This document shows, piece by piece, positions 1 to 59,924 of a stretch of DNA of 59,924 nt; within the stretch, counting starts at the first letter, position 1; the number at the start of each line of letters is the position of its first letter. Position numbers and translations under genes: made by a program. Origin of the DNA: Patescibacteria group bacterium. Its GTDB lineage: Bacteria > Patescibacteriota > Patescibacteriia > Veblenbacterales > UBA10138. The DNA lies in the NCBI GenBank assembly GCA_018817715.1, contig JAHITT010000004.1, positions 191,784-251,707 on the forward strand. Direction: 5' to 3'. The notes below the pieces were generated by a model that saw nothing but the letters and a program-made list of their open reading frames with translations, searched no databases and was not told where the DNA came from.

Positions 1-1314
1 GCTTTAATGACTAGAGCTTTAGGTGCAGCTGGCTTTGGTAGCTATACAACCATCGTAACTTTTTTACAATTCTTTGGAATTTTAGTCGACCTGGGATTAA
101 CCATGACCTTAGCCCGTGAACTAGGCAAACAAACAATACCGGCTGATAAACTGCTTAGTAATTTACTTTCTTTACGTACTATCTTAAGCGGTTTTATATT
201 CGCCCTAGCTCCACTAGTCGCTTGGCTACTGCCTTATCCTAAAGAAATTGTTGTGGGTATTGCTTTAACCAGTTTGGCTTTTTTCTTAAGCAGTTTAAGC
301 CAAAACTTTACTGCGGTTTTTCAATATCATCTAAAAAGTCAAAGGTTAATACTAGCTGAATTATCCGGCCGTTTAATCCTACTACTAGGTACTTTAGGTT
401 GTTTTTTAACTAAGCAACCGCTTAATTATTATTTATTAATTTTAATTCTGTCCAACACTGCCTCGGCTGGCGCTATTTTGTGGCAGGCTTATAAACTATC
501 ACCTTTCTATTGGCAAATAGATAAAAAAATTTGGCACTACTTATGGCAAGTCACTTGGCCGGTGGCTTTAACTATTGCTTTAAATTTAATTTATTTTAAA
601 ACCGATACCATTATTCTGTCTTTATTTAGACCACTGGAAGAAGTTGGTTTATATGGTGCCGCTTATAAAGTTTTGGAAGTTCTTTTAGCTGTACCAGCCA
701 TTATTGGTGGACTAGTCCTACCTTTAGCTGCCCGCTACAAACAACAAGCCCAGCCAGATAATTTACAAAAATTGTTCAGCGGCACTTTTGACAGTTTATT
801 GGCCGGCGGACTGGCTGTAATAATCGGCAGTTTAATATTAGGAGAAAAAATTATGGTCGCTTTAGCTGGTCCTAATTTTGCTGTGGCCGGACAAATTTTA
901 GTTATTTTAAGCTTGGCTACAGCTTTAATATTTTTGGGCAATGCTCTTGGTTACTTTATTTTTGCTTTAGACAAACAGAAAAAAATGTTCTTACTTTACG
1001 GATTAGCGGCCCTTGGCGCCCTAACAAGTTACTTAATATTTATTCCCCAAAACGGTATTTGGGCAGCAGCTTGGATTACCGTAGCTGTGGAAGCGATAAT
1101 GACTTTGGGTAGTTTAATAATGCTTTATCGTTGGGGTTTAAAACCAACACTGTACCGTTGGCCCAAAATAATTCTAGCCAGCCTTCTTTTGGCTGTTGGT
1201 CTTAGCCTACCCTTGGTTTGGTGGCTAAATATTTTAATCGGCGGCTTAATTTATTTAGTGGCCTTGTGGAAATTAAAACTTATACCCAAAGAAGAGTTGT
1301 TCTCAAATAACTAA
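1..1314 (+). CDS. MOP-superfamily polysaccharide/oligosaccharide flippase (Wzx/MurJ-like), 5-prime partial
   Basis: Frame is open to base 1. Long, very hydrophobic multi-TM protein with the general character of Wzx-type polysaccharide biosynthesis exporters. Confidence 0.6.
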   Translation, partial: ALMTRALGAAGFGSYTTIVTFLQFFGILVDLGLTMTLARELGKQTIPADKLLSNLLSLRTILSGFIFALAPLVAWLLPYPKEIVVGIALTSLAFFLSSLSQNFTAVFQYHLKSQRLILAELSGRLILLLGTLGCFLTKQPLNYYLLILILSNTASAGAILWQAYKLSPFYWQIDKKIWHYLWQVTWPVALTIALNLIYFKTDTIILSLFRPLEEVGLYGAAYKVLEVLLAVPAIIGGLVLPLAARYKQQAQPDNLQKLFSGTFDSLLAGGLAVIIGSLILGEKIMVALAGPNFAVAGQILVILSLATALIFLGNALGYFIFALDKQKKMFLLYGLAALGALTSYLIFIPQNGIWAAAWITVAVEAIMTLGSLIMLYRWGLKPTLYRWPKIILASLLLAVGLSLPLVWWLNILIGGLIYLVALWKLKLIPKEELFSNN

Positions 1315-1709
1315 TCAAACTTAACAGCAAAACTATACATGCCCATAGAACAAACACCGCGCAAGGTGCCTTGGGCTTGAGTAGCTGTTAAATTAATTTC
1401 CTCCACCGCACTAGGTGACAAAAATTTCTGATAATTAAGTTTGGGAATAGTTAAAGCAGTAGAACAATCAAAAGTATTATTGGTTTTTATTCTAAGTACT
1501 GTCGGCTGATTAGCTGTGGCTAGCAAACTCCTAGGATAATAACCGCCCTTGGCGGTTATATTTATATATTGGACACCATCTTCCATATAAACCAAAGAGG
1601 AGTCGCCACTAACAGGTTCTCCCGCTGGCGGACCGACAAAAATTAAATAACCAGTTAAAACCAAAGAAATAACAGCCAACAAAGAACCTAAAACTATAAT
1701 TAACTTCAT
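1311..1709 (-). CDS. membrane-anchored cupredoxin-like small protein (copper operon member)
   Basis: N-terminal TM anchor, then a beta-rich domain with DCS and GVCSMGMY Cys/Met motifs. Last gene of the csoR-copA operon. Confidence 0.5.
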   Translation of the reverse strand: MKLIIVLGSLLAVISLVLTGYLIFVGPPAGEPVSGDSSLVYMEDGVQYINITAKGGYYPRSLLATANQPTVLRIKTNNTFDCSTALTIPKLNYQKFLSPSAVEEINLTATQAQGTLRGVCSMGMYSFAVKFD

Positions 1710-1712
1710 AAA

Positions 1713-2732
1713 TTATAAATTAAATAAAGGCGCTATTAAACCAGCCCCGGCTAAAGCATTTAATAAATTAAAAACCGCTAAAACTATTATTACCAAACCA
1801 GCGGTTTTAAAAAAGTAGCCGCGCCAAGATTTAGCTTGCAAATTAAAAGAACTAAAAGACAAAAGCCACAAAACCGGCAGGGTGCCTAAGGCAAAAAACA
1901 ACATAGTCAAACCGCCTTGCCAAAAATCTTTAACTGACAAAGTGTAAAACTGCATAGCTTGAGTAAAACCGCAAGGCAAAAAGAAAGTTAAAGCTCCCAA
2001 TAAAGCCGCTAAAGTCCAGCGCTCGGCTTTAATTTTATTCAAATGACCACCCAAACTAACCGGCAATCTTAATTGCCACTGGCGGGTAAAAGTAAAAACA
2101 TTAAGTAAATTAAAACCCAACAACAACATGACTATATTAATTACCAAGGCCAAAATTAAATTTCCTTTAATTCCCAAATTAAAAGACTGTCCCAACCAAC
2201 CAATTAAACCGCCCAAAATAAAAAAACCTACCAGCCGCCCAACATGAAACCAATAATGAACAGCCCGGCCGCCGCCTTGTTTGGCGTAATTAGCCGATAA
2301 GGATAAAACCAACCCGCCAACTACGGCCAAACAAGTGGACAAAGAAGCTACTAAACCAATTGTTAAGGCTGTGCCATAAGTAACTTTAGAAGAATTTATT
2401 AAATTAACTATGCCCAATTTTTGTAAAACAATAAATAAAATAATAACTAATAAAGACAAGGGTATAGCCCATTTAAATTCACTGTAGTCCGCCATGGGTT
2501 TAACCGGCTTGTCTGACAGGCTATAGCCATGCTGTCTGATGACTTGATTTATTTTTTCCTGTATAACAGCTTCGTCTATAGAAACATCTGTCCTTAACTT
2601 TAAAACCTGTCGGCTTAAGCTAACCTCGGCCTGGCCTTGACCCGATAAAACTTCCTCGGCTGCCTGCTTAACCAGCAAAGTGCAAGCTGCGCAATGCATA
2701 CCACTGATATGAAAAGTATAATCTGTAGGCAT
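1713..2732 (-). CDS. heavy-metal-associated (HMA) domain fused to a multi-pass membrane protein (DsbD_2/TauE-like)
   Basis: N-terminal GMHCAACTLLV metal-binding motif followed by about 8 hydrophobic helices. Lies between copA and the cupredoxin-like gene. Confidence 0.6.
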   Translation of the reverse strand: MPTDYTFHISGMHCAACTLLVKQAAEEVLSGQGQAEVSLSRQVLKLRTDVSIDEAVIQEKINQVIRQHGYSLSDKPVKPMADYSEFKWAIPLSLLVIILFIVLQKLGIVNLINSSKVTYGTALTIGLVASLSTCLAVVGGLVLSLSANYAKQGGGRAVHYWFHVGRLVGFFILGGLIGWLGQSFNLGIKGNLILALVINIVMLLLGFNLLNVFTFTRQWQLRLPVSLGGHLNKIKAERWTLAALLGALTFFLPCGFTQAMQFYTLSVKDFWQGGLTMLFFALGTLPVLWLLSFSSFNLQAKSWRGYFFKTAGLVIIVLAVFNLLNALAGAGLIAPLFNL

Positions 2733-2742
2733 ATTTTAAAGT

Positions 2743-5046
2743 TTATAATTTTTTAGTTTTTATTCTTAAAGAATTAGCTACAACCGATACTGAAGACATA
2801 GCCATAGCAAAACCAGCAAAAACCGGGCTTAATAACCAACCAAATAACGGATAAAATAAACCAGCCGCCAAAGGAATACCCACAATATTATAAATAAAAG
2901 CCCAAAAAAGATTTTGCTTAATACCCGTCATGGTTATTTTAGAAAGCTTTATGGCTTTAACTAATTTAGAAATATCCCCCCGCAAAAGAGTAATACCGGC
3001 CGACTCAATAGCTACGTCTGTACCAGTGGCCATAGCAATACCCACATCAGCTTGAGCCAAGGCTGGAGCGTCGTTTACTCCATCGCCGGCCATGGCCACC
3101 ATTAATCCTTGGGCTTGTAAATCTTTTATCTTAATAAGTTTATCCTGTGGTAAAACCTCTGCCTTAACCTCGTTAACCCCCACCAGCGACCCTATATATT
3201 GAGCCGTTTCCATATTATCTCCGGTTAACATAACCACTTTAATACCCAAAGCTTGTAAATCTTTTACTGCTTGAGTTGAAGCTTTTTTTATAGTATCAGC
3301 CACCATAATAAAACCCAAAACTTTATCCTTAGTAGCTAAGATTACCGGGGTTTTACCTTGAATTGTAAATTTCTTAAGTTCCTCTAAATCCAAAACCAAA
3401 TTAAGATCACTCACTAATTTGATATTACCAATAAAATATTCCTGGCCACTAATTAATCCGCGAACTCCCCTGCCTGGTAAATTTTCAAAATCTATAACCT
3501 CCACTAAGTCAATATTTTTTTCTTGCGCGTAATTAACTATTGATTGAGCAATAGGATGCTCTGATTTATTTTCCAACGAAGCAATCAGGGAAATAAATTC
3601 TGTCTCCTGGTGATTGGATAAATTTTTTATATCTACCAAAGTCGGTTTACCTTCTGTAAGAGTGCCGGTTTTATCAACCACGACAACTTTTACTTTATGA
3701 AGCTTTTCTAAAGTAGCGGCATCTTTTATTAAAATACCTTCTTTGGCCCCTTTCCCCACACCAACAATTATAGCTGTCGGTGTAGCCAAACCTAAGGCAC
3801 AAGGACAAGCAATAACTAAAATACCGACAAAAGAACTAAGACCAAAGGACAAAGCCTGCGGCAAACCTAAAGATTGGTAACCAATAACCAGCCAAGCGCC
3901 AAGTGTTATTAGGGCGCCAACCAAAACAATAGGCACAAAAACGCTAGAAATTTTATCTGCCAAGGCTTGAATTGGGGCTTTGCTACCTTGGGCCTCTTGC
4001 ACCATTTTTATAATTTGAGCCAATAAAGTTTGACCACCGACTTTAGTGGCCTTAAATATAAAAGAACCGCTGGCGTTTATTGTTCCAGCCACAACAGTAT
4101 CCCCGACTTTTTTTTGTATGGGCATGGATTCGCCTGTAACCAAAGATTCATCTACAAAAGAAGTTCCTTGAGTTACTAACCCATCCACCGGAATTTTAGC
4201 GCCCGGTTTAACAATAATTAAATCATTTAATTGAACTTCCTTTATGGAAATTTCTACTTCTTGACTACCCCGAACCACCAAAGCGGTTTTAGCTTGTAGG
4301 TCTAATAACTTAGTAATAGCGTCACCAGTTTTTATTTTGGATTTAGTTTCTAAATATTTACCTAAAGCAATAAAAGTAATAACTACAATTGTTACATCAT
4401 AATATTGATAATCCACATTTATAAAAGGCCGAAGGATTTCTTCAAAAACTTTAAGAGCAAAACTATATAAATAAGCAGCCAGAGTACCCAAACCAATTAA
4501 GGTGTCCATATTAGCTTTGCCGTATCGAATAAATCTATAAAAACCTAACAAATAAGGCTTGCCCACCACAAACAAAATATAAGTCGCCAGTAAAGGCAAT
4601 AAATAATGAAAGAAATTACTTATAACCGGATTCATGGCACTCACAATTTTATACTGAGCCAAAATATCCCAAAGCATAGCCAAAATAGCCAATCCGGCCA
4701 TAGGCAAAGCTGATAATATTTTTACTTTCATGTCGGCTAATTCGGATAACTTTTCCTGTTTTGCCTGATCGTTAAAAGATTCATTAAAATCCCCAGACTT
4801 GGCTTGCTTATTAACTAAGGCGATCTCTTGGTTGGCTTTTGGAAAAACCAAAGAATAACCCAAGGGAACAATCTTTTCAGAAAGATTTTGAGGATTAGTT
4901 TTTAATTCATCAAAAGACAACTTGACTGATTCTGTAGCGTAATTAACCTCTACCAATTTAACACCGGGGGTTTTTTTAAGGGTACTTTCTATAATATTAG
5001 CGCAAGAAGCGCAATGCATACCCTTAATTTTAAAGGTCTGTTCCAT
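2743..5046 (-). CDS. copA: copper-translocating P1B-type ATPase
   Basis: N-terminal HMA motif GMHCASCANIIE, CPC motif (IACPCALGLATP), DKTGTLT phosphorylation site, GDGVNDAPAL hinge. Confidence 0.95.
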   Translation of the reverse strand: MEQTFKIKGMHCASCANIIESTLKKTPGVKLVEVNYATESVKLSFDELKTNPQNLSEKIVPLGYSLVFPKANQEIALVNKQAKSGDFNESFNDQAKQEKLSELADMKVKILSALPMAGLAILAMLWDILAQYKIVSAMNPVISNFFHYLLPLLATYILFVVGKPYLLGFYRFIRYGKANMDTLIGLGTLAAYLYSFALKVFEEILRPFINVDYQYYDVTIVVITFIALGKYLETKSKIKTGDAITKLLDLQAKTALVVRGSQEVEISIKEVQLNDLIIVKPGAKIPVDGLVTQGTSFVDESLVTGESMPIQKKVGDTVVAGTINASGSFIFKATKVGGQTLLAQIIKMVQEAQGSKAPIQALADKISSVFVPIVLVGALITLGAWLVIGYQSLGLPQALSFGLSSFVGILVIACPCALGLATPTAIIVGVGKGAKEGILIKDAATLEKLHKVKVVVVDKTGTLTEGKPTLVDIKNLSNHQETEFISLIASLENKSEHPIAQSIVNYAQEKNIDLVEVIDFENLPGRGVRGLISGQEYFIGNIKLVSDLNLVLDLEELKKFTIQGKTPVILATKDKVLGFIMVADTIKKASTQAVKDLQALGIKVVMLTGDNMETAQYIGSLVGVNEVKAEVLPQDKLIKIKDLQAQGLMVAMAGDGVNDAPALAQADVGIAMATGTDVAIESAGITLLRGDISKLVKAIKLSKITMTGIKQNLFWAFIYNIVGIPLAAGLFYPLFGWLLSPVFAGFAMAMSSVSVVANSLRIKTKKL

Positions 5047-5049
5047 AAA

Positions 5050-5328
5050 TTACTTGCGCTTTAAACGATAAACTTTCAAAATTTCTTTTTGGGCCTTAGC
5101 CTGCTGACCCGACATCATTTGGTCTAAAGTGCAGGTGGCCAAATGATTTTCCAATAAAATATCTTCGATATTAGATAAAGCCTGCTTAACCGCCGAGGTC
5201 TGGGTGATAATATCTATACAGTATTTTTTCTGCTCCACCATATTTTGCAAACCCCTAACCTGACCCTCCACTATTTTTAAACGGCGGATTAACCGAGTTT
5301 GATGAGAAGAAGAATGATGATGTTTCAT
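5050..5328 (-). CDS. csoR: CsoR-family Cu(I)-sensing transcriptional repressor
   Basis: 92 aa with the x-C-H-C fingerprint (KKYC...ENHLATC). First gene of the copper operon. Confidence 0.9.
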   Translation of the reverse strand: MKHHHSSSHQTRLIRRLKIVEGQVRGLQNMVEQKKYCIDIITQTSAVKQALSNIEDILLENHLATCTLDQMMSGQQAKAQKEILKVYRLKRK

Positions 5329-5337
5329 AATGTTTTA

Positions 5338-5366
5338 ATTATATACCCCCCTGGGGGTATTGTCAA
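5338..5366 (-). promoter_or_regulatory. csoR-copA promoter with CsoR operator in the spacer
   Basis: Minus strand reads TTGACA (5366-5361), 17 nt, TATAAT (5343-5338). The spacer is the inverted repeat ATACCCCC-CT-GGGGGTAT (5343-5360). ATG lies 9 nt after the -10. Confidence 0.75.
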
Positions 5367-5436
5367 TTAATTAATCAAATCTGCCCCAAACTTTGGTCTA
5401 GATATAAAAAGACAAGACAAATAATAACAGTTATAA

Positions 5437-5465
5437 TTGACTAGCTGGCCTAACAATCATATACT
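5437..5465 (+). promoter_or_regulatory. promoter of tRNA-Ser
   Basis: TTGACT (5437-5442), 17 nt, TATACT (5460-5465), about 35 nt upstream of the tRNA. Confidence 0.55.
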
Positions 5466-5499
5466 TAGGTACGCTAAAATAGAGACAACTAAAACCTTT

Positions 5500-5588
5500 G
5501 GAGAGGTCGCATAGTGGTCTAGTGCGCTGGTCTCGAAAACCGGTATCCCCAAAAGGGATCGAGGGTTCGAATCCCTCCCTCTCCGCCA
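5500..5588 (+). tRNA. tRNA-Ser (anticodon CGA), CCA encoded
   Basis: Acceptor GGAGAGG/CCTCTCC, anticodon loop CTCGAAA, long variable arm, T-arm GAGGG-TTCGAAT-CCCTC, discriminator G plus CCA. Confidence 0.9.
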
Positions 5589-5618
5589 TCCTTCGCTAAA
5601 GCTACGGATTGGCAGGCC

Positions 5619-5939
5619 ATGTCTATGTACTATACTTATATATTATTAAGTTCAAAATCGCATATTTTTTATTTTGGTTCAACCAAAAATATTAAAGAAC
5701 GATTAAAACTACATAATACTGGACAAGTTTTATCAACTAAACCACATCTACCATGGAAGCTTGTATGGTACTGTGCTTTTGAAACAGAAAAACAAGCTAG
5801 AGATTTTGAACTTTACTTAAAATCGGGATCTGGTAAATCATTTGCTTATAAAAGGTTTGTTTCGGTAGCTTTAGCAAAGGATTTTAAGGAAGGGAGAAAA
5901 AGTAGTCCGAAGTCAACCCGAAGCAAAAGCGAAGGGTGA
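5619..5939 (+). CDS. GIY-YIG nuclease superfamily protein (YhbQ-like)
   Basis: YYTYILLS...IFYFGST..ERLKLHN motifs matching GIY-YIG. Small stand-alone domain directly downstream of tRNA-Ser. Confidence 0.75.
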   Translation: MSMYYTYILLSSKSHIFYFGSTKNIKERLKLHNTGQVLSTKPHLPWKLVWYCAFETEKQARDFELYLKSGSGKSFAYKRFVSVALAKDFKEGRKSSPKSTRSKSEG

Positions 5940-6061
5940 CGCAGGATACCTCCCGCCTCCGCCAGGAGAAGGCCGTTCATCCTTTATGGGTGGACGGCGT
6001 TCTTCTTGTTGAAGAAAGGAGGATTCGAAGGGTATAATAAGGGTTTTTGAAAAATAAAAAG

Positions 6062-6090
6062 CCGATTTCGTCAGGAAGTCGGTTTTTATT
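6062..6090. terminator. intrinsic terminator (A-tract/hairpin/T-tract, potentially bidirectional)
   Basis: CCGATTTC-GTCAG-GAAGTCGG stem-loop (8 bp including one G-U) flanked by AAAAATAAAAAG and TTTTTATT. Confidence 0.6.
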
Positions 6091-6110
6091 CTAATATAGA
6101 ATATGGCAAT

Positions 6111-6140
6111 TTGGAATAATACACAATGGAATATTATCAT
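6111..6140 (+). promoter_or_regulatory. candidate promoter and C-box repeats of the controller gene
   Basis: TTGGAA (6111-6116), 18 nt, TATCAT (6135-6140), 8 nt before the ATG. Direct repeats TGGAATAATA (6112-6121) and TGGAATATTA (6127-6136) overlap the -35 and -10. Confidence 0.4.
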
Positions 6141-6148
6141 ATACATAT

Positions 6149-6370
6149 ATGCCAAGAGCAATTTATCAAGATGACCACAAGAAAATCGTTGAACGCTTGA
6201 AACAAGCGCGTCTTGAGATTGGTCTTGGACAGGTTGAAGTTGCAGAAAAGCTCGGCAGAACTCAGTCGTATGTATCAAAGATTGAATCAGGGCAGAGGCG
6301 ATTTGATGTACTACAACTCAAAGAGTTTGCGAAACTTTATAAAAAATCCTTGGATTTTTTCGTGAAGTAA
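6149..6370 (+). CDS. XRE-family HTH protein, probable R-M controller (C) protein
   Basis: 73 aa with HTH_3-like GLGQVEVAEKLGRTQSYVSKIESGQR. Its stop codon lies 1 nt before the ATG of the downstream nuclease gene. Confidence 0.65.
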   Translation: MPRAIYQDDHKKIVERLKQARLEIGLGQVEVAEKLGRTQSYVSKIESGQRRFDVLQLKEFAKLYKKSLDFFVK

Positions 6371-6371
6371 C

Positions 6372-7454
6372 ATGAACCATAACCATAAAATTATAATTAC
6401 CAAACAAGATGTTATTCCGTACATCTATTTTGTGTGCTCAATGGCTCAGCGAGGCAGGATGTATGGAGGTCTTAGTGGTAAAAGTGATTATATTGGAGGA
6501 GTTTTTGATCGTTGGATTAACATAATTCCCGAAAGTGTAATTTTCAACAAATATTTTTTGCCCAAAATAGCAAATAATCTATCAGTCATTTCTGACTATT
6601 ATGAATATGACCCAAAGAAATCAGGTATAGCTCCTGATGTACTTGGCATAAGAGTTGGTGAAGATTCTAAGCCTTTTGTTGAATATGTAAATAAATGGAA
6701 AGCATTGAATGGTACTCCACAGATTGAGGTAAAATCCTTCAAAAAAGCACAGTATATGGTTAGTTTGAGAAACCAAGGGTATGACAATAAATACCTTGTC
6801 ATGGTTGAAACAAATCTAGACAGTGATTACTTATTGCCATTTTTTGAACAAACAGTCTTCAGTGAAGATGTCTATAACAAACTTAAAATGGACGATAGTA
6901 TTTTTATTAAATCTAATGCTAACAATGACTTATCTTCTGTTACAAAAATCAACCGAAAGAATACAGATTTAGGTTCACTAAAACTTATAACTGTTTGCTC
7001 AGCAAAAGATTTTATGTCTTTTTCAACTCTTTGCTCCTCAAACGAGAGTCCAATTTATGTAAAAGAAGTAAATGAAACTAGAACTGCAAAAACGACTACA
7101 ATTATAACGCCTTTATCTAACTATCTAACAAAAAATAATAACAATTTATATAGTTGGAATAATAATTTTTTAGACAAAAATAACAAACACAAAATACTAG
7201 ATGTTCATATTGACGACATTCAAAATATTGATTTTGTAAAAAATAGCAAAAGCTCTATTACTATAACAACAAAAGGTAAAGCGACTATGAATAATGTGGT
7301 TTTGGAAGCAAATAAAACCTATATTATTAAGTTCCAACTATTAGATCGTTCTTCAAACAATGGTGAGGAGTATTTTATGCATAAATCCGTTATTGATAGA
7401 ATACCTAGTAAAGAGGCCGTTATGTTAGACTCTATAAAGCAATATATAAAATAA
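6372..7454 (+). CDS. putative Type II restriction endonuclease (PD-(D/E)xK)
   Basis: P88-D89 ... E119-V120-K121 fits PD-x(n)-ExK. Translationally coupled to the C gene and convergent with the C5 methyltransferase. No recognisable family otherwise. Confidence 0.5.
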   Translation: MNHNHKIIITKQDVIPYIYFVCSMAQRGRMYGGLSGKSDYIGGVFDRWINIIPESVIFNKYFLPKIANNLSVISDYYEYDPKKSGIAPDVLGIRVGEDSKPFVEYVNKWKALNGTPQIEVKSFKKAQYMVSLRNQGYDNKYLVMVETNLDSDYLLPFFEQTVFSEDVYNKLKMDDSIFIKSNANNDLSSVTKINRKNTDLGSLKLITVCSAKDFMSFSTLCSSNESPIYVKEVNETRTAKTTTIITPLSNYLTKNNNNLYSWNNNFLDKNNKHKILDVHIDDIQNIDFVKNSKSSITITTKGKATMNNVVLEANKTYIIKFQLLDRSSNNGEEYFMHKSVIDRIPSKEAVMLDSIKQYIK

Positions 7455-9035
7455 TTATTGCATTGCTCTCATCATCTCTTTTGCCACAGCTTCAATAACA
7501 GGCACACTTACCGAATTTCCAGCTTGCTTGTATAGTGCCGAATCAGAAATTTTTGGAAGTTTGTAATTTTTTGAAAAACCTTGAATTCTAAAACACTCTA
7601 AAGGGGTTAATTTCCTTATACCTTTTTTATCTTTTATAATTGGCACATTATGTCCACCCATCCCCATATTGGCAGTTAATGTCGGACAAACACCACTCTT
7701 ATTTTCTCTTACATACTGTCTACGCCATTGATAAACTTTGCCAGATTCTTTTACTGATCCTTTTAATTTTTCAAATAAAGGTTTTCCATTGTAATAGTAT
7801 TTTTCTGGCACATTATCTTCGAGCAAATCAGTTATTCCTACACTTAATTTTACTGGGTTAGGAAACTCAAATCTGTCGTGATAAAGCTTGTTTTTAAATC
7901 CAACAATATAAATACGCTCACGGTTTTGCGGAACATTACCATATTCCATTGTGTTTAAAACTTTTGTCTTTACATAGTATCCAAGATCTCTCAATGTTTC
8001 TTCAATAATTCTAAATGTTTTTCCACCATCATGACTTTTTAAATTTTTTACATTTTCTAGCAAGAAACCCTCTGGTTTTCGTTCGTCAATAATTCGCGCA
8101 ACATCAAAAAACAGGTTTCCTCTTCCTTTTTCATCATTAAATCCTTGCCTATAGCCAGCAATTGAAAAAGCTTGGCAAGGAAAACCGCCTAAGAGAAAAT
8201 CAAATTCAGGAAGATCATCAATTCCTATTTTTCTGATATCTTCAACGACTAACTTTGAATCACGAAAATTCAAATCATAAGTATCACGGCACGAAGCCTC
8301 AAAGTCATTAGCAAAAACAGTCTTAAAACCTGCATTCTCAAAACCTATACGAATACCACCAACACCAGCAAAAAGATCTATCGTCCTAAACCCGTGTTTT
8401 GTCTTGTTCTTTTTAATTTCGTGTATTGGTTCATTTGTAGGATTGCTTATTACTTGGACAACAACACCTCTAACTTCAACATCAGTCCTGAATAAGGTTG
8501 GAATACTGGGATTTCTTGGAACAAGCTCAAAACCCTTTCCTTTCCTGTATAATCTTTTTAAAGTTGCCTCGTTGTCATCAATAATTGCGACAACAGTCTG
8601 TCCATTTTCCGCAACTGATTGATGTTTGATAACGACAATATCTCCATCAAATATTCCATCATCAATCATCGAATCCCCAACAACACAGAGAGCATAATAT
8701 CCTTTTGCAGTTTTGATTTGTGGATTTATAACAGAAACGAAACCGTCTCTCTCTTCTATTGCAGGCAATGGATATCCAGCTTTAATACTTCCGAGTATCG
8801 GAATCTCAATAACGGATTTAATTTCTTTTTTAGGAGTCAGGTTTCTTGCTGAATTATCTGATTTTGAAAGATACCCCTTTTCTCTTAGGGATTTGATATG
8901 CTCATGAATAGTAGAAACCGCTTTTAATTTCAGTTTTTTTCGTATTTCCTCAATGGTTGGAGCGATACCATTCTCTGATAGGTATGAGTTTATAAAATCA
9001 AAGACTTCTTTTTGCTTTTTCGTAAGATTCGACAT
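7455..9035 (-). CDS. LexA (winged-HTH plus S24 peptidase) fused to a C5 cytosine DNA methyltransferase
   Basis: LexA region, aa 1-199: LTKKQKEVFDFI..IEEIRKKL wHTH, Ala86-Gly87 cleavage site (IKAGYP), Ser122 (GDSM), Lys160 (ATLKRL). Methyltransferase (MTase) region, aa 216-526: motif I DLFAGVGG, motif IV GFPCQAFS (Cys287), ENV, QNRERIY, GNSVSVPV. Confidence 0.85.
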   Translation of the reverse strand: MSNLTKKQKEVFDFINSYLSENGIAPTIEEIRKKLKLKAVSTIHEHIKSLREKGYLSKSDNSARNLTPKKEIKSVIEIPILGSIKAGYPLPAIEERDGFVSVINPQIKTAKGYYALCVVGDSMIDDGIFDGDIVVIKHQSVAENGQTVVAIIDDNEATLKRLYRKGKGFELVPRNPSIPTLFRTDVEVRGVVVQVISNPTNEPIHEIKKNKTKHGFRTIDLFAGVGGIRIGFENAGFKTVFANDFEASCRDTYDLNFRDSKLVVEDIRKIGIDDLPEFDFLLGGFPCQAFSIAGYRQGFNDEKGRGNLFFDVARIIDERKPEGFLLENVKNLKSHDGGKTFRIIEETLRDLGYYVKTKVLNTMEYGNVPQNRERIYIVGFKNKLYHDRFEFPNPVKLSVGITDLLEDNVPEKYYYNGKPLFEKLKGSVKESGKVYQWRRQYVRENKSGVCPTLTANMGMGGHNVPIIKDKKGIRKLTPLECFRIQGFSKNYKLPKISDSALYKQAGNSVSVPVIEAVAKEMMRAMQ

Positions 9036-9119
9036 ATTGTTTTAAAAATCCATTTACGCTACAATTTTAGTATAACCGAATAAAAACCGAAAAGTAAAGC
9101 ATAGGTTATCCACAATCGT

Positions 9120-9881
9120 ATGGAAAATTTAAATACAAAATTTGAGATAAGTAAAAAACTTTCTGAAAAGATTAGTGAGTCACTTCCCTTTGTTATTAGT
9201 TCTCTTCAAAAAACTAAATTTCAATATGCTGGAAAAGCTCTAGTCTCTTTTATTTCTAAGAGTGGTTATTTACTAAATTCAATATTACTCTCTTGCAATA
9301 ATTCTGACATATATTCATCCTCAATCTTATTTCGGTCTCTTATTGAACATAATTTCAAATACTTATACATTTTTGTTAGGACTCTCAATGAAAATTCTGA
9401 CGATGTTGGTAAGGAGTATTACTGCTCGCTTAAAGGTTTTGAGGATCTAAAGTCTGTTCAAAAAATTCTTAATTACAATAAATTAACATTTCCAGAAAAG
9501 ACCCAGTGGAATACCAAAAGTAAAAATAATAAAAATTTGAGTGAAATTGGTAAAAAATTTGATATAGATAAGATATTTCAGTATCTAATCAATAACAATA
9601 ATCACGATAATAAAATTCTTGAAAAGTATAAAAAAGAGTATCTTTTAGAAAGATTAACTGAATATACAAACATGTCATCTAGTGTCCACGGAGGGCCTTT
9701 TGGAGAATTTGCGTTATTAGAAATCAAGAAAGATAAAAATAAATTTAGTAAAACTTTAAACAAGTTTATAGACGATTCATTAATGCTACATAAGAGTATG
9801 GTTGAAACAACATATTTATTTTCTTCTTTAATGGATTATGAAACTGATAAATTTTATCAAGAAATTCGTAATCTTAAATAA
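9120..9881 (+). CDS. hypothetical protein with a possible HEPN-like Rx4H motif
   Basis: All-helical, Asn/Lys-rich 253 aa. R72-SLIE-H77 fits the HEPN Rx4-6H signature. Divergent from the LexA-MTase gene. Motif alone is weak evidence. Confidence 0.3.
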   Translation: MENLNTKFEISKKLSEKISESLPFVISSLQKTKFQYAGKALVSFISKSGYLLNSILLSCNNSDIYSSSILFRSLIEHNFKYLYIFVRTLNENSDDVGKEYYCSLKGFEDLKSVQKILNYNKLTFPEKTQWNTKSKNNKNLSEIGKKFDIDKIFQYLINNNNHDNKILEKYKKEYLLERLTEYTNMSSSVHGGPFGEFALLEIKKDKNKFSKTLNKFIDDSLMLHKSMVETTYLFSSLMDYETDKFYQEIRNLK

Positions 9882-9884
9882 TAA

Positions 9885-10085
9885 TCTGGGAGTCCACTTT
9901 GTGCGTGCACTGGGCGGGTGGGGGCAAGCACATATAAACTTGTTGTGCCTAGCACAATCCGCTTTTTAGAGTTACCACAGGCTCAATCGAATCCATAGAG
10001 CGAATGCGAACGGCCTATGCGAGGCGCGAGTGTCATTCGTCAAAATCCTGCGGATTTTGCCCGAAATACATTCAAACTTCGCCAA
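9885..10085 (+). other. GC-rich, hairpin-rich non-coding segment (candidate ncRNA or element-end remnant)
   Basis: No ORF in the track. Much more GC-rich than its surroundings. Local hairpins TTGTGC-CTA-GCACAA, CGAATG...CATTCG, AAAATCC-TGC-GGATTTT. Followed by a terminator. Confidence 0.3.
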
Positions 10086-10087
10086 AA

Positions 10088-10118
10088 AACACCTACCTTT
10101 TACGGGTGTTTTTATTTT
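10088..10118 (+). terminator. intrinsic terminator
   Basis: AACACCT / GGGTGTT stem (7 bp, one G-U), 9-nt loop, then TTTATTTT. Confidence 0.5.
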
Positions 10119-10120
10119 AA

Positions 10121-10149
10121 TTGAATAAGGGTATCCCAAAAGGTATAAT
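10121..10149 (+). promoter_or_regulatory. promoter of the cofE-like gene
   Basis: TTGAAT, 17 nt, TATAAT, ending 11 nt before the ATG at 10161. Confidence 0.55.
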
Positions 10150-10160
10150 AAAAACTAATT

Positions 10161-10892
10161 ATGCTCATCAAACCCATCAAAACTCGTGTCTTTAAACCCA
10201 AAAACAACCTGCTTAAATTTATTAACCAACACGTCAAAAAACTAAAAAATGGCGACGTGCTAGTGATAACTTCCAAAATCGTAAGCCTGGCGCAAGGACG
10301 CGTTAAAAAAACAATCAATAATAAAACTCGGGAAAGGCTGATAAAACAAGAAAGCCAGTTTATAATGCGTGGGGTAAGAACCTGGTTAACTGTAAAAGAC
10401 GGCGTGGTAATGACTTCGGCTGGGGTAGATAGGTCTAATGGCAATGGCCAAATAATTCTGCTACCAAAAAATAGTTTTGCAGTGGCGCAAAAAATAAGAC
10501 TGGCTTTGTTAAAAAAATTCAAATTAAAAAATTTAGGCGTCTTAATTACCGACAGCCGGTCTTTACCGCTTCGGGCTGGTAGTTTGGCTGTGGCTATGGG
10601 CTATGCTGGTTTTAAAGGACTAGTGCCTAAAAAAGGCAGTTACGATATGTTTAAGCAGCCGCTTAAAACCACGCGCATTAATATTGGCGATAGCTTGGCC
10701 ACAGCGGCGGTTTTAGCTATGGGCGAAACCAATGAACAAACACCCTTAGCTATTGTAAACGGGGCGCCAATAATTTTTACTGACAAAAAAATAAACCGCC
10801 GTGAATTAATTATTAATCCCTTACACGACAACTTTAAACCGTTTTTTGATAAACTGTCCACCAGCCGGAAATTAAAAAAATTATTAAACTAA
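10161..10892 (+). CDS. F420-0:gamma-glutamyl ligase (CofE)-like family protein
   Basis: GDVLVITSKIVS, SAGVDRSN and ITDSRS..LRAG motifs typical of the CofE/FbiB N-terminal fold. Confidence 0.65.
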   Translation: MLIKPIKTRVFKPKNNLLKFINQHVKKLKNGDVLVITSKIVSLAQGRVKKTINNKTRERLIKQESQFIMRGVRTWLTVKDGVVMTSAGVDRSNGNGQIILLPKNSFAVAQKIRLALLKKFKLKNLGVLITDSRSLPLRAGSLAVAMGYAGFKGLVPKKGSYDMFKQPLKTTRINIGDSLATAAVLAMGETNEQTPLAIVNGAPIIFTDKKINRRELIINPLHDNFKPFFDKLSTSRKLKKLLN

Positions 10893-10895
10893 TTT

Positions 10896-11357
10896 ATGTT
10901 TAAAAAAATTTATTGCCCAATACTTTTACTTATTTTAGCTGGCCTGGCTTGGTTAATTTTTTATAAAACAACCAACAACAATCCTCCGCAACTAGCTGCC
11001 AATCTTAGCCAATATATAAATTCATCGGCCCAGGATATAGAAATATTTACACCTCCCATCAACTCGCCTATAACTAGCCCCTTAGTTATTACCGGCCAAG
11101 CTCGCGGCTACTGGTTTTTTGAAGCTTCTTTTCCCATAAAAATTACTGACGAGCAAGGTAACTTATTAGGCCAAACCATTGCCCAAGCGCAAAGCGATTG
11201 GATGACAAAAAACTGGGTACCTTTTACAGCTGAACTTAAATTTAAGACTGAACCTACAACTAGCTCTAATCTGTGGTTAATTTTTGATAAAGATAATCCA
11301 TCGGGCGAACCACAATTTAATGCCAGTCTGCACTACCCTATTTTAAAAAGTAATTAG
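10896..11357 (+). CDS. secreted Gmad2-type immunoglobulin-like domain protein
   Basis: N-terminal TM/signal, then SPLVITGQARGYWFFEASFPIKITDEQG..WVPF, as in Gmad2 domains. Confidence 0.55.
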   Translation: MFKKIYCPILLLILAGLAWLIFYKTTNNNPPQLAANLSQYINSSAQDIEIFTPPINSPITSPLVITGQARGYWFFEASFPIKITDEQGNLLGQTIAQAQSDWMTKNWVPFTAELKFKTEPTTSSNLWLIFDKDNPSGEPQFNASLHYPILKSN

Positions 11358-11437
11358 CCTTTACAAAAGGCTTTTATTTTAGTCTAGTTTATGCTAGGGT
11401 AACAGTGTTAAAAGTCTTTAAATCAGCTAAATACTCT

Positions 11438-12304
11438 ATGTCTTCACCTATTAAAAAAGTTATTATACCAGTAGCTGGTTTTGGAACCAGATTTTTACCC
11501 GCCACCAAAGCCCAACCCAAAGAAATGCTACCAGTAGTGGATAAACCTATACTGCAATACATAGTAGAAGAAGCTGTAGCCTCGGGTATTGAAGACGTTA
11601 TTATTGTTACTAATTTTAATAAACGAGCAGCCGAAGATCATTTTGATCATTTGCCAGAACTAGAAAACTGGTTACTTAAACAAGGTAAACAAAAGGCTTT
11701 TGCCGAAATTAGCCACATTGCCGACTTGGCTAATTTTATTTATATCAGACAAAAAGGACCTTATGGCAACGGCACGCCGGTTTTATGCGCCAAGCATATT
11801 ATTGGCCAAGAACCTTTTGCGGTTATTTGGGGTGATGACTTGTTAATTAATCAACCACCCAGACTAAAACAACTTATTGAAGTCTACGAACAATATGGCG
11901 GACCAGTAGTTACCGGCTATGAGGTAGATGACGAGGGTACTAAACATTATGGTATTTTAAAAACTAAACCACTAACTAATGATGTTTTTGAGGTTGAAGG
12001 TATAGTGGAAAAACCCGGGCCCGAAAAAGCCCCTTCCCGCTTGGCTAGTTTGGGCGGCTATATTTTAACGCCTGATATTTTTAAAATTCTGGAAAATACC
12101 GACCCTGGTCGTGACAATGAGTTGTGGTTAGTTGATGCCATTGAAACCCTGCGCCAACAGCGACCAATTTTTGCCAAAAAAGTCCAAGGAACTTATTACG
12201 ATGTCGGCTCCAAGTTAGGCTGGCTAAAGGCCAATGTTGACTTAGCCTTACAACATCCGGAAATAAAAGATGATTTTAAAAAATATTTAACCACAAAAAT
12301 ATGA
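11438..12304 (+). CDS. galU: UTP-glucose-1-phosphate uridylyltransferase
   Basis: KVIIPVAGFGTRFLPATKAQPKEMLPVVDKP signature. The ATG at 11438 is preferred over the GTG at 11405. Confidence 0.9.
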   Translation: MSSPIKKVIIPVAGFGTRFLPATKAQPKEMLPVVDKPILQYIVEEAVASGIEDVIIVTNFNKRAAEDHFDHLPELENWLLKQGKQKAFAEISHIADLANFIYIRQKGPYGNGTPVLCAKHIIGQEPFAVIWGDDLLINQPPRLKQLIEVYEQYGGPVVTGYEVDDEGTKHYGILKTKPLTNDVFEVEGIVEKPGPEKAPSRLASLGGYILTPDIFKILENTDPGRDNELWLVDAIETLRQQRPIFAKKVQGTYYDVGSKLGWLKANVDLALQHPEIKDDFKKYLTTKI

Positions 12305-13686
12305 AATCCAGCCGTTTTGTCTTATTAACTATTTTAAGTCTAACCCTTACTTTCAGTTTAATGGGGTTGGGTTGTAAAGGCGGCGACCCAGAAGCTCAAA
12401 CTAAAGCTTCTACCAAAATCACCTTAAATTGGTGGCGAATAAACGGCCAAACCAGCGATTTTGCCGACTTGGTAAAAAACTATCAACAAATTCATCCCAA
12501 TATAAATATCAAAGTAACTGTTGTTCCGGCCCAACAATTAGAACAAAAACTACTAGAAGCTTTAGCCGCCGGCCAAGGACCGGATTTAGTTTCCTTGTTA
12601 AACAGTCACCTAGGTGCCTGGCAAGATAAAATGGCTCCCTTACCAGCGACCCTTACTTTACCCTTTCGAGAAATGCAGGGTTTTATAAAAAAAGAACCTA
12701 CTTGGGTAATGCGCTCCAATGCCACCCTTAACCCCAAAGCTCTACCAGCTCTTTATGTTGACACTGTACCGCAAGATGTGATTATTAATAATCAAATTTA
12801 TGGTTTGCCTTTATCGGTAGATAGTTTGGTAATGTATTACAACCGTGACCTTTTAAACGTTGCCCAAATCGCCACCGCACCTACTACCTGGACTGAATTC
12901 AAAACAGCCGTACAAAAAATAAGCCTCCTAGACAAAAATGGTAAATTTATTCAACACGGCGCAGCTTTAGGTGAAGCTGATAATCTGCCCTATGCCACTG
13001 ACATTGTTACTGCTTTAATGCTTCAAAATGGTACACCTATGGTAAACAGCCAAGGCAGTCAAGCTATTTTTAACCAACCAGTTAAATCGGGTGACCAACA
13101 ATTTATTCCTGGTTTAGATGCCTTAAGATTCTATGCTGATTTTGCCAATCCCAGCAAAGAAACTTATTCTTGGTCACGCCAAACCGGCGATGCCTGGCAA
13201 ACTTTTGCCAGTGGTAAGGTTGGTTTTATTTTTGGCTATTTTAGAGATTTTAAAAACCTAAAACAAATCGCTCCTAAAGTAAATATTGGTTTAGCGTCTT
13301 TACCACAAATAGATGACACGACCAAACCCAGTAATTTAGCTAATTATTATTTAGAAACCGTACCCAAACAATCAAACTATCAATCGGAAGCTTGGGATTT
13401 CTTACAGTTTGTTTCTAAATCAAATCTGCTAAAAGATTATTTAGATAAAACTAAACAACCAACCGCTCATCGAGCCTTACTAAAAGAACAATTAAAAGAT
13501 CCTGATTTAACTATTGCCGCTAGTCAAGTTTTATACAGCCAAAACTGGTACCACGGATTAAAACCGGAAATAATGGAAGGCTCACTTAAAGCCATGATTA
13601 GACAAGCGGTGGATGGAGTGGATTTGGAACAAGCCCTTAAATACGCCGCCAGTCAAATTTCTCAAACTTTGCAAAATAGGCGCTAA
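12301..13686 (+). CDS. extracellular solute-binding lipoprotein (ABC family 1, sugar type)
   Basis: Lipobox LMGLGC, SBP_bac_1-like length and composition. ATGA overlap with galU. No permease adjacent. Confidence 0.7.
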   Translation: MKSSRFVLLTILSLTLTFSLMGLGCKGGDPEAQTKASTKITLNWWRINGQTSDFADLVKNYQQIHPNINIKVTVVPAQQLEQKLLEALAAGQGPDLVSLLNSHLGAWQDKMAPLPATLTLPFREMQGFIKKEPTWVMRSNATLNPKALPALYVDTVPQDVIINNQIYGLPLSVDSLVMYYNRDLLNVAQIATAPTTWTEFKTAVQKISLLDKNGKFIQHGAALGEADNLPYATDIVTALMLQNGTPMVNSQGSQAIFNQPVKSGDQQFIPGLDALRFYADFANPSKETYSWSRQTGDAWQTFASGKVGFIFGYFRDFKNLKQIAPKVNIGLASLPQIDDTTKPSNLANYYLETVPKQSNYQSEAWDFLQFVSKSNLLKDYLDKTKQPTAHRALLKEQLKDPDLTIAASQVLYSQNWYHGLKPEIMEGSLKAMIRQAVDGVDLEQALKYAASQISQTLQNRR

Positions 13687-13711
13687 AAAAATAAGATGCT
13701 AAAATAATAAT

Positions 13712-14416
13712 ATGAAAAAAAATAGGTACTATTTGTGGTTTGGATTATTAATCGGGGCCTTCTTTTTATTCCCTTTAGTTGCCCAAGCTTTTGATATTTC
13801 CAAAGGAATTGTTGGCAACCTGCCACAAGCCTGCGCCGAGCAAGGCACTTGTTCTTTTTGTGACTTTGTCGGCTTATTCGTAGTTTTACAAAAAGTTATT
13901 CTGTCCATTTTTGGGGGCCTAGCTTTAATAATGCTTATTTGGGGTGGCCAAGGTTTTATTATGGCCGCAGGTAACCAAGAAAAAATAACTGCCAGTCGTA
14001 AATTAATTGTTTCCACTTTAATGGGTGTGGGTATAATTTTGGCTGGTTATTTTTTAATAAGTATTATGTTCTTTCTTTTAACCAAACCAACTAATCAAAC
14101 CCTACCTAATTATGTAGCCTTATCGGAAAGTTGGTGGAAAAACCAATTAGGCTGCGCCCTGCCAACTGACGCAGAATTTTGTAAAGACAAACCCGATAAT
14201 ACTGAATGCGTTTTGGTACAAAACACTTATCAAGATAACGGACGCTGTCAAAACAAAAAATGTGTCTCTTTGTGTAATCTAACAATTACTAATGGTGACT
14301 GCCAAACGGCTGGTGCTTGTGGCTTAACCGCTGCCAACTGTAAGGATGCCCCTGATCGCTGTAAAGTTGGTTTGTGTGGTGGGCCAGCTGATCGGGTTTG
14401 TTGCCGACCTGAATAA
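13712..14416 (+). CDS. TrbC/VirB2-like T4SS-pilin-family protein with Cys-rich C-terminal module
   Basis: Signal peptide, TM-IMAAGNQEKITASRK-TM hairpin, then about 90 aa with about 15 Cys ending RVCCRPE. Confidence 0.75.
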   Translation: MKKNRYYLWFGLLIGAFFLFPLVAQAFDISKGIVGNLPQACAEQGTCSFCDFVGLFVVLQKVILSIFGGLALIMLIWGGQGFIMAAGNQEKITASRKLIVSTLMGVGIILAGYFLISIMFFLLTKPTNQTLPNYVALSESWWKNQLGCALPTDAEFCKDKPDNTECVLVQNTYQDNGRCQNKKCVSLCNLTITNGDCQTAGACGLTAANCKDAPDRCKVGLCGGPADRVCCRPE

Positions 14417-14422
14417 TTTTTT

Positions 14423-15856
14423 ATGAAAAAACTATCCTTAATTACAATCTGGTTAAGTATCTGGCTAGCTTCTTTGTTACCTCAAACCAGCCTAGCTCAA
14501 ACCGCTTTACAAAACCCACTAGACCCGGTGGGTGGTGGTTATGTGGCTGTTAATCAAATTTTTGCCCGAGCAGCTTATGGATTAGTTTTTATTACTGGCA
14601 CCTTAGCTTTAATAATAGTTATTTTGGGTGGCTATAGAATATTAACCGCAGCGGGCAATTCGGAAAACTTTGCCAAAGGGAAAAATATGGTTGTATACGC
14701 AATTTTAGGTTTTATTTTAACCATTGCCAGCTACACAATATTAGATACAGTTATAAAATTATTAAGTGGTGGTCAAATAACTTTTACCACCGGACAAACA
14801 ACCCTATTTGACCCTTTGGGTATGACTGGAAAATCACCAGTTGAATTCTACGGACAACGTATTTTAAGATATTTATTAAGCGGTCTAGGGGCCCTAACTT
14901 TGCTAATGGGAATTTATGGCGGCGCCACTTGGATGCTGGCGGCTGGCAATGAAGAAAAAATAACCAAAGCTAAAAAAACTTTAGGTTATGCTGTTTTGGG
15001 TTTAATTATTGTTTTAGGTTCTTACACTGTTATAAGTTTTGCTTACGCGCCATTTGCCAAACTCTTGCAATCGGGCCAACCACCAGCTGCTAATCTGGAA
15101 ACATTACCACCCGACGCTATTGCCAAAGAGGTGGCCTGTTTTAGAGAACCTATTAATAAAAAGTACGGCGCCACTTGTACAATTGAAAAAACTAAAGACT
15201 GTTTGAAGGCAACTACTGATTTTAAGGCTGGTAAATCTTATGGACAAGAAATTGACTGCTCTAATATTGGTGCTTGCGTACAAATATTACCTGGTAACTT
15301 TAATAAAAATAGAATTTTAGCTTCTGAATGTCAAAAAGAAATTTTTAAACCTCTAAGCACCACTAACCAGGATGGTTCTTGTCCGTTTGGTAATACTCTA
15401 GCTGGTGAGGGAGATAAAAGCGCTAGTTGTTATGCCGATGTTATGTATTTACCAGGTGAAGATTACCCCCCAGCTTCTTTAGGTGGTTCTGAAAACGAAG
15501 AATGGGCTTGTTTAAGAACAGAAAGTAATTATATAGACGGACCTCGCCAGTCCACCTGCTCCTTAGAAACAGCTGTTAATTGTAAACAGGTGCGAGATAA
15601 CTACTTAAGCGGCCAGTGGTACCAAAATCTAAACTGCGTCGATGTTGGCTATTGCCAGCAAAATCTAGCTGGCCACCAACAGTGTCGTAACGGCTTAACT
15701 AATTTTATGTGTGAACCAAAAATATTTCCACCTGTAGCTAGTCCGGTTATACCTTGGGGCTGTTCTTTTATTGGTGGCTCTTATGATGAAATTGATGGTG
15801 CCTGTTATTTACCTAAAGAATACTTAAAATTCCAAGCTGGGAAGCTTTGTCCTTAA
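14423..15856 (+). CDS. double T4SS-pilin-module protein with duplicated Cys-rich domain
   Basis: Two TM-(L/M)xAAGN(S/E)E..K-TM modules (ILTAAGNSENFAKGK and WMLAAGNEEKITKAKK), then two copies of an about 100-aa Cys-patterned repeat. Confidence 0.75.
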   Translation: MKKLSLITIWLSIWLASLLPQTSLAQTALQNPLDPVGGGYVAVNQIFARAAYGLVFITGTLALIIVILGGYRILTAAGNSENFAKGKNMVVYAILGFILTIASYTILDTVIKLLSGGQITFTTGQTTLFDPLGMTGKSPVEFYGQRILRYLLSGLGALTLLMGIYGGATWMLAAGNEEKITKAKKTLGYAVLGLIIVLGSYTVISFAYAPFAKLLQSGQPPAANLETLPPDAIAKEVACFREPINKKYGATCTIEKTKDCLKATTDFKAGKSYGQEIDCSNIGACVQILPGNFNKNRILASECQKEIFKPLSTTNQDGSCPFGNTLAGEGDKSASCYADVMYLPGEDYPPASLGGSENEEWACLRTESNYIDGPRQSTCSLETAVNCKQVRDNYLSGQWYQNLNCVDVGYCQQNLAGHQQCRNGLTNFMCEPKIFPPVASPVIPWGCSFIGGSYDEIDGACYLPKEYLKFQAGKLCP

Positions 15857-15956
15857 ACAAAATTATTTGACTACCCAGCCAAAAAGTGCTTAGATTAAAG
15901 CAATAGACTCTACACTTTAAAGTAGTATGTCGCAAAATAAGGAAGGAGGTGACAGT

Positions 15957-16322
15957 ATGAAAAAATTTATCACCTCAGCCGTTAATACAGTAATTTATGG
16001 CTTACCGGCTGTAGCCTTAGCCCAAACCAATTTCGGGCTTGATAACCTAGAACAGGATGTTAATTTGGGTAATCGAGATTTGGTGGAAACTATCGCCCAG
16101 ATTATCAATGTAGTTTTGGGTTTCTTGGGTGTTGTAGCCGTCATTATCATCCTCATGGGTGGTTTTAAATGGATGACCGCTGCTGGCAATGAAGAAAAGG
16201 TGGGTGAAGCTAAAAAATTATTGGGTGCCGGCGTAGTCGGCTTAGTAATTATTTTGGCCGCTTTCGCCATTGCTTCCTTTATCATCAACAACCTTTCTAA
16301 TGCTACCGGGTCTATTGGTTAA
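15957..16322 (+). CDS. minimal TrbC/VirB2-like T4SS-pilin-family protein
   Basis: SD AAGGAGG 6 nt before the ATG at 15957. Signal peptide, WMTAAGNEEKVGEAKK between two TM helices. Confidence 0.8.
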   Translation: MKKFITSAVNTVIYGLPAVALAQTNFGLDNLEQDVNLGNRDLVETIAQIINVVLGFLGVVAVIIILMGGFKWMTAAGNEEKVGEAKKLLGAGVVGLVIILAAFAIASFIINNLSNATGSIG

Positions 16323-16337
16323 TTGATTTTGTTATTT

Positions 16338-16895
16338 ATGAAAATTCTGAACCACTTAAGGTTCGGATTGGTAGTTCTTACGGCCAGCTTATTTGTCTTT
16401 ACGACTCTAACGCTGGCCGTTACTGCACAATCCCCTAATATCGGTGACTATGGCCTAAAAGATACGGCCACGGCAGCTGGTCTGCCAACCTCTAGTGTTG
16501 GTCCGATTGATATTGCTGCCACAATAATTAATTTATTATTGGGTGTTATTGGTGTTGTCGCTGTTCTAATAATAATTTACGGTGGCTTTACTTGGATGAC
16601 AGCCGCCGGCAATGAAGAAAAAATAACCAAAGCTAAAAAGCTTTTAGCTGGGGCCGTAATTGGTTTATTTATTATTCTAGCTTCTTACGCTTTAGCTTCT
16701 TTCACCATTAATCAAATTAAAAAAGCTACTTTAAGTGATGGTACTAACACTCCACAAACAGTCGTTTGTGGCCAAGCTGCTGGAGAACTTTGTATGTCTT
16801 CAAGTAGCGACTGTTCAGCTGTCGGTGGGGTTGTTTCTAACTATAAAACCTGTAACGAAGCGGACGCTAAAACCTGCTGCGTAAATGTACCTTAA
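16338..16895 (+). CDS. TrbC/VirB2-like T4SS-pilin-family protein with short Cys-rich tail
   Basis: WMTAAGNEEKITKAKK between TM helices. C-terminal tail with 7 Cys ending KTCCVNVP. Start may instead be the TTG at 16323. Confidence 0.75.
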   Translation: MKILNHLRFGLVVLTASLFVFTTLTLAVTAQSPNIGDYGLKDTATAAGLPTSSVGPIDIAATIINLLLGVIGVVAVLIIIYGGFTWMTAAGNEEKITKAKKLLAGAVIGLFIILASYALASFTINQIKKATLSDGTNTPQTVVCGQAAGELCMSSSSDCSAVGGVVSNYKTCNEADAKTCCVNVP

Positions 16896-16913
16896 ATAAA
16901 AACTCTCCCATAA

Positions 16914-16947
16914 AAAACCTTTTGTTTCTGAACAAAAGGTTTTTTTG
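16914..16947. terminator. bidirectional intrinsic terminator between convergent genes
   Basis: AAAACCTTTTGTT-TCTG-AACAAAAGGTTTT perfect 13-bp stem flanked by A- and T-tracts. Confidence 0.8.
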
Positions 16948-16953
16948 ATTAAA

Positions 16954-17655
16954 CTATTTGATAACTAATTTTATGATAACTTTAAAAAAATTAAAAACTT
17001 CACTCAAACCCAACTTAGATTTACCCCGCTCACGATCAACAAACAAAACTGGTACTTCCGCCACTTTTAAACCAGCTTTTTCACACAAAAATAATATTTC
17101 TTCCTGCCAAGCATAACCATTGCTTTTTATATTCACCCAATCAATTTTAAGCAAAGCTGACCGGCTATATAACCTAAAACCAGCTGTTACATCCTTAGTT
17201 TTTAAGGATAAAACTTTTCTAGCCAAAGCATTAGCTGAATAACTAGTAAAACACCGCCACCAACCCCAACCCACTATACCACCCCCCCTAACCCGCCTGG
17301 AGCCTATAACCACCTCATAACCACTTTCTATTTTATCTATAAGTTTAAATAAATCTTCAGGCGCATGAGAAAAATCAGCATCCATTTGACCAACCACCAG
17401 AGCGCCTTTTTCCAAAGCATAAGTAAATCCTGTTTGATAAGCACTACCTAAACCTAATTTACCAGGCCTAACCAATAAATAAATATTCTCAAATTGCTTT
17501 TGAGTTTGTCTAACCAAATCAGCTGTACCGTCCGGAGAATTATCATCTACCACTAAAATAGAACACTGGCAGAAAATTCCACACAACCTTTTTATTAACT
17601 CTCCAATATTATCAGCCTCATTGTAAGTTGGAATAATCAACCAAAAATCTTTCAT
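16954..17655 (-). CDS. GT2 polyprenol-phosphate mannosyl/glycosyl transferase (Dpm1-like)
   Basis: IIPTYNEADNI ... VVDDNSPDGT ... DADFSH motifs. Confidence 0.85.
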   Translation of the reverse strand: MKDFWLIIPTYNEADNIGELIKRLCGIFCQCSILVVDDNSPDGTADLVRQTQKQFENIYLLVRPGKLGLGSAYQTGFTYALEKGALVVGQMDADFSHAPEDLFKLIDKIESGYEVVIGSRRVRGGGIVGWGWWRCFTSYSANALARKVLSLKTKDVTAGFRLYSRSALLKIDWVNIKSNGYAWQEEILFLCEKAGLKVAEVPVLFVDRERGKSKLGLSEVFNFFKVIIKLVIK

Positions 17656-17660
17656 AAATT

Positions 17661-19235
17661 TTAATTAACAGAAAAAATTATTACTTCCTCATCCTGATAA
17701 ACCCTAGAAAATCTTTTATCCCGATTAAGACTATACAACATAGCAGGAATTCTTTTTTCTAACAAAACATAATCCGACTTAAAATTATTTTTTACCACCT
17801 CGTAAACATCCTGGCGTTGGCCGGTAACTATTTGTCGCCACTGCTCATATAAATCCGGGCTAAAAGCATACATAAAGGTTTGGTCTAAACCGGTTAAATA
17901 ATTATTATGGCTATTGTAATACCATAATAAAGGAAAGGTTCCCCAATCAGTCTGCCACACTAAACTATTGGCTGGTGTGTTGTTTTTAAGCCAGTTGGCA
18001 GATTTTAATAAATTTGTTTCGGTAAAACCTTGACGCAAGGACCAATAAGTCCGCCCATAACCAATTATTAAACCCAAAGGTAGGGCCAAACCCAAATAGG
18101 TTATTAAAAAAAACAAAAATAATTGCCCGGTCAAAGGACGAGGCAAAAAATCACGCCAATTTTTTAACCACTTTAACAAAAATATCCAACCATCCTTTAA
18201 AATAAAACCAACTGATAAAACCATAAAAGGTACTAAATATTCCACCTGACGCCGAGCCTTTAAAGTATAAAATAAAAACAACAAAGAAAGCAGCCAAGTA
18301 ACCATTGTTTGTTGGCTAATTTTTTTATAATTAATAATAGCCACCAAAGTAGCTAAAAACCACAAACCAACAATAAAAGTACCAGCCGCTATAAGATCTA
18401 CTACAGGGAAAGGATACCACTCTGCGCCAATAGCTAAAAAACTATGGTAAGGCTTTAGGGCCATAGCAAATAACTGTTTTAAATATATAAAATTTCTAGG
18501 AAAATAAGGATTGATAATTAAACCAACAACCAAACCTGCTAATGAACTTAATAAAACCAATACATACTTATTATCTTTAAAAATCTGGGTTATTTTTTTC
18601 TTTAAAAACAACTTACCAAATAAACAACCAGCAATTATTTCTATAACTATCAAAACAATTAACAAAGGCCAAGCACTATAAACCCAAACAAAAAACCAGC
18701 TTAACAAAAACAACCACCCTATTTTTCTTTCACTAATCAAATAATAAGCCACCAACAAAAGCCCCACCGATAAAGACGGTGCTTTAGCCAAAGACAAACG
18801 AAACAAAAAAGGGCTCGTTGCTAAAACCACTGGTACTAACCAGCCCCAATAAGGCACCCGCCAACGAACCAGTAACCACCACAAAAAAAATAAAGTCAAA
18901 CTCCCAAAAAACAAAGTAGCTATCTTAATACCCCAAAAACCTGGCCACAAACTCACAAAAGGTATTAACAAAAGATGATAACCAAAATGGTGATCAATAA
19001 AAATTTGATTATAAAAAGAATATTGTGTCCAGGGAAAATAATTAAGCAAACCATAATCCCTAAGCCAAACAGTTAAACCAATGTGGTAAAAAGAATCTGG
19101 GTCGTTAAGTGTCGGATTTAATTGTAAAAAAGCTAAAGCCAACAAACTAACACCACCAGCTAAAAATAATTGCCTGGTAGAATTATTTGTGAACCACCTA
19201 TATAATGAACCAAAAAAAGCTAAAGACCTTCTCAT
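17661..19235 (-). CDS. GT-C fold membrane glycosyltransferase (ArnT/PMT-like)
   Basis: 524 aa with more than 12 TM helices and a soluble C-terminal domain. Operon partner of the Dpm1-like donor-forming enzyme. Confidence 0.55.
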   Translation of the reverse strand: MRRSLAFFGSLYRWFTNNSTRQLFLAGGVSLLALAFLQLNPTLNDPDSFYHIGLTVWLRDYGLLNYFPWTQYSFYNQIFIDHHFGYHLLLIPFVSLWPGFWGIKIATLFFGSLTLFFLWWLLVRWRVPYWGWLVPVVLATSPFLFRLSLAKAPSLSVGLLLVAYYLISERKIGWLFLLSWFFVWVYSAWPLLIVLIVIEIIAGCLFGKLFLKKKITQIFKDNKYVLVLLSSLAGLVVGLIINPYFPRNFIYLKQLFAMALKPYHSFLAIGAEWYPFPVVDLIAAGTFIVGLWFLATLVAIINYKKISQQTMVTWLLSLLFLFYTLKARRQVEYLVPFMVLSVGFILKDGWIFLLKWLKNWRDFLPRPLTGQLFLFFLITYLGLALPLGLIIGYGRTYWSLRQGFTETNLLKSANWLKNNTPANSLVWQTDWGTFPLLWYYNSHNNYLTGLDQTFMYAFSPDLYEQWRQIVTGQRQDVYEVVKNNFKSDYVLLEKRIPAMLYSLNRDKRFSRVYQDEEVIIFSVN

Positions 19236-19394
19236 AAAGACCGGTTGTTTTTTTGCTAATCAATGCTAAAGTATGTAGGTAGTATAGCAAACAAGAATAA
19301 AGAATCACGAATTAAGAATTGTGAACTTAAACAATAAACACCTTCTTAATTCTTCCCGCCAGCTGGCGGTTCTAACCCTTAATTCCTTTTCCTT

Positions 19395-20111
19395 ATGTCT
19401 GGTCATTCTAAGTGGTCCACAATTAAAAGACAAAAAGGCGTTGTTGATGCTAAACGTAGCCAAATTTTTACCAAATTAAGCAAGGCTTTAAGTGCGGCAG
19501 CTAGATTAGGCATTGATCCAGAAATGAACTTTAAACTACGTTTAGCTATTGATAAGGCCCGCAATGCCAACATGCCCAAAGAAAATATTGACCGGGCTAT
19601 TAAAAAAGGTGCTGGCCAAGAAGATGGTGCCAACGTAGAAGAGGTTATTTATGAGGGTTATGGGCCGAACGGTGTAGCTTTTTTAATAGAAACACTGACC
19701 GACAATCGCAACCGAACAACTGCCAATCTAAGACATTTATTAGATAAGCACGGGGGCCGATTAGCCGACAATGGTAGTGTTGCTTGGATGTTCGAACCTA
19801 AAAGTTTAATAACAGTTAATAAACCAACCACTAATCAAGAAGAAATTGAATTAAAACTAATCGAAGCGGGCGCCGAAGAAATTGAAGAAATGGAAAATGA
19901 ATTCTTAATTACCGCCCCAAGCAATCAATTAGAAATTATTAAACAAGTCTGCCAAACTAATCAACTAATTATTTCTTACAGCTCGGTTGAACCAGTGGCC
20001 AATAACAATGTACCAATCCCAGATAAAAATGATTCTGATAAATTAGACTCTCTGCGAGAGGCTTTAAATAATGATGATGATGTTACTAACACTTATGACA
20101 ACGCTACCTAA
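19395..20111 (+). CDS. yebC: YebC/PmpR family DNA-binding regulator
   Basis: MSGHSKWSTIKRQKG N-terminus and overall YebC layout. Confidence 0.9.
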   Translation: MSGHSKWSTIKRQKGVVDAKRSQIFTKLSKALSAAARLGIDPEMNFKLRLAIDKARNANMPKENIDRAIKKGAGQEDGANVEEVIYEGYGPNGVAFLIETLTDNRNRTTANLRHLLDKHGGRLADNGSVAWMFEPKSLITVNKPTTNQEEIELKLIEAGAEEIEEMENEFLITAPSNQLEIIKQVCQTNQLIISYSSVEPVANNNVPIPDKNDSDKLDSLREALNNDDDVTNTYDNAT

Positions 20112-20601
20112 AAAATATATAATCGGTTTTGACCCTGGCATCGGACGTTTGGGTTTTGCTGTTTTAAGTGGACAGCCCAGTAAACCAGAACTAATTAAAA
20201 TCGGCTGTTGGGAAACCAATCCCCAACTTCCCCAAAATCAAAGGCTCTTACAGCTTGGTCAGCAAATAACAAAACTTCTTAAAAAATACCAACCTATTAA
20301 AGCTGGTTTAGAAAAATTATTTTTCTCCAAAAACGTAAAAAGCGCCTTAAATGTAGCCGAAGCCCGCGGTGTAATTTCTTTTTTATTAACCGCCCAAGCT
20401 TGCCCGATTATAGAATTGTCACCTCAAGAGGTAAAAATTGCGGCCACTGGTCAAGGAAGAGCGGACAAAATTCAAGTGCAAAAAATGCTCCAACTTACTT
20501 TTAAACTAAAAACTATACCCCAACCCGACGACGCAGCTGATGCTTTGGCTGTAGCCTTAGCAACTCTAGTTCAACCAAGTTTTTTGGCTAATCTTAGATA
20601 A
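20095..20601 (+). CDS. ruvC: crossover junction endodeoxyribonuclease RuvC
   Basis: IIGFDPG..GFAV, LEKLFF, QPDDAADALAVA motifs. Start chosen at the ATG at 20095, overlapping the yebC end. Confidence 0.85.
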   Translation: MTTLPKKYIIGFDPGIGRLGFAVLSGQPSKPELIKIGCWETNPQLPQNQRLLQLGQQITKLLKKYQPIKAGLEKLFFSKNVKSALNVAEARGVISFLLTAQACPIIELSPQEVKIAATGQGRADKIQVQKMLQLTFKLKTIPQPDDAADALAVALATLVQPSFLANLR

Positions 20602-20603
20602 AT

Positions 20604-21788
20604 TTACTTAAAAGTAAGGAATTTCCTTTTGCCTACTTGAAGTAATAAATTTGCTTCAAGTTTTATTATTTGCTGCCAATTTATAATAGTTTGCTTGTTC
20701 ACTTTTACCCCACCTTGCTCAATTAATCGTTTAGCTTCATTTTTAGAAGAAACTAATTTAAAACTAAACAACAAATCTACCACTGACCAATCTTTTTGTT
20801 TGGGTAGGGGTTTAGTTGGTATTTGATTCGGTGTTAACTTTTGTCTGTGTACCACATCGAATTCTTTGGCTGCCGCGTCAGCCTGTTTTATTGAATGATA
20901 AAAAGACACCAACTGCCAAGCTAATTTTTGTTTAATTGTTTTAGGATTAATGTTACTTGTTAGTTGTTTAATCAAAAACTCCACCTCAACTAAAGGTAGA
21001 TTTGTGGTTAACAACAAATACTTAGGTAATAATTCATCTTTAATCGACATGGCTTGGCCATACATTTCTTGAGGAGATTCTGTTATGTTTATAGTGTTAC
21101 CCCAACTGGTAGACATTTTTCGACCATCTGTTCCTTCTAACATTTGTGTGGTCAAAATATCTTGCGATAATTGACCATATAAAGGCTGTAACAAACGCCC
21201 TGCTTGCAAATTAAATAGTTGATCAGCGCCACCAATTTCCAAATCGGCCTTAACTTTCACCGAATCATAACCTTGTAATAAAGGATAAATAAATTCCCGT
21301 AAACTTATCTCTTGGTTTTTATTATAGCGTTCTTTAAAATTACGCCGAGACAACATTTGCTGAACAGTAAAAGCCTCAGCCAATTTTGAAAATTCTTGCA
21401 AATTCAACTTGCTTAACCAACGACTATTAAAATGCCACTCCACCTTGTCCGTGTCTAATATTTTACTTAATTGTTTTTTATAACTTTTTAAATTATTTTC
21501 AACCTGCTGTTTAGTTAATAAAGGTCGTTTGTCCAACTTATCCGAAGGGTCTCCAATTTGAGCAGTAAAATCACCAATAACCAAAACCACTGTGTGCCCT
21601 AAAGATTGCAAGGCTCTTAATTTTAACAAAGGAACCGCTCGACCCAAATGTATATTAGGGCCAGTTGGGTCTATACCAAATTTAACCCGTAACAGCTTGC
21701 GTTGTTTTAATTTTTCGGCCAGGTGTTTAAAAACAAAGACCTCCTCTACCCCCCGACTTAATATTTCCTGATTAATATTTTTAGGCAT
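20604..21788 (-). CDS. tyrS: tyrosine-tRNA ligase
   Basis: HIGH-like PTGPNIHLGR, KMSTS, C-terminal S4 domain (SKNEAKRLIEQGGVKVN). Confidence 0.85.
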   Translation of the reverse strand: MPKNINQEILSRGVEEVFVFKHLAEKLKQRKLLRVKFGIDPTGPNIHLGRAVPLLKLRALQSLGHTVVLVIGDFTAQIGDPSDKLDKRPLLTKQQVENNLKSYKKQLSKILDTDKVEWHFNSRWLSKLNLQEFSKLAEAFTVQQMLSRRNFKERYNKNQEISLREFIYPLLQGYDSVKVKADLEIGGADQLFNLQAGRLLQPLYGQLSQDILTTQMLEGTDGRKMSTSWGNTINITESPQEMYGQAMSIKDELLPKYLLLTTNLPLVEVEFLIKQLTSNINPKTIKQKLAWQLVSFYHSIKQADAAAKEFDVVHRQKLTPNQIPTKPLPKQKDWSVVDLLFSFKLVSSKNEAKRLIEQGGVKVNKQTIINWQQIIKLEANLLLQVGKRKFLTFK

Positions 21789-21838
21789 AATGACTTAATT
21801 TATTGTACCATATACAATGATACTATAAAATAGATTTT

Positions 21839-24631
21839 ATGATAAAAAAACAACCTAATTTACCAAAAAAATGGTCCCGCCGAAAAATTAAAAACTTTGG
21901 TTGGCGACGCTGGTGGTGGCAATTAGTACTTTTAGTTGGTTTAAGTGGTTTATTGTTTGGGGTAATAATGTTTGCTTGGATAAGTCGCGATTTACCTAGC
22001 CCTGAAGGTATTGCTAGGCGAGTGGTTTCGCAAAGCACAAAAATATATGACCGCACCGGCCAAAAAGTTCTTTATGATATCCACGGAACAGAACGACGCA
22101 CCTCTATAGAACTAAAAGATATTCCCGACTACCTCAAACAAGCCACCTTAACAGCTGAAGATAGAAACTTTTATGAACACCAAGGTTTCCGTTTTACTTC
22201 TTTGGTACGCTCTGTCTTGGTTAACCTAATTAGAGGCCGACGAGCCCAGGGCGGTTCGACTATTACTCAACAATTTATAAAAAACGCTGTTTTAACCAAT
22301 GAAAAATCCTATATCAGAAAAATAAAAGAATTGGTCCTAGCCTATCAAATAGAACAACGTTTCAGTAAAGACCAAATATTAAAACTCTACCTTAACGAAA
22401 TACCTTACGGCTCAACCGCTTATGGAGTAGAAGCCGCTTCGGAAATGGTTTTTGGCAAAAAATCCAGGGACCTTAATTTAGCTGAATCTGTTCTGTTGGC
22501 TAGTTTACCACAATCACCAACCTATTATTCGCCTTGGGGTAGCCATGTAGATGAACTCATTAAAAGACAACACTACATTTTAGATAATATGGTGGAACAG
22601 GGTTACATAACAACCCAAGCCTCACAAGAAGCCAAAAAAACAACCCTGGACTTTAAACCACGTCGCGAATCTATTATTGCCCCCCACTTTGTTTTTTTTG
22701 TTAAAGAGCAGTTGGCCAGAATTTATGGAGAAAAAACTGTGGAACAAGGTGGTTTAAAAATAATTACGACTTTAGATTTAGACAAACAAACAGCGGCTGA
22801 AGCTGCCATAACCGAAGCTAAGGCTAAAAATACCCCCTACAACGCTCACAACGCCTCTCTGGTTGCTTTAGATGCCACCACTAACCAAATATTAGCCATG
22901 GTCGGCTCGACTGATTATTTTGAAGATTCTATCCAAGGCCAAGTAAATGTTTCTATCAGGCCAAGACAACCCGGCTCCTCTTTTAAACCAATTGTTTATG
23001 CTTTAGCTTTTGAGCAAGGTTTCACACCCAATAGTTTACTGTACGACGTTCAAACAATTTTTAAATCCGAACCTAAGGATTACGCACCCAATAATTACGA
23101 TGGACAAGAACGCGGCCCCATTAACTTAAGAAGTGCTTTAGCTGGTTCTCTTAACATACCAGCTGTTAAATTGTTATACTTAACTGGATTAAATAATGTT
23201 CTAAAATTGTCTCAAGATCTGGGTTATACCACACTTAACGACCAGGCTCGTTTTGGTTTGTCTTTGGTGTTAGGTGGGGCTGAAGTAAGTTTATTGGAAC
23301 ACACTTCAGCTTATGCTTCTTTTGCTAGAGAGGGTATTACCAAACCAATTAATTATATTATTAAAATTGAAGATGCTAATGGAGACACCTTACAAGAATT
23401 TAAAGATTCGCCAGGTACCCGAGTCTTAAGTGTTGAAGCTACTAGAACACTAAGTAATATTTTATCAGACAACCCCGCTCGCTCTTATATTTTTGGTGAA
23501 CAAAATCACCTAACCCTCCCTGACCGTTTAGTGGCTGCCAAAACCGGCACCACTAATAATTACCACGATGCTTGGACAATGGGTTACACCTCCAATCTAG
23601 CAGTGGGGGTTTGGGTTGGTAACTCTAATAACCAAGCTATGAAAAAAGGGGCCGATGGCTCAGTAGTGGCCGCTCCAATTTGGCAAAATTTCTTTAAAAA
23701 AATTTCCCCCTCCTTACCAATCATTCCTTTTAATGAACCTCTACCAACCTCACCCAATAAACCAATGCTTAACGGCTCTTTAGGTGGGCAAACTGTTATC
23801 ATTGATAAAATATCTGGTAATCTGGCCACTGAATTTACCCCTGCTGAATTTAAACAAACCAAAACTTTTAGCGAACACCACACTATTTTAAAATATCTTT
23901 CTCCAGGAAATCCTTTGGGGCCAATACCCCAAGACCCTTCTTTGGATCCTCAATACCAAAACTGGGAAGAGGCTGTTAAGTTGTGGGCACAAAAAAACAA
24001 CCAAACCAATTCAGTTGCTCCAACAATTTATGATAATATCCACAACCCCGACTCCCAACCAACCCTCACCGCTCCCACCCTCAAAGAGGGCCAAACTATC
24101 ACTTCTTTACCTTGGTTAATACCAGTCACAACTTCAGCTAAAAACAACATTAAATCTGTTGATTATTATTTAGATGATATCTTAATTAACTCTAACCCCC
24201 AACCACCTTTTTCTCTACTAGTTAACCAACTACCCTTTAACCAGGGCGCTCACAGATTAAAAATTATTAGTCGAGACGTTTTTGAAAACTCAACAACCAT
24301 TGAACATATAATTAAACTTGATCTGCCCACCAATATTTTAAGCAACCACAGTTCTATTATTTCCCCAACAGAAAAAAACCTCTACTTATCTGACCAACCA
24401 ATTGAATTAAAAATTAACAGTAGTCGCCCAGAAAACCTAAAACAAATCGATATCTACTCTTCTTTAAACAACTCTTCACCACAGTGGTTTGGTGTAATTA
24501 CCAACATCCAACCAACCTCATCTTTTTTCTGGTCCCCCAAAGAAACGGGACAATATAAACTTTTTATAACTGCTTCAGAAAAAAACTCCCCCCAACAATC
24601 AACCTCTACTACCAATTATTATCTTCTTTAA
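21839..24631 (+). CDS. class A penicillin-binding protein (glycosyltransferase plus transpeptidase) with long C-terminal extension
   Basis: EDRNFYEHQGF and RGGSTITQQ (GT51). SSFKP, SLN, KTGTT (transpeptidase). About 230-aa Pro/Asn/Ser-rich C-terminal region. Confidence 0.9.
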   Translation: MIKKQPNLPKKWSRRKIKNFGWRRWWWQLVLLVGLSGLLFGVIMFAWISRDLPSPEGIARRVVSQSTKIYDRTGQKVLYDIHGTERRTSIELKDIPDYLKQATLTAEDRNFYEHQGFRFTSLVRSVLVNLIRGRRAQGGSTITQQFIKNAVLTNEKSYIRKIKELVLAYQIEQRFSKDQILKLYLNEIPYGSTAYGVEAASEMVFGKKSRDLNLAESVLLASLPQSPTYYSPWGSHVDELIKRQHYILDNMVEQGYITTQASQEAKKTTLDFKPRRESIIAPHFVFFVKEQLARIYGEKTVEQGGLKIITTLDLDKQTAAEAAITEAKAKNTPYNAHNASLVALDATTNQILAMVGSTDYFEDSIQGQVNVSIRPRQPGSSFKPIVYALAFEQGFTPNSLLYDVQTIFKSEPKDYAPNNYDGQERGPINLRSALAGSLNIPAVKLLYLTGLNNVLKLSQDLGYTTLNDQARFGLSLVLGGAEVSLLEHTSAYASFAREGITKPINYIIKIEDANGDTLQEFKDSPGTRVLSVEATRTLSNILSDNPARSYIFGEQNHLTLPDRLVAAKTGTTNNYHDAWTMGYTSNLAVGVWVGNSNNQAMKKGADGSVVAAPIWQNFFKKISPSLPIIPFNEPLPTSPNKPMLNGSLGGQTVIIDKISGNLATEFTPAEFKQTKTFSEHHTILKYLSPGNPLGPIPQDPSLDPQYQNWEEAVKLWAQKNNQTNSVAPTIYDNIHNPDSQPTLTAPTLKEGQTITSLPWLIPVTTSAKNNIKSVDYYLDDILINSNPQPPFSLLVNQLPFNQGAHRLKIISRDVFENSTTIEHIIKLDLPTNILSNHSSIISPTEKNLYLSDQPIELKINSSRPENLKQIDIYSSLNNSSPQWFGVITNIQPTSSFFWSPKETGQYKLFITASEKNSPQQSTSTTNYYLL

Positions 24632-24634
24632 AAA

Positions 24635-25738
24635 CTACTGTTTGATTGGCATTAATAAATATAAATAACCCTTTTGCTCTGTTGGTTTTATAATAACCGG
24701 ACTACTAGCCGAAACCATTTCTAAACCAACCTCCCCCCCTTCAATAGCTTGCAAGCCATCTAATAAATACCGGTAATTAAAAATTATTTCTAAAGATTCT
24801 CCAACTATCTCTGTTGGGTTTATTTTTGTCATATTTTCACCCAATTGACCATTCAAAGAAGATACAACCAATTCCTTATTGGTTGTATCCACCAAAACTT
24901 TAATATCGTTAATACCAGAACGAACAAATAAAGAGGCGGCCTTAACAGCTTGTATAAGAATATTTTTATTTACCTTAAGTTTGGTGGTGGTTTTTTGTGG
25001 AATAATTTGTTGGTAATCAGGATATTGACCATTTATTAAACGAGAAACTAATTCCACCCCCTCTAAACTACAAGAAAACTGGTTATCATCAATTAATAAA
25101 TTTAAATCTCCTTCTTTGCCAGAAAAAAGTCGTATTATTTCCTGGCCGGTTTTTAGTGGTATTAAAAGATTGATAATACTCTCTTGTTTTTTTACAACTA
25201 ATCTAGCCTCCGCCAAACGATAACTATCCGTCCCCACTAAAACAACTTCTTCTTTTTCCAAACAAACACAAACACCCGCTATTTCCGGGCGATTTTCTAA
25301 GGTGTTTACAGTAAAAATAACCCTAGATAAACCATCAACCAAAGTTTGGTTTGGTAGGGTAAGCTTAGTTCCTTGGTTGACCTTGGGAATAACAGGAAAG
25401 TCATCTACTGGTACTCCGCGTAAGGTTGTTTTGTTTTTCTCGGTTAATAAAACAACATCACTTCCTTGGGTAAAAATTGTAATATTTTCTTTAGACATCA
25501 AAGAAACAGCTTCGGCTAATAATTTAGCTGGTAAGGTAATTTCCCCCTCTTCCTCTGTTTTACCGCGAATAAAAGTTGTAACAGCTATTTCTAGATTGGT
25601 AGAAACCAATTCTAAACCACTTCCGGTGGTTTTAATTTTTATATTATTTAAAATTGGCAGGGTAGTATTTTTTCCCGCGATATTAACAACTATGTTGATG
25701 CCTGTTATTAAATTTTCTTGAGTACATATAAATTTCAT
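24635..25738 (-). CDS. dnaN: DNA polymerase III beta sliding clamp
   Basis: 367 aa, three-domain clamp pattern. Located immediately downstream of dnaA. Confidence 0.9.
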   Translation of the reverse strand: MKFICTQENLITGINIVVNIAGKNTTLPILNNIKIKTTGSGLELVSTNLEIAVTTFIRGKTEEEGEITLPAKLLAEAVSLMSKENITIFTQGSDVVLLTEKNKTTLRGVPVDDFPVIPKVNQGTKLTLPNQTLVDGLSRVIFTVNTLENRPEIAGVCVCLEKEEVVLVGTDSYRLAEARLVVKKQESIINLLIPLKTGQEIIRLFSGKEGDLNLLIDDNQFSCSLEGVELVSRLINGQYPDYQQIIPQKTTTKLKVNKNILIQAVKAASLFVRSGINDIKVLVDTTNKELVVSSLNGQLGENMTKINPTEIVGESLEIIFNYRYLLDGLQAIEGGEVGLEMVSASSPVIIKPTEQKGYLYLLMPIKQ

Positions 25739-25856
25739 AGTAGTAAGGGGGTGTTAATAAGTTGAAAAGTTAAAAAGGGTTAATAGGAATAGGGTTTAAT
25801 TGGTGGGTTGAAAGTGAGAAAACTGTGTTTGGTGGTTGGGGAAAAAGGGTTGATGA

Positions 25857-27233
25857 TTAAGAGAAGCGAAATTGTTCTTTAAGGTTGTTGATATCTTGTT
25901 GGAGTTTGGGGTTAGAGGTAAGGTTTTGAGAAATCTTAGAGCAGGCATGCATGGCGGTGGTATGATCACGACCCCCTAGTTCTTGGCCAATAGTTGGAAA
26001 AGAAGAAGCTAAAACATCCCTCATTAAATACATGGCAATTTGCCTAGGCTCTACCAGGTGTTTTTTGCGACTATTACCAAACAGTTCACTAGGATTAACA
26101 TCAAAATAATTAGCTACCACTTGAATTATTTTTTTGGTGGTTAAGGATTGGTTGGCGCTAGGCAGGGTGTTACCCATTAATTCTTTAATATTCTCTAAGG
26201 TGGGTGGTTTGTTGTTAAGTTGATCTAGGGCAATAATTCTATTTAAAGCCCCCTCTAATTCACGGACGTTATTTTGTATAGAATTAGCCAAAAAAACAAT
26301 AATATCATGATTTAATGAATAGTTTTTTTCTTGGCATTTTATTTCTAAAATAGCCACCCTGGTTTCTAGGTCTGGTGGAGCAATATCAGCAATCATTCCC
26401 CACTCAAAACGGGAAATAAGCCTATTTTCTAGGGTTTGGATGGCCTTAGGGGGCCTATCAGAGGTTAAGATAATTTGTTTGTTGTTTTGGTGTAGGGCGT
26501 TAAAAGTATGAAAGAATTCCTCTTGAGTGCCTTCTTTGCCAGCTAAAAATTGTATATCGTCAATTAATAGAAGATCGACAGTACGATAAGTGGATTTGAA
26601 TTTTTCGGTTTTTCCACTACCAATGGCTTGTATAAATTCAGTAGTAAACTTTTCACAAGGGGCATAAATAACTTTTTTCCCAGGATTTTTTTTTAAAACT
26701 TCATGGCCAACAGCTTGCATTAAATGTGTTTTACCCAAACCTACACCACCATAAAGAAAGAGTGGATTATAGGTTTGCCCTGGTTTTTCCGAAACTGCCA
26801 AAGCAGCCGCCCTAGCCAATTCGTTGTGTTTACCCACAATAAAATTATTAAAAATATATCTAGGGTTTAGCCCGCAAAGAGTATTGTTTGGTGTGGGGGT
26901 GTCTTTGGTGGATTCAAGAGGTGTTGTTAGGGATGAGGAGGTTTTGGAAAGAGGTTTTTTTAAAGTTTCAACTAAATAAGTAGCCTCCTTAACTTGGCCA
27001 CGGCTGATATTTTGTAGGGCTTTTATAATAAAATTATGATATTTGTTTTCTAACCAAGCTTTGGTAAAGGCGTTGGGGACTATAACTGTGGCTACACCAT
27101 TATCAATTTTAATTATATCGGTATTTTTAAACCAAGTAGTAAAGCTAGCCTTGCTTATAAAAAGCTCAAGCTCGCCTAATGTGGATTTCCATAATTCTTG
27201 ATGATTCATAAGGAAGATAGTAATTGGGTCCAC
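25857..27233 (-). CDS. dnaA: chromosomal replication initiator DnaA
   Basis: Walker A GGVGLGKTHL, box VII/sensor motifs, C-terminal DNA-binding motif GGRDHTT. Confidence 0.95.
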   Translation of the reverse strand: MDPITIFLMNHQELWKSTLGELELFISKASFTTWFKNTDIIKIDNGVATVIVPNAFTKAWLENKYHNFIIKALQNISRGQVKEATYLVETLKKPLSKTSSSLTTPLESTKDTPTPNNTLCGLNPRYIFNNFIVGKHNELARAAALAVSEKPGQTYNPLFLYGGVGLGKTHLMQAVGHEVLKKNPGKKVIYAPCEKFTTEFIQAIGSGKTEKFKSTYRTVDLLLIDDIQFLAGKEGTQEEFFHTFNALHQNNKQIILTSDRPPKAIQTLENRLISRFEWGMIADIAPPDLETRVAILEIKCQEKNYSLNHDIIVFLANSIQNNVRELEGALNRIIALDQLNNKPPTLENIKELMGNTLPSANQSLTTKKIIQVVANYFDVNPSELFGNSRKKHLVEPRQIAMYLMRDVLASSFPTIGQELGGRDHTTAMHACSKISQNLTSNPKLQQDINNLKEQFRFS

Positions 27234-27323
27234 TATTCATATAAGCAGTATTTAGGGTAACTGTAAATTAGCCTAATTGTTTATAAACTGTTGAGGTACT
27301 GTGGAAATTTAATAATTTATGGA

Positions 27324-27352
27324 TTGACTAAAAGGTTGGCTGTTAGTATAGT
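27324..27352 (+). promoter_or_regulatory. rpmH promoter
   Basis: TTGACT, 17 nt, TATAGT, about 32 nt upstream of the rpmH ATG. Confidence 0.6.
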
Positions 27353-27384
27353 ATAGCTACTTAATAAATTGTTGTATCAAAAGT

Positions 27385-27525
27385 ATGCCCAAAAGGACTT
27401 ATCAACCCAAGAAAGTAAAAAGGCTTAAAAAGCACGGCTTCCGTTCTAGACAAAAAACTGCCAAAGGTAAGGTTATTCTTAAAAAACGTCGTCTAAAAAA
27501 TAGAAAAAAATTGACAGTTAGTTAG
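27385..27525 (+). CDS. rpmH: 50S ribosomal protein L34 (not in ORF track, 46 aa)
   Basis: Hand translation gives [46 protein letters not shown]. Precedes rnpA. Confidence 0.9.
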
Positions 27526-27528
27526 TTT

Positions 27529-27867
27529 ATGTTTAAAAAAGAGCCAACCCTAAAGAGGGCTATAGATTTTTCCAAGGTTTATCGATGCGGTAGAAAGTGG
27601 GTTGGTGACAATTTGATAATATATTGTTTTTTCACCAATAGTCAGCAAGTTAGGCGTTTAGCTGTTGTCGTGTCTAAAAAAGTTAGCACCAAAGCTGTGG
27701 TGCGTAATTTGTGTCGCCGTCGTATTTTGGGTGCTTTTAGAAAAACTGAGGCACCAGCCTTAGGTTATGATTTGGTGTTGGTGGCTAAAAAATCAGCAGC
27801 GGATCAAAAAGAAAATGTTTTTAAACAAGAGTTGGTTGGTTATTTTTTTAATAATTCTAAAGATTAA
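27529..27867 (+). CDS. rnpA: RNase P protein component
   Basis: LAVVVSKKVSTKAVVRNLCRRR motif. rpmH-rnpA-yidD-yidC synteny. Confidence 0.8.
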   Translation: MFKKEPTLKRAIDFSKVYRCGRKWVGDNLIIYCFFTNSQQVRRLAVVVSKKVSTKAVVRNLCRRRILGAFRKTEAPALGYDLVLVAKKSAADQKENVFKQELVGYFFNNSKD

Positions 27868-27880
27868 ATAGCTGGGAATA

Positions 27881-28147
27881 ATGATTAGTAATTTTATAAA
27901 ACAACTTCAATTGTTTTTCAAGAAGGTTTTTATTCTTGTTATAGAGATATATCAGCACACCCTATCCCCCGATCATGGTTGGGGAAGATTATTTTGGCCT
28001 AAAGCTGGTTGTATTTTTTATCCATCTTGTTCACAATATACCAAACAAGCTATTATTAAATATAATCTAGCAAAAGGTTTGTGGTTTGGTTTAAGAAGAT
28101 TAATTAAGTGTCGCCCTGGTGGCGCGGGTGGGTTTGACCCAGCCTAA
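27881..28147 (+). CDS. yidD: membrane protein insertion efficiency factor YidD
   Basis: YQHTLSP...CIFYPSCSQYTKQAI...KCRPGGAGGFDP. Confidence 0.85.
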   Translation: MISNFIKQLQLFFKKVFILVIEIYQHTLSPDHGWGRLFWPKAGCIFYPSCSQYTKQAIIKYNLAKGLWFGLRRLIKCRPGGAGGFDPA

Positions 28148-28161
28148 AATAGATAATATTT

Positions 28162-28881
28162 ATGAGTTGGTTTTGGCAAACATTTTTTTACGGTCCCCTT
28201 TTTAATTTATTGGTTTTTATATATAATCAAGTTGGTGATCTTGGTTTGGCAATAATTATTTTAACGATTTTGTTAAAAATAATTTTATATCCTCTGTCGC
28301 GTCGCTCCCTACAATCACAAAAAGCCTTACAACAACTTCAACCAAAAGTAGAAGAGTTAAAAAGAAAAAATAAAGGTAACAAGGAAGCGATGAGTCGAGA
28401 ATTAATGGCTTTATATCAACAGGAAAAGGTTAGTCCTTTTTCTTCTTGTTTACCACTTTTAATTCAACTACCTTTTTTGTTTGCTTTGTATAGTGTTTTT
28501 GGTAGTGGTTTATCAACCAATGATTTTTCTGGTTTATATAGTTTTGTGGCTAATCCAGGGGCTATTTCGGATTTATTTTTAGGTTTTTGGTCTTTAGGAA
28601 AACCGAATATTATTTTAGCTGTGATTACTGGTTTGTCTCAATACTGGCAAGCTAAAATGTTAATGAGTACTAAGCCAGCTATTAGTGGTGAAGCCTCTAA
28701 AGATGAAGGTTTGGCTGCTTCTATAAATAAACAAGCTTTATATATTATGCCGGTGATGACTATGGTTTTTGGTTTTACCCTACCAGCCGGTTTAATTCTT
28801 TATTGGTTGATGAACACCCTTATTACTATTGGTCAGCAGTATTTAACTTTTACTAAAAATGAAGAAAAAGTTGTTAGTTAA
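28162..28881 (+). CDS. yidC: membrane protein insertase YidC (short form)
   Basis: 60-kDa-IMP core pattern (PL..KQ..S..KMQ.LQP ... LYW). Synteny. Confidence 0.85.
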   Translation: MSWFWQTFFYGPLFNLLVFIYNQVGDLGLAIIILTILLKIILYPLSRRSLQSQKALQQLQPKVEELKRKNKGNKEAMSRELMALYQQEKVSPFSSCLPLLIQLPFLFALYSVFGSGLSTNDFSGLYSFVANPGAISDLFLGFWSLGKPNIILAVITGLSQYWQAKMLMSTKPAISGEASKDEGLAASINKQALYIMPVMTMVFGFTLPAGLILYWLMNTLITIGQQYLTFTKNEEKVVS

Positions 28882-29131
28882 AAAATTGCCTGTTTTTAGT
28901 AAGGAGGGGGTATATTTGGGCCGGCTTCAAGCTGTGGAATTGGATGAAACTAATGGTTTTGTTTTGTTTTATCAAGTGGTTAGTGGTTGGTGGAAGTTTA
29001 AAAAATTTTTACTTATTCATCCTAGGCAGATTATTAAAATTACAACAAAAAAAATTGTGGTAGAAGACACAGCTATAGAAATTTCTGAAAAAAACGAGGC
29101 GGAAAGAGTTTCCCAACCAGCGATTAGTTAG
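28859..29131 (+). CDS. hypothetical small protein (possibly PRC-barrel-like)
   Basis: 90 aa, overlaps the yidC 3-prime end by 23 nt. Weak resemblance to PRC-barrel (V.S..G..LG.L..V.LD). Confidence 0.3.
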   Translation: MKKKLLVKKLPVFSKEGVYLGRLQAVELDETNGFVLFYQVVSGWWKFKKFLLIHPRQIIKITTKKIVVEDTAIEISEKNEAERVSQPAIS

Positions 29132-29889
29132 AATTTTCTGTCTTTACCCACAATTAAACGAATTTTTTCTGTTGCTACCGAAATAACCGCCGGAGTTTTC
29201 ATGACGCGGTGTTGATCAACTACTAGGCTTAAGGGTTGTTGGCTACTTAAAGTAAATTTTTTTAAAGGTAAAAAAGAGGGTGAACTAATAATATTTTTTT
29301 TCATTGACCACCAGCTTTTTTTAGCGATAGGTTCAAGGATCATTTCTAATAATTTTTGTTTGGGGTTTGATATTTTATCTTCCCCTTCTCCCCACCAATC
29401 TAAATTGCTTATTTTTATTTTATGGGGTTTTTGTAGGACTAATCGATAATTGTTTTCGCATTCAATGATTGGTGTTCCTTGACTGATAATGGATTGTAAA
29501 AAAAATTGATTATTAATCTTGGCTAGATTAATTGTTTCAATAATACGGCTGGACAAGATATGACAAGCTAAAATTCCAATAGGTATACCCAACAAAGAAG
29601 CTAAGGTTTGATTTTCTTGACCCAAAGGAACAAAACCCAAAGTGGTTTTAGGATGATGAGCCAAAACTTCAGCCACCTGACTTAGTGTTGTGTCATTACC
29701 CACAGCTACCACAGTGTCAGTACCGTCTCTAAGACCGTTTTCTATCAGGTCACTAACGCTTTTTAACAAAGTTAAACGGCCAATTTTCCCCTGAATACCT
29801 AAATCTGTTAAGGTGGTTTCCAGACGGATTAGTTGGTTGCTATAAGCTTTATCTTGTAAGTAACTATCGTATAAATAAAAATAGGACAT
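29128..29889 (-). CDS. diacylglycerol/lipid kinase catalytic-domain family protein
   Basis: DTVVAVGNDTTLSQV resembles the GGDGT motif region of YegS/BmrU-type kinases. Confidence 0.5.
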   Translation of the reverse strand: MSYFYLYDSYLQDKAYSNQLIRLETTLTDLGIQGKIGRLTLLKSVSDLIENGLRDGTDTVVAVGNDTTLSQVAEVLAHHPKTTLGFVPLGQENQTLASLLGIPIGILACHILSSRIIETINLAKINNQFFLQSIISQGTPIIECENNYRLVLQKPHKIKISNLDWWGEGEDKISNPKQKLLEMILEPIAKKSWWSMKKNIISSPSFLPLKKFTLSSQQPLSLVVDQHRVMKTPAVISVATEKIRLIVGKDRKF

Positions 29890-29916
29890 AACTTATAATC
29901 CAAAATAATGGATTGA

Positions 29917-30330
29917 CTAAGCTTCTGCCTCACTGGTTTTTTCAGATTTTTTGGAATTTTTGGTTACAGTAGCGATAGCGTTGTTAGTTAAACCCGTCAT
30001 CTGACACTTACCTGTTAATTGGGCGCCTTCGGCTACCATTAATATTTTAGTGGAAATATCGCCATCAATTCGACTGGTGGAGGCTAATTCTAAACGATCT
30101 TTTATTTGGATATTTCCCTTAACATAACCAGCCACATAAGCATTGGTGGCTTGGATATTGGCAGCGATGTGAGCTTGTTCCCCAATACTTAAAGCCCCAG
30201 AGGTCGCTACAGAGCCATTAACCGAACCTTCTATTCTGACATTACCTTGGCTGGTAAAACTACCCTCAACATTAACGGATGGCCCAATAATAGTTTCAAC
30301 TTCTGAGCCAGATTCATTTTTAGTAAACAT
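29917..30330 (-). CDS. bactofilin family cytoskeletal protein
   Basis: Repetitive beta-helix pattern (GPSVNVEGSFTSQGNVRIEGSVNGSV...) with a charged C-terminal tail. Confidence 0.8.
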   Translation of the reverse strand: MFTKNESGSEVETIIGPSVNVEGSFTSQGNVRIEGSVNGSVATSGALSIGEQAHIAANIQATNAYVAGYVKGNIQIKDRLELASTSRIDGDISTKILMVAEGAQLTGKCQMTGLTNNAIATVTKNSKKSEKTSEAEA

Positions 30331-30511
30331 AATTACAAAACAATAATAGTAAAAGTAACTCTATTGTAGTATGTTAAAGACTGTCCAGTCAAAAAAGAAT
30401 AACCAATAATTTAAAAATTGAAAGACACGCTCTAATTTGTTTGTGGGTAAATATTTTTGGTTTTTATTTAGGCTGGTAGTTGCCTTTAAGTTATAATATA
30501 ATTTAAATCTT

Positions 30512-30586
30512 GCCCCCGTAGTTCAATGGATAGAACAAGGGACTCCTAAGCCTTAGATCCAAGTTCGATTCTTGGCGGGGGCACCA
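30512..30586 (+). tRNA. tRNA-Arg (anticodon CCT), CCA encoded
   Basis: Acceptor GCCCCCG/CGGGGGC, anticodon loop CTCCTAA, T-arm CCAAG-TTCGATT-CTTGG. Confidence 0.85.
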
Positions 30587-30682
30587 CTAAATATTTAGTC
30601 TAATATAAGGTAAATTGTTTTAAGTTAGTACTTTCCCCTTTAAATTAACAGGTAGGTTTTAGTGTTTACCCGCTATTGCTTA

Positions 30683-30755
30683 GGGCCGTTAGCTCAGTTG
30701 GTAGAGCGCAGCATTCGCATTGCTGAGGTCGGGGGTTCGACTCCCCCACGGTCCA
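30683..30755 (+). tRNA. tRNA-Ala (anticodon CGC), CCA not encoded
   Basis: Acceptor GGGCCGT/ACGGTCC with G3:U70, anticodon stem CAGCA/TGCTG, loop TTCGCAT. Confidence 0.85.
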
Positions 30756-30831
30756 AAGTAAGAGCAGGTGAGTTATTAGTAAGTATTAAAAGCTTGTTAA
30801 AAAATAAAAATTTTAATTCTTGGTTAATATT

Positions 30832-31608
30832 ATGGTGGATATTTTGGGTTTTAAAATAAGTGATTTGTCTATTGATCAAACAATTGAAAAAATTGTTGAT
30901 TTAATAAAAACACCAGGAAAACACTTAATTTTAACAGCTAATCCAGAAATATTAGTTAAAGCTTTTTTTAATAAAGAGTATTATTTGGTATTAAGTTCAG
31001 CAGATTTAATTTTGGCTGATGGTTTTGGAATTATCTTGGCTGCTCGTTATTTAAAAAAATCAATAAGAAATGGTCGGGTTACCGGAGTTGATCTTTTAAA
31101 AGAAATAGCTAAGCAGTCAGATAAATTAGGTTTTAGGCTTTATTTAACTGGTTTAAAACAAGATATTTTAAATTTTGCGACACAAAGAATTAAAGAAGAT
31201 TATGCCAAGGTCAATATAGTGGGTTTTAAAAAAGGCCCAATTTTTTCTTTAAATGATTTAAATGGTTTAGATAATAATTTGGATAATATAGAATTAATTA
31301 ATAATATTAATTTTTGCCAGCCTAATATAATTTTTGTTGGCTTTGGCAGTCCTAAACAAGAAATTTGGCTTAAAAGTTATTTTAATAAAATAGAACCGAA
31401 TATTGGTATAGGTGTTGGTGGAGCTATTGACTACCTCTCTGGTATAGCTAAACAACCACCAGAGATTATTAAAAGGTTTGGTTTAGAGTGGCTATGGCGT
31501 TTAATTAGGCAACCTAGAAGAGTATTAAGGATTGTTACAGCCGTTATTGTGTTTCCAGTGCTAGTTTTTTTATATAAAGACAAAGTTCCACATAGAACAG
31601 AACATTAA
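30832..31608 (+). CDS. WecG/TagA/CpsF family glycosyltransferase
   Basis: GFGSPKQEIW and GVGGAIDYLSG motifs. Start may instead be the TTG at 30820. Confidence 0.8.
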   Translation: MVDILGFKISDLSIDQTIEKIVDLIKTPGKHLILTANPEILVKAFFNKEYYLVLSSADLILADGFGIILAARYLKKSIRNGRVTGVDLLKEIAKQSDKLGFRLYLTGLKQDILNFATQRIKEDYAKVNIVGFKKGPIFSLNDLNGLDNNLDNIELINNINFCQPNIIFVGFGSPKQEIWLKSYFNKIEPNIGIGVGGAIDYLSGIAKQPPEIIKRFGLEWLWRLIRQPRRVLRIVTAVIVFPVLVFLYKDKVPHRTEH

Positions 31609-31659
31609 TCAAGCTCATTGACAAGTTTAATAATATCGGTTATAATTAGATAGTTAAAT

Positions 31660-31735
31660 GGGCCCATAGCTCAGCTGGTAGAGCGCCTCCATGGCATGGA
31701 GGAGGTCAGGAGTTCGAGCCTCCTTGGGTCCACCA
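31660..31735 (+). tRNA. tRNA-Ala (anticodon GGC), CCA encoded
   Basis: Acceptor GGGCCCA/TGGGTCC with G3:U70, anticodon stem CCTCC/GGAGG, loop ATGGCAT. Confidence 0.85.
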
Positions 31736-31873
31736 CTTGTTTATTTTAAATACTTATTATTTAATTAATAGGTATTTTTTTAATAATTAAATTATTAAAA
31801 AAATAAATAATAGTTAATTCTTTTTAATATTAATATAATTATATTATAATTTTTTGTGTCGCAAAATTGTTAG

Positions 31874-31919
31874 TTGACTATTTTTCTTTATAGTATATAC
31901 TACCTACTAGTAACTAGTA
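31874..31919 (+). promoter_or_regulatory. promoter plus 15-bp perfect palindrome upstream of the CsoR-like/trxA/trxB genes
   Basis: TTGACT (31874-31879), 16 nt, TATACT (31896-31901), then TACTAGT-A-ACTAGTA (31905-31919) at the expected transcription start. Confidence 0.5.
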
Positions 31920-31927
31920 TAAAAATT

Positions 31928-32185
31928 ATGCAAAGTTGTGATATAGAATCTATTAAAAAACAAATTAACCGAAGCCAGGGGCAAGTTAATGGTATAAATA
32001 AAATGATCGAGTCTGGCCGTGATTGTTTAGAAATTGTTCAACAAATAGCTGCTGTCCGGGCTTCTTTGGGTAGATTAGCCACTATGCTTTTAGAGCAGGA
32101 AGCTCAAGGTTGTTTTGATGAAAACAGTCAAGATAAATTAAAAAATCTAAATAGTGTGGTAACCAATTTATTTAAATTTAATTAA
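31928..32185 (+). CDS. CsoR/FrmR-family repressor, two-Cys (non-His) variant
   Basis: Aligns to the window's CsoR (SQGQVNGINKMIESGRDC...LLEQEAQGC). The Cu-ligand His position is Glu and both Cys are retained. Confidence 0.7.
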   Translation: MQSCDIESIKKQINRSQGQVNGINKMIESGRDCLEIVQQIAAVRASLGRLATMLLEQEAQGCFDENSQDKLKNLNSVVTNLFKFN

Positions 32186-32200
32186 TTAATTTATAAACTT

Positions 32201-32524
32201 ATGTCAGAGATATTATTAACCGATGCAACTTTTAATAAAGAGGTGGTGGAGGCAACTACCCCTGTTTTAGTTGATTTTTGGGCTCCCTGGTGCGGACCTT
32301 GTCGGATGCAGGGTCCGATTATTGAAGAGTTGGCCAAAGAGACAGACAAAAATAAAGCTAAGATAGCTAAACTTAATGTAGATGAAAACCCAGTATCAGC
32401 TGGTCAATATAATGTAATGAGTATTCCGACCTTATTAGTTTTTAAAAATGGTCAGGTAGTAGAAAGGTTTGTGGGTGTTCAAAGCAAGGATGCTTTAAAA
32501 GCCGCTCTTACTAAACAACAATAG
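32201..32524 (+). CDS. trxA: thioredoxin
   Basis: WAPWCGPCR active site, 107 aa. Confidence 0.95.
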
Positions 32525-32528
32525 TTTT

Positions 32529-33518
32529 ATGGTTGAAGAAAAAATGTATGACACTATTATTGTGGGTGGTGGGGCCGCTGGTTTGACAGCTGCTCTGTAT
32601 GCTTCGCGTCGGGCGATGAAAACTTTAATACTTAGCCAAGATGTTGGTGGGCAAGCGGCCACTACTACGGAAATAGAAAATTATCCGGGAACAGGTTTAG
32701 TAACCGGGCCGGATTTGATGAATAATTTTAAAGAACAGGCAGAAAAATTTGGCGCTGAATTTAAGATTGGTGAAGTTATAAAAATAACAGAAGTAAAAGA
32801 TGAAAAATCTTTACCAATTTTTACAGTGCTTACTAGTACAGAAAGTTTCCGAGCTTATTCGGTGATTTTGGCTTATGGTTTAACGCATCGCCATTTGGGT
32901 GTGCCAGGAGAAAAAGAATTAGGTGGTCGAGGTGTTAGTTATTGCGCCACTTGCGATGCCCCTCTTTTTAAAAATAAAACAGTAGCCGTAGTGGGTGGAG
33001 GAAATTCAGCGGTGGATGCCGCTTTGCTTTTGGCTAAGCTTTGTCCCCAAGTTTATTTAATTCATCGTAGTAAGGATTTCCGCGCTGAAGCTGTTTTGGT
33101 GGAGCAATTAAAACAAGCTCATATAGAAGTAATTTTAGAAAGTGAAGTTAAAGAAATAGCCGGCCAAGAGATGGTAGAAAAAATAATTTTAAAATCAACC
33201 GATCCTAAAAATAATAACAGATCAATTGAAGTGCAAGGTGTGTTTGTGGAGGTGGGTTTTGTGGTTAACTCCCAGTTAATAGAAGGATTGGTTGCTTTGG
33301 ATGAACGTAAGCAAATTAAAATAAATTTAGATTCAGAAACTTCTCGGCCGGGTATTTTAGCAGCCGGAGATATTACTAATATCGCCTATAAACAAATAGT
33401 TGTTTCGGCCGGCTGGGGAGCTACAGCGGCTCTGCGGGCTTATGAATATTTACAAAAAGTTCGTGGTTTTAGGGGGGTTAAGATTGATTGGGGAGTTAAG
33501 GATAAAAAACAGGTATAA
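32529..33518 (+). CDS. trxB: thioredoxin-disulfide reductase
   Basis: GGGAAG FAD motif, CATCDAP redox centre, GGGNSAVD NADPH motif. Confidence 0.9.
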   Translation: MVEEKMYDTIIVGGGAAGLTAALYASRRAMKTLILSQDVGGQAATTTEIENYPGTGLVTGPDLMNNFKEQAEKFGAEFKIGEVIKITEVKDEKSLPIFTVLTSTESFRAYSVILAYGLTHRHLGVPGEKELGGRGVSYCATCDAPLFKNKTVAVVGGGNSAVDAALLLAKLCPQVYLIHRSKDFRAEAVLVEQLKQAHIEVILESEVKEIAGQEMVEKIILKSTDPKNNNRSIEVQGVFVEVGFVVNSQLIEGLVALDERKQIKINLDSETSRPGILAAGDITNIAYKQIVVSAGWGATAALRAYEYLQKVRGFRGVKIDWGVKDKKQV

Positions 33519-33557
33519 AAATTGATTTTAGTTTTATGATTTTTAATTTTATTTCTT

Positions 33558-34793
33558 ATGTCTGTATTTAAAAACGCTTTGGAGCAGTTAAAAAAAGCAA
33601 CGCTTTATTCTAAAACCCAAAGCAGTGTTGTTGAACGTTTACAAAAACCGGAAAAACTTATTCAACTGTCTTTGCCAGTGACTATGGATGATGGTTCTAT
33701 GAAAGTTTTTGATGGTTATCGGGTACAACACTCATCCAGTCGCGGTCCTTATAAGGGCGGGCTTAGGTTCCACCCTAAAACTAACTTAGATGAAGTTAAG
33801 GCCTTGGCTTTTTGGATGTCTATAAAATGTGCAGTGGTTAACATTCCTTTGGGTGGTGCCAAAGGGGGCGTTACAGTTGATCCAAAAAAATTATCTAAAG
33901 GTGAATTGGAAAGATTAAGTCGCAGTTTAGCCAGGCAACTAACGCCTTTTATTGGGCCAGATAAAGACGTACCAGCGCCAGATGTAAATACGACACCGGA
34001 AATAATGGGTTGGATTATGGATGAATATAGCAAACAAGTTGGTCGTCAGGTGCCAGCGGTGGTTACGGGCAAACCGCTGTCTTTGGGTGGGTCTCAAGGG
34101 CGCACGCCAGCCACGGCTCAGGGTGGTCTTTATGTTTTGCAGGAACTTTTTAACAAATTAAAATTGTCGCCGCAAAAAACCACAGTCGCCGTTCAAGGTA
34201 TGGGTAATGTTGGTGGCATTATGGCCCAACTTCTTTATCAGGCTAAAGTTAAAGTAGTAGCTATGTCAGATTCTAGTAGCGCTGTTTATAATAGTAATGG
34301 TTTAGATGTTCCAGCTGTGGAAAGATATAAAAAAGAGCATGGCAGTTTGAAAGGTTTACCCAATTCTCAAACTATAAGCAACGAGAAGTTATTGGAATTA
34401 CCAGTAACTGTTTTGGTGCCAGCCGCTTTGGAAAACCAAATAACTATTAAAAATGTCGGACGCATTAAAGCTAAAATAATTTTGGAAATGGCCAATGGTC
34501 CAACCACTCCGGAGGCTGATGTTAAATTAAATAAACGTGGGGTGGTAGTGGTGCCGGATGTTTTAGCTAACGCTGGCGGTGTAACAGTGTCTTATTTTGA
34601 AATGGTTCAGAATTTGCAGCAATATTATTGGGATGAGGGCGAGGTTTTGCAAAAACTTAAACCAATTATGGTTCAATCTTTTAAACAGGTTTGGCGCAGA
34701 TCAGAACAATTAAATATTGATTTGCGTACGGCGGCTTACGTGGTGGCCTTGGAAAGACTGGAGCAGGCTATGGAAGCCAGAGGGAAATATTAA
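33558..34793 (+). CDS. gdhA: Glu/Leu/Phe/Val-family glutamate dehydrogenase
   Basis: YKGGLRFHP and GGAKGG motifs, GMGNVG Rossmann motif. Confidence 0.9.
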   Translation: MSVFKNALEQLKKATLYSKTQSSVVERLQKPEKLIQLSLPVTMDDGSMKVFDGYRVQHSSSRGPYKGGLRFHPKTNLDEVKALAFWMSIKCAVVNIPLGGAKGGVTVDPKKLSKGELERLSRSLARQLTPFIGPDKDVPAPDVNTTPEIMGWIMDEYSKQVGRQVPAVVTGKPLSLGGSQGRTPATAQGGLYVLQELFNKLKLSPQKTTVAVQGMGNVGGIMAQLLYQAKVKVVAMSDSSSAVYNSNGLDVPAVERYKKEHGSLKGLPNSQTISNEKLLELPVTVLVPAALENQITIKNVGRIKAKIILEMANGPTTPEADVKLNKRGVVVVPDVLANAGGVTVSYFEMVQNLQQYYWDEGEVLQKLKPIMVQSFKQVWRRSEQLNIDLRTAAYVVALERLEQAMEARGKY

Positions 34794-34913
34794 TTAAAAA
34801 AATTCTAAATCTTAAATCCTAATATCCAAATCTTTAAATTCCTAAAATTGGGTATTGGGGTTTATTTAGGATTTAGGTATTAGTTTTTAGGATTTTGATT
34901 TGGACCTTCATTT

Positions 34914-35306
34914 ATGTATTCTGCTTTTTTAAATAAAAATTATTTATATGTCGTGGCCGGTAATATTCATGACAAACAAAAGTATGGTTATATTATTTTG
35001 AATGATTTACTAACCCAAGGATATAAGGCAGTCGGTTTGGATATAAATTATAAAAATGAACAGGAGGGTATGGTAGTTTATAAGGATTTGTCGGAATTAA
35101 AAATTAAACCCGATGTTTTGGTGTTGGTAATTAAACCGGAAATAGGTAATTCTTTATTGAGGCAAGCAGTTGATTTAAAGATTGATAAAATATGGTGTCA
35201 AGTAGGTGCTTTTGACGAGGCTATTAAAAGAACAGCCGCGGATTATAATATTAACTTAGTGGCCGATGGTAGTTGTCTTATGGTCTTGGCTAGACAGGTT
35301 AAATAA
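34914..35306 (+). CDS. CoA-binding domain protein
   Basis: 130 aa with a YVVAGN...KYGY...GY.V pattern like YccU/CoA_binding_2. Confidence 0.55.
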   Translation: MYSAFLNKNYLYVVAGNIHDKQKYGYIILNDLLTQGYKAVGLDINYKNEQEGMVVYKDLSELKIKPDVLVLVIKPEIGNSLLRQAVDLKIDKIWCQVGAFDEAIKRTAADYNINLVADGSCLMVLARQVK

Positions 35307-35311
35307 AATTA

Positions 35312-35346
35312 CCCCAAAAATCTTGATTTAAGACTTTTGGGGTTTT
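35312..35346. terminator. bidirectional intrinsic terminator between convergent genes
   Basis: CCCCAAAAATCTT-GATTT-AAGACTTTTGGGG (13-bp stem, one mismatch), then TTTT. Confidence 0.7.
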
Positions 35347-35349
35347 AGG

Positions 35350-35676
35350 TTACCATAAGGTAACCTCAATTTGTCCAGGAAAGACCCTGATGAGATAATG
35401 TAGTACCTCCATCACTTCTGAATTTTTGTATAGCTTGTTGTCTTGGAAGTAATTTAATAGATCATCAAAATCAGAGTTGTTTAGTATTTCCTTCCATTTG
35501 TGTTCATCTATTAATTTTTTAAGATGACTGTTGATAGAAATTTTTTGATGGATTAACTCATCTTTTTTTGTAATTTGATTCTGATATCTTTTGTTTGTGA
35601 TTGTTATGTCAACAAATTTTCGTAATAAATCAAAAGCTATCTGAATTTTTTCATTATTTAAATTATTTGTTTTCAT
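35350..35676 (-). CDS. hypothetical protein (overlaps dut-like stop by 14 nt)
   Basis: 108 aa, helical, Asn/Lys-rich. No recognisable motif. Confidence 0.4.
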   Translation of the reverse strand: MKTNNLNNEKIQIAFDLLRKFVDITITNKRYQNQITKKDELIHQKISINSHLKKLIDEHKWKEILNNSDFDDLLNYFQDNKLYKNSEVMEVLHYLIRVFPGQIEVTLW

Positions 35677-36262
35677 TGTTTTTCCTCAAGTTTTTATTTT
35701 TAAAATCAGTATGACCTAGACCGTGGAAAGATCTTTCGGTTTGGCTAAATTCGTTATAATTATTAATCTCAACAAATTGAGGAACAAGCCTTTTCTGAAA
35801 AACGACTTGGGCTATGGCAACTTCCTTGCTTATAATGAAAGGTTTATTGCCTATGTTTAATATTTTAGCAGTAGCCTCGCCCCGAAAGTCGGCATCAATT
35901 GGTACCATAGCATTTTGTAAAAGAGTATCTTTTACTGTAGTGGCACCGGAACGGGGCAGTAAGTAATAAAACATTTCTGACGGCATTTCAGTTATAAAAC
36001 CTATACCCAAAACTACTGACTGGTTGGGCATAAGGTTATAAATTAGCTGACCGTTTTCTTGGATTATGTTTTTGTTGATTTGTTCATTATCCGATCTTGA
36101 TTTAAAGTTGAATAAGTTTTTTCTTAAGTAAGGTGATTGTTTATCCATTTCACTTAAGGAAACAATACACCTTGGATATACGTCATAGCCAGCTGATTGT
36201 GGGGTGCCTAGTTTAGGTATTTTACCGCCTGTTAGTAATAATATTTTTACATTTTTTATCAT
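35663..36262 (-). CDS. dut: dUTPase-fold protein with a large insertion after motif 1
   Basis: Five divergent motifs in order: SAGYDV, LPRSG, IDADFRGE, IAQVVF, ERSFHGLGHT. An insertion of roughly 40-50 aa lies between motifs 1 and 2. Confidence 0.7.
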   Translation of the reverse strand: MIKNVKILLLTGGKIPKLGTPQSAGYDVYPRCIVSLSEMDKQSPYLRKNLFNFKSRSDNEQINKNIIQENGQLIYNLMPNQSVVLGIGFITEMPSEMFYYLLPRSGATTVKDTLLQNAMVPIDADFRGEATAKILNIGNKPFIISKEVAIAQVVFQKRLVPQFVEINNYNEFSQTERSFHGLGHTDFKNKNLRKNNENK

Positions 36263-36336
36263 TTTAAAGTCCTTTTTGTTTGTGATTTTAATTAAACAAA
36301 TTACCCCGATTGGTATATATTGTCAAATAGATAGTT

Positions 36337-36963
36337 ATGAATTTGCTAATTGAAAAAAAATTAACCACCCAAGGTTATAAGTTGGTGGCCGGGGCGGATG
36401 AGGCTGGTCGGGGCGCTTTGGCCGGGCCAATTGTGGCGGCAGTGGTTATTTTGTCTAAAGATTTATTAGCCAATCCTCCAGACTGGTTGAGTTGGGTTAA
36501 AGATTCTAAAATTTTAAACCCCCAAAAAAGACAGGAAATTTTTAAGTTAGCCCGGCGACAAATTATTTGGTCAATTGGTTTGGTAAATAGCCGCCAAATA
36601 GATAGTAAGGGAATAACCTGGTCTAATCATCAGGTGGTCTTTAAAGCTGTAAATAAATTAAAAGTTAAACCAGATTATTTACTGACCGATTATATAGCCA
36701 AACTACCCAAAAAAATTAAAAATTTACCCGTACAGAGCCTTGTTGATGGGGATGCTAAAGTTTTGTCTATAGCCCTAGCTTCGGTTATGGCTAAAGTTTA
36801 TCGGGATAAAGTAATGGATAATTATGACAAAAAATATCCAAACTACAATTTTTCTAAGAATAAAGGTTATGGTACAAAAGATCATCTTAAAAAGCTTAGG
36901 CTTTTAGGCCCTTGTTCAATTCATCGTTTAACGTATCGACCAGTTAAAGACAGTTTGGTATAA
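36337..36963 (+). CDS. rnhB: ribonuclease HII
   Basis: GADEAGRGALAGPIVAA and DSK motifs. Confidence 0.9.
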   Translation: MNLLIEKKLTTQGYKLVAGADEAGRGALAGPIVAAVVILSKDLLANPPDWLSWVKDSKILNPQKRQEIFKLARRQIIWSIGLVNSRQIDSKGITWSNHQVVFKAVNKLKVKPDYLLTDYIAKLPKKIKNLPVQSLVDGDAKVLSIALASVMAKVYRDKVMDNYDKKYPNYNFSKNKGYGTKDHLKKLRLLGPCSIHRLTYRPVKDSLV

Positions 36964-36985
36964 TGTGATTATTAATTAAAAATAT

Positions 36986-37540
36986 ATGAGAACAGAAATA
37001 GTTACTTCCAAACTACTTAATCCAGAAAGTTTATTAAAAGACGAACTGGGTTTGAGTAGTGGACACAATTTTGGAGATTTAGGTTGTGGTGGCGCGGGTT
37101 ATTTTACCCTGCCAGCCGCCCGCTTAGTTGGTAGCCAAGGAAAAGTTTATGCGGTGGATATATTAAAATCGGCTTTGGAAGGAGTAGTGGGTAAGGCTAA
37201 ACTGGAGAATTTGAATAATATCGAAACAGTTTGGTCGGATTTGGAAAAATTAGGAGCTACTAAAATTGAATCGGCTATTTTGGATTTTGCCTGTTTAATA
37301 AATATAATTTTTCAGTCACGGCAGAACGATTTTATTTTAAAAGAAACAAATCGTTTATTAAAAACTGGTGGTAGTTTGTTGTTGGTTGATTGGAAAGTGC
37401 AACCAACTCCTTTTGGACCACCGCTTGATAATCGGATTGCTCCAGAAAAAGTAGTTGAATTAAGTAAGGTGGCTGGATTTTCGTTGGTTAAACAGTTTGA
37501 GGCAGGCCCTTATCATTACGGATTTATTTTAAAGAAATAA
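36986..37540 (+). CDS. class I SAM-dependent methyltransferase
   Basis: Motif I DLGCGGAGYF followed by VYAVD. Confidence 0.7.
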   Translation: MRTEIVTSKLLNPESLLKDELGLSSGHNFGDLGCGGAGYFTLPAARLVGSQGKVYAVDILKSALEGVVGKAKLENLNNIETVWSDLEKLGATKIESAILDFACLINIIFQSRQNDFILKETNRLLKTGGSLLLVDWKVQPTPFGPPLDNRIAPEKVVELSKVAGFSLVKQFEAGPYHYGFILKK

Positions 37541-37542
37541 TT

Positions 37543-37938
37543 ATGAATAATTTATTAATTTTATCTTATTGGATAGAAGCTTATGCTGAGCCGTTTAGTG
37601 GTTGGGGGCTCTATTCTTTGGTAGCTTTGGTCTTATTTTTATGGTTGGTAGCTTTGGTTTTTGGTTTGTTTTTTAAACGTTTTAGCTCCGAGCCTAGCAC
37701 GCGACGAATACTTAAAAAACTTTCGTCCTTGTTGGGTACGGAGGGGGTATTACTAGCTTTAACTTTGTTTTTTACCCAAACACAAACGCCTTATTTAGGT
37801 AGTCGTTGGTGGTGGTTATTATGGTTGGTTTTGGCGGCGATTTGGTTGTGGTTCATTTTGGTTTATGCTGTTAAAGTAGCTCCTCAAGAAAAAGCTAAAC
37901 GTTTTCAAGAACAGCAGAGATTAAAATATTTATCCTAA
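37543..37938 (+). CDS. Trp-rich integral membrane protein, unknown function
   Basis: Three to four hydrophobic helices. No motif recognised. Confidence 0.4.
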   Translation: MNNLLILSYWIEAYAEPFSGWGLYSLVALVLFLWLVALVFGLFFKRFSSEPSTRRILKKLSSLLGTEGVLLALTLFFTQTQTPYLGSRWWWLLWLVLAAIWLWFILVYAVKVAPQEKAKRFQEQQRLKYLS

Positions 37939-37939
37939 T

Positions 37940-38299
37940 ATGAAAAAAACGCGGCAGGAGGCCGGCCGCTTAGGTGAAGAAGAGGCTTGCTCTTATTTAT
38001 TAAACCAAGGTTTTTTTGTTTTGGCGCGTAATTGGCATGCTGGTCGTTATGGTGAGATTGATATAATTGTTCAAAAAGGTCAGGAACTTTTTGTGGTCGA
38101 GGTTAAAACCAAACAAGAGCCTTTTTTAATTAGGCCAGAGATAATGGTTGATGAATCAAAAGTGGCTAAGCTTAAATTAGCTGCCCAAGCCTTTGTTTTG
38201 GCCCATCCTCAACTGCCTCAGCAGGTAAGTTTATTAGTAGTGGCAGTTGTTTTATCAGCTAGTAACTTTGTTAAAGACATAAAAATTTTTACTATTTAA
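37940..38299 (+). CDS. yraN: YraN family (UPF0102) endonuclease-like protein
   Basis: GE.AA..L...G...L.RN.....GEIDIIV......VVEVKT pattern. Confidence 0.8.
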   Translation: MKKTRQEAGRLGEEEACSYLLNQGFFVLARNWHAGRYGEIDIIVQKGQELFVVEVKTKQEPFLIRPEIMVDESKVAKLKLAAQAFVLAHPQLPQQVSLLVVAVVLSASNFVKDIKIFTI

Positions 38300-38420
38300 A
38301 CTTGACAAGAGGTTGGGTTTTTTACTATTGTTTAATTAAGGCTAGGTGCTTTATTAAGCAACCTAGTTATTTTTTACTCTAGTTTTTTTAGCTTTCTAAA
38401 TAAAGTTAATTAATTAATTT

Positions 38421-39632
38421 ATGCAAAATTCTCCAATTTTGGCAGCCATCCAACAGATTTGCGAGGAAAAAAATATTCCCGTCTCAGCTGTGGTGGAAAC
38501 CATCGAGCAGGCGTTGGCCGCTGCTTATCGAAAAGATTTTGGCCAAAAGAATGAAAATATAAAAGTGGAGTTTGATCCAGTTACTGGCGATTCCAAAGTT
38601 TTTGATGTAAAAACTGTGGTAGAAGGTCCGGAAGAAGGAGAGGAAACAATTAATGAACGTAAGGAAATACTACTAACAGAAGCTCGGAAAAAAGATTCAC
38701 AGTGGCAAATTGGCGATGAGATAAAAACAGAATTAAAAGTGCCGGCGGATTACGGTCGTATGGCTGCTCAGACGGCCAAACAGGTTATTATTCAACGTTT
38801 AAGAGAAGCGGAGCGTGAAGTGGTCTTTTCTGAATATAAAGATAAGGAAGGTCAGGTTTTAATTGGTACTATTCAGCGCGTGGAAGGGCGAACTGTTTTT
38901 GTCGATTTGGGACACACCGTAGCGGTTATGCCTCATAGTGAACAAATTCCTCGGGAACATTATGCTGTTAGTGCTCGATTTAAAGTATATTTAGTGGCAG
39001 TAAATGCGGCCGCTCGTGGTCCAGAAGTAATTGTTTCCAGAACTCATCCGGAAATTGTTCGTCAATTATTTATTCAGGAAGTGCCAGAAATAGCTTCGAG
39101 TATTGTGGAAATTAAAGCGATAGCCAGAGAGGCTGGTGGTCGCACCAAAATAGCTGTTTTTACTGAAGAAGAAAATGTTGATCCGATTGGTTCTTGTGTT
39201 GGTCAGCGCGGTATTCGTGTGCAAACTATTATTAGTCAGTTAGGTGGCGAGAAGATTGACATAATAGAATGGTCTGAAGATATTATTAAATTTATTTCAT
39301 CGTCTTTGTCGCCGGCTAAGGTTCAGTCGGTAATTTTGGATGAGGAAAGTCATAGTGCCAAAGTAGAAGTGGCTGAAGATCAATTATCCTTAGCTATTGG
39401 TAAAAACGGCCAGAATGTACGTTTAGCAGTTAAACTAACCGGTTGGAGGATAGATATTATTGGTAGTGTGTCTGGTGAAGTAGTTGTTGGGGATCCAGAA
39501 GTTTCAGAAGAAGCTGCTAGTAAAACAGAGCAGATAGAAAGTTCCGATAGCTCGACTGATGATTCTTTAAAATCAACAGATAATACTCCAACTTCGGATA
39601 AGGTGGAAGATTCAACTGGTAATCAATTATAA
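38421..39632 (+). CDS. nusA: transcription termination/antitermination factor NusA
   Basis: N-terminal domain, S1 ([21 protein letters not shown]), two KH domains ([24 protein letters not shown]), acidic tail. Confidence 0.9.
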
Positions 39633-39636
39633 TTTA

Positions 39637-41652
39637 TTGGCTATTATTTATACTATGTATAATTATTTAACATTCGCCCTAGTAGCTTCGATTGTAACCA
39701 TTGCTTATGGTTTATGGTTAATGAGCCGAGTTTTAAAATTGCCGACTGGTTCGGAAAAAATGCAATCTATTGCTGCGGCTATTCAAGCCGGCGCTAAAGC
39801 TTACTTGCAAAGGCAATATCGTACAGTAGCTTGGATAGCTTTGGTTTTATTTGTTTTATTAGGTTGGTTTTGGAATTGGCCAACTGCTTTAGCTTTTTTG
39901 GTGGGAGCAGTTTTATCGGCGGTCGCTGGATTTATTGGTATGAATATTTCAGTACGGGCTAACGTACGTACTGCCGAAGCCGCTCGTAGTAGTTTAGCTA
40001 AAGCTTTTTCTGTGGCAGTTAATGGCGGTGCTGTAACTGGTTTGTTAGTGGTTGGTTTGGCCTTATTAGGCGTGACAGGATTTTATTGGTTATCGGCTGG
40101 TAATTTATCAGCCTTAATTGGTTTAGGTTTTGGTGGTAGTTTGATTTCCGTTTTTGCTCGTTTAGGTGGTGGTATTTATACCAAAGCTGCTGATGTCGGA
40201 GCCGACTTGGTTGGTAAAGTAGAAAGTAATATTCCCGAAGATGATCCCAGAAATCCAGCGGTGATTGCCGACAACGTGGGTGATAACGTAGGTGATTGCG
40301 CTGGTATGGCCGCTGATTTGTATGAATCTTATGCTGTGACAGCCGTGGCCGCCATGTTGTTGGGCTCTTTGGTTTTTAAAAATTTTGATAATGCTGTTTT
40401 GTATCCCTTAGCTTTGGGAGCGGTTTCCGTGCTGGCTTCTTTGTTTGGTACTATGGCCATAAAACTTTCAGCCAGCCAAAAAATAATGGCCGCTCTTTAT
40501 AAGGGTTTAGTGGTGGCTGGTTTATTGGCCATTATTGGTTTTTATTTTGTGACCGAAAATTTAATGACTGGTAATGGTCTGTACAGTACCACAGCTATTT
40601 ATTTGGCTAGTTTGGTTGGCTTGGTGGTAACTGGTTTGTTGGTGTTAATTACAGAATATTATACTTCCACTGAATACAAACCAGTGCAATCCATTGCCGA
40701 AGCTTCTACGACCGGACACGGTACTAATATAATTCGGGGTTTGGCTATTTCCATGAAGTCGACAGCTTGGCCGGTTATAGTAATTGCCGCGGCTATTATG
40801 GCTTCTTATGCTTTGGCTGGTATTTATGGGGTGGCTGTAGCGGCCATGAGTATGCTTTCTTTAACCGGTATTATTGTAACCATTGATGCTTATGGTCCGA
40901 TTACTGACAATGCCGGCGGAATTGCCGAAATGTCTGATTTACCCAAAGAAGTTCGGGATATAACAGATCCTTTAGATGCGGTTGGTAATACCACTAAAGC
41001 TGTTACCAAGGGTTATGCTATTGGTTCAGCCGGCCTGGCCGCTTTAGTTTTATTTGCCGCTTATGTACAAGAGTTTGTTGATCGCGGCGTAACTATTCAT
41101 TTTTTATTAGATGATCCTCGGGTGCTAGTGGGTTTATTTATTGGCGGTTTGTTGCCTTATTTGTTTGGGGCTTTTTCTATGGAAGCAGTTGGTAAAGCCG
41201 CCGGTCAGGTAGTGGAAGAAGTTAGGCGTCAATTTAAAGAAATACCAGGCATTATGGAGGGAACAGCTATGCCAGATTATGGCAAGGCCGTGGATATAGT
41301 AACTAAGAGCGCTCTTAAAGAAATGATTTTGCCGGCTTTAATGCCGGTGGTAACTCCTTTGTTAGTTGGTTTTATTTTAGGCCCGGAGGCTTTGGGTGGT
41401 TTATTGGTTGGCAGCATTGTAACTGGTTTATTTGTGGCCATTTCTATGACCACCGGTGGCGCTGCTTGGGATAATGCTAAAAAATATATTGAAGCTGGCA
41501 ATTTTGGCGGTAAAGGAAGTTTGGCTTATCAAGCCGCTGTGACTGGTGACACCGTAGGCGATCCTTATAAAGATACGGCTGGTCCGGCTATTAACCCGAT
41601 GATTAAAATATTGAATGTGGTGGCTTTATTGTTAGTGGCTTTTTTAATTTAA
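39637..41652 (+). CDS. hppA: membrane-bound H+-translocating pyrophosphatase, K+-independent type signature
   Basis: [27 protein letters not shown] and [10 protein letters not shown] motifs. [10 protein letters not shown] (Lys/Thr variant) is the signature associated with K+-independent enzymes. Start may be the TTG at 39637 or the ATG at 39655. Confidence 0.9.
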
Positions 41653-41749
41653 GTTAGTTTGAACTTAAGTTAGGAGTAAGAGGTTTGGGTAATAGATGTT
41701 GCTTTTAAACTCTTACTCTTCACTTTTATTTTTTAAATTATTTATTATC

Positions 41750-43024
41750 ATGCAATATAATATAGAAAATATTAAAGGAGGTAAATTAAAAATAACTTTT
41801 GAACTTACCGAAGCCGAAGCTGCCAGGATGCGTCAGCGGGCCATGGGAGTTATTTCGCAAAATTATAAGATGGATGGTTTTAGACCGGGTAAAGTACCTT
41901 TGGAAGTTATTAAACAAAAAGTCGGCGAGGCTACTATTGAGCAGGAGGCTTTATTAGCGGCGGCTAAAGAATTTTATCCTAGGTTGGTTACGGAAGAGGA
42001 TTTGGATGTTATTGGTCAGCCGGAATTGCAATTAGAAAAAGCTGAGCCGTTTGTTTTTAGTTTAACAGTTGTTAAATTGCCGGAGGTTAGTTTAGGCAAA
42101 TGGGAAAAAATTAGTTTGGAACGGTCAGCTGTTCAAGTGGCGGAATCAGAAATTACTAAAGTGGTGGAGGATATTAGAGATAATCGGGCTAGCGAGGCAG
42201 CTTCGGTGGAGGGAATTAAAACCGGCGATCGTGTGGTAATGGATTTTGTGGTGTCGGTGGATAAAGTGGCTATAGAAGGTGGTAGTCAGAATGATTATTC
42301 TGTTATTGTTGGTAAGGGTCAATTAGTACCGGGCTTTGAAGAAAATTTATTAGGCCTAAAACAAAACGAAGATAAGGATTTTTCTATTACTTTCCCTAAG
42401 GACTATCATAAGCCCCTAGCTAGTAAACCAGCTGAAGTAAAGGTAAAAATAAAGCAGGTTTTTGCTCGGATTTTACCGGAATTAAATGATGATTTTGCTA
42501 AAGGTTTGGGCTATTTTTCTTCTTTAAAAGAATTAATCGACAAGATAAAACAGAATATAATAGACGAAAAAACTGAAACAGCGGAAATTAATTTGGAAAG
42601 AGAAATGTTGGAAAAATTAGTCGATCTGACTGAATTTGGTGAGTTGCCAGATATGTTGGTGGACAGGGAAGCTAAATCAATGGTTCACGAACTTAAACAT
42701 TCCCTGGAGCATCGGGGGTTAAATTGGGTTGATTATTTGGCTAGTATTAAAAAAGATGAGCCAGCCTTGCTTAATGAGTTTAAATCGCAAGCTGTTAAGC
42801 GAGTTAAGGTAGCCTTGTTGACCAGGCAGTTTGTTAGGCAGGAAAAGTTAGAGGCGGATGATGACAGTGTAACTGAAGAACTTAAAAAAGTTTTACAAAG
42901 TCATCAGCACGATCCTAAAACTATAGAACGCTTTCAGACAGACGAATATAAAGATTATCTGCGTAGTAATTTGACTAATAAAAATGTGGTAAGTTGGCTT
43001 AAAGAAAAATTAGTTAAAAAATAA
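41750..43024 (+). CDS. tig: trigger factor
   Basis: N-terminal ribosome-binding region with GFRPGKVP motif, FKBP-like middle domain, helical C-terminal domain. Start at the ATG at 41750. Confidence 0.85.
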   Translation: MQYNIENIKGGKLKITFELTEAEAARMRQRAMGVISQNYKMDGFRPGKVPLEVIKQKVGEATIEQEALLAAAKEFYPRLVTEEDLDVIGQPELQLEKAEPFVFSLTVVKLPEVSLGKWEKISLERSAVQVAESEITKVVEDIRDNRASEAASVEGIKTGDRVVMDFVVSVDKVAIEGGSQNDYSVIVGKGQLVPGFEENLLGLKQNEDKDFSITFPKDYHKPLASKPAEVKVKIKQVFARILPELNDDFAKGLGYFSSLKELIDKIKQNIIDEKTETAEINLEREMLEKLVDLTEFGELPDMLVDREAKSMVHELKHSLEHRGLNWVDYLASIKKDEPALLNEFKSQAVKRVKVALLTRQFVRQEKLEADDDSVTEELKKVLQSHQHDPKTIERFQTDEYKDYLRSNLTNKNVVSWLKEKLVKK

Positions 43025-43107
43025 TAAATTAAGCGACAGTGATTTTTTATTAAGGTATACTATAGCTAAGCGTAGTATACCTTTTTAGATTAGTAGACTA
43101 TTTATTT

Positions 43108-43962
43108 ATGTTATTTGGTTCTCACATTTCGGCAGCTGGCGGGGTGACTAAGGCGCCAGAGCGGGCGGCTGAGGTGGGTTGTGAAGTTTTTCAGTTTTTT
43201 TCACGCTCACCTCAGGGCGGTTCAGCACCTAAATTAACGGCTCAAGTGGTTGAGGCGTTCAAAAAACATTGCCTTAATTATAATCAGTTAGAAACTTATA
43301 TTCATGCGCCTTATTACATAAATTTTGCTTCGGCTAAAGTTAGTATTCGACATAGTTCGGCTAGTATAATTAGGCAAGAGTTAGAGCGTGGTAGTTTATT
43401 GGGGGTAAAATATGTAATGGCTCATTTGGGTAGTTTTAAAGATGTTAGTGATAAAAAAGGCTTGCAATATGTGGTTAAGGGTTTAACCAAGATGTTAACT
43501 GATTATAAGGGGAGTACGGAATTTTTAATTGAAATATCAGCTGGTGCTGGTAAGGTTATTGGCGACAGTTTTGAAGAAGTGGCTTCCATTATTCATCAAG
43601 TAGAAAAAGATCGGAAAGTTAAATCGACTATTGGTGTTTGTTTTGATACTTGCCATGCTTTTGCTTCGGGTTATGATTTACGCACTAAGCAATCAGTTAA
43701 GAAAGTTTTAGACTCTTTTAATCATATTATTGGTTTAGATAAGTTGAGAATAATTCATATTAATGATTCTAAGCACGATCTTAATAGTCATAAAGATCAG
43801 CACGAACATTTGGGCAAAGGTAAAATAGGTTTGGCTGGATTTAAAGCTTTAGTACAGGACCGACGTTTAAAAAATGTTAATATGATATTAGAAACTCCTA
43901 AAAACGAGGCTGGGGACGATCCCAGGAATTTAGCTATTCTTAAAAAGTTTAGGAGAAAATAA
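43108..43962 (+). CDS. nfo: endonuclease IV
   Basis: HAPYYINFAS, AHLGS, CFDTCHAFASGYD, IHINDSK metal-ligand motifs. Confidence 0.9.
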   Translation: MLFGSHISAAGGVTKAPERAAEVGCEVFQFFSRSPQGGSAPKLTAQVVEAFKKHCLNYNQLETYIHAPYYINFASAKVSIRHSSASIIRQELERGSLLGVKYVMAHLGSFKDVSDKKGLQYVVKGLTKMLTDYKGSTEFLIEISAGAGKVIGDSFEEVASIIHQVEKDRKVKSTIGVCFDTCHAFASGYDLRTKQSVKKVLDSFNHIIGLDKLRIIHINDSKHDLNSHKDQHEHLGKGKIGLAGFKALVQDRRLKNVNMILETPKNEAGDDPRNLAILKKFRRK

Positions 43963-43964
43963 TT

Positions 43965-44714
43965 ATGACTATGGAAAATAGAAAACCAGATATTACCGAG
44001 TGGACTAAAAAATCTGCTGAAGCAGGTTTGGTTAATAAAGATGAACTGGAAAGAGTTTTGATAAATGCTGGCACCAAAAAAAGCAGATTGGAAAATAGTG
44101 GTTTACCCATAGGAGTAAGTTATGGACCATTTGATTCTTGGTCGGATATAGAGCAGGCGGTGCCAAATAATAAACGCGATAACATTCAGTATTTTATAAG
44201 GTGTGTACCCAAGGATTATGAAACACGCAGCAAATTGACCATAAGTCGTTTACCTAATGCTTCCTGGTTAGAGGTTAAGGAATATTATGATAGATTGTCT
44301 GGTGGTTCTGATAAGTACACAATTCAATTGTTTGAAACTTGGCAACCGGATTATAGTGGCGGTTTGGTTATAAATAACGGCCGGGTAATGGTGGATTTAG
44401 AACAAGGTGATAAATTTTTTTACAAAAAGGAAGATGATAAAAGTCAGCCCGTTGGAGCAACTATGGATGTTAGTGGACAAGAATCTGGTAAGTTTGATTT
44501 ACATTTTAATTATGCTAATAATCCGACAGACGAAGAAAAGCAAATAATGTTACAAACTGTTAAATATTTGAATCCGCAATTGGACAGAGAATTGTTTGAA
44601 AAATTACAAGTTTACGCTGATTATTTTTATAGCCGTGAACATGGTTTTAAGTTTGTAGAATATTGGGAAGGCGAGGAGGCTAAAAAATATATAGGTTTTA
44701 ATAGGCCAATTTAA
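43965..44714 (+). CDS. hypothetical protein
   Basis: 249 aa, soluble, no motif recognised. Starts 2 nt after the nfo stop. Confidence 0.4.
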   Translation: MTMENRKPDITEWTKKSAEAGLVNKDELERVLINAGTKKSRLENSGLPIGVSYGPFDSWSDIEQAVPNNKRDNIQYFIRCVPKDYETRSKLTISRLPNASWLEVKEYYDRLSGGSDKYTIQLFETWQPDYSGGLVINNGRVMVDLEQGDKFFYKKEDDKSQPVGATMDVSGQESGKFDLHFNYANNPTDEEKQIMLQTVKYLNPQLDRELFEKLQVYADYFYSREHGFKFVEYWEGEEAKKYIGFNRPI

Positions 44715-44718
44715 TTTT

Positions 44719-45276
44719 ATGGAAAACAGAGAAATCGAAGTTCGTTTTATTGAAATAGATAAGAATTTTTTATTAGCTAAACTGAAAGAAGTGGGGGCGA
44801 TTGATAATGGTGAAGAGTTAATAAAAGAGATAATTTTTTATGATAAAGAAATGAAATGGCCAAAAGAATGGAAATTTGTTAGGTTAAGGCAGGATAAAAA
44901 AGGCAATAAACTTACTTTTAAAAAAGTAGAGGAATTTAGTATCGATGGCACGATTGAAGTGGAAATTGTGGTGGATGATTGGAATAAAGCCGTGGAATTA
45001 GTTAAGACTATTGGTTTGATTGATTATCGCCAGCAAGAAAAAAAAAGACACAGTTTTTTATTAGATGGAGTGGAAGTGGATTTAATAGATTGGCCATTAG
45101 TGCCAACCTTGGTGGAGTTGGAAGGAAAAGATGAGCAGTCTTTAAGATTAGTGGCGGATAAGATAGGTTTAGATTGGACAGAGGTAGAGTTGCGTGACAA
45201 TCGTTGGTTAATGGAAAACAAATATAAAATACCTTTTACCAGTTTGAGGTTTTATACTTTTACTAAGATAGAATAA
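44719..45276 (+). CDS. CYTH-domain protein (triphosphate tunnel metalloenzyme, CyaB-like)
   Basis: N-terminal EIEVRF (ExExK-type start), then RLRQ, TFK, EVEI, VDLIDW..LVELEG beta-strand acidic/basic pattern. Confidence 0.7.
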   Translation: MENREIEVRFIEIDKNFLLAKLKEVGAIDNGEELIKEIIFYDKEMKWPKEWKFVRLRQDKKGNKLTFKKVEEFSIDGTIEVEIVVDDWNKAVELVKTIGLIDYRQQEKKRHSFLLDGVEVDLIDWPLVPTLVELEGKDEQSLRLVADKIGLDWTEVELRDNRWLMENKYKIPFTSLRFYTFTKIE

Positions 45277-45290
45277 TTAAACTATTTATT

Positions 45291-45965
45291 ATGAGCGAAA
45301 TATTAAGTACATTTTTGTTAGAGGACGTGGAACGTTCCATACCAATGGAGCGTGATGAATTTTATAAAGAACAAACCGAAGTTTTTAAAAAAGTAGGCAA
45401 GCCTACTCGAGCCTGTGAGATTGTTCACGTATTAATTTTTAACAGTCATGGTGAATTACTATTACAAAAAAGGTCTTATGATAAAAATCATAACGCTGGT
45501 TTGTTAGATAAATCGGTTGGTGGGCATATTCGCTATGGTGATACAGCCGATTATTCAGTTATGGTGGAAACTGTTCAGGAATTGCAAACCCCCTCAATAG
45601 TTTTAAAAAATGATGATGATTTTAAAAAAACTTTAGTTTTATTAAGTGATTATTTATCTACTATAGCGGTAGTTAAGCATTCTCATAGTAAAATATATAA
45701 TTTAAAAAGAGTTATTTCAGGGGAGACTATAATAATTGCCAACAAACTGCATGCTTATTTTGGTTTATATGATGGCAGTATTAAACCAGTAGATCGTGAG
45801 GCCAGTGGAGTTTTATTCTATAGTTTAGCTAATTTAGATAAAGAGATGATCTCTTTACCAGAAGCTTTTACAAGTGATATGCATATTTTATTAAAAGAAC
45901 TACGTTCAGAGATAGAGGTTTTTTTAGGAATGATTAAGGGTAGACAAAATAATTCAATAAAGTAA
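45291..45965 (+). CDS. Nudix-fold protein with a degenerate Nudix box
   Basis: VHVLIFNSHGELLLQKRS..K......DKSVGGHIRYGDT....VETVQEL resembles the IDI/Nudix core, but the catalytic Glu residues are partly replaced. Confidence 0.45.
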   Translation: MSEILSTFLLEDVERSIPMERDEFYKEQTEVFKKVGKPTRACEIVHVLIFNSHGELLLQKRSYDKNHNAGLLDKSVGGHIRYGDTADYSVMVETVQELQTPSIVLKNDDDFKKTLVLLSDYLSTIAVVKHSHSKIYNLKRVISGETIIIANKLHAYFGLYDGSIKPVDREASGVLFYSLANLDKEMISLPEAFTSDMHILLKELRSEIEVFLGMIKGRQNNSIK

Positions 45966-46000
45966 TAAAGGTTTTTGAATATTAAAAATTAAAAAAGAAT

Positions 46001-46786
46001 ATGATTTATAAAAATATTGCTGTTAAGGCGGCTAAACAAGCGGGGGATTATTTGGTCAAAGAGTTTAATAGGGGAATTATTGATTGGCGGTTAAAACAAT
46101 CGCATGAAATAGTTACGAAAGCGGATTTGGCTGCTGAAAAAATAATTTTAACGATCTTAAAAAAACAGACACCGGATTTTTCCGTCTTAAGTGAAGAGTC
46201 AGGTTTAAATAAAACTAAATCAGATTATTTATGGGTGGTAGATCCTTTAGATGGTACGACTAATTTTCGAGTACACAATCCTTTGTTTTCTGTATCTATT
46301 GCTTTGTATTATAAGAAGCGGCCTTTGATTGGTGTGGTTTATGTACCTTATTTAAAGGAATTGTATGTGGCTAGTAAAGGACAAGGCGTTTTTTTGAATA
46401 ATCGGCGGTTAGAGGTATCGGGAACTTGGGATATTAAAAAATCTTTTTTAACATATTGCCACGGTTCAGAAAGTAAACATGTTAAGCAGGCAGTGGAGCT
46501 TTATAAGTATTTTAAATTAAATAGTATTGATATGAGGCAATTAGGCAGCGCTGCTGTAGAATTGGCTTGGGTGGCTGGCGGTCGGGTGGAGAGTTTGGTA
46601 ATTCCTGGTTGTAAACCATGGGACGCGGCGGCTGGTATTTTATTGGTTAAAGAAGCTGGCGGTCGGGTAACTGATTTTAATAATAAAGATTGGTCTATTT
46701 ATGGCCAAGGTGGCAGGATCTTACCCAATATTGATTTATTAGCTACTAACGGTAAGGTCCATAAGGTTATTTTGAATAAGCTTTAG
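46001..46786 (+). CDS. inositol monophosphatase family phosphatase
   Basis: SEE, WVVDPLDGTTNF and WDAAAG motifs. Confidence 0.85.
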   Translation: MIYKNIAVKAAKQAGDYLVKEFNRGIIDWRLKQSHEIVTKADLAAEKIILTILKKQTPDFSVLSEESGLNKTKSDYLWVVDPLDGTTNFRVHNPLFSVSIALYYKKRPLIGVVYVPYLKELYVASKGQGVFLNNRRLEVSGTWDIKKSFLTYCHGSESKHVKQAVELYKYFKLNSIDMRQLGSAAVELAWVAGGRVESLVIPGCKPWDAAAGILLVKEAGGRVTDFNNKDWSIYGQGGRILPNIDLLATNGKVHKVILNKL

Positions 46787-46793
46787 AGGTATT

Positions 46794-47771
46794 ATGCGCC
46801 AAGAATATAAAAAAGATTTTTTACAGAGCGTTCTTGATAACTATTTAGAAATTGGAAAAATAAAAGATTTTTTTCTTTATACTTCCGGTTACGAGAATTC
46901 CAATTATTACGTAGAAACCGATAATGGTAAATTTGTGGTTAAGATTTTTGAAGGAATTGGTATTGTTCCGGAAAACATATTATTTGAATTGGGGGTAATG
47001 GATTATTGTTCTAAAGCAGGATTAAAAACGCCGTATATCATAAATAATTCTAAAAATAAATTAGAAACAGTGGTTGCTGATAAATATTCAGTGGTGATGG
47101 ATTATATATCGGGGGATAATATGAGCGAAAAAATTTTAGCAGATGATTTAGTTGTGTCGGTGGCCGAGCAGGCCGGTAGAATGGATTTACTTTTAAAGAA
47201 TTTTGTTGACGGAAGTAAAACTCGCCAGAATTATGAATGGGATTTAAAAAATACGTTTATACTTAAAGAATATTTGAAATATTTACCAGAGGACTTTGAT
47301 AAGGATGTTTTTACTACTATATTGGATGATTTTAAAAAATATCGAAACAGATTTATTAATTTGCCAACAGGTTTAATACATAACGACATTGTTCCCCATA
47401 ATTGGTTAGTGAATAACGGTAAATTACAGGCAATTATAGATTTTTCTGATATGGCTTTTAGTCCTTATATTCAAAATGTGGCCGTTAGTCTTCATTTAAC
47501 ATCTTTTTGTTATAACTGGAATCCTTGTCAGGCGAAATTATTTTTGGAAAAATATAGGAGTTTCAATTATTTGTCGACGGAGGAGCTTGATTTTTTATAT
47601 GATTTAATAAAGGCTCGTTTTTTATCTTTTGTTGTGGAGTTTAACAGATGGAATGTAATTTATAGTGTTGATAAATATCGCCAAAAAACTGTATTAGATC
47701 ATTACGAGTTTTTAAAAAGATTTATTGACTACGGCCGAGATAATTTTAATAAGGATATTCTTAATAGGTAG
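46794..47771 (+). CDS. APH/homoserine-kinase-II-like small-molecule kinase
   Basis: LIHNDIVPHNWLV (HxDxxxxN) and IIDFSDM (DFS) catalytic motifs. Confidence 0.7.
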   Translation: MRQEYKKDFLQSVLDNYLEIGKIKDFFLYTSGYENSNYYVETDNGKFVVKIFEGIGIVPENILFELGVMDYCSKAGLKTPYIINNSKNKLETVVADKYSVVMDYISGDNMSEKILADDLVVSVAEQAGRMDLLLKNFVDGSKTRQNYEWDLKNTFILKEYLKYLPEDFDKDVFTTILDDFKKYRNRFINLPTGLIHNDIVPHNWLVNNGKLQAIIDFSDMAFSPYIQNVAVSLHLTSFCYNWNPCQAKLFLEKYRSFNYLSTEELDFLYDLIKARFLSFVVEFNRWNVIYSVDKYRQKTVLDHYEFLKRFIDYGRDNFNKDILNR

Positions 47772-47830
47772 TAAGTTTGACAGTGAAGATTAGATAAGTT
47801 ATAAAGATAGGAAAAATAATTATAAAAAAT

Positions 47831-48862
47831 ATGAGGGAAACAATGGAACTTAATAAAGAAAAAGAAAAAACTTTTATTGAAGTTGAATCTAATTTGGAAA
47901 AACCAGACGGTAGTCGGGAGATTTTTAAAATAAATTTATTACCCGACGGCAAACCTAAATTAATTGCTTTTTGTGATATTGATAAAACTTTTGTACATTT
48001 GGAGCCTTGTTATAAGGAAATTAGAAAAACTTTGTGGCCAAAAGCAGTAGATAAGGAAGGTTTAGAGGAAGTTACCAGGGTTCATTTAGCTGGATTTAGA
48101 TTGGGCACAATGTGGCGGGAGTTGGATAGAATGCACCGTATTTATGAATTAGGCCAAGAACAGTATAAGGATTCTGATGTTTATAGTCGGGAGATATTAG
48201 GTTCGGGCAAAGAGGGAGAATATATTGATCAACCTGGTAATTCATTGTATGAACAGGCTAACAAAATGTTAGAAACATTTGATAATGTGGCAGCCGAAGT
48301 TGTTGAAAAAATGTATCAAGCAGATGCCGATTCTTTTAATGAAGGAAAAATTGGCCCGATTTATCATTTGGCCGCTATGTATAAAAGGTTGGGTGTTCCT
48401 ATGATGGCCATGTCGGCTAACCCTAAGAAGTTTCTTAATGCAGTTTTGAAGTATACTGGTTTGTCTGAGCACTTTATTGATAGTGCCAGTGATACGGATG
48501 TGCCAGGCCTTAAAGAATATAAGATGGAGTATTTAATGGAAACTTTAAAAAATAAAGGCTTAAATATTCCTTATGATCGTTTAATTATTTTAGGCGATTC
48601 ACCAACTGGAGATGTTGGTAGTGGTCCGCGTTTTGAAAAATTAATGAAAGCTAAAAATCCAGATTTACAAGTTACGGTTAAAGGACTATTGGTTGTGGAG
48701 AATAATAATGATTTACAATCAGCGCGCCAAGTTGTTTCTCAAGACCAAGATTTAATCAAATCTGTCCAAATTTTAGATTTGAGCAGTGTGCCAGTTTCTA
48801 AAATAGATGGTAGTTATTTGTTGGCTGGGAAAAACCAAAAAGATTTTTTAAAAGAAGTTTAA
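47831..48862 (+). CDS. HAD-superfamily hydrolase-like protein with large cap
   Basis: FCDIDKTF (DxDxT motif I) and ILGDSPTGD (motif IV-like). Confidence 0.5.
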   Translation: MRETMELNKEKEKTFIEVESNLEKPDGSREIFKINLLPDGKPKLIAFCDIDKTFVHLEPCYKEIRKTLWPKAVDKEGLEEVTRVHLAGFRLGTMWRELDRMHRIYELGQEQYKDSDVYSREILGSGKEGEYIDQPGNSLYEQANKMLETFDNVAAEVVEKMYQADADSFNEGKIGPIYHLAAMYKRLGVPMMAMSANPKKFLNAVLKYTGLSEHFIDSASDTDVPGLKEYKMEYLMETLKNKGLNIPYDRLIILGDSPTGDVGSGPRFEKLMKAKNPDLQVTVKGLLVVENNNDLQSARQVVSQDQDLIKSVQILDLSSVPVSKIDGSYLLAGKNQKDFLKEV

Positions 48863-48865
48863 TAA

Positions 48866-48897
48866 ATAGGGTGCCAGTCAGCACCCTATATTTTTTT
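48866..48897 (+). terminator. intrinsic terminator
   Basis: ATAGGGTGC-CAGTCA-GCACCCTAT, then ATTTTTTT. Confidence 0.8.
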
Positions 48898-48920
48898 GTT
48901 TGAACTGTTATTATAAGTTT

Positions 48921-49658
48921 ATGAAATATCAATTACCTATTATTCAGGAATTAAAAGCTGTTAAAACTAAGGTAGAAATAAATAATATTATTAAAGCGCA
49001 AAGGATTAGTGAAAAAGTTTTGACAGAAGCGGTTAATAAATTAAAAGTTGATTTAACAGAAGTTAATTTGGCTAAATTTATAGTTGGCCGGATGAAATAT
49101 TATCAGATTAAATCTTTGGCTTTTGAGCCAATTGTGGCTTTTGGGAAAAATACGGCCAATATTCATCATGTGCCTGGTAGAACTAAATTAAAGTTAGGTA
49201 ATTTGGTAATGTTAGATTTTGGCGCTACGGTAAAGAGTTATTGTTCAGATATGACCCGTACTTATATATTTGGTCAGCCGACTGCTAAGCAAAAAGAAGT
49301 TTATCAAACAGTGCTTAAGGCTCAGGAGTTATCTTTAGCAGTTTTAAAAAAAGGTTTAAGGCAAGCTGATAAAATAGATAGCCAGGCCAGACGTTTTATA
49401 GTTAAAAGATTTGGTGCAAACAGTTTTAACCATGGTTTAGGCCATGGTTTGGGAACAGTGATACATGAATGGCCAAGTTTAAAGCCGGGTAGCTTAGATA
49501 TTTTAAAATATGGTATGGTTATAACCTTGGAGCCGGGTATTTATTTGCCGGGTTGGGGTGGGGTAAGGATAGAAGATATGGTTTTGATAGGTAAAAATGG
49601 AACAGTAAATTTAACGCAAGCAGCAAAAGATTTAACTAAGATAATTTTAAAGATTTAA
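48921..49658 (+). CDS. M24-family Xaa-Pro peptidase, catalytic domain only
   Basis: Metal ligands in MLDFGATVKSYCSDMTRT, HGLGHGLG, ITLEPG, VRIEDMV. Lacks the N-terminal creatinase-like domain. Confidence 0.8.
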   Translation: MKYQLPIIQELKAVKTKVEINNIIKAQRISEKVLTEAVNKLKVDLTEVNLAKFIVGRMKYYQIKSLAFEPIVAFGKNTANIHHVPGRTKLKLGNLVMLDFGATVKSYCSDMTRTYIFGQPTAKQKEVYQTVLKAQELSLAVLKKGLRQADKIDSQARRFIVKRFGANSFNHGLGHGLGTVIHEWPSLKPGSLDILKYGMVITLEPGIYLPGWGGVRIEDMVLIGKNGTVNLTQAAKDLTKIILKI

Positions 49659-49661
49659 TTT

Positions 49662-49949
49662 ATGCTTTTAAAAGTTAAAGTTATAGCTAATTCACATCGG
49701 CCAGGTTTGGTAAAAATGGAAGGAGATATTTTGCACATTAAGCTAGCGGCACCGCCAGCTGACGGTAAAGCCAATGCCGAGCTGTGTGAGACATTATCCC
49801 GGGTGTTAAAAGTACCTAAAACGGATGTAATTATTAAGCGCGGGCAGGGTTCTAAAGTAAAATATTTAGAGATTTTAGGATTTGACGATAGTCATATTTT
49901 TGCTATACTAAGTCAGCGCTTAAGCAGTGCAAAAAAGTTGCGAGGGTAA
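49662..49949 (+). CDS. DUF167 (YggU) family protein
   Basis: GKANAEL...LS..L.VPK..V.I..G..SK.K pattern. Confidence 0.75.
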   Translation: MLLKVKVIANSHRPGLVKMEGDILHIKLAAPPADGKANAELCETLSRVLKVPKTDVIIKRGQGSKVKYLEILGFDDSHIFAILSQRLSSAKKLRG

Positions 49950-49982
49950 TTTAAGTAGCGCTATTAATTTTAAACGGAGCGT

Positions 49983-50057
49983 GCGGGAGTAGTTCAGCAG
50001 TAGAATGCTTCCTTGCCAAGGAAGAGGTCGCGGGTGCGAATCCCGTCTCCCGCTCCA
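49983..50057 (+). tRNA. tRNA-Gly (anticodon GCC), CCA encoded
   Basis: Acceptor GCGGGAG/CTCCCGC, anticodon stem CTTCC/GGAAG, loop TTGCCAA. Confidence 0.9.
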
Positions 50058-50099
50058 AACTAAAGAACTTCACTTTAAAGTGAAGTTCTTTAGTTTTTT
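50058..50099 (+). terminator. intrinsic terminator after tRNA-Gly
   Basis: AACTAAAGAACTTCAC-TTTAAA-GTGAAGTTCTTTAGTT perfect stem, then TTTT. Confidence 0.85.
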
Positions 50100-50114
50100 A
50101 TTAATTATTATTTG

Positions 50115-50894
50115 ATGTACAATTATTATATGGAACATAAAGAATTATTAGTTGATAAAATAAAACGGATTAGGAAAATGCATCATGATGGCACGGACGA
50201 AAAGGACTGGCACAATTTGTTAGCGGGTAGTTATTTGCGGGATTTTGTTTATGGGGCTAATGATGGCATAATTACCACTTTTGCTGTGGTGGCTGGTGTG
50301 GCTGGAGCGGATTTATCAGCCAGTATTGTTTTAATATTGGGTGCGGCTAATTTATTGGCTGATGGTTTTTCTATGTCTAGTGGTAATTATCTTAGTGAAA
50401 AGTCCAATCGTGAGTATGTAACTTCGGAATTAAAAAAAGAAGAGTGGGAAATAGAACATTTACCCGAAGAAGAAAAAAAAGAAATAAGAGAAATTTATCA
50501 AGCCAAGGGTTTAAGTGGTCAGGTTTTGGAAGAGGTTGTTAAGGCTATTACAGCTGATAAAAAATTATGGGCTAAAGAAATGCTGGTACATGAACTAGGT
50601 CTTTTGCCTAATGAGGAAAAAGTTAAACCCTTAGCTACAGCTGGGGTTACTTTTGTGGCTTTTGTGGTAGCCGGCGTCATTCCTTTGTTGCCTTACATTT
50701 TTAATTTGCCAGTTTATTCATCTTTTGTTTGGGCAATTATTTTTACTGGCTTGGCTTTATTTATAGTTGGCAGTTTACGAGCTTTGTTAACCGAAAAGAA
50801 ATGGTGGTTGTCGGGTTTGGAAATGTTAATGGTTGGTGCTTTGGCGGCTAGCGTAGCTTATGTGGTTGGAGCTTTTTTGGGTGGCTTAAGTTAA
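50115..50894 (+). CDS. VIT1/CCC1 family iron/manganese transporter
   Basis: GANDGIITTFAVVAGVAGA motif, cytoplasmic acidic helix region, C-terminal TM helices. Start may be the ATG at 50115 or 50130. Confidence 0.8.
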   Translation: MYNYYMEHKELLVDKIKRIRKMHHDGTDEKDWHNLLAGSYLRDFVYGANDGIITTFAVVAGVAGADLSASIVLILGAANLLADGFSMSSGNYLSEKSNREYVTSELKKEEWEIEHLPEEEKKEIREIYQAKGLSGQVLEEVVKAITADKKLWAKEMLVHELGLLPNEEKVKPLATAGVTFVAFVVAGVIPLLPYIFNLPVYSSFVWAIIFTGLALFIVGSLRALLTEKKWWLSGLEMLMVGALAASVAYVVGAFLGGLS

Positions 50895-50917
50895 GCCTAT
50901 TTTAATAAGTATGTTTT

Positions 50918-50941
50918 AAAACCGGCTTTTTAGCCGGTTTT
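50918..50941 (+). terminator. intrinsic terminator
   Basis: AAAACCGGCT-TTTT-AGCCGGTTTT. Confidence 0.75.
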
Positions 50942-50942
50942 G

Positions 50943-50971
50943 TTGACTTTGGATAAATTTTATTATAAGGT
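50943..50971 (+). promoter_or_regulatory. promoter of the pyrF-like operon
   Basis: TTGACT, 17 nt, TAAGGT, followed by GGGGCGAAAA. An 85-nt AT-rich leader separates it from the ATG. Confidence 0.5.
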
Positions 50972-51056
50972 TGGGGCGAAAATAAACAGAGTTTTTTAAA
51001 ATTTTTTATAGTTACACTTAAATAACTATTCATCATAATTAATAATGGAGTAAGTC

Positions 51057-51779
51057 ATGGAAAAGACATTTTGGCCAAGAATGATTCTTGATTTAAAAGG
51101 CATGAAGCTGTTAAAAGCAATGCAACTAGGGGAATCGCTGGCTACTCAAGCAGATGCGGTAAAAATTCATAGTTTGTGGGATGATATCGGGTCTTCGGTT
51201 GTTGATACCCTAAAAAGAGCGGGTATAAAAAAAGTTTGGGTGGATTTAAAACTTAAGGATACACCTGATACTATAGCGGAACGTGCGACAGTAGTTAGGG
51301 ATGCCGGTGCCGATATGTTAACCGTACATATTGATGGCGGTAAGGATATGTTGGAAAATGCCTTAAAGTTTGGCCCACCGGAAATTTTTGGCGTCACCGT
51401 TTTAACTTCTTTAAAAGAAGAAGAATTCAAAAACTTGTACGGCTTAACTATTGCCGAGGCGGTATTGGTGAGGGCTTTAATAGCGAAGGAGGTTGGTTTA
51501 CAAGGAATTATTTGCTCAGCTAAGCAAGTTGGCGGTTTATCTTCTAACCCTGATCTTCAAGGTTTGCGTTTTATTGTTCCTGGTACAAGATCTGTCGGTG
51601 CTGATCATAACGATCAACAGCAGGTGGATACGCCAGGTAATGCCGTGTTGAATGGCGCTACTGATTTGGTTGTTGGTCGTCAGGTAACAAAAGCAGAAGA
51701 TAAATTAAAAGCTTTTAATGAGTTGCAGATGGAAATTGCTTATGCGTTGAATAGTAAATATTCGGCGGGGGTAGTATGA
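51057..51779 (+). CDS. pyrF: orotidine-5-phosphate decarboxylase family protein
   Basis: DLKLKD (DxKxxD), VLTS, VPGTR, VVGRQVTKAEDKLKAF align with PyrF motifs. Confidence 0.7.
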   Translation: MEKTFWPRMILDLKGMKLLKAMQLGESLATQADAVKIHSLWDDIGSSVVDTLKRAGIKKVWVDLKLKDTPDTIAERATVVRDAGADMLTVHIDGGKDMLENALKFGPPEIFGVTVLTSLKEEEFKNLYGLTIAEAVLVRALIAKEVGLQGIICSAKQVGGLSSNPDLQGLRFIVPGTRSVGADHNDQQQVDTPGNAVLNGATDLVVGRQVTKAEDKLKAFNELQMEIAYALNSKYSAGVV

Positions 51780-52558
51780 AAAAGTTAACTAGGCAAGAAA
51801 TTTACGAATTAATTCGTAAATTTTCTAATAACCCTTTAGGTGTTTTAGATGCTTGCGGTGGATTATACATCTGCCCTAAGGACGAATCTGGTAAGCGGCT
51901 TGGTCCATTGGTTGGTTATGCTGGAACTTATACCGAAGGCAAACAATATGTTGGTGATATTTATGCTAACTTTGCCAAGGCTGAAGAATATGTGGATATT
52001 ATTAACTACTGGGCTTTGGCAATGTCTTCTGACGAAGAAAAGGATTTGCTTTTATCATCTGCTTCGGTTTTTATTGGTTTGCCTGAAGGCGGTAAATCGT
52101 TTGCTATGGCTTTGTCCAGTCAGCCAGGTCACAGCGGCCGTTATATTTATTTGGAAAAAGTAGTTACGGCGGTGAAAACGGAAACAGAAAGGGAAAAATC
52201 TAAGTTAGTTTTTAACAGACATGACATTATTCCAGGCGATAAAATTGTTTTGGTAGAAGACTTACAAAATAACTTTTCTACTACCGGAAAGGCGATTGAC
52301 CAAGTTATTTCTGTTGGTGGTGAAGTTATAGCCTTAGCTTCCATAATGAATCGTTCGCCCTTTGTTGATACTGTATTTACCTGGAATAATAAAGAATACC
52401 CAGTACTTACTTTATTGCGGCGTCCTTACCCTGAATACGAACAAACTGATTCTTATGTTGCTGAAGATGTGCAGAAAGGCAATGTAATTTGGAAACCTAA
52501 AAACGATTGGGTGGTTGTTGAAAAAATAATCGAAAATTATCCTAATAAAATTGATTAA
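51776..52558 (+). CDS. type I phosphoribosyltransferase (orotate PRTase-like, atypical PRPP loop)
   Basis: KIVLVEDLQNNFSTTGKA resembles the PRPP-binding motif with an insertion. ATGA overlap with pyrF. Confidence 0.5.
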   Translation: MKKLTRQEIYELIRKFSNNPLGVLDACGGLYICPKDESGKRLGPLVGYAGTYTEGKQYVGDIYANFAKAEEYVDIINYWALAMSSDEEKDLLLSSASVFIGLPEGGKSFAMALSSQPGHSGRYIYLEKVVTAVKTETEREKSKLVFNRHDIIPGDKIVLVEDLQNNFSTTGKAIDQVISVGGEVIALASIMNRSPFVDTVFTWNNKEYPVLTLLRRPYPEYEQTDSYVAEDVQKGNVIWKPKNDWVVVEKIIENYPNKID

Positions 52559-52577
52559 AATAATTTAACTTTAAATT

Positions 52578-52604
52578 AACCCGGTAATGGAGGACCGGGT
52601 TTTA
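52578..52604 (+). terminator. intrinsic terminator
   Basis: AACCCGGT-AATGGAGG-ACCGGGTT, then TTATTATTT. Confidence 0.7.
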
Positions 52605-52608
52605 TTAT

Positions 52609-52637
52609 TTGACTTAATTTATCCAGGATTGTAAGGT
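52609..52637 (+). promoter_or_regulatory. promoter of the purA-like gene
   Basis: TTGACT, 17 nt, TAAGGT, followed by GAGGCGAAAAAA. A 69-nt leader separates it from the ATG. Confidence 0.5.
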
Positions 52638-52706
52638 AGAGGCGAAAAAATACTGGAAAATAATTCAAAAATAAACAAATTCCTTAACAAAATGAAGGAG
52701 TAAGTT

Positions 52707-53861
52707 ATGGCAGGTTGTGTAGATGTGGCTTTGGGAGCTCAATGGGGCGACGAAGGCAAAGGTAAGACAATTGTATTACACATAATACCCTCCGGTATTA
52801 TGTGGCCGGATAAAATTTGCGTTATTGGTAACGGGGTAGTGGTAAATCCTATAACCCTGCTTAAAGAAATTGCCGATCTGGAAAGTTTAGGCATAAGTGT
52901 TGCTGGAAGATTATTTATTTCTAAACAAGCCCATATGATTTGTCCGTGGTTAATAAGTTTGGAAAAATCACGAGACAACTTCATAGGCACGACTAACAAG
53001 GCTATTGGTCCGACTTATGAATCAAAAATGGCTCGTAAGGGAGTTAGGTTTGATTCAATGATGGGTTTTTATGGCAAGTTTCTTGAGGATCTTTGCAAAC
53101 ACGCTAACTATACTAATCGAGAATTGACTTTAAATGGTCAGCCGATTGACACAGAAGTTGAAGTTGATGAGTTTGCAAAAAATGTATTTAATTCAATAGT
53201 TCCTTTTGTAGCCGATACAGTGGCCTTGCTACATAAAAAATATACCGAAAGTAAGAGTATTCTTATTGAAGGAGCCCAAGGAGCCATGCTGGATATTGAT
53301 TTTGGAACTTACCCCTTTGTAACTTCCAGCAATTGTACTATTGGTGGTTGTTTAACCGGAACAGGCTTACCAGCCAGGTATGTTAAGGATGTTGTAATGA
53401 TATCTAAATGTTACACGACCCGGGTAGGCAACGGCCCATTCCCAACTGAATTGTTTAACGATGAAGCAGAGAAGTTAAGGCGGTTAGGCAATGAGTTCGG
53501 CGCTACTACAGGTAGACCGCGTCGTCCTGGTTGGTTGGATTTGTTTCAGCTTAAGTATTCAAAGATGATTAATGGTGCCAATTTTTTAACCTTGGTTAAG
53601 GCTGATATTTTATCTGGATATAAAACAATTAAGGTTTGTACTGGCTACCTAGGGTTAGATAATTATCCAACCGATTTGTTAACCTTATCATCGGTTATGC
53701 CTGTTTATCATGAGCTTCCAGGTTGGTCATCAATTTATCAGAATGGAGAATTACACCAAAATTTAAAAGATTATATTTTTTTTATCGAAGAATATTTAAA
53801 TGTTCCGGTTTTACTGTTATCAATTGGTCCAGACCGGGAGCATACAATCTTTTTAAAATAA
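52707..53861 (+). CDS. purA: adenylosuccinate synthetase homologue lacking the GGxNAGHT segment
   Basis: GAQWGDEGKGK P-loop, GTTNKAIGP, EGAQG..LDID.GTYP.VTSSN, YTTRVGNGPFPTE, GNEFGATTGRPRRPGWLD, KADIL, SIGPDR. About 31 residues after the P-loop are absent. Confidence 0.8.
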   Translation: MAGCVDVALGAQWGDEGKGKTIVLHIIPSGIMWPDKICVIGNGVVVNPITLLKEIADLESLGISVAGRLFISKQAHMICPWLISLEKSRDNFIGTTNKAIGPTYESKMARKGVRFDSMMGFYGKFLEDLCKHANYTNRELTLNGQPIDTEVEVDEFAKNVFNSIVPFVADTVALLHKKYTESKSILIEGAQGAMLDIDFGTYPFVTSSNCTIGGCLTGTGLPARYVKDVVMISKCYTTRVGNGPFPTELFNDEAEKLRRLGNEFGATTGRPRRPGWLDLFQLKYSKMINGANFLTLVKADILSGYKTIKVCTGYLGLDNYPTDLLTLSSVMPVYHELPGWSSIYQNGELHQNLKDYIFFIEEYLNVPVLLLSIGPDREHTIFLK

Positions 53862-53870
53862 TTCAAAACC

Positions 53871-53911
53871 TTAAGGTGCTTGTAAAAAATACAGGCACCT
53901 TAATTTATTTT
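53871..53911 (+). terminator. intrinsic terminator
   Basis: TTAAGGTGCTTGTA-AAAAA-TACAGGCACCTTAA (one G-U), then TTTATTTT. Confidence 0.8.
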
Positions 53912-53915
53912 CCTC

Positions 53916-53944
53916 TTGCCATAAGTAAAACTCGATGCTATGAT
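53916..53944 (+). promoter_or_regulatory. promoter of tRNA-Leu(UAA)
   Basis: TTGCCA, 17 nt, TATGAT, 18 nt upstream of the tRNA. Confidence 0.55.
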
Positions 53945-53962
53945 TTTTTTGTTAATCTTTAG

Positions 53963-54050
53963 GGGCGAGTGGTGGAACTGGTATACACGACAGACTTAAA
54001 ATCTGTTGGCCGTACAGGCCTTGAGGGTTCGAGTCCCTCCTCGCCCACCA
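53963..54050 (+). tRNA. tRNA-Leu (anticodon TAA), CCA encoded
   Basis: Acceptor GGGCGAG/CTCGCCC, anticodon stem ACAGA/TCTGT, loop CTTAAAA, long variable arm, T-arm GAGGG-TTCGAGT-CCCTC. Confidence 0.9.
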
Positions 54051-54051
54051 A
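54030..54051 (+). repeat. direct repeat copy 1 (3-prime end of tRNA-Leu(UAA))
   Basis: CGAGTCCCTCCTCGCCCACCAA, identical to 54223-54244. Confidence 0.9.
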
Positions 54052-54060
54052 ATAAAATAT

Positions 54061-54090
54061 CTCGTACCCTTGAGTACGAGTTTTTATTTT
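54061..54090 (+). terminator. intrinsic terminator after tRNA-Leu(UAA)
   Basis: CTCGTAC-CCTTGA-GTACGAG, then TTTTTATTTT. Confidence 0.8.
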
Positions 54091-54222
54091 TGGTGAATAT
54101 CTAGCAAGTCAATTTTTGACTTGCTTAAGGACTCGAACGCCGGAGCGATGTGTAGGTCAGCAGACCGCACCGCGAGGCGGTGGTTAGCCCGAGGAGTGCG
54201 ACGGCACGACAAGAGGCGAAGC

Positions 54223-54244
54223 CGAGTCCCTCCTCGCCCACCAA
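54223..54244 (+). repeat. direct repeat copy 2 (orphan tRNA-Leu 3-prime end)
   Basis: CGAGTCCCTCCTCGCCCACCAA, preceded by a GC-rich stretch of about 100 nt. No tRNA body upstream. Confidence 0.9.
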
Positions 54245-54337
54245 CAAGCAAATAAGGCACCTTAAGAACATTGTTTTTTAGGGTGTTTTGGTTAGAGTCT
54301 TGACTTTGGTTTTATTAGTATTAATATATGTACCAGT

Positions 54338-54421
54338 ATGAAAGTTCGTTATAGAGTAAAAAATAAAATAGAAGCCGATTTTAAATTGGCTAACCAAATA
54401 TTTTTAGATTTCTCTATTTAA
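54338..54421 (+). CDS. candidate leaderless 27-codon small ORF (MKVRYRVKNKIEADFKLANQIFLDFSI)
   Basis: Sits between the promoter TTGACT-16-TAATAT (54300-54327) and a strong terminator. No SD. The ATG lies about 10 nt after the -10. Confidence 0.25.
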   Translation: MKVRYRVKNKIEADFKLANQIFLDFSI

Positions 54422-54453
54422 TTCCCACCGTTTCCAAGCGGTGGGAATTTTTT
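54421..54453 (+). terminator. intrinsic terminator
   Basis: ATTCCCACCG-TTTCCAAG-CGGTGGGAAT perfect stem, then TTTTTT. Confidence 0.85.
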
Positions 54454-54494
54454 AAAATAAAATTTCTTTAACAAAAATCCCTAGGGAGGATAAA

Positions 54495-54920
54495 ATGAGT
54501 AAAATTAAAAAGCAGGAAGTGAATAACATCCTGATAAGTTTATCAGAGGAAGCTAAAGTAGCACTTAGACCACTATTACATGTGGTTATTCAAAAAAATA
54601 ATCGTTCCATCTACGCTACTCAAGGAACAAAAAAATATTTTAACGAAGGTGGAACTAAAGGGATGATAGTGGTTGCTAAATTTAGTCAAAATGACGATGA
54701 AGAATTTTTAGAAACAATAAAAATTCAGGACGTCATTAAAAGTAAATTAGTTAGTTTAATTATAAATATACCAAGTGGTAATTTTGAAAAAAACGAATAT
54801 GACTCGCCATCAGAGAGAACCGATGGCGAAACTATAAGACAATTAGCTTGTGATTATGGCATACCCTTAATAACTTGCCCTAAACAAGCTTTTGATGTTT
54901 TATACGACTTAGCTAATTAA
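54495..54920 (+). CDS. stand-alone MGS-like domain protein
   Basis: ISLSEE.K......IYATQGT.KY....G......V........LIINIPSG....D...IR..A.DYGIPLIT pattern, as in CarB C-terminal/MGS-like domains. SD GGGAGG. Confidence 0.6.
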   Translation: MSKIKKQEVNNILISLSEEAKVALRPLLHVVIQKNNRSIYATQGTKKYFNEGGTKGMIVVAKFSQNDDEEFLETIKIQDVIKSKLVSLIINIPSGNFEKNEYDSPSERTDGETIRQLACDYGIPLITCPKQAFDVLYDLAN

Positions 54921-54959
54921 AAAATATTTATTTAGGCCAGCCAGCAATAATGGTTGGCC

Positions 54960-57914
54960 TTATTTATTTTGAAATAAGTGTTTAATAAGCTTACTAATTT
55001 TTGGTAATTTATATTTTTGCCAGAATAAGTTTATTAACAAGCCGATGATTATTACTGTTAATAAGGAATAACTTAGCCAGTTATTAGTTTGTTTACTTAA
55101 ATTAATTTCTGGTTGGTCTGCTAAAGGATTTAATTCTGGAGGTGTTATAAATATATCTTCGGGCGAGCGAGCCCATAATTTAAGGCCGGTTTTGGTTTGG
55201 ACAACAAAACCGGTTATTTTTATGGGACTACCTAAAGTAAAAACTGGCCATTTTAGATTTTTGTTTTTTAGTAATACAACTAGAGTATCTTCATTTTGTT
55301 CAAGGGTCAGTTGACTGGCACTATATTTATTAATTGTACCGGTTAGGGTTACAAATTCTCCTTCCAGATCTTCGTTTAGGTCGTTTAAGTTTATTTCTTT
55401 GGCTTGGGGTGCTGGTTGGTTGGCTATAATTTTTAGGGGATCATTTTTATAAATTAATAATCTGGTGCCGTAGGTTTCGCTACGGGAGATTTTGCCTTGT
55501 AATTCAATCGTATCACCAGTTTTTATATTGGGTATTATTACGTTGTCGGACCAAGTGACTTGCAATCCCGATCCTTGCAGAAACATTATATTTTTACTGA
55601 TTTGTCCAGGTGCAGCAGCCACCAAACCTTGTAGTTTTACTTTAGTATTAGTTTCTATATTTTTTACATCTGTTAAGGATATAGTTTCAATTGTTTCTTC
55701 TTCATTTTCTGTTATTAGTAGATTGTCTTCCCCGGGGGTAGGAAAATTAGTCCATAGCCATTTATTATTTATTAAAGCATAAGCCAAACCCTCTTTAGCT
55801 GGCCCGTAGTTTAAAGAGGAAGTTGTTTCTTGATTGTTTTTGAGGACTAATTTGCCACCCTTATTTAGTAAGTTACTTTTTAATATTGTTTTGTCTATGA
55901 CTAAATAATTATTAGGCTCTATAGATAGGTCGGGCAGGTTTATAATTTGGGAATTATTAATTATTTGCCAGCCAGCCGCGCTGGCTGTGGTGGAGTTGGG
56001 GTTATACAATTCTAGCCACTCTTCACTATCATTACCTTTAGGGTTGGGCATTATTTCTGTTAGCAAAATAGGCCCGCTAGTTAGACCGGCTACTTTGGGC
56101 ACGGGGTTAGTTGTTATATTTATGGTTTGTATTTGTTCGGATTTTAATCCCGATTCGTCGGTAATAGTTAGTTTGACTGTATATTTTTTAGATTCAATAT
56201 AAGCATGTGAAGGCGTAGTTAAACTGCTGGTTAAGCCGTCGCCGAAGTCCCATTTAAAATTTAAGTTGTCTTTTTCTGGGTCGCAACTGTCGGAAGCGTC
56301 AAATACTAGTATTTCACTAATAAGGCCGGTTTTGGGTATGTCCCAGGCTAGGATTGGCGGCAGGTTAATTTTGTTTATTATATTAGTTTGTCCGGGTGTT
56401 GGTTTGGTTGTCCATATCCAAGAGCCGTCGTTTTGTCGGGCATAACTGGCCCCCTCTTTAGCTGGACCTTGATAACTCACAGAAATTTTTATTAGTTTAT
56501 CTGGTGAGGTTAAGGTTATTTTTTCTGTTCCAATGTTATCTAAAATTAAACCGGTAGTTGTTCGTGGTAGTAGTAAAAAGTCTTGAGATTTAATAATAGT
56601 GGAAACTAAGGATTGTTGGTTAATAGTGTAAGAAAAAATATTATCTTCTAAAAGCCAATTGTCTAGGTTAATAGATTGGTCAGTCGGATTAAATAGTTCT
56701 ATAAATTCAGTTAAATCATCCAGCGGTGGATTGGGGTAAAGTTCATTAAACTGAACAGTATTTTTAGATGGTTCCAGTGTTGTTTCGTTATTACCTAATT
56801 CAATTAAAAGGGGTTTGTTAGGTAGCCCGTAACTAGGTTCCATTTTTATAAAATCACTTTTATCATTATCACTATCCAAGCCGTCGGGTAGCCGGCCCAA
56901 ACTGTAAGGTTTAATAATAGCTGGGGCATTGTTGGTAATATTGCCATCGTCCCAAGCGCCGTAGCTTATTTGGTCAATAATTGTCTCTTGGTAACGCAGT
57001 AGCAGGGTATCGCCACTATTATTAAGATTGCCTTTGGGAGAACGAATAACATAAAAACGACTACTATCATTAGTACCCAAGGAGCCGCTTAAATAAGTTT
57101 TGCTATTACCACCATCGCTTAGAGAAAATAAAGATAAATCAATTGTTCGATTGGTACGGTTATAAATTTCTACCCATTCGTCTGAGCCTTCGGTAGGATC
57201 ACTGACTAATTCATTTATAACCACTTCACCTGGCAGTACGGTTGGTGTGGGAGTAGGTTGGTAAATTATGACCGGCGGCGGATTTATAGGTGTTGGTGGG
57301 GCAGGGGTTTCAATAGGGCTGAGTGAATTATGAGGCTGAGCATTGGCTAAAATAAAATCACTGGCGTTGTCATTAGTATCTTGGCGATTACCTAAAGAAT
57401 CTTGTTTGCGCAGGATAGATTGATTAGTTGTTGGGTTAGTAGCAAAAGCAGTTGTTTCTGCTAAACCATTATTAATTATTCCCCAAGCCAAACTATCGAT
57501 AATTTGGCCAGTATCATTGGCGCCTTGTCTTAGAGCTATGCCGTTATTATCGGCAATAGTTTGGCTGGTGGTAATATCTGGCACAATAGTTATGTCGGTA
57601 AAACTGGAGCTGGCCCATAAATAAAAACCTTGGGCTTTAACAATGGAGCTTTCGGTCCAGGATTTTATGGTAGTATCAGTTGTGCCGTTAGCGGTTCTTT
57701 TTATTAGGCGATAACCTTGTAAATCAATATCCTGGTTAGTGGGATTAAATAATTCTACAAAATCATTGGTGGTTTTACCTTCGCCCCCAGTTGTTTGTAC
57801 TTGGTTTATTACCAGGTAGTTAGTGGCTGCTTGGCTAGTTTTAGCAAATAAAAAAAGCGTTAGGGCACTACTAAACAAAACGCTTAAAATAATTAATTTG
57901 GTCCTACCCTCCAT
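54960..57914 (-). CDS. C-terminally membrane-anchored surface protein: 4 lamin-tail domains, PKD domain, two OB-like modules
   Basis: LTD signatures VINQV..NDFVELFNP..DLQGY, VINELV..DEWVEIYN, FNELYPNP..EFIELFNP..NLDNW, LTEIMPNP..EEWLELYNP..AGW. PKD motif FDASDS.DP....L.F.WDFGDG. C-terminal TM LLTVIIIGLLINLFW. Confidence 0.8.
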   Translation of the reverse strand: MEGRTKLIILSVLFSSALTLFLFAKTSQAATNYLVINQVQTTGGEGKTTNDFVELFNPTNQDIDLQGYRLIKRTANGTTDTTIKSWTESSIVKAQGFYLWASSSFTDITIVPDITTSQTIADNNGIALRQGANDTGQIIDSLAWGIINNGLAETTAFATNPTTNQSILRKQDSLGNRQDTNDNASDFILANAQPHNSLSPIETPAPPTPINPPPVIIYQPTPTPTVLPGEVVINELVSDPTEGSDEWVEIYNRTNRTIDLSLFSLSDGGNSKTYLSGSLGTNDSSRFYVIRSPKGNLNNSGDTLLLRYQETIIDQISYGAWDDGNITNNAPAIIKPYSLGRLPDGLDSDNDKSDFIKMEPSYGLPNKPLLIELGNNETTLEPSKNTVQFNELYPNPPLDDLTEFIELFNPTDQSINLDNWLLEDNIFSYTINQQSLVSTIIKSQDFLLLPRTTTGLILDNIGTEKITLTSPDKLIKISVSYQGPAKEGASYARQNDGSWIWTTKPTPGQTNIINKINLPPILAWDIPKTGLISEILVFDASDSCDPEKDNLNFKWDFGDGLTSSLTTPSHAYIESKKYTVKLTITDESGLKSEQIQTINITTNPVPKVAGLTSGPILLTEIMPNPKGNDSEEWLELYNPNSTTASAAGWQIINNSQIINLPDLSIEPNNYLVIDKTILKSNLLNKGGKLVLKNNQETTSSLNYGPAKEGLAYALINNKWLWTNFPTPGEDNLLITENEEETIETISLTDVKNIETNTKVKLQGLVAAAPGQISKNIMFLQGSGLQVTWSDNVIIPNIKTGDTIELQGKISRSETYGTRLLIYKNDPLKIIANQPAPQAKEINLNDLNEDLEGEFVTLTGTINKYSASQLTLEQNEDTLVVLLKNKNLKWPVFTLGSPIKITGFVVQTKTGLKLWARSPEDIFITPPELNPLADQPEINLSKQTNNWLSYSLLTVIIIGLLINLFWQKYKLPKISKLIKHLFQNK

Positions 57915-58000
57915 AGGATTAAAATTAAGGTTTAATTATAATTATTATAAACCCCTTGGCTAAATTGTTACAATATGGCAGGCTAAGATAGTCTGGTATT

Positions 58001-59656
58001 TTAGTGAGGAATGATTTTATTGGCCGGAGTGGTGAAATTGGTATACACGCTAGGTTTAGGACCTAGTGGGGGCAACCCCGTGGAGGTTCGAGTCCTCTCT
58101 CCGGCACCAGTAGTAACTTGTTCGGAATTAAGAATATGGAGCGATTTTGCGGAAGCCAAAATCGCGCTTTGATTTTCGCCAAAACCCTTTCCGCCTACGG
58201 CGGAAGCCGTGAAATCCCATAATTCCCCCCAGCGTATGGAAACCGTTTTGTCCTTGATTTCAGGGTTAGAGCCGATTTTCTGAAAAAACTTCTTCCATTC
58301 TAGATGATTGGAAGTTTTTTCTAAATCGGCCGCTTGTTTCAAGGACAAAACGAAACTCCGCAAGGGTTCGACCCAATTCTTTCTCTGTTGCCCAAAATTT
58401 GTTTCTGATTCGAGCAAACCCGCTTTTTCACGCATGAGCAGGTCTTTGCGCGCGAGATACATTTCTCGTTCAATATCGCCGTCAAGAAAAACTGAAACGA
58501 GCTTATTCAGTTTTTCTTCGTTTGCTCGAATCTTCTCTTTCAAATTTTTGGCAACACTTCCTTTTTCAGAAATTGATTCGTTTTCCCAAGCAGTAACCTG
58601 CTTGTCCATTTCTTCAATTTCAGAAAAAGGAAGCGACACTGATTGAAGCAGTGTTTGCAATTGTGTGGCGAGAACTTTTTCTTGCGTATACGGCTGTGCG
58701 CACTTTCCATTTTTCTTGGTGCAACGATAGTAGGTGTAGCGTGTGCCAAAACGATTGGTCGCATGTTGCGCCGTAATCGCACAGCCACACTCGCCACACT
58801 TTGCAAACCCAGTGAACGCGAACGGAAGCGCAACTTTCGATTTTCTCGGTTTCTTGCGCGAAGTGAGCACCTTTTGGACTGCTTCAAACAGTGTCGGGAA
58901 AAGAATTGGCTCAAAGTTTCCGCTGTGCCATTCTCCGCGATGTTTGATGAAACCGAGATATGCTCTGTTGGTCAACATTTTCACAACGGAAACTTTGGCA
59001 AGTGGCGTTCCTTTTTTCTGGACAACGCCGTGATCCGCCAAAAAATCCGCTAACGACTTGAGCGTATATGTTCCCGTGGCGTATTCCTCAAACGCTCGCT
59101 TGATGATACGAGATTTCACTTTGTCAGGTTCAATATTTTTCGTTTTCAAATTGTTCACATAGCCAAATGGAGCGAGCGTTAGCCATTCGCCACGGCGGAT
59201 TTTTTGGCGGATACCACGCTTTACATTTTCAACCAAGTTGTCAGAAAAATATTTGCTCTGCCCGAACGCCACTTGCAACATGAATTTCCCTTGCGGAGTT
59301 GGCTCAAACCAAAACTGCGGAAAGCGTAAAGAAGCAATTCTGTTGATGTCTACGAGATAGATAATTTTACCGCCATCAACAGAATTACGGGCGAGACGGT
59401 CGGGGTGCCAAGATAATATTCCCAAAGGTTCTGGAGATTTTTCAATATACTCAATCATTTTGGCAAAACCGTCTCGCCCGGGCTTCTTTGCGCTTTTCGC
59501 TTCCGTAAATACTTTTACGATTTCAATGCGTTCTCTGCTCGCATATTCGCGTAATTCAAAAAGCTGTGCCTCAATGGACATTATCTGCTGGTCATCTTCC
59601 TCGGTGCTCTTGCGAGCATAGAGAACGCATTTAGTTTTGGTTTGAGTTGTTTCCAT
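58001..59656 (-). CDS. large serine recombinase (resolvase domain, recombinase domain, zinc ribbon, coiled coil)
   Basis: VLYARKST (Ser17 nucleophile), HPDRLARN, CGECGC...YYRC zinc ribbon. aa 477-518 are encoded inside the inverted repeat. aa 519-551 are antisense to tRNA-Leu and flank, so the true 3-prime end is uncertain. Confidence 0.85.
   Translation of the reverse strand: METTQTKTKCVLYARKSTEEDDQQIMSIEAQLFELREYASRERIEIVKVFTEAKSAKKPGRDGFAKMIEYIEKSPEPLGILSWHPDRLARNSVDGGKIIYLVDINRIASLRFPQFWFEPTPQGKFMLQVAFGQSKYFSDNLVENVKRGIRQKIRRGEWLTLAPFGYVNNLKTKNIEPDKVKSRIIKRAFEEYATGTYTLKSLADFLADHGVVQKKGTPLAKVSVVKMLTNRAYLGFIKHRGEWHSGNFEPILFPTLFEAVQKVLTSRKKPRKSKVALPFAFTGFAKCGECGCAITAQHATNRFGTRYTYYRCTKKNGKCAQPYTQEKVLATQLQTLLQSVSLPFSEIEEMDKQVTAWENESISEKGSVAKNLKEKIRANEEKLNKLVSVFLDGDIEREMYLARKDLLMREKAGLLESETNFGQQRKNWVEPLRSFVLSLKQAADLEKTSNHLEWKKFFQKIGSNPEIKDKTVSIRWGELWDFTASAVGGKGFGENQSAILASAKSLHILNSEQVTTGAGERTRTSTGLPPLGPKPSVYTNFTTPANKIIPH
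58023..58109 (+). tRNA. tRNA-Leu (anticodon TAG), CCA encoded
   Basis: Acceptor GCCGGAG/CTCCGGC, anticodon stem CTAGG/CCTAG, loop TTTAGGA, long variable arm. Confidence 0.9.
58104..58228. repeat. left copy of a perfect 125-bp inverted repeat (starts in the last 6 nt of tRNA-Leu)
   Basis: Reverse complement of 59665-59789, matched base for base by hand. Contains internal hairpins GCGATTTTG/CAAAATCGC and TTCCGCC/GGCGGAA. Confidence 0.95.
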
Positions 59657-59664
59657 ACGGCTTA

Positions 59665-59789
59665 GGGGAATTATGGGATTTCACGGCTTCCGCCGTAGGC
59701 GGAAAGGGTTTTGGCGAAAATCAAAGCGCGATTTTGGCTTCCGCAAAATCGCTCCATATTCTTAATTCCGAACAAGTTACTACTGGTGC
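59665..59789. repeat. right copy of the perfect 125-bp inverted repeat
   Basis: Begins 8 nt upstream of the recombinase ATG. Identical to the reverse complement of 58104-58228. Confidence 0.95.
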
Positions 59790-59924
59790 TGTAATTATAC
59801 ACTTTGCGCGAACCTTTTTCGAGCGGAAACTGGACGAATGAATCAGCCCCGCCACCGCCTCGCAGAGCCTCGGCGGACACCAAAGAAAAATGTTCCTTGC
59901 TTTTCGGATTTGCGCGCGACCAAT

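What the first reader, a model, noticed from the sequence alone, without database searches (positions are those of the whole stretch)
7455..9035. Complete self-cleavable LexA fused in frame to the R-M system's C5 cytosine methyltransferase
Residues 1-199 align along their length with LexA. Shared features are the wHTH, the Ala86-Gly87 scissile bond in IKAGYP, and the Ser122 (GDSM) and Lys160 (TLKRL) catalytic dyad. A 16-aa Lys-rich linker follows, then a full Dcm-type enzyme with DLFAGVGG, GFPCQ (Cys287), ENV, QNRERIY and GNSVSVPV. Short HTH extensions that autoregulate MTases are known (SsoII/EcoRII type). I know of no described R-M system whose MTase carries an entire RecA-responsive S24 autoprotease repressor. 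Inferred logic: DNA damage, including self-restriction breaks, would trigger cleavage. Cleavage would detach the DNA-binding domain, derepress the fusion's own promoter and possibly the divergent gene at 9120, and so couple modification capacity or defence output to the SOS signal.
Basis: partly seen in the sequence, partly recalled or inferred. Interest (0 to 1): 0.85.

Follow-up and report, generated by a model that had tools for sequence, protein, structure and literature searches.

The report
LexA-fused methyltransferase of a restriction system
The protective DNA methyltransferase of a restriction-modification cassette, found in hundreds of Patescibacteria (CPR) species, carries a complete DNA-damage-sensing LexA repressor at its N-terminus, so it probably represses its own promoter and releases that repression when DNA is damaged.

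Summary
ORF 7455-9035 (-) encodes 526 aa: a full LexA (above NCBI's LexA equivalog cut-off, with the Ala86-Gly87 site, Ser122 and Lys160), a variable 16-aa linker, and a complete C5 methyltransferase.

It is not an assembly artefact. The same fusion occurs in at least 532 species-representative genomes, nearly all Patescibacteria. Every module is under strong purifying selection (dN/dS 0.03-0.08, dS > 1), and the cleavage and catalytic residues are invariant in 80-81 of 81 genes.

Its promoter is conserved with it. A direct repeat, TTCGG-N6-TTCGG, fills the 17-bp spacer between -35 and -10. It occurs once per locus and essentially nowhere else in about 1 Mb of flanking DNA. This fits self-repression, not a global SOS regulon, and some of these genomes also hold a separate LexA.

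Best reading: an SsoII-like self-repressing methyltransferase whose repressor is a RecA-cleavable LexA, giving damage-induced extra modification. DNA binding and cleavage are inferred, not shown.

Control of the divergent gene at 9120 is not supported.

New points: eight unrelated restriction-enzyme families are swapped into the slot beside this constant methyltransferase, and a perfect DnaA-box 9-mer ends the cassette. I found no published description.

The parts
7455..9035 (-). Whole fusion gene, 526 aa (LexA - linker - C5 methyltransferase)
8844..9035 (-). LexA winged-helix DNA-binding domain, residues 1-64
   Evidence: Pfam PF01726, 7e-19, full profile. dN/dS 0.048.
8775..8780 (-). Codons for Ala86-Gly87, the predicted self-cleavage bond
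   Evidence: Aligns with E. coli LexA Ala84-Gly85. Ala 81/81 and Gly 80/81 across loci.
8457..8801 (-). Peptidase S24 domain, residues 79-193, with Ser122 (8670-8672) and Lys160 (8556-8558)
   Evidence: Pfam PF00717, 1e-26. Ser and Lys are 81/81. dN/dS 0.060.
8391..8438 (-). Lys-rich linker, residues 200-215, the least conserved stretch
   Evidence: Conservation profile. dN/dS 0.148.
7470..8390 (-). C5 cytosine methyltransferase domain, residues 216-522, with catalytic Cys287 at 8175-8177
   Evidence: PF00145 3e-89 and TIGR00675 332 bits. M.HhaI aligns over 209-519. PC and ENV motifs are 81/81.
9076..9091 (-). Predicted operator: direct repeat TTCGG-N6-TTCGG (11-bp period) within the 17-bp promoter spacer
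   Evidence: Near 2 bits per position in about 80 loci, and one copy per locus, about 56 nt before the ATG.
9069..9097 (-). Predicted sigma-70-type promoter of the fusion: -35 at 9092-9097 (TTACTT here, TTGnCn in most loci) and -10 at 9069-9074 (TATACT here, TATAAT in most loci)
   Evidence: one search reports an alternative register, TTTACT with an 18-bp spacer. A consensus match conserved across loci. No transcript data.
9052..9064 (-). Conserved block TTGTAGCG(T/C)AAAT just after the -10, near the likely transcript start. Role unknown.
9106..9114 (-). TGTGGATAA, the reverse complement of the DnaA-box consensus TTATCCACA. Last conserved element of the cassette.
   Evidence: Exact in 51 of 79 loci and one mismatch in 13 more.
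6372..7454 (+). Candidate restriction endonuclease (360 aa, no family match), convergent with the fusion, stop codons abutting
   Evidence: no hits. Searches show the same slot holds Bsp6I-like, NgoFVII-like and PD-(D/E)XK enzymes in other loci.
6149..6370 (+). C (controller) protein, 73 aa, HTH_3
   Evidence: Pfam. PADLOC 'Control_protein'. Conserved beside several restriction-enzyme families.
6103..6136 (+). Conserved C-box-like element ATGGCAATTTGGAATAATACACAATGGAATATTAT (two TGGAATA repeats, at 6112-6118 and 6127-6133)

Best explanation
This is a Type II restriction-modification cassette. A C-protein gene and a restriction gene run on the + strand, and they converge on a methyltransferase gene on the - strand. 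The methyltransferase is made only as a fusion to a complete LexA. Shown: both modules are intact, strongly conserved and always found together, and the gene carries its own conserved promoter, in which a TTCGG-N6-TTCGG direct repeat occupies the spacer between -35 and -10. Inferred step 1: the LexA part dimerises and binds that repeat, so the methyltransferase represses its own transcription, as M.SsoII, M.Ecl18kI and M.EcoRII do with a short fused helix-turn-helix. Inferred step 2: RecA filaments on single-stranded DNA, formed after DNA damage or after the cell's own restriction enzyme cuts under-methylated DNA, stimulate self-cleavage at Ala86-Gly87. The DNA-binding domain is released, the promoter is derepressed, and more enzyme is made. 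The S24-methyltransferase fragment would have to stay active, because the gene has no internal start that could yield a free methyltransferase. Inferred step 3: the two genes converge with abutting stop codons and no room for a terminator, so stronger methyltransferase transcription would also run antisense into the restriction gene. The net effect would be damage-induced 'restriction alleviation' for a Type II system. The target site is probably GCNGC.
For: Domain integrity. Not an artefact, and widespread: (one tight family, with a single full-length fused representative at 50% clustering). Selection: dN/dS is 0.048 (winged helix), 0.079 (hinge), 0.060 (S24) and 0.031 (methyltransferase) with dS > 1. 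Ala86, Ser122 and Lys160 are 81/81 and Gly87 is 80/81. Operator: the promoter block is conserved in about 80 loci. The repeat occurs once per locus at about -56 and almost never elsewhere in about 1 Mb of flanks, and the few extra hits lie inside ORFs or terminator hairpins. The repeat is present whether or not a C gene is present and whichever restriction enzyme is present, so the fusion is the only DNA-binding protein that always accompanies it. Direct-repeat LexA boxes with the same 11-bp period are documented (GTTC-N7-GTTC in Alphaproteobacteria; PMC8565304; PMC7739468). Fused repressor domains on C5 methyltransferases are an established way of regulating R-M systems (PMC3978073 and PMC2760811; PMC12707154). 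Self-restriction induces SOS (PMC3874152). Convergence: 76 of 78 loci are convergent and the gap is 9 bp or less in 72 of 78. GCNGC: partner enzymes include Bsp6I-like and NgoFVII-like families, the target-recognition region is the most conserved part of the protein, and GCNGC is depleted in cassettes (obs/exp 0.43) and in flanks (0.60) while GCGC is not.
Against: No experiment or transcript data supports binding, cleavage or derepression. The link between the LexA domain and the TTCGG repeat is only an association. Both are almost invariant, so there is no covariation to exploit. The conserved TGTGGATAA box or the +1 block could be the real operator. In E. coli the LexA fragments are degraded after cleavage (my own knowledge), so cleavage could lower methyltransferase levels rather than raise them. 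More modification during phage infection would weaken defence. GCNGC is not depleted in this window as a whole (z = +1.6). GGNCC, CCNGG and GGCC are as depleted as GCNGC in the cassettes. The AlphaFold2 model was too poor to add anything.
Confidence: 0.55

Rival explanations
1. The fused LexA is the cell's master SOS repressor, which happens to be joined to a methyltransferase and controls a genome-wide damage regulon.
For: The module scores higher against the LexA equivalog model (172 bits) than the standalone LexAs found in related genomes (117-142 bits). NCBI names many members 'transcriptional repressor LexA'.
Against: The operator-like repeat occurs only in front of the fusion itself, across about 1 Mb of flanks plus the 60-kb window. 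Three of 80 loci hold a separate LexA that passes the equivalog cut-off within 10 kb, about what is expected if most of these roughly 0.8-Mb genomes have one. The gene sits in different genomic neighbourhoods, always with a restriction gene.
Confidence: 0.08
2. Damage-triggered suicide. Cleavage marks the methyltransferase fragment for proteolysis, modification falls while the restriction enzyme persists, and the damaged or infected cell is killed (abortive-infection or addiction logic).
For: In E. coli both LexA fragments are degraded after cleavage (my own knowledge, not tested here). All methyltransferase activity depends on the fusion, because there is no internal start. R-M systems act as addiction modules whose imbalance kills the cell (PMC3874152).
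Against: Cleavage would also derepress transcription, which works against loss of enzyme. Killing the host at every bout of DNA damage is hard to reconcile with the wide distribution and strong purifying selection of the gene (at least 532 matches among species-representative genomes, dS > 1).
Confidence: 0.15
3. The LexA module serves only as a dimerising DNA-binding domain for steady self-repression, and self-cleavage plays no regulatory part.
For: Simple self-repression by a fused domain is enough in the SsoII, Ecl18kI and EcoRII systems. Nothing computed here shows cleavage.
Against: Ala-Gly, Ser and Lys are invariant despite saturated synonymous divergence. The hinge that carries the cleavage loop is under purifying selection (dN/dS 0.079). 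A plain helix-turn-helix of about 70 aa would do the job more cheaply in these very small genomes.
Confidence: 0.17
4. The fusion is an assembly or gene-calling artefact that joins separate lexA and dcm genes.
For: None found.
Against: The same uninterrupted ORF appears in hundreds of independent assemblies from NCBI, JGI, ENA and Logan. The linker is variable but always in frame.
Confidence: 0.01

Closest known systems
M.SsoII / M.Ecl18kI / M.EcoRII-type dual-function C5 methyltransferases (fused repressor domain)
   Same: A C5 methyltransferase carries an N-terminal DNA-binding domain, joined by a flexible linker, that binds an operator at its own promoter and represses it (PMC3978073, PMC2760811, PMC12707154).
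   Different: In those enzymes the extension is about 70 aa, a plain helix-turn-helix with no signal-sensing part. In SsoII and Ecl18kI the R and M genes are divergent and share the operator. Here the extension is a whole 199-aa LexA with an S24 self-cleaving domain, and R is convergent and, in the window and many loci, has its own C protein.
LexA (TIGR00498), the SOS repressor
   Same: Full-length match above the equivalog cut-off. It has the winged helix, the Ala-Gly site and the Ser/Lys dyad. It probably binds a site overlapping its own promoter. A direct-repeat operator with an 11-bp period resembles the alphaproteobacterial GTTC-N7-GTTC box.
   Different: It is covalently joined to an enzyme. 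No regulon was detected beyond its own gene. It lies in a mobile R-M cassette. Separate LexA genes coexist with it in at least some hosts.
C-protein-controlled convergent Type II R-M systems (Esp1396I-like layout; my own knowledge)
   Same: A C-R operon with a C-box converges on a separately promoted M gene.
   Different: In Esp1396I the C protein also represses the M promoter. Here the M promoter carries no C-box and is conserved in loci that lack a C gene.
Damage-induced restriction alleviation of Type I systems (ClpXP degradation of HsdR)
   Same: The proposed outcome is the same: after DNA damage the balance shifts from restriction towards protection (PMC12707154).
   Different: That mechanism is host-controlled proteolysis of the restriction subunit. 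Here it would be RecA-stimulated self-cleavage of a repressor built into the methyltransferase, and it is an inference.
Phage CI-type S24 repressors
   Same: A mobile element uses a RecA-cleavable S24 repressor to sense host DNA damage.
   Different: The N-terminal domain here is the LexA winged helix, not a CI-type helix-turn-helix. No fused copy was found in IMG/VR viral contigs.

Membership tests
LexA / S24 self-cleaving repressor (TIGR00498) | N-terminal LexA winged-helix DNA-binding domain | tested here: met
   PF01726 covers residues 1-64, full profile, 7e-19.
LexA / S24 self-cleaving repressor (TIGR00498) | Whole-protein score above the curated equivalog cut-off | tested here: met
   172.1 bits against a cut-off of 110.95, residues 1-198.
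LexA / S24 self-cleaving repressor (TIGR00498) | Ala-Gly cleavage bond and Ser/Lys catalytic dyad in register | tested here: met
   Aligned with E. coli Ala84-Gly85, Ser119 and Lys156. Invariant in 80-81 of 81 genes.
LexA / S24 self-cleaving repressor (TIGR00498) | RecA-stimulated or alkaline self-cleavage | not testable with these tools
   Needs purified protein.
LexA / S24 self-cleaving repressor (TIGR00498) | Binds an operator in its own promoter | tested here: inconclusive
   A conserved TTCGG-N6-TTCGG lies between -35 and -10. Binding has not been shown.
LexA / S24 self-cleaving repressor (TIGR00498) | Controls a multi-gene SOS regulon | tested here: not met
   No further promoter-located operator copies in the window or in about 1 Mb of flanks. 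Whole genomes could not be scanned.
C5 cytosine DNA methyltransferase (PF00145 / TIGR00675) | Motifs I (FxGxG), IV (PCQ), VI (ENV), VIII (QxRxR) and X (GNSV), plus a target-recognition region | tested here: met
   DLFAGVGG, GFPCQ, ENV, QNRERIY and GNSVSVPV are present. PF00145 matches 1-323 of 324 profile positions. M.HhaI aligns over 209-519. The PC and ENV motifs are invariant.
C5 cytosine DNA methyltransferase (PF00145 / TIGR00675) | 5mC formation at a defined site | not testable with these tools
   GCNGC is inferred from partner enzymes and site depletion.
SsoII-type dual-function methyltransferase-repressor | DNA-binding domain fused N-terminally to a C5 methyltransferase through a flexible linker | tested here: met
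SsoII-type dual-function methyltransferase-repressor | Short (about 70 aa) helix-turn-helix extension homologous to the SsoII N-terminal region | tested here: not met
   The extension is a 199-aa LexA (winged helix plus S24).
SsoII-type dual-function methyltransferase-repressor | Operator shared with a divergent restriction gene | tested here: not met
   R is convergent in 76 of 78 loci. The divergent neighbour is not conserved.
Type II R-M system with C protein | A restriction endonuclease adjacent to the methyltransferase | tested here: inconclusive
   The window's 360-aa ORF matches no family. The same slot holds RE_Bsp6I, RE_NgoFVII_C, PDDEXK_5 and PADLOC REase_II proteins in other loci.
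Type II R-M system with C protein | Small HTH_3 controller protein with a repeated C-box upstream | tested here: met
   HTH_3 3.5e-12. PADLOC Control_protein. The TGGAATA repeats are conserved across loci.

The most novel reading that the evidence does not exclude
A mobile Type II restriction-modification cassette has built the cell's DNA-damage sensor into its own methyltransferase. RecA-triggered self-cleavage of the fused LexA derepresses modification and, through convergent transcription, dampens restriction. The system thereby senses its own autoimmune cuts and corrects them. The constant LexA-methyltransferase, with or without the C gene, also serves as a docking platform into which unrelated isoschizomeric restriction enzymes are repeatedly swapped.
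Probability: 0.4. Interest if true: 0.85.

Novelty: new variant of a known kind. Interest (0 to 1): 0.72.

Why it matters
R-M systems must balance killing of invaders against cutting their own genome. The known controls are C proteins, short repressor domains on methyltransferases, antisense RNA, and, for Type I systems only, damage-induced proteolytic restriction alleviation. A methyltransferase with a complete RecA-responsive LexA would be a direct, built-in link between the SOS signal and a Type II system. It would show how selfish defence cassettes limit autoimmunity. The family is abundant in Patescibacteria, which have tiny genomes and few regulators and cannot be cultured alone, so it may be a major part of their DNA-damage and defence biology. 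It also offers a compact, testable module (operator plus cleavable repressor-enzyme fusion) that could be studied in E. coli. The swapping of eight restriction-enzyme families next to one methyltransferase gives an unusually clear natural example of modular R-M evolution, and a way to discover new isoschizomer families, including the window's unclassified 360-aa protein.

Tried and rejected
1. Assembly artefact: rejected.
2. Global SOS regulator: I searched the window and all fetched loci for more TTCGG-N6-TTCGG sites. Only sporadic hits turned up, inside ORFs or terminator hairpins. The exact second copy in the window (5907-5922, -) lies in the 3' coding end of a GIY-YIG ORF, is not conserved elsewhere, and has a chance expectation of about 0.04, so I treat it as chance.
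3. LexA operator at the C/R promoter: the window has 'TCGGTTTTTATTC' at 6081-6093, resembling the operator, but other loci do not conserve it. Rejected.
4. Phage carriage: IMG/VR holds only methyltransferase-only relatives.
5. Origin of the fusion: the nearest unfused methyltransferase (P0123, 59% identity) sits beside a Vsr gene with no LexA nearby, which is uninformative.
6. AlphaFold2 on a 32-sequence alignment gave mean pLDDT 60, with the LexA part below 50, because the alignment lacks diversity. I did not use the model and ran no fold search.
7. Rfam scan of 5300-10200 found only the tRNA above its gathering score, plus two sub-threshold matches overlapping it.
8. Literature: seven full-text searches and four targeted reads found no description of a LexA-methyltransferase fusion (reads 45, 56, 60). 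The one paper most likely to have seen these genes (Sanchez-Osuna, Barbe and Erill 2017, Environ Microbiol 19:3465, on the SOS network in Patescibacteria) is not held. It is cited elsewhere as reporting a direct-repeat LexA motif, so prior notice of the motif or the fusion cannot be excluded.
9. Methylation site in the promoter: there is no GCNGC anywhere in 5900-9200, so methylation-sensitive self-regulation of the EcoRII kind is unlikely.
Full report
**1. The observation**

The ORF at 7455-9035 (minus strand) is uninterrupted and encodes 526 aa.
- Pfam places LexA_DNA_bind on residues 1-64, Peptidase_S24 on 79-193 and DNA_methylase on 216-522. Each match covers its whole profile.
- NCBIfam's LexA equivalog model scores 172.1 bits over residues 1-198, against a cut-off of 110.95. 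The dcm model scores 332 bits.
- Residues 2-198 pair with residues 2-198 of E. coli LexA. E. coli Ala84-Gly85, Ser119 and Lys156 fall on Ala86-Gly87, Ser122 and Lys160.
- M.HhaI is the closest solved methyltransferase, aligned over 209-519 including the target-recognition region.

**2. Not an artefact, and very common**

- The large protein database holds at least 120 clusters at 77-94% identity with the same three domains. They come from NCBI, JGI, ENA and Logan assemblies. NCBI names them 'transcriptional repressor LexA' and JGI names them 'DNA (cytosine-5)-methyltransferase 1'.
Of these, 532 encode a relative of the query. All 80 loci kept hold the fusion at 67-97% identity, 78 at essentially full length and two cut short by a contig end.
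- By record title most of the 80 are Patescibacteria lineages: Paceibacteria, Nomura-, Giovannoni-, Vogel-, Taylor-, Zambryskii-, Staskawicz-, Falkow-, Uhr-, Moran- and Shapirobacteria, plus many records labelled 'uncultured Candidatus Saccharibacteria'. Three carry non-Patescibacteria labels.
- At 50% clustering there is one full-length fused representative (64% identity). Every other strong hit is a plain methyltransferase. The fusion is therefore a single tight family.
- IMG/VR viral contigs hold only unfused relatives.

**3. Selection**

- Across 81 genes, Ala86, Ser122, Lys160, the catalytic Pro-Cys and the ENV motif are invariant. Gly87 is 80/81.
- For 145 gene pairs of 85-95% protein identity, synonymous divergence is near saturation (median dS 1.0-1.5).
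- dN/dS is 0.048 for the winged helix, 0.079 for the hinge, 0.060 for the S24 domain, 0.148 for the linker and 0.031 for the methyltransferase.
- The high protein identity therefore reflects strong constraint on every module, not recent spread alone.
- The target-recognition region is the most conserved part of the protein (0.90-0.97 column identity). That implies one specificity for the whole family.

**4. The surroundings**

- The window holds a 73-aa HTH_3 protein (6149-6370) and a 360-aa ORF (6372-7454) on the + strand. They converge on the fusion, and the two stop codons abut.
- In 76 of 78 loci the downstream gene is convergent. The gap is 9 bp or less in 72 of 78, which leaves no room for a terminator.
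- That downstream gene falls into eight unrelated families:
  - family 0: Bsp6I-like, 26 loci;
  - family 1: the window's type, 16 loci;
  - family 2: carries an NgoFVII C-terminal domain, 10 loci;
  - family 3: a small PD-(D/E)XK protein, 9 loci;
  - families 4-7: 6, 5, 4 and 3 loci. Families 5 and 6 match a PADLOC Type II REase model. Families 4 and 7 match nothing.
- The restriction-enzyme family is uncoupled from the methyltransferase tree. The nearest methyltransferase neighbour shares the family in only 31 of 78 cases. Methyltransferases 96.8% identical sit beside different families.
- At the DNA level the window's homology to other loci has sharp edges, at 6093/6101-6370 (C block) and 7452-9114 (M block). 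Loci that keep both blocks have a different gene between them.
- Bsp6I cuts GCNGC and NgoFVII cuts GCSGC (my own knowledge of REBASE and Pfam).
- GCNGC is absent from 5900-9200 in the window. Its observed/expected ratio is 0.43 in 78 cassettes and 0.60 in 0.94 Mb of flanks. GCGC is not depleted: 0.87 and 1.03.
- GCNGC is therefore the likely target. However, GGNCC, CCNGG and GGCC are equally depleted in the cassettes, and the window as a whole shows no GCNGC avoidance.

**5. The promoter and the likely operator**

- About 85 nt upstream of the ATG are conserved in almost every locus. The order is: TGTGGATAAC, a few bases, GCTTTG containing a -35 of form TTGnCn, TTTCGG-N6-TTCGG, then TATAAT directly after the second repeat, five bases, and TGTAGCGCAAAT.
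- The two TTCGG units are 11 bp apart. They occupy the 17-bp spacer, touching both hexamers, so a protein bound there would exclude RNA polymerase.
- In the window the elements lie at 9076-9091 (repeat), 9092-9097 (-35) and 9069-9074 (-10).
- The repeat occurs once per locus, about 56 nt before the ATG. It is present whatever the restriction enzyme, and with or without a C gene. The fusion is thus the only DNA-binding protein that always accompanies it.
- Extra matches in about 1 Mb of flanks lie inside ORFs or terminator hairpins.
- LexA proteins that bind direct repeats with this period are documented: GTTC-N7-GTTC in Alphaproteobacteria (PMC8565304). Direct-repeat recognition has arisen independently several times (PMC7739468).
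- Many loci here read TTTC-N7-GTTC across the repeat. That is a resemblance, not a test.

**6. Is it the cell's own LexA?**

Probably not.
- Three of 80 loci carry a second, standalone LexA within 10 kb. These are 30-33% identical to the fused module and pass the equivalog cut-off at 142, 135 and 117 bits.
- Roughly 1 Mb of flanks was sampled from genomes of about 0.8 Mb. One randomly placed lexA per genome would give about one such case. The count therefore fits most hosts having their own LexA. This is an inference.
- The cassette lies in different neighbourhoods. It often lies beside tRNA genes of varied identity.

**7. Most likely mechanism**

- Shown: an intact, constrained LexA-methyltransferase fusion; a co-inherited promoter with a repeat in the spacer; a convergent restriction gene with no intergenic terminator.
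- Inferred:
  - the LexA dimer binds the repeat and represses its own gene, as the short fused domains of M.SsoII, M.Ecl18kI and M.EcoRII do (PMC3978073, PMC2760811, PMC12707154);
  - RecA filaments form after DNA damage, including the SOS-inducing breaks caused by unbalanced R-M activity (PMC3874152), and stimulate cleavage at Ala86-Gly87;
  - the freed promoter then makes more enzyme and sends antisense transcription into the restriction gene.
- The outcome would be a Type II counterpart of damage-induced restriction alleviation. That is known for Type I systems, where it works through ClpXP (PMC12707154).
- There is no internal start codon near the linker. The S24-methyltransferase fragment must therefore stay active for this to be safe for the cell.
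- I put about 0.55 on the whole chain. Real functional fusion: about 0.95. Self-repression at the repeat: about 0.65. RecA-dependent derepression: about 0.5.

**8. Rivals**

- Global SOS regulator: 0.08.
- Damage-triggered suicide through degradation of the cleaved enzyme: 0.15.
- Self-repression only, with cleavage irrelevant: 0.17.
- Artefact: 0.01.
That neighbour (DUF5677 here) differs in other loci, and homology ends at 9114. An incidental effect in this one genome cannot be excluded, because the gene's start lies only 6 nt beyond the cassette.

**9. Novelty**

- Fused repressor domains on C5 methyltransferases are known, and so is LexA. The combination, a complete signal-responsive S24 repressor on an R-M methyltransferase, appears in none of the reviews or papers I could search.
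- That includes a 2025 review with a dedicated section on dual-function methyltransferase repressors, which never mentions LexA.
- The sequences are public and auto-annotated. One relevant paper (Sanchez-Osuna et al. 2017) could not be read.
- I rate it a new variant of a known kind, with interest 0.72.

Noticed in passing
window 6372-7454 (+) and the same slot in L001-L083: The restriction-enzyme gene next to the constant LexA-methyltransferase belongs to eight unrelated families and is uncoupled from the methyltransferase phylogeny. Methyltransferases 96.8% identical have different partners. DNA homology breaks sharply at 6370 and 7452, so the gene is swapped as a cassette between the conserved C and M flanks.
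   Followed up: partly
window 9106-9114 (-): A perfect DnaA-box 9-mer (TGTGGATAA, reverse complement of TTATCCACA) lies just upstream of the -35 of the fusion's promoter. It is exact in 51 of 79 loci, has one mismatch in 13 more, and is the last conserved element of the cassette. It is the only copy in the 60-kb window. It might couple methyltransferase expression to replication, or it might be a recombination end. Unexplained.
   Followed up: partly
window 7452-7457 and the R/M junction in all loci: The stop codons of the convergent R and M genes abut (TAA|TTA). The gap is 0 bp in 28 of 78 loci, the genes overlap by 4 bp in 11, and the gap is 9 bp or less in 72 of 78, regardless of restriction-enzyme family. 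Each transcript must therefore run antisense into the other gene.
   Followed up: partly
window 6103-6136 (+): A C-box-like element with two TGGAATA repeats 15 bp apart lies upstream of the 73-aa HTH_3 gene. Near-identical copies are found upstream of C genes paired with four different restriction-enzyme families.
   Followed up: partly
window 5500-5588 (tRNA-Ser) and loci L001, L006, L010, L013, L016, L024-L026, L028, L032, L037, L046, L047, L054, L061: A tRNA gene of varying identity lies within 2 kb beyond the R/C side of the cassette in about 16 of 61 loci, roughly three times the background tRNA density. This suggests insertion next to tRNA genes. No integrase is seen in the window.
   Followed up: partly
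window 5907-5933 (-): Three TTCG(G/C) units with an 11-bp period, including an exact TTCGG-N6-TTCGG, lie inside the 3' end of the GIY-YIG ORF (5619-5939). This is 3 kb from the real operator, on the same strand. It is not conserved in other loci and is probably chance, at an expectation of about 0.04.
   Followed up: partly
window 5940-6020 (+): A G+C-rich stretch with a strong hairpin (5972-5998, 11 pairs) lies between the GIY-YIG ORF and the C promoter. Several other loci have G-rich GGGGTTTGGGGAGGAA-like sequence just outside the C-box. It could be a terminator or a remnant of the cassette end.
   Followed up: no
L028 3287-3994, L070 6006-6584, L077 7432-8076 (all -): Standalone LexA genes pass the equivalog cut-off within 10 kb of the fusion. 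They score lower against the LexA model than the fused module does (117-142 against 172 bits).
   Followed up: partly
L030 and L042 (same contig CAIRHC010000009.1): One Vogelbacteria contig carries two copies of the fusion with different restriction-enzyme partners (family 0 and family 6).
   Followed up: no
L075 and L080, upstream of the fusion: In these two loci the TTCGG-type repeats lie in inverted orientation relative to the gene, together with the TGTGGATAA box in L075. This hints at an inverted or rearranged promoter segment.
   Followed up: no
window 9120-9881 (+): A DUF5677 gene starts 6 nt beyond the cassette boundary, so its promoter must overlap the cassette's upstream region. This neighbour is specific to this genome and its closest relatives.
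   Followed up: no
L004 (JBGAFY010000168.1), L060, L066: Short contigs carrying the fusion are binned in MAGs labelled Rhabdochlamydiaceae, Bdellovibrionales and Gammaproteobacteria. These are probably binning errors rather than true hosts.
   Followed up: no

Follow-up and report, generated by a model that had tools for sequence, protein, structure and literature searches.

A large serine integrase gene between inverted repeats at a tRNA-Leu gene of Patescibacteria: a probable small integrative element with an inverted second attP copy

The tRNA gene, the repeat arms and the integrase gene

The window, a stretch of 59,924 nucleotides from a contig of a Patescibacteria group bacterium, ended with a tRNA gene, a recombinase gene and two long inverted repeats. 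The tRNA-Leu(UAG) gene was located at 58023-58109 on the forward strand (ARAGORN; Rfam RF00005, 57.7 bits) and was the only match in an Rfam scan of 57900-59924. With these limits, the left repeat arm begins within the last six nucleotides of the tRNA, GCACCA, as the sequence-only reading had placed it. The perfect repeat described there was also found by sequence readout and a repeat finder, 58104-58228 matching the reverse complement of 59665-59789 at 125 of 125 positions. When one indel was allowed, the repeat extended to 58104-58243 and 59649-59789 (141 nt, 97.9% identity) and the imperfect extension of the right arm took in the ATG of the integrase gene (59654-59656), which lay, as previously noted, eight nt away from the perfect right arm (sequence readout).

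The left arm, here called R (58104-58243, forward strand, perfect to 58228), contributed the CCA and the trailer to the tRNA, so that the element restored the tRNA 3' end. It displayed a terminator-like hairpin at 58141-58165 (forward strand), whose stem, GCGATTTTG / CAAAATCGC, preceded a T-rich run; compensatory changes were found at all seven predicted base pairs among 21 relatives. A second hairpin (58189-58205, forward strand, TTCCGCC-TAC-GGCGGAA) was predicted from the fold; equivalents with different sequence were visible in many relatives, and it was not recovered by their consensus fold. The right arm, R' (59649-59789, minus strand, perfect over 59665-59789), is predicted to serve as the 5' leader of the integrase gene with the start codon inside. 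The first hairpin had its second copy there at 59728-59752 (minus strand), between a promoter-like site, described below, and the ATG. The R leader sequence was complementary to the 3' end of the integrase mRNA itself.

The integrase reading frame (551 aa in the ORF list) covered 58001-59656 on the minus strand. It displayed no stop codon ahead of the left arm and remained open through the entire arm and then, antisense, through the tRNA gene; this read-through had been overlooked by the sequence-only reading. The minus strand of R encoded the last ~45 integrase residues before the crossover point and, since the frame crosses this point, the left arm encodes the integrase C-terminus. Among relatives, the frame was open through the arm to the core of the attachment site in 61 of 62 loci. 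The protein was correctly taken for a large serine recombinase: it displayed an N-terminal catalytic domain (PF00239, Resolvase, residues 11-158, E=2.6e-22) followed by PF07508 (Recombinase, DBD1, residues 181-267) and PF13408 (Zn_ribbon_recom, DBD2, residues 281-329), the latter two above their gathering cut-offs. The nucleophilic Ser17, in the motif YARKST, was kept in at least 90% of 58 homologues. The nearest solved structure was that of the SPbeta integrase (E=6.5e-6), and an exact-sequence lookup of the 551-aa product returned no record.

Beyond R', the window included the first 135 nt (59790-59924) of another repeat arm, called Z, which was interrupted by the contig end. This tract was 134/135 identical to positions 5990-6124 of a related locus, L006, which was found in a different host at a different tRNA-Leu gene and encoded an integrase 97% identical to that of the window. 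The 135-nt overhang was also considered as an indication of the assembler k-mer size; being only roughly consistent with k=141, it was not used as evidence.

Related loci and attachment sites

Inverted repeats of 84 to 215 nt (median 132) surrounded orthologous integrase genes in 56 related loci with uncut arms. The two arms were identical in 24 of these, 97-99.9% identical in 16 and 83-97% identical in the remaining 16. Even large serine recombinases only 41-46% identical were flanked by such repeats. The downstream arm overlapped the 3' end of a tRNA gene in 62 loci, the targets among relatives being Ala, Leu, Glu, Val, Arg, Phe, Pro and Lys tRNAs. Upstream arms were nearest to their own partner, and not to the arms of other loci, in 44 of 55 loci. 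Gene conversion or homologous exchange is the probable reason for the identity of the arms. In a species-representative genome set, at least 582 matches were confirmed in CPR/Patescibacteria.

Z formed a second repeat pair of 123 to 422 nt in ~20 loci, where it abutted R' and bracketed 1.1 to 6.7 kb of cargo, recurring inverted on the far side. The true distal end, attR, lay 1.4 to 7.5 kb past the right arm in relatives. Relatives displayed neither a third arm copy nor tRNA fragments within 10 kb upstream; R therefore does not mark the distal end. The cargo was non-viral and varied between relatives, including defense systems, toxins and transporters. No relatives were found by a scan of IMG/VR, which leaves a phage reading without support. 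Replication genes were absent from the cargos, some of which were as small as 1.1-1.9 kb, and no cargo protein was recognizable as a recombination directionality factor.

Three types of junction shared a 4-nt core: tRNA/R (attL), Z/host (attR) and the internal Z/R' junction, an intact but inverted copy of attP. Attachment sites visible in the window itself were attL and the internal attP copy, attR being known from relatives. In attL, the crossover region was a 4-nt identity block, GCAC (58104-58107, forward strand), made up of tRNA positions 71-72, the discriminator A and C74. The core of the internal attP copy, also GCAC, was placed at 59786-59789 (minus strand) by comparison of junctions in relatives, the window sequence being identical there to that of L006. 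The core common to all three junction types in relatives was GCAC for Leu, TCAC for Glu and Pro and CCAC for Ala. Triplets of Z/R, tRNA/R and Z/host junctions, available in ~20 loci, had only NCAC in common, and the attB rebuilt from them was an intact tRNA 3' end.

In attL, the B arm corresponded to the T-arm and acceptor 3' strand of the tRNA (within 58023-58109, forward strand), with the T-loop TTCGA 17 nt ahead of the core. The P arm of the internal attP copy (59790-59813, minus strand) reads gttcgcgcaaagtgtataattaca, and its TTCG lay 23 nt from the core. In relatives, TTCG was found at -23/-22 in 47 of 47 P arms, versus -17 in the tRNA T-loops (46/47). In attP, large serine integrases recognize a DBD2 motif ~5 bp more distant from the center than its counterpart in attB (PMC11722253). 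The TTCG, whose distance from the core was 5-6 bp greater in the P arm than in the T-loop, thus fits this rule and may represent the DBD2 motif. The P arm also displayed a promoter-like site (TCGAAA-17-TATAAT, 59794-59822, minus strand) directed over the core towards R' and the integrase gene. Among 49 relatives, 43 displayed a -10-like hexamer three to four nt before the core, which was TATAAT in 24 and matched it at five or more of six positions in 38. This conserved TATAAT could be an integrase-binding motif instead of a promoter.

The locus is probably occupied by a small integrative element, ~3.5-10 kb long in relatives, that was put at the tRNA-Leu 3' end by its own large serine integrase. 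Restoration of the tRNA 3' end, an integrase gene next to attL, and the cargo and attR of relatives agree with a tRNA-targeting integrative element. Its attP region would consist of Z (the P arm with the promoter-like site), the 4-nt core and the structured P' arm R, and this ~400-bp region would be present as two inverted copies that flank the integrase gene. The downstream copy would have recombined with the tRNA (attB) and would hence be split. Its R half, the earlier left arm, would be fused to the tRNA as attL, while its Z half would lie distally, as attR, past the contig end. The whole Z arm would be ~370 nt long here, and its inverted counterpart Z', after the cargo, would be followed by GCAC and the displaced trailer of the tRNA. 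The upstream copy would have stayed intact. Its R' half, the earlier right arm, would act as the integrase leader and its Z half would lead to a cargo operon whose first gene would encode an XRE-type repressor. From the relatives, we infer that the cargo and attR of the window lie beyond the contig end. Of this scheme, sequence comparison showed the three junction types, their common core, the frame open across it, the attP/attB-type offset of TTCG and the co-evolution of the two arms.

The excised form would be circular and carry two attP sites in inverted orientation, either of which may be usable for integration, and the intact internal copy may stay active. No circular form was observed, and the junctions from the integrase gene through R to Z' seen in L096 and L097 are also explicable by tandem arrays. 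Integrase C-terminal tails encoded by the P arm were found in 15 of 120 homologue clusters and were tried as a count of free circles; as the tandem arrays L187, L188 and L014 gave the identical junction, the tails were dropped as proof of circles. That both attP copies are active, which would make this a natural dual-attP element, is a tentative extension that we consider possible but rather doubtful.

Orientation and alternative readings

The anatomy given by the sequence-only reading was accurate, but both of its interpretations, an invertible switch and an IS-like unit, presumed a self-contained unit of 1.69 kb, and this premise did not hold. The orientation of the integrase segment, as it was found in 67 related loci, was that of the window (A) in 62 and opposite (B) in three, namely L008 (integrase 96% identical to that of the window), L040 and L058; two more loci displayed tRNAs on both sides. 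If both attP copies were equally usable, this bias of 62:3 would call for extra selection. In L040, tRNA/R' was found upstream and R/Z' downstream, with arms 92% identical, and in L017, L043 and L001 the integrase segment stood alone between two tRNA sequences. These arrangements are evidence of recombination at the upstream site. All three flipped loci ended within ~550 nt of the integrase gene. A scan of tRNA-Leu 3' ends in metagenomes (89 loci) returned almost exclusively empty sites of unrelated hosts. Only L121 came from a related host, with an empty site reading GGCACCAGCTCACC, and neither an empty site from the same host nor a flipped copy was found among the 89 loci.

An autonomous, hin-like switch, in which the integrase mainly inverts its own gene between the two arms, is unlikely. 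The internal attP copy would recombine with attL, which would act as attB, and the gene would toggle between the P-arm promoter and read-through from the tRNA while its C-terminal tail changed; since the reaction would once more yield a site of attL type and a site of attP type, such a switch would be reversible without a directionality factor. The part of this proposal that stood is that the opposite orientation does occur (3/67). The concerted evolution of the arms and the lack of conservation in host-side B' sequences also speak for it. Tandem arrays (L014, L187, L188) contained junctions of Z' with the R of another element, which suggests that attL may be usable as attB, although such arrays may also come from homologous fusion of circles. 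The orientation bias stands against it, as do the single orientation, A, of one element in the seven contexts listed out of 11 contigs from several samples, and the 92% arm identity of L040, which indicates a locus that is not actively flipping. The switch also leaves the second repeat pair around the cargo unexplained. In canonical large serine integrases, furthermore, attL is locked by coiled-coil contacts (PMC11722253). Flipping of the segment by RecA, also suggested from the sequence, is possible as well.

The resemblance to Hin, Gin, Cin and Pin lies in a serine recombinase gene located within a segment bounded by inverted repeats and found in both orientations in nature. These systems use small enzymes (~190 aa) ending in an HTH domain, 26-bp hix-type sites and a required Fis-bound enhancer. 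Here, in contrast, the enzyme was a 551-aa, three-domain recombinase of integrase type, repeats were 125-140 nt long and ended in att cores, and orientation was strongly biased.

An independent IS-like transposon of 1.69 kb, with terminal inverted repeats of 125-140 bp and a serine transposase, which would insert at tRNA genes and only happen to adjoin unrelated cargo, is very improbable. Many integrase homologues were found on contigs of 1.7-1.9 kb, as would be expected for such a unit, and L017, L043 and L001 displayed the segment on its own. Short contigs are, however, expected from a de Bruijn assembler when the repeated Z exceeds k, and MEGAHIT k141 contigs ended 135-150 nt into Z; nor can a single insertion link two different tRNAs exactly at their 3' ends. 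The right arm joined conserved element DNA, the P arm of Z, and not target DNA, in the window as in relatives. Elsewhere, at loci with enough upstream sequence, the upstream arm always adjoined the P arm of Z and never arbitrary host DNA, and the distal element end was Z/host in every case.

Finally, an assembly fold-back or chimera can be dismissed for practical purposes: caution was reasonable with perfectly identical arms 135 nt from a contig end, but Z, the second repeat, accounts for this end, the tRNA's reverse complement was absent beyond the right arm, imperfect arms (83-97%) occurred in 16 loci and the overall span of arm identity, from 83% to 100%, does not suit fold-back, while recurrence of the architecture in 56 loci from MEGAHIT, SPAdes and other assemblies, and in more than 50 independent assemblies (including a 516-kb contig, L045, and mid-contig loci on contigs of 100-425 kb), excludes chance and artifact.

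Known systems and biological meaning

The integrases of phiC31, Bxb1, A118/LI and SPbeta (SprA), the last being the nearest in structure, are three-domain enzymes alike. As in these systems, sites were short, shared few nucleotides at the crossover and followed the conservative scheme attP x attB to attL + attR. Unlike in phiC31-type systems, attP was doubled and inverted within ~400-bp identical repeats flanking the integrase gene, the integrase frame crossed the crossover point (61/62 loci) and a wide range of tRNAs supplied attB with their T-arm and acceptor end. These elements were tiny, without phage or conjugation genes, and a directionality factor was not recognized.

The yeast 2-micron plasmid carries FLP/FRT in 599-bp inverted repeats. 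Like this plasmid, the circle proposed here would consist of two unique arcs split by two long inverted repeats, with a recombinase target in each repeat and the recombinase gene in one arc. FLP is a tyrosine recombinase, and the 2-micron plasmid replicates, inversion leading to copy-number amplification. The likeness is restricted to layout: the present elements encoded a serine integrase and no replication genes and were integrated at tRNA genes, with the circle only inferred.

Tn4451 (TnpX), Tn5397 (TndX) and family IS607 are small elements moved by a serine recombinase via a circular intermediate. Both their ends abut target DNA and they lack long terminal inverted repeats, whereas here the right arm met element DNA, the target was the 3' end of a tRNA, and the sites were of distinct attP and attB types. 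Tycheposons are small cargo elements at tRNA 3' ends with tandem accretion and integrase clades tracking the tRNA target; tyrosine recombinases are found in 474 of 501 described tycheposons, and their attachment sites are partial tRNA copies flanking the element (bioRxiv 10.1101/2020.12.28.424599). The present elements shared with them the location of the cargo, the build-up of tandem arrays at the tRNA, and integrase clades following the tRNA target, and differed in att sites sharing only a 4-nt core, a serine integrase and a doubled, inverted attP region.

No published description of a duplicated, inverted attP combined with an integrase frame that runs over the crossover was found in a literature search, and we rate these elements as a seemingly undescribed variant of tRNA-targeting serine-integrase elements. 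Were both attP copies active, the live attP of an integrated element could invert the integrase segment against attL; as the products are again attL-type and attP-type sites, this switch would be reversible with the integrase alone sufficient. The same site could recombine with other tRNA genes and give rise to tRNA-to-tRNA chromosomal inversions. Arc-wise cassette exchange, comparable to engineered recombinase-mediated cassette exchange, would be possible, and the P-arm promoter and structured R leader could make expression of the integrase depend on the state of recombination. The duplicated attP and the frame laid over the crossover raise the question of whether one integrase system may also work as an inversion switch or exchange cassettes. 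Integrases that recognize the universal tRNA T-loop and acceptor end, with a core following the tRNA class, are also of interest for genome engineering.

To our knowledge, few mobile elements have been described for the ultra-small CPR/Patescibacteria, and a compact one that is very common there is now defined. It accounts for a recurrent assembly break beside tRNA genes in these genomes and, with its cargo of defense, toxin and transporter genes, may plausibly be a major route of gene exchange in CPR/Patescibacteria.

The repeat in the window and among relatives

The window sequence and a repeat finder confirmed the perfect 125-bp inverted repeats claimed by the sequence-only reading: positions 59665-59789 are the exact reverse complement of 58104-58228. 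With one indel allowed, the repeat covers 58104-58243 and 59649-59789 (141 nt, 97.9 %) and thus includes the integrase start codon (59654-59656). The gene between the arms had been called a large serine recombinase, and its protein indeed displayed Resolvase, Recombinase and Zn_ribbon_recom domains, the closest solved relative being the SPbeta integrase. Its ORF (58001-59656, minus strand, 551 aa) has no stop codon before the left arm and stays open through the entire arm, the junction with tRNA-Leu(UAG) (58023-58109) and then antisense tRNA, a read-through that the earlier reading did not mention. G+C content was 0.41-0.49 on the element side versus mostly 0.30-0.42 on the host side.

Two further ORFs were encountered in the window. 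Because of the inverted repeat, a 64-aa plus-strand ORF (59647-59841) mirrors the integrase C-terminus (GELWDF...VTTGA), then enters the P arm as VIIHFARTFFERKLDE, which is also the tail of homologues having Z', the inverted partner of a second repeat Z, rather than a tRNA after the gene. Directly upstream of the tRNA lies a 984-aa ORF (54960-57914, minus strand) with internal direct repeats (e.g. 56670-56709 and 57726-57765, 80 % identical); a homologue (57 % identity over 175 aa) adjoins the same tRNA-Leu at an empty site on a metagenome contig (L121).

Homologues of the integrase numbered thousands, the closest (55-97 % identity) occurring in Patescibacteria/CPR assemblies, many of them on contigs of just 1.7-1.9 kb; at least 582 relatives were confirmed in species-representative genomes. 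Comparison of four loci around near-identical proteins and 80 from species-representative genomes revealed inverted repeats bracketing the integrase gene in 56 loci with arms not cut by a contig end. Arms were 84-215 nt long (median 132 nt), and pairs were 100 % identical in 24 loci, 97-99.9 % in 16, 90-97 % in 14 and below 90 % in two. These loci were assembled by MEGAHIT, SPAdes and others, several lying mid-contig in contigs of 100-516 kb. The repeat is hence a conserved feature and not the assembly fold-back that had been considered. Repeats of 80-122 nt also surrounded serine recombinases only 41-46 % identical to that of the window.

Arms from different subfamilies were barely alignable. 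The upstream arm resembled its partner in the locus more closely than any arm from elsewhere in 44 of 55 cases, which indicates that arms evolve in concert; gene conversion or homologous exchange probably keeps them identical. Different elements also exchange sequence, as seen from several loci with chimeric arms and from a mosaic integrase gene (L096, 1-2306). The 5' part of this gene and its upstream Z/R' junction (R' being the right arm, the inverted copy of left arm R) belong to another subfamily with a CCAC core, while the remaining 3' part of the gene, together with R and Z', is almost the same as in the window, indicating recombination between different elements within the integrase gene.

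Attachment junctions and tRNA targets

Three junctions per locus were compared in one common orientation. NCAC stands between the P arm and R at the internal junction (gttcgcgcaaagtgtataattaca then GCACCAGTAGTAAC in the window and in its close relative L006), between the tRNA and R at the tRNA junction, and, in relatives, between the P arm and host DNA at the far junction. The sole sequence common to all three is the 4-nt block, GCAC (Leu), TCAC (Glu/Pro) or CCAC (Ala). In tRNA numbering it covers positions 71-72, the discriminator and C74. When the tRNA side of the tRNA junction is fused to the host side of the far junction, a tRNA 3' end followed by the native trailer is restored, whether CCA is encoded or not, in agreement with empty tRNA-Leu sites in metagenomes. 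At the level of sequence, such a pattern marks conservative attP x attB recombination into attL and attR. Unusually, the integrated element retains an intact attP (the Z/R' junction), which lies in inverted orientation to attL. Junction comparison thus showed an integrase system with typed sites, the repeat being the duplicated attP region.

The left arm is accordingly the P' side of attL. It supplies the CCA of the tRNA and a trailer with a hairpin, terminator-like in the window, whose stem displayed compensatory changes at 7/7 pairs across 21 relatives. Its other strand encodes the last ~45 residues of the integrase, and the frame was open to the core or beyond in 61 of 62 loci, so that the C-terminal tail is set by DNA beyond the crossover point. 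Most homologues end in a tRNA-antisense peptide, whereas 15 of the 120 closest clusters carry a tail encoded by the P arm, (V/L)IIHFARTFFE... or VSIVPNSHLF.... The right arm is the R half of the intact attP copy. It is probably also the integrase 5' leader, since the adjacent P arm holds TCGAAA-17-TATAAT directed across the core and 43 of 49 relatives have a -10-like hexamer 3-4 nt ahead of the core. The mRNA carries the complement of this leader sequence at its own 3' end.

In 47/47 P arms, TTCG precedes the core by 23 (or 22) nt; in 46/47 tRNAs the motif is the T-loop and the distance is 17 nt. This offset fits the rule that the DBD2 (zinc-ribbon) motif of large serine integrases is 5 bp nearer the centre in attB than in attP (PMC11722253). 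The integrases may accordingly recognise the universal T-loop, which would account for their wide tRNA range. In a hand alignment, the P arm has TTCG at -23 and the P' arm has TTC(C/G)GAA at about +23, so that the dyad would be centred near the first two nucleotides of the block (58104-58105 and 59788-59789 in the window), which are GC at Leu, TC at Glu and CC at Ala. The central dinucleotide of Leu-targeting elements would then be GC, a palindrome that abolishes site polarity in other serine integrases.

The downstream arm overlapped the 3' end of a convergent tRNA by 4-6 nt in 62 loci. Targets were roughly Ala (24), Leu (22), Glu (14), Val (4), Arg, Phe and Pro (2 each) and Lys (1). In three loci (L008, L040, L058) the tRNA was on the 5' side of the integrase and co-directional with it, L040 being the unambiguous case, with a tRNA-Ala/R' junction upstream and an R/P-arm junction downstream. 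Two loci (L017, L043) displayed tRNAs on both sides and one (L001) a tRNA 3' fragment upstream too, most simply explained by recombination of the internal attP with a second tRNA. One Nomurabacteria MAG (CALRHG01) had at least three members, drawn from different subfamilies and inserted at separate sites (L017, L041, L047), one of them an integrase arc between two convergent tRNA-Leu genes. In L071 (8058-8492), a 43-nt copy of a tRNA-Glu 3' end follows the downstream arm, with an intact tRNA-Glu ~260 nt further; its junction history differs from that of other loci.

The second repeat and the cargo

Comparison of upstream regions uncovered Z, 123-422 nt directly outside the upstream arm, recurring inverted 1.1-6.7 kb further upstream in about 20 loci (91-100 % identity). 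The anatomy proposed for a 1.69-kb unit stands; its self-contained nature does not, the unit being part of a larger element with a Z pair and cargo in relatives. The 135 nt right of the repeat in the window matched Z of L006 at 134/135 positions, so the window ends inside Z. The L006 integrase is 97 % identical and its arms 100 % identical to those of the window, but it occupies a different tRNA-Leu (anticodon CAA). MEGAHIT k141 contigs of one relative also stop ~149 nt into Z. Within Z there is a further inverted repeat of 28 nt, ACACCAAAGAAAAATGTCC... / ...AAAAGCAAGGAACATTTTTCTTTGGTGT, whose arms are 28 nt apart (L002, 1716-1799; only one half within the window, 59868-59897), which could be an XRE repressor operator or a terminator.

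Cargo genes between the Z arms form an operon that diverges from the integrase gene, a ~67-aa XRE-type HTH protein being encoded first. Variable genes then encode trypsin-like protease with zinc-ribbon proteins, sodium:solute symporters, MazF toxin, ADP-ribosyltransferase, NUDIX hydrolases, restriction-modification functions and large unknown proteins. No replication, capsid or conjugation genes were found in the cargos of relatives, and no relatives in IMG/VR.

Proposed mechanism and relation to known systems

Excision by attL x attR would yield a circle with two inverted ~400-bp Z-core-R copies separating the integrase arc (1.4 kb) from the cargo arc. Use of the attP copy downstream of the integrase gene would give the common orientation; use of the upstream copy, or later inversion of the integrase arc, would give the rare one. 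Junctions from the integrase gene to R/Z' (L096, L097, protein tails) could come from such a circle but arise in tandem arrays too. One array reads R'-int-R, Z'-cargo-Z, R'-int-R, then tRNA-Glu (L187, 5062-15363), with L188 (519-10618) and L014 (attR) being similar; both arcs alternate and every junction is a Z/R site. The cargo of L187 comprises ResIII, N6_N4 methylase, AAA_15 and HTH, and array cargos include restriction-modification-like defence genes.

The hin-like switch of the sequence-only reading survives in part, as a possible reversible, integrase-only inversion of the integrase arc by the internal attP against attL acting as attB. The tandem arrays suggest that attL (the tRNA/R junction) may serve as attB, since host-side B' arms are not conserved. 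Arguing against a free-running switch are the 62:3 orientation bias, an element on 11 contigs displaying a single orientation in 7/7 contexts shown, and the coiled-coil lock on attL known for canonical integrases. The inferred circle resembles the layout of the yeast 2-micron plasmid, here with a serine integrase and without a replicon; a 2-micron-type plasmid was rejected, its defining features being absent when tested. Tests of defining features likewise dismissed the IS-like unit with terminal inverted repeats and a Hin-type invertase system.

In open-access papers and bioRxiv preprints, absence from which is no proof, this CPR element family was not found described, nor was any integrase gene with an inverted second copy of its complete attP region at its flank, nor any integrase reading frame that extends across the core. 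By type, the enzyme is a large serine integrase, and the element falls among the tRNA-targeting cargo islands, tycheposons (bioRxiv 10.1101/2020.12.28.424599) being its closest ecological analogue. The duplication might serve to double the integration sites, to regulate the integrase gene or to exchange cassettes, or it might have no purpose.
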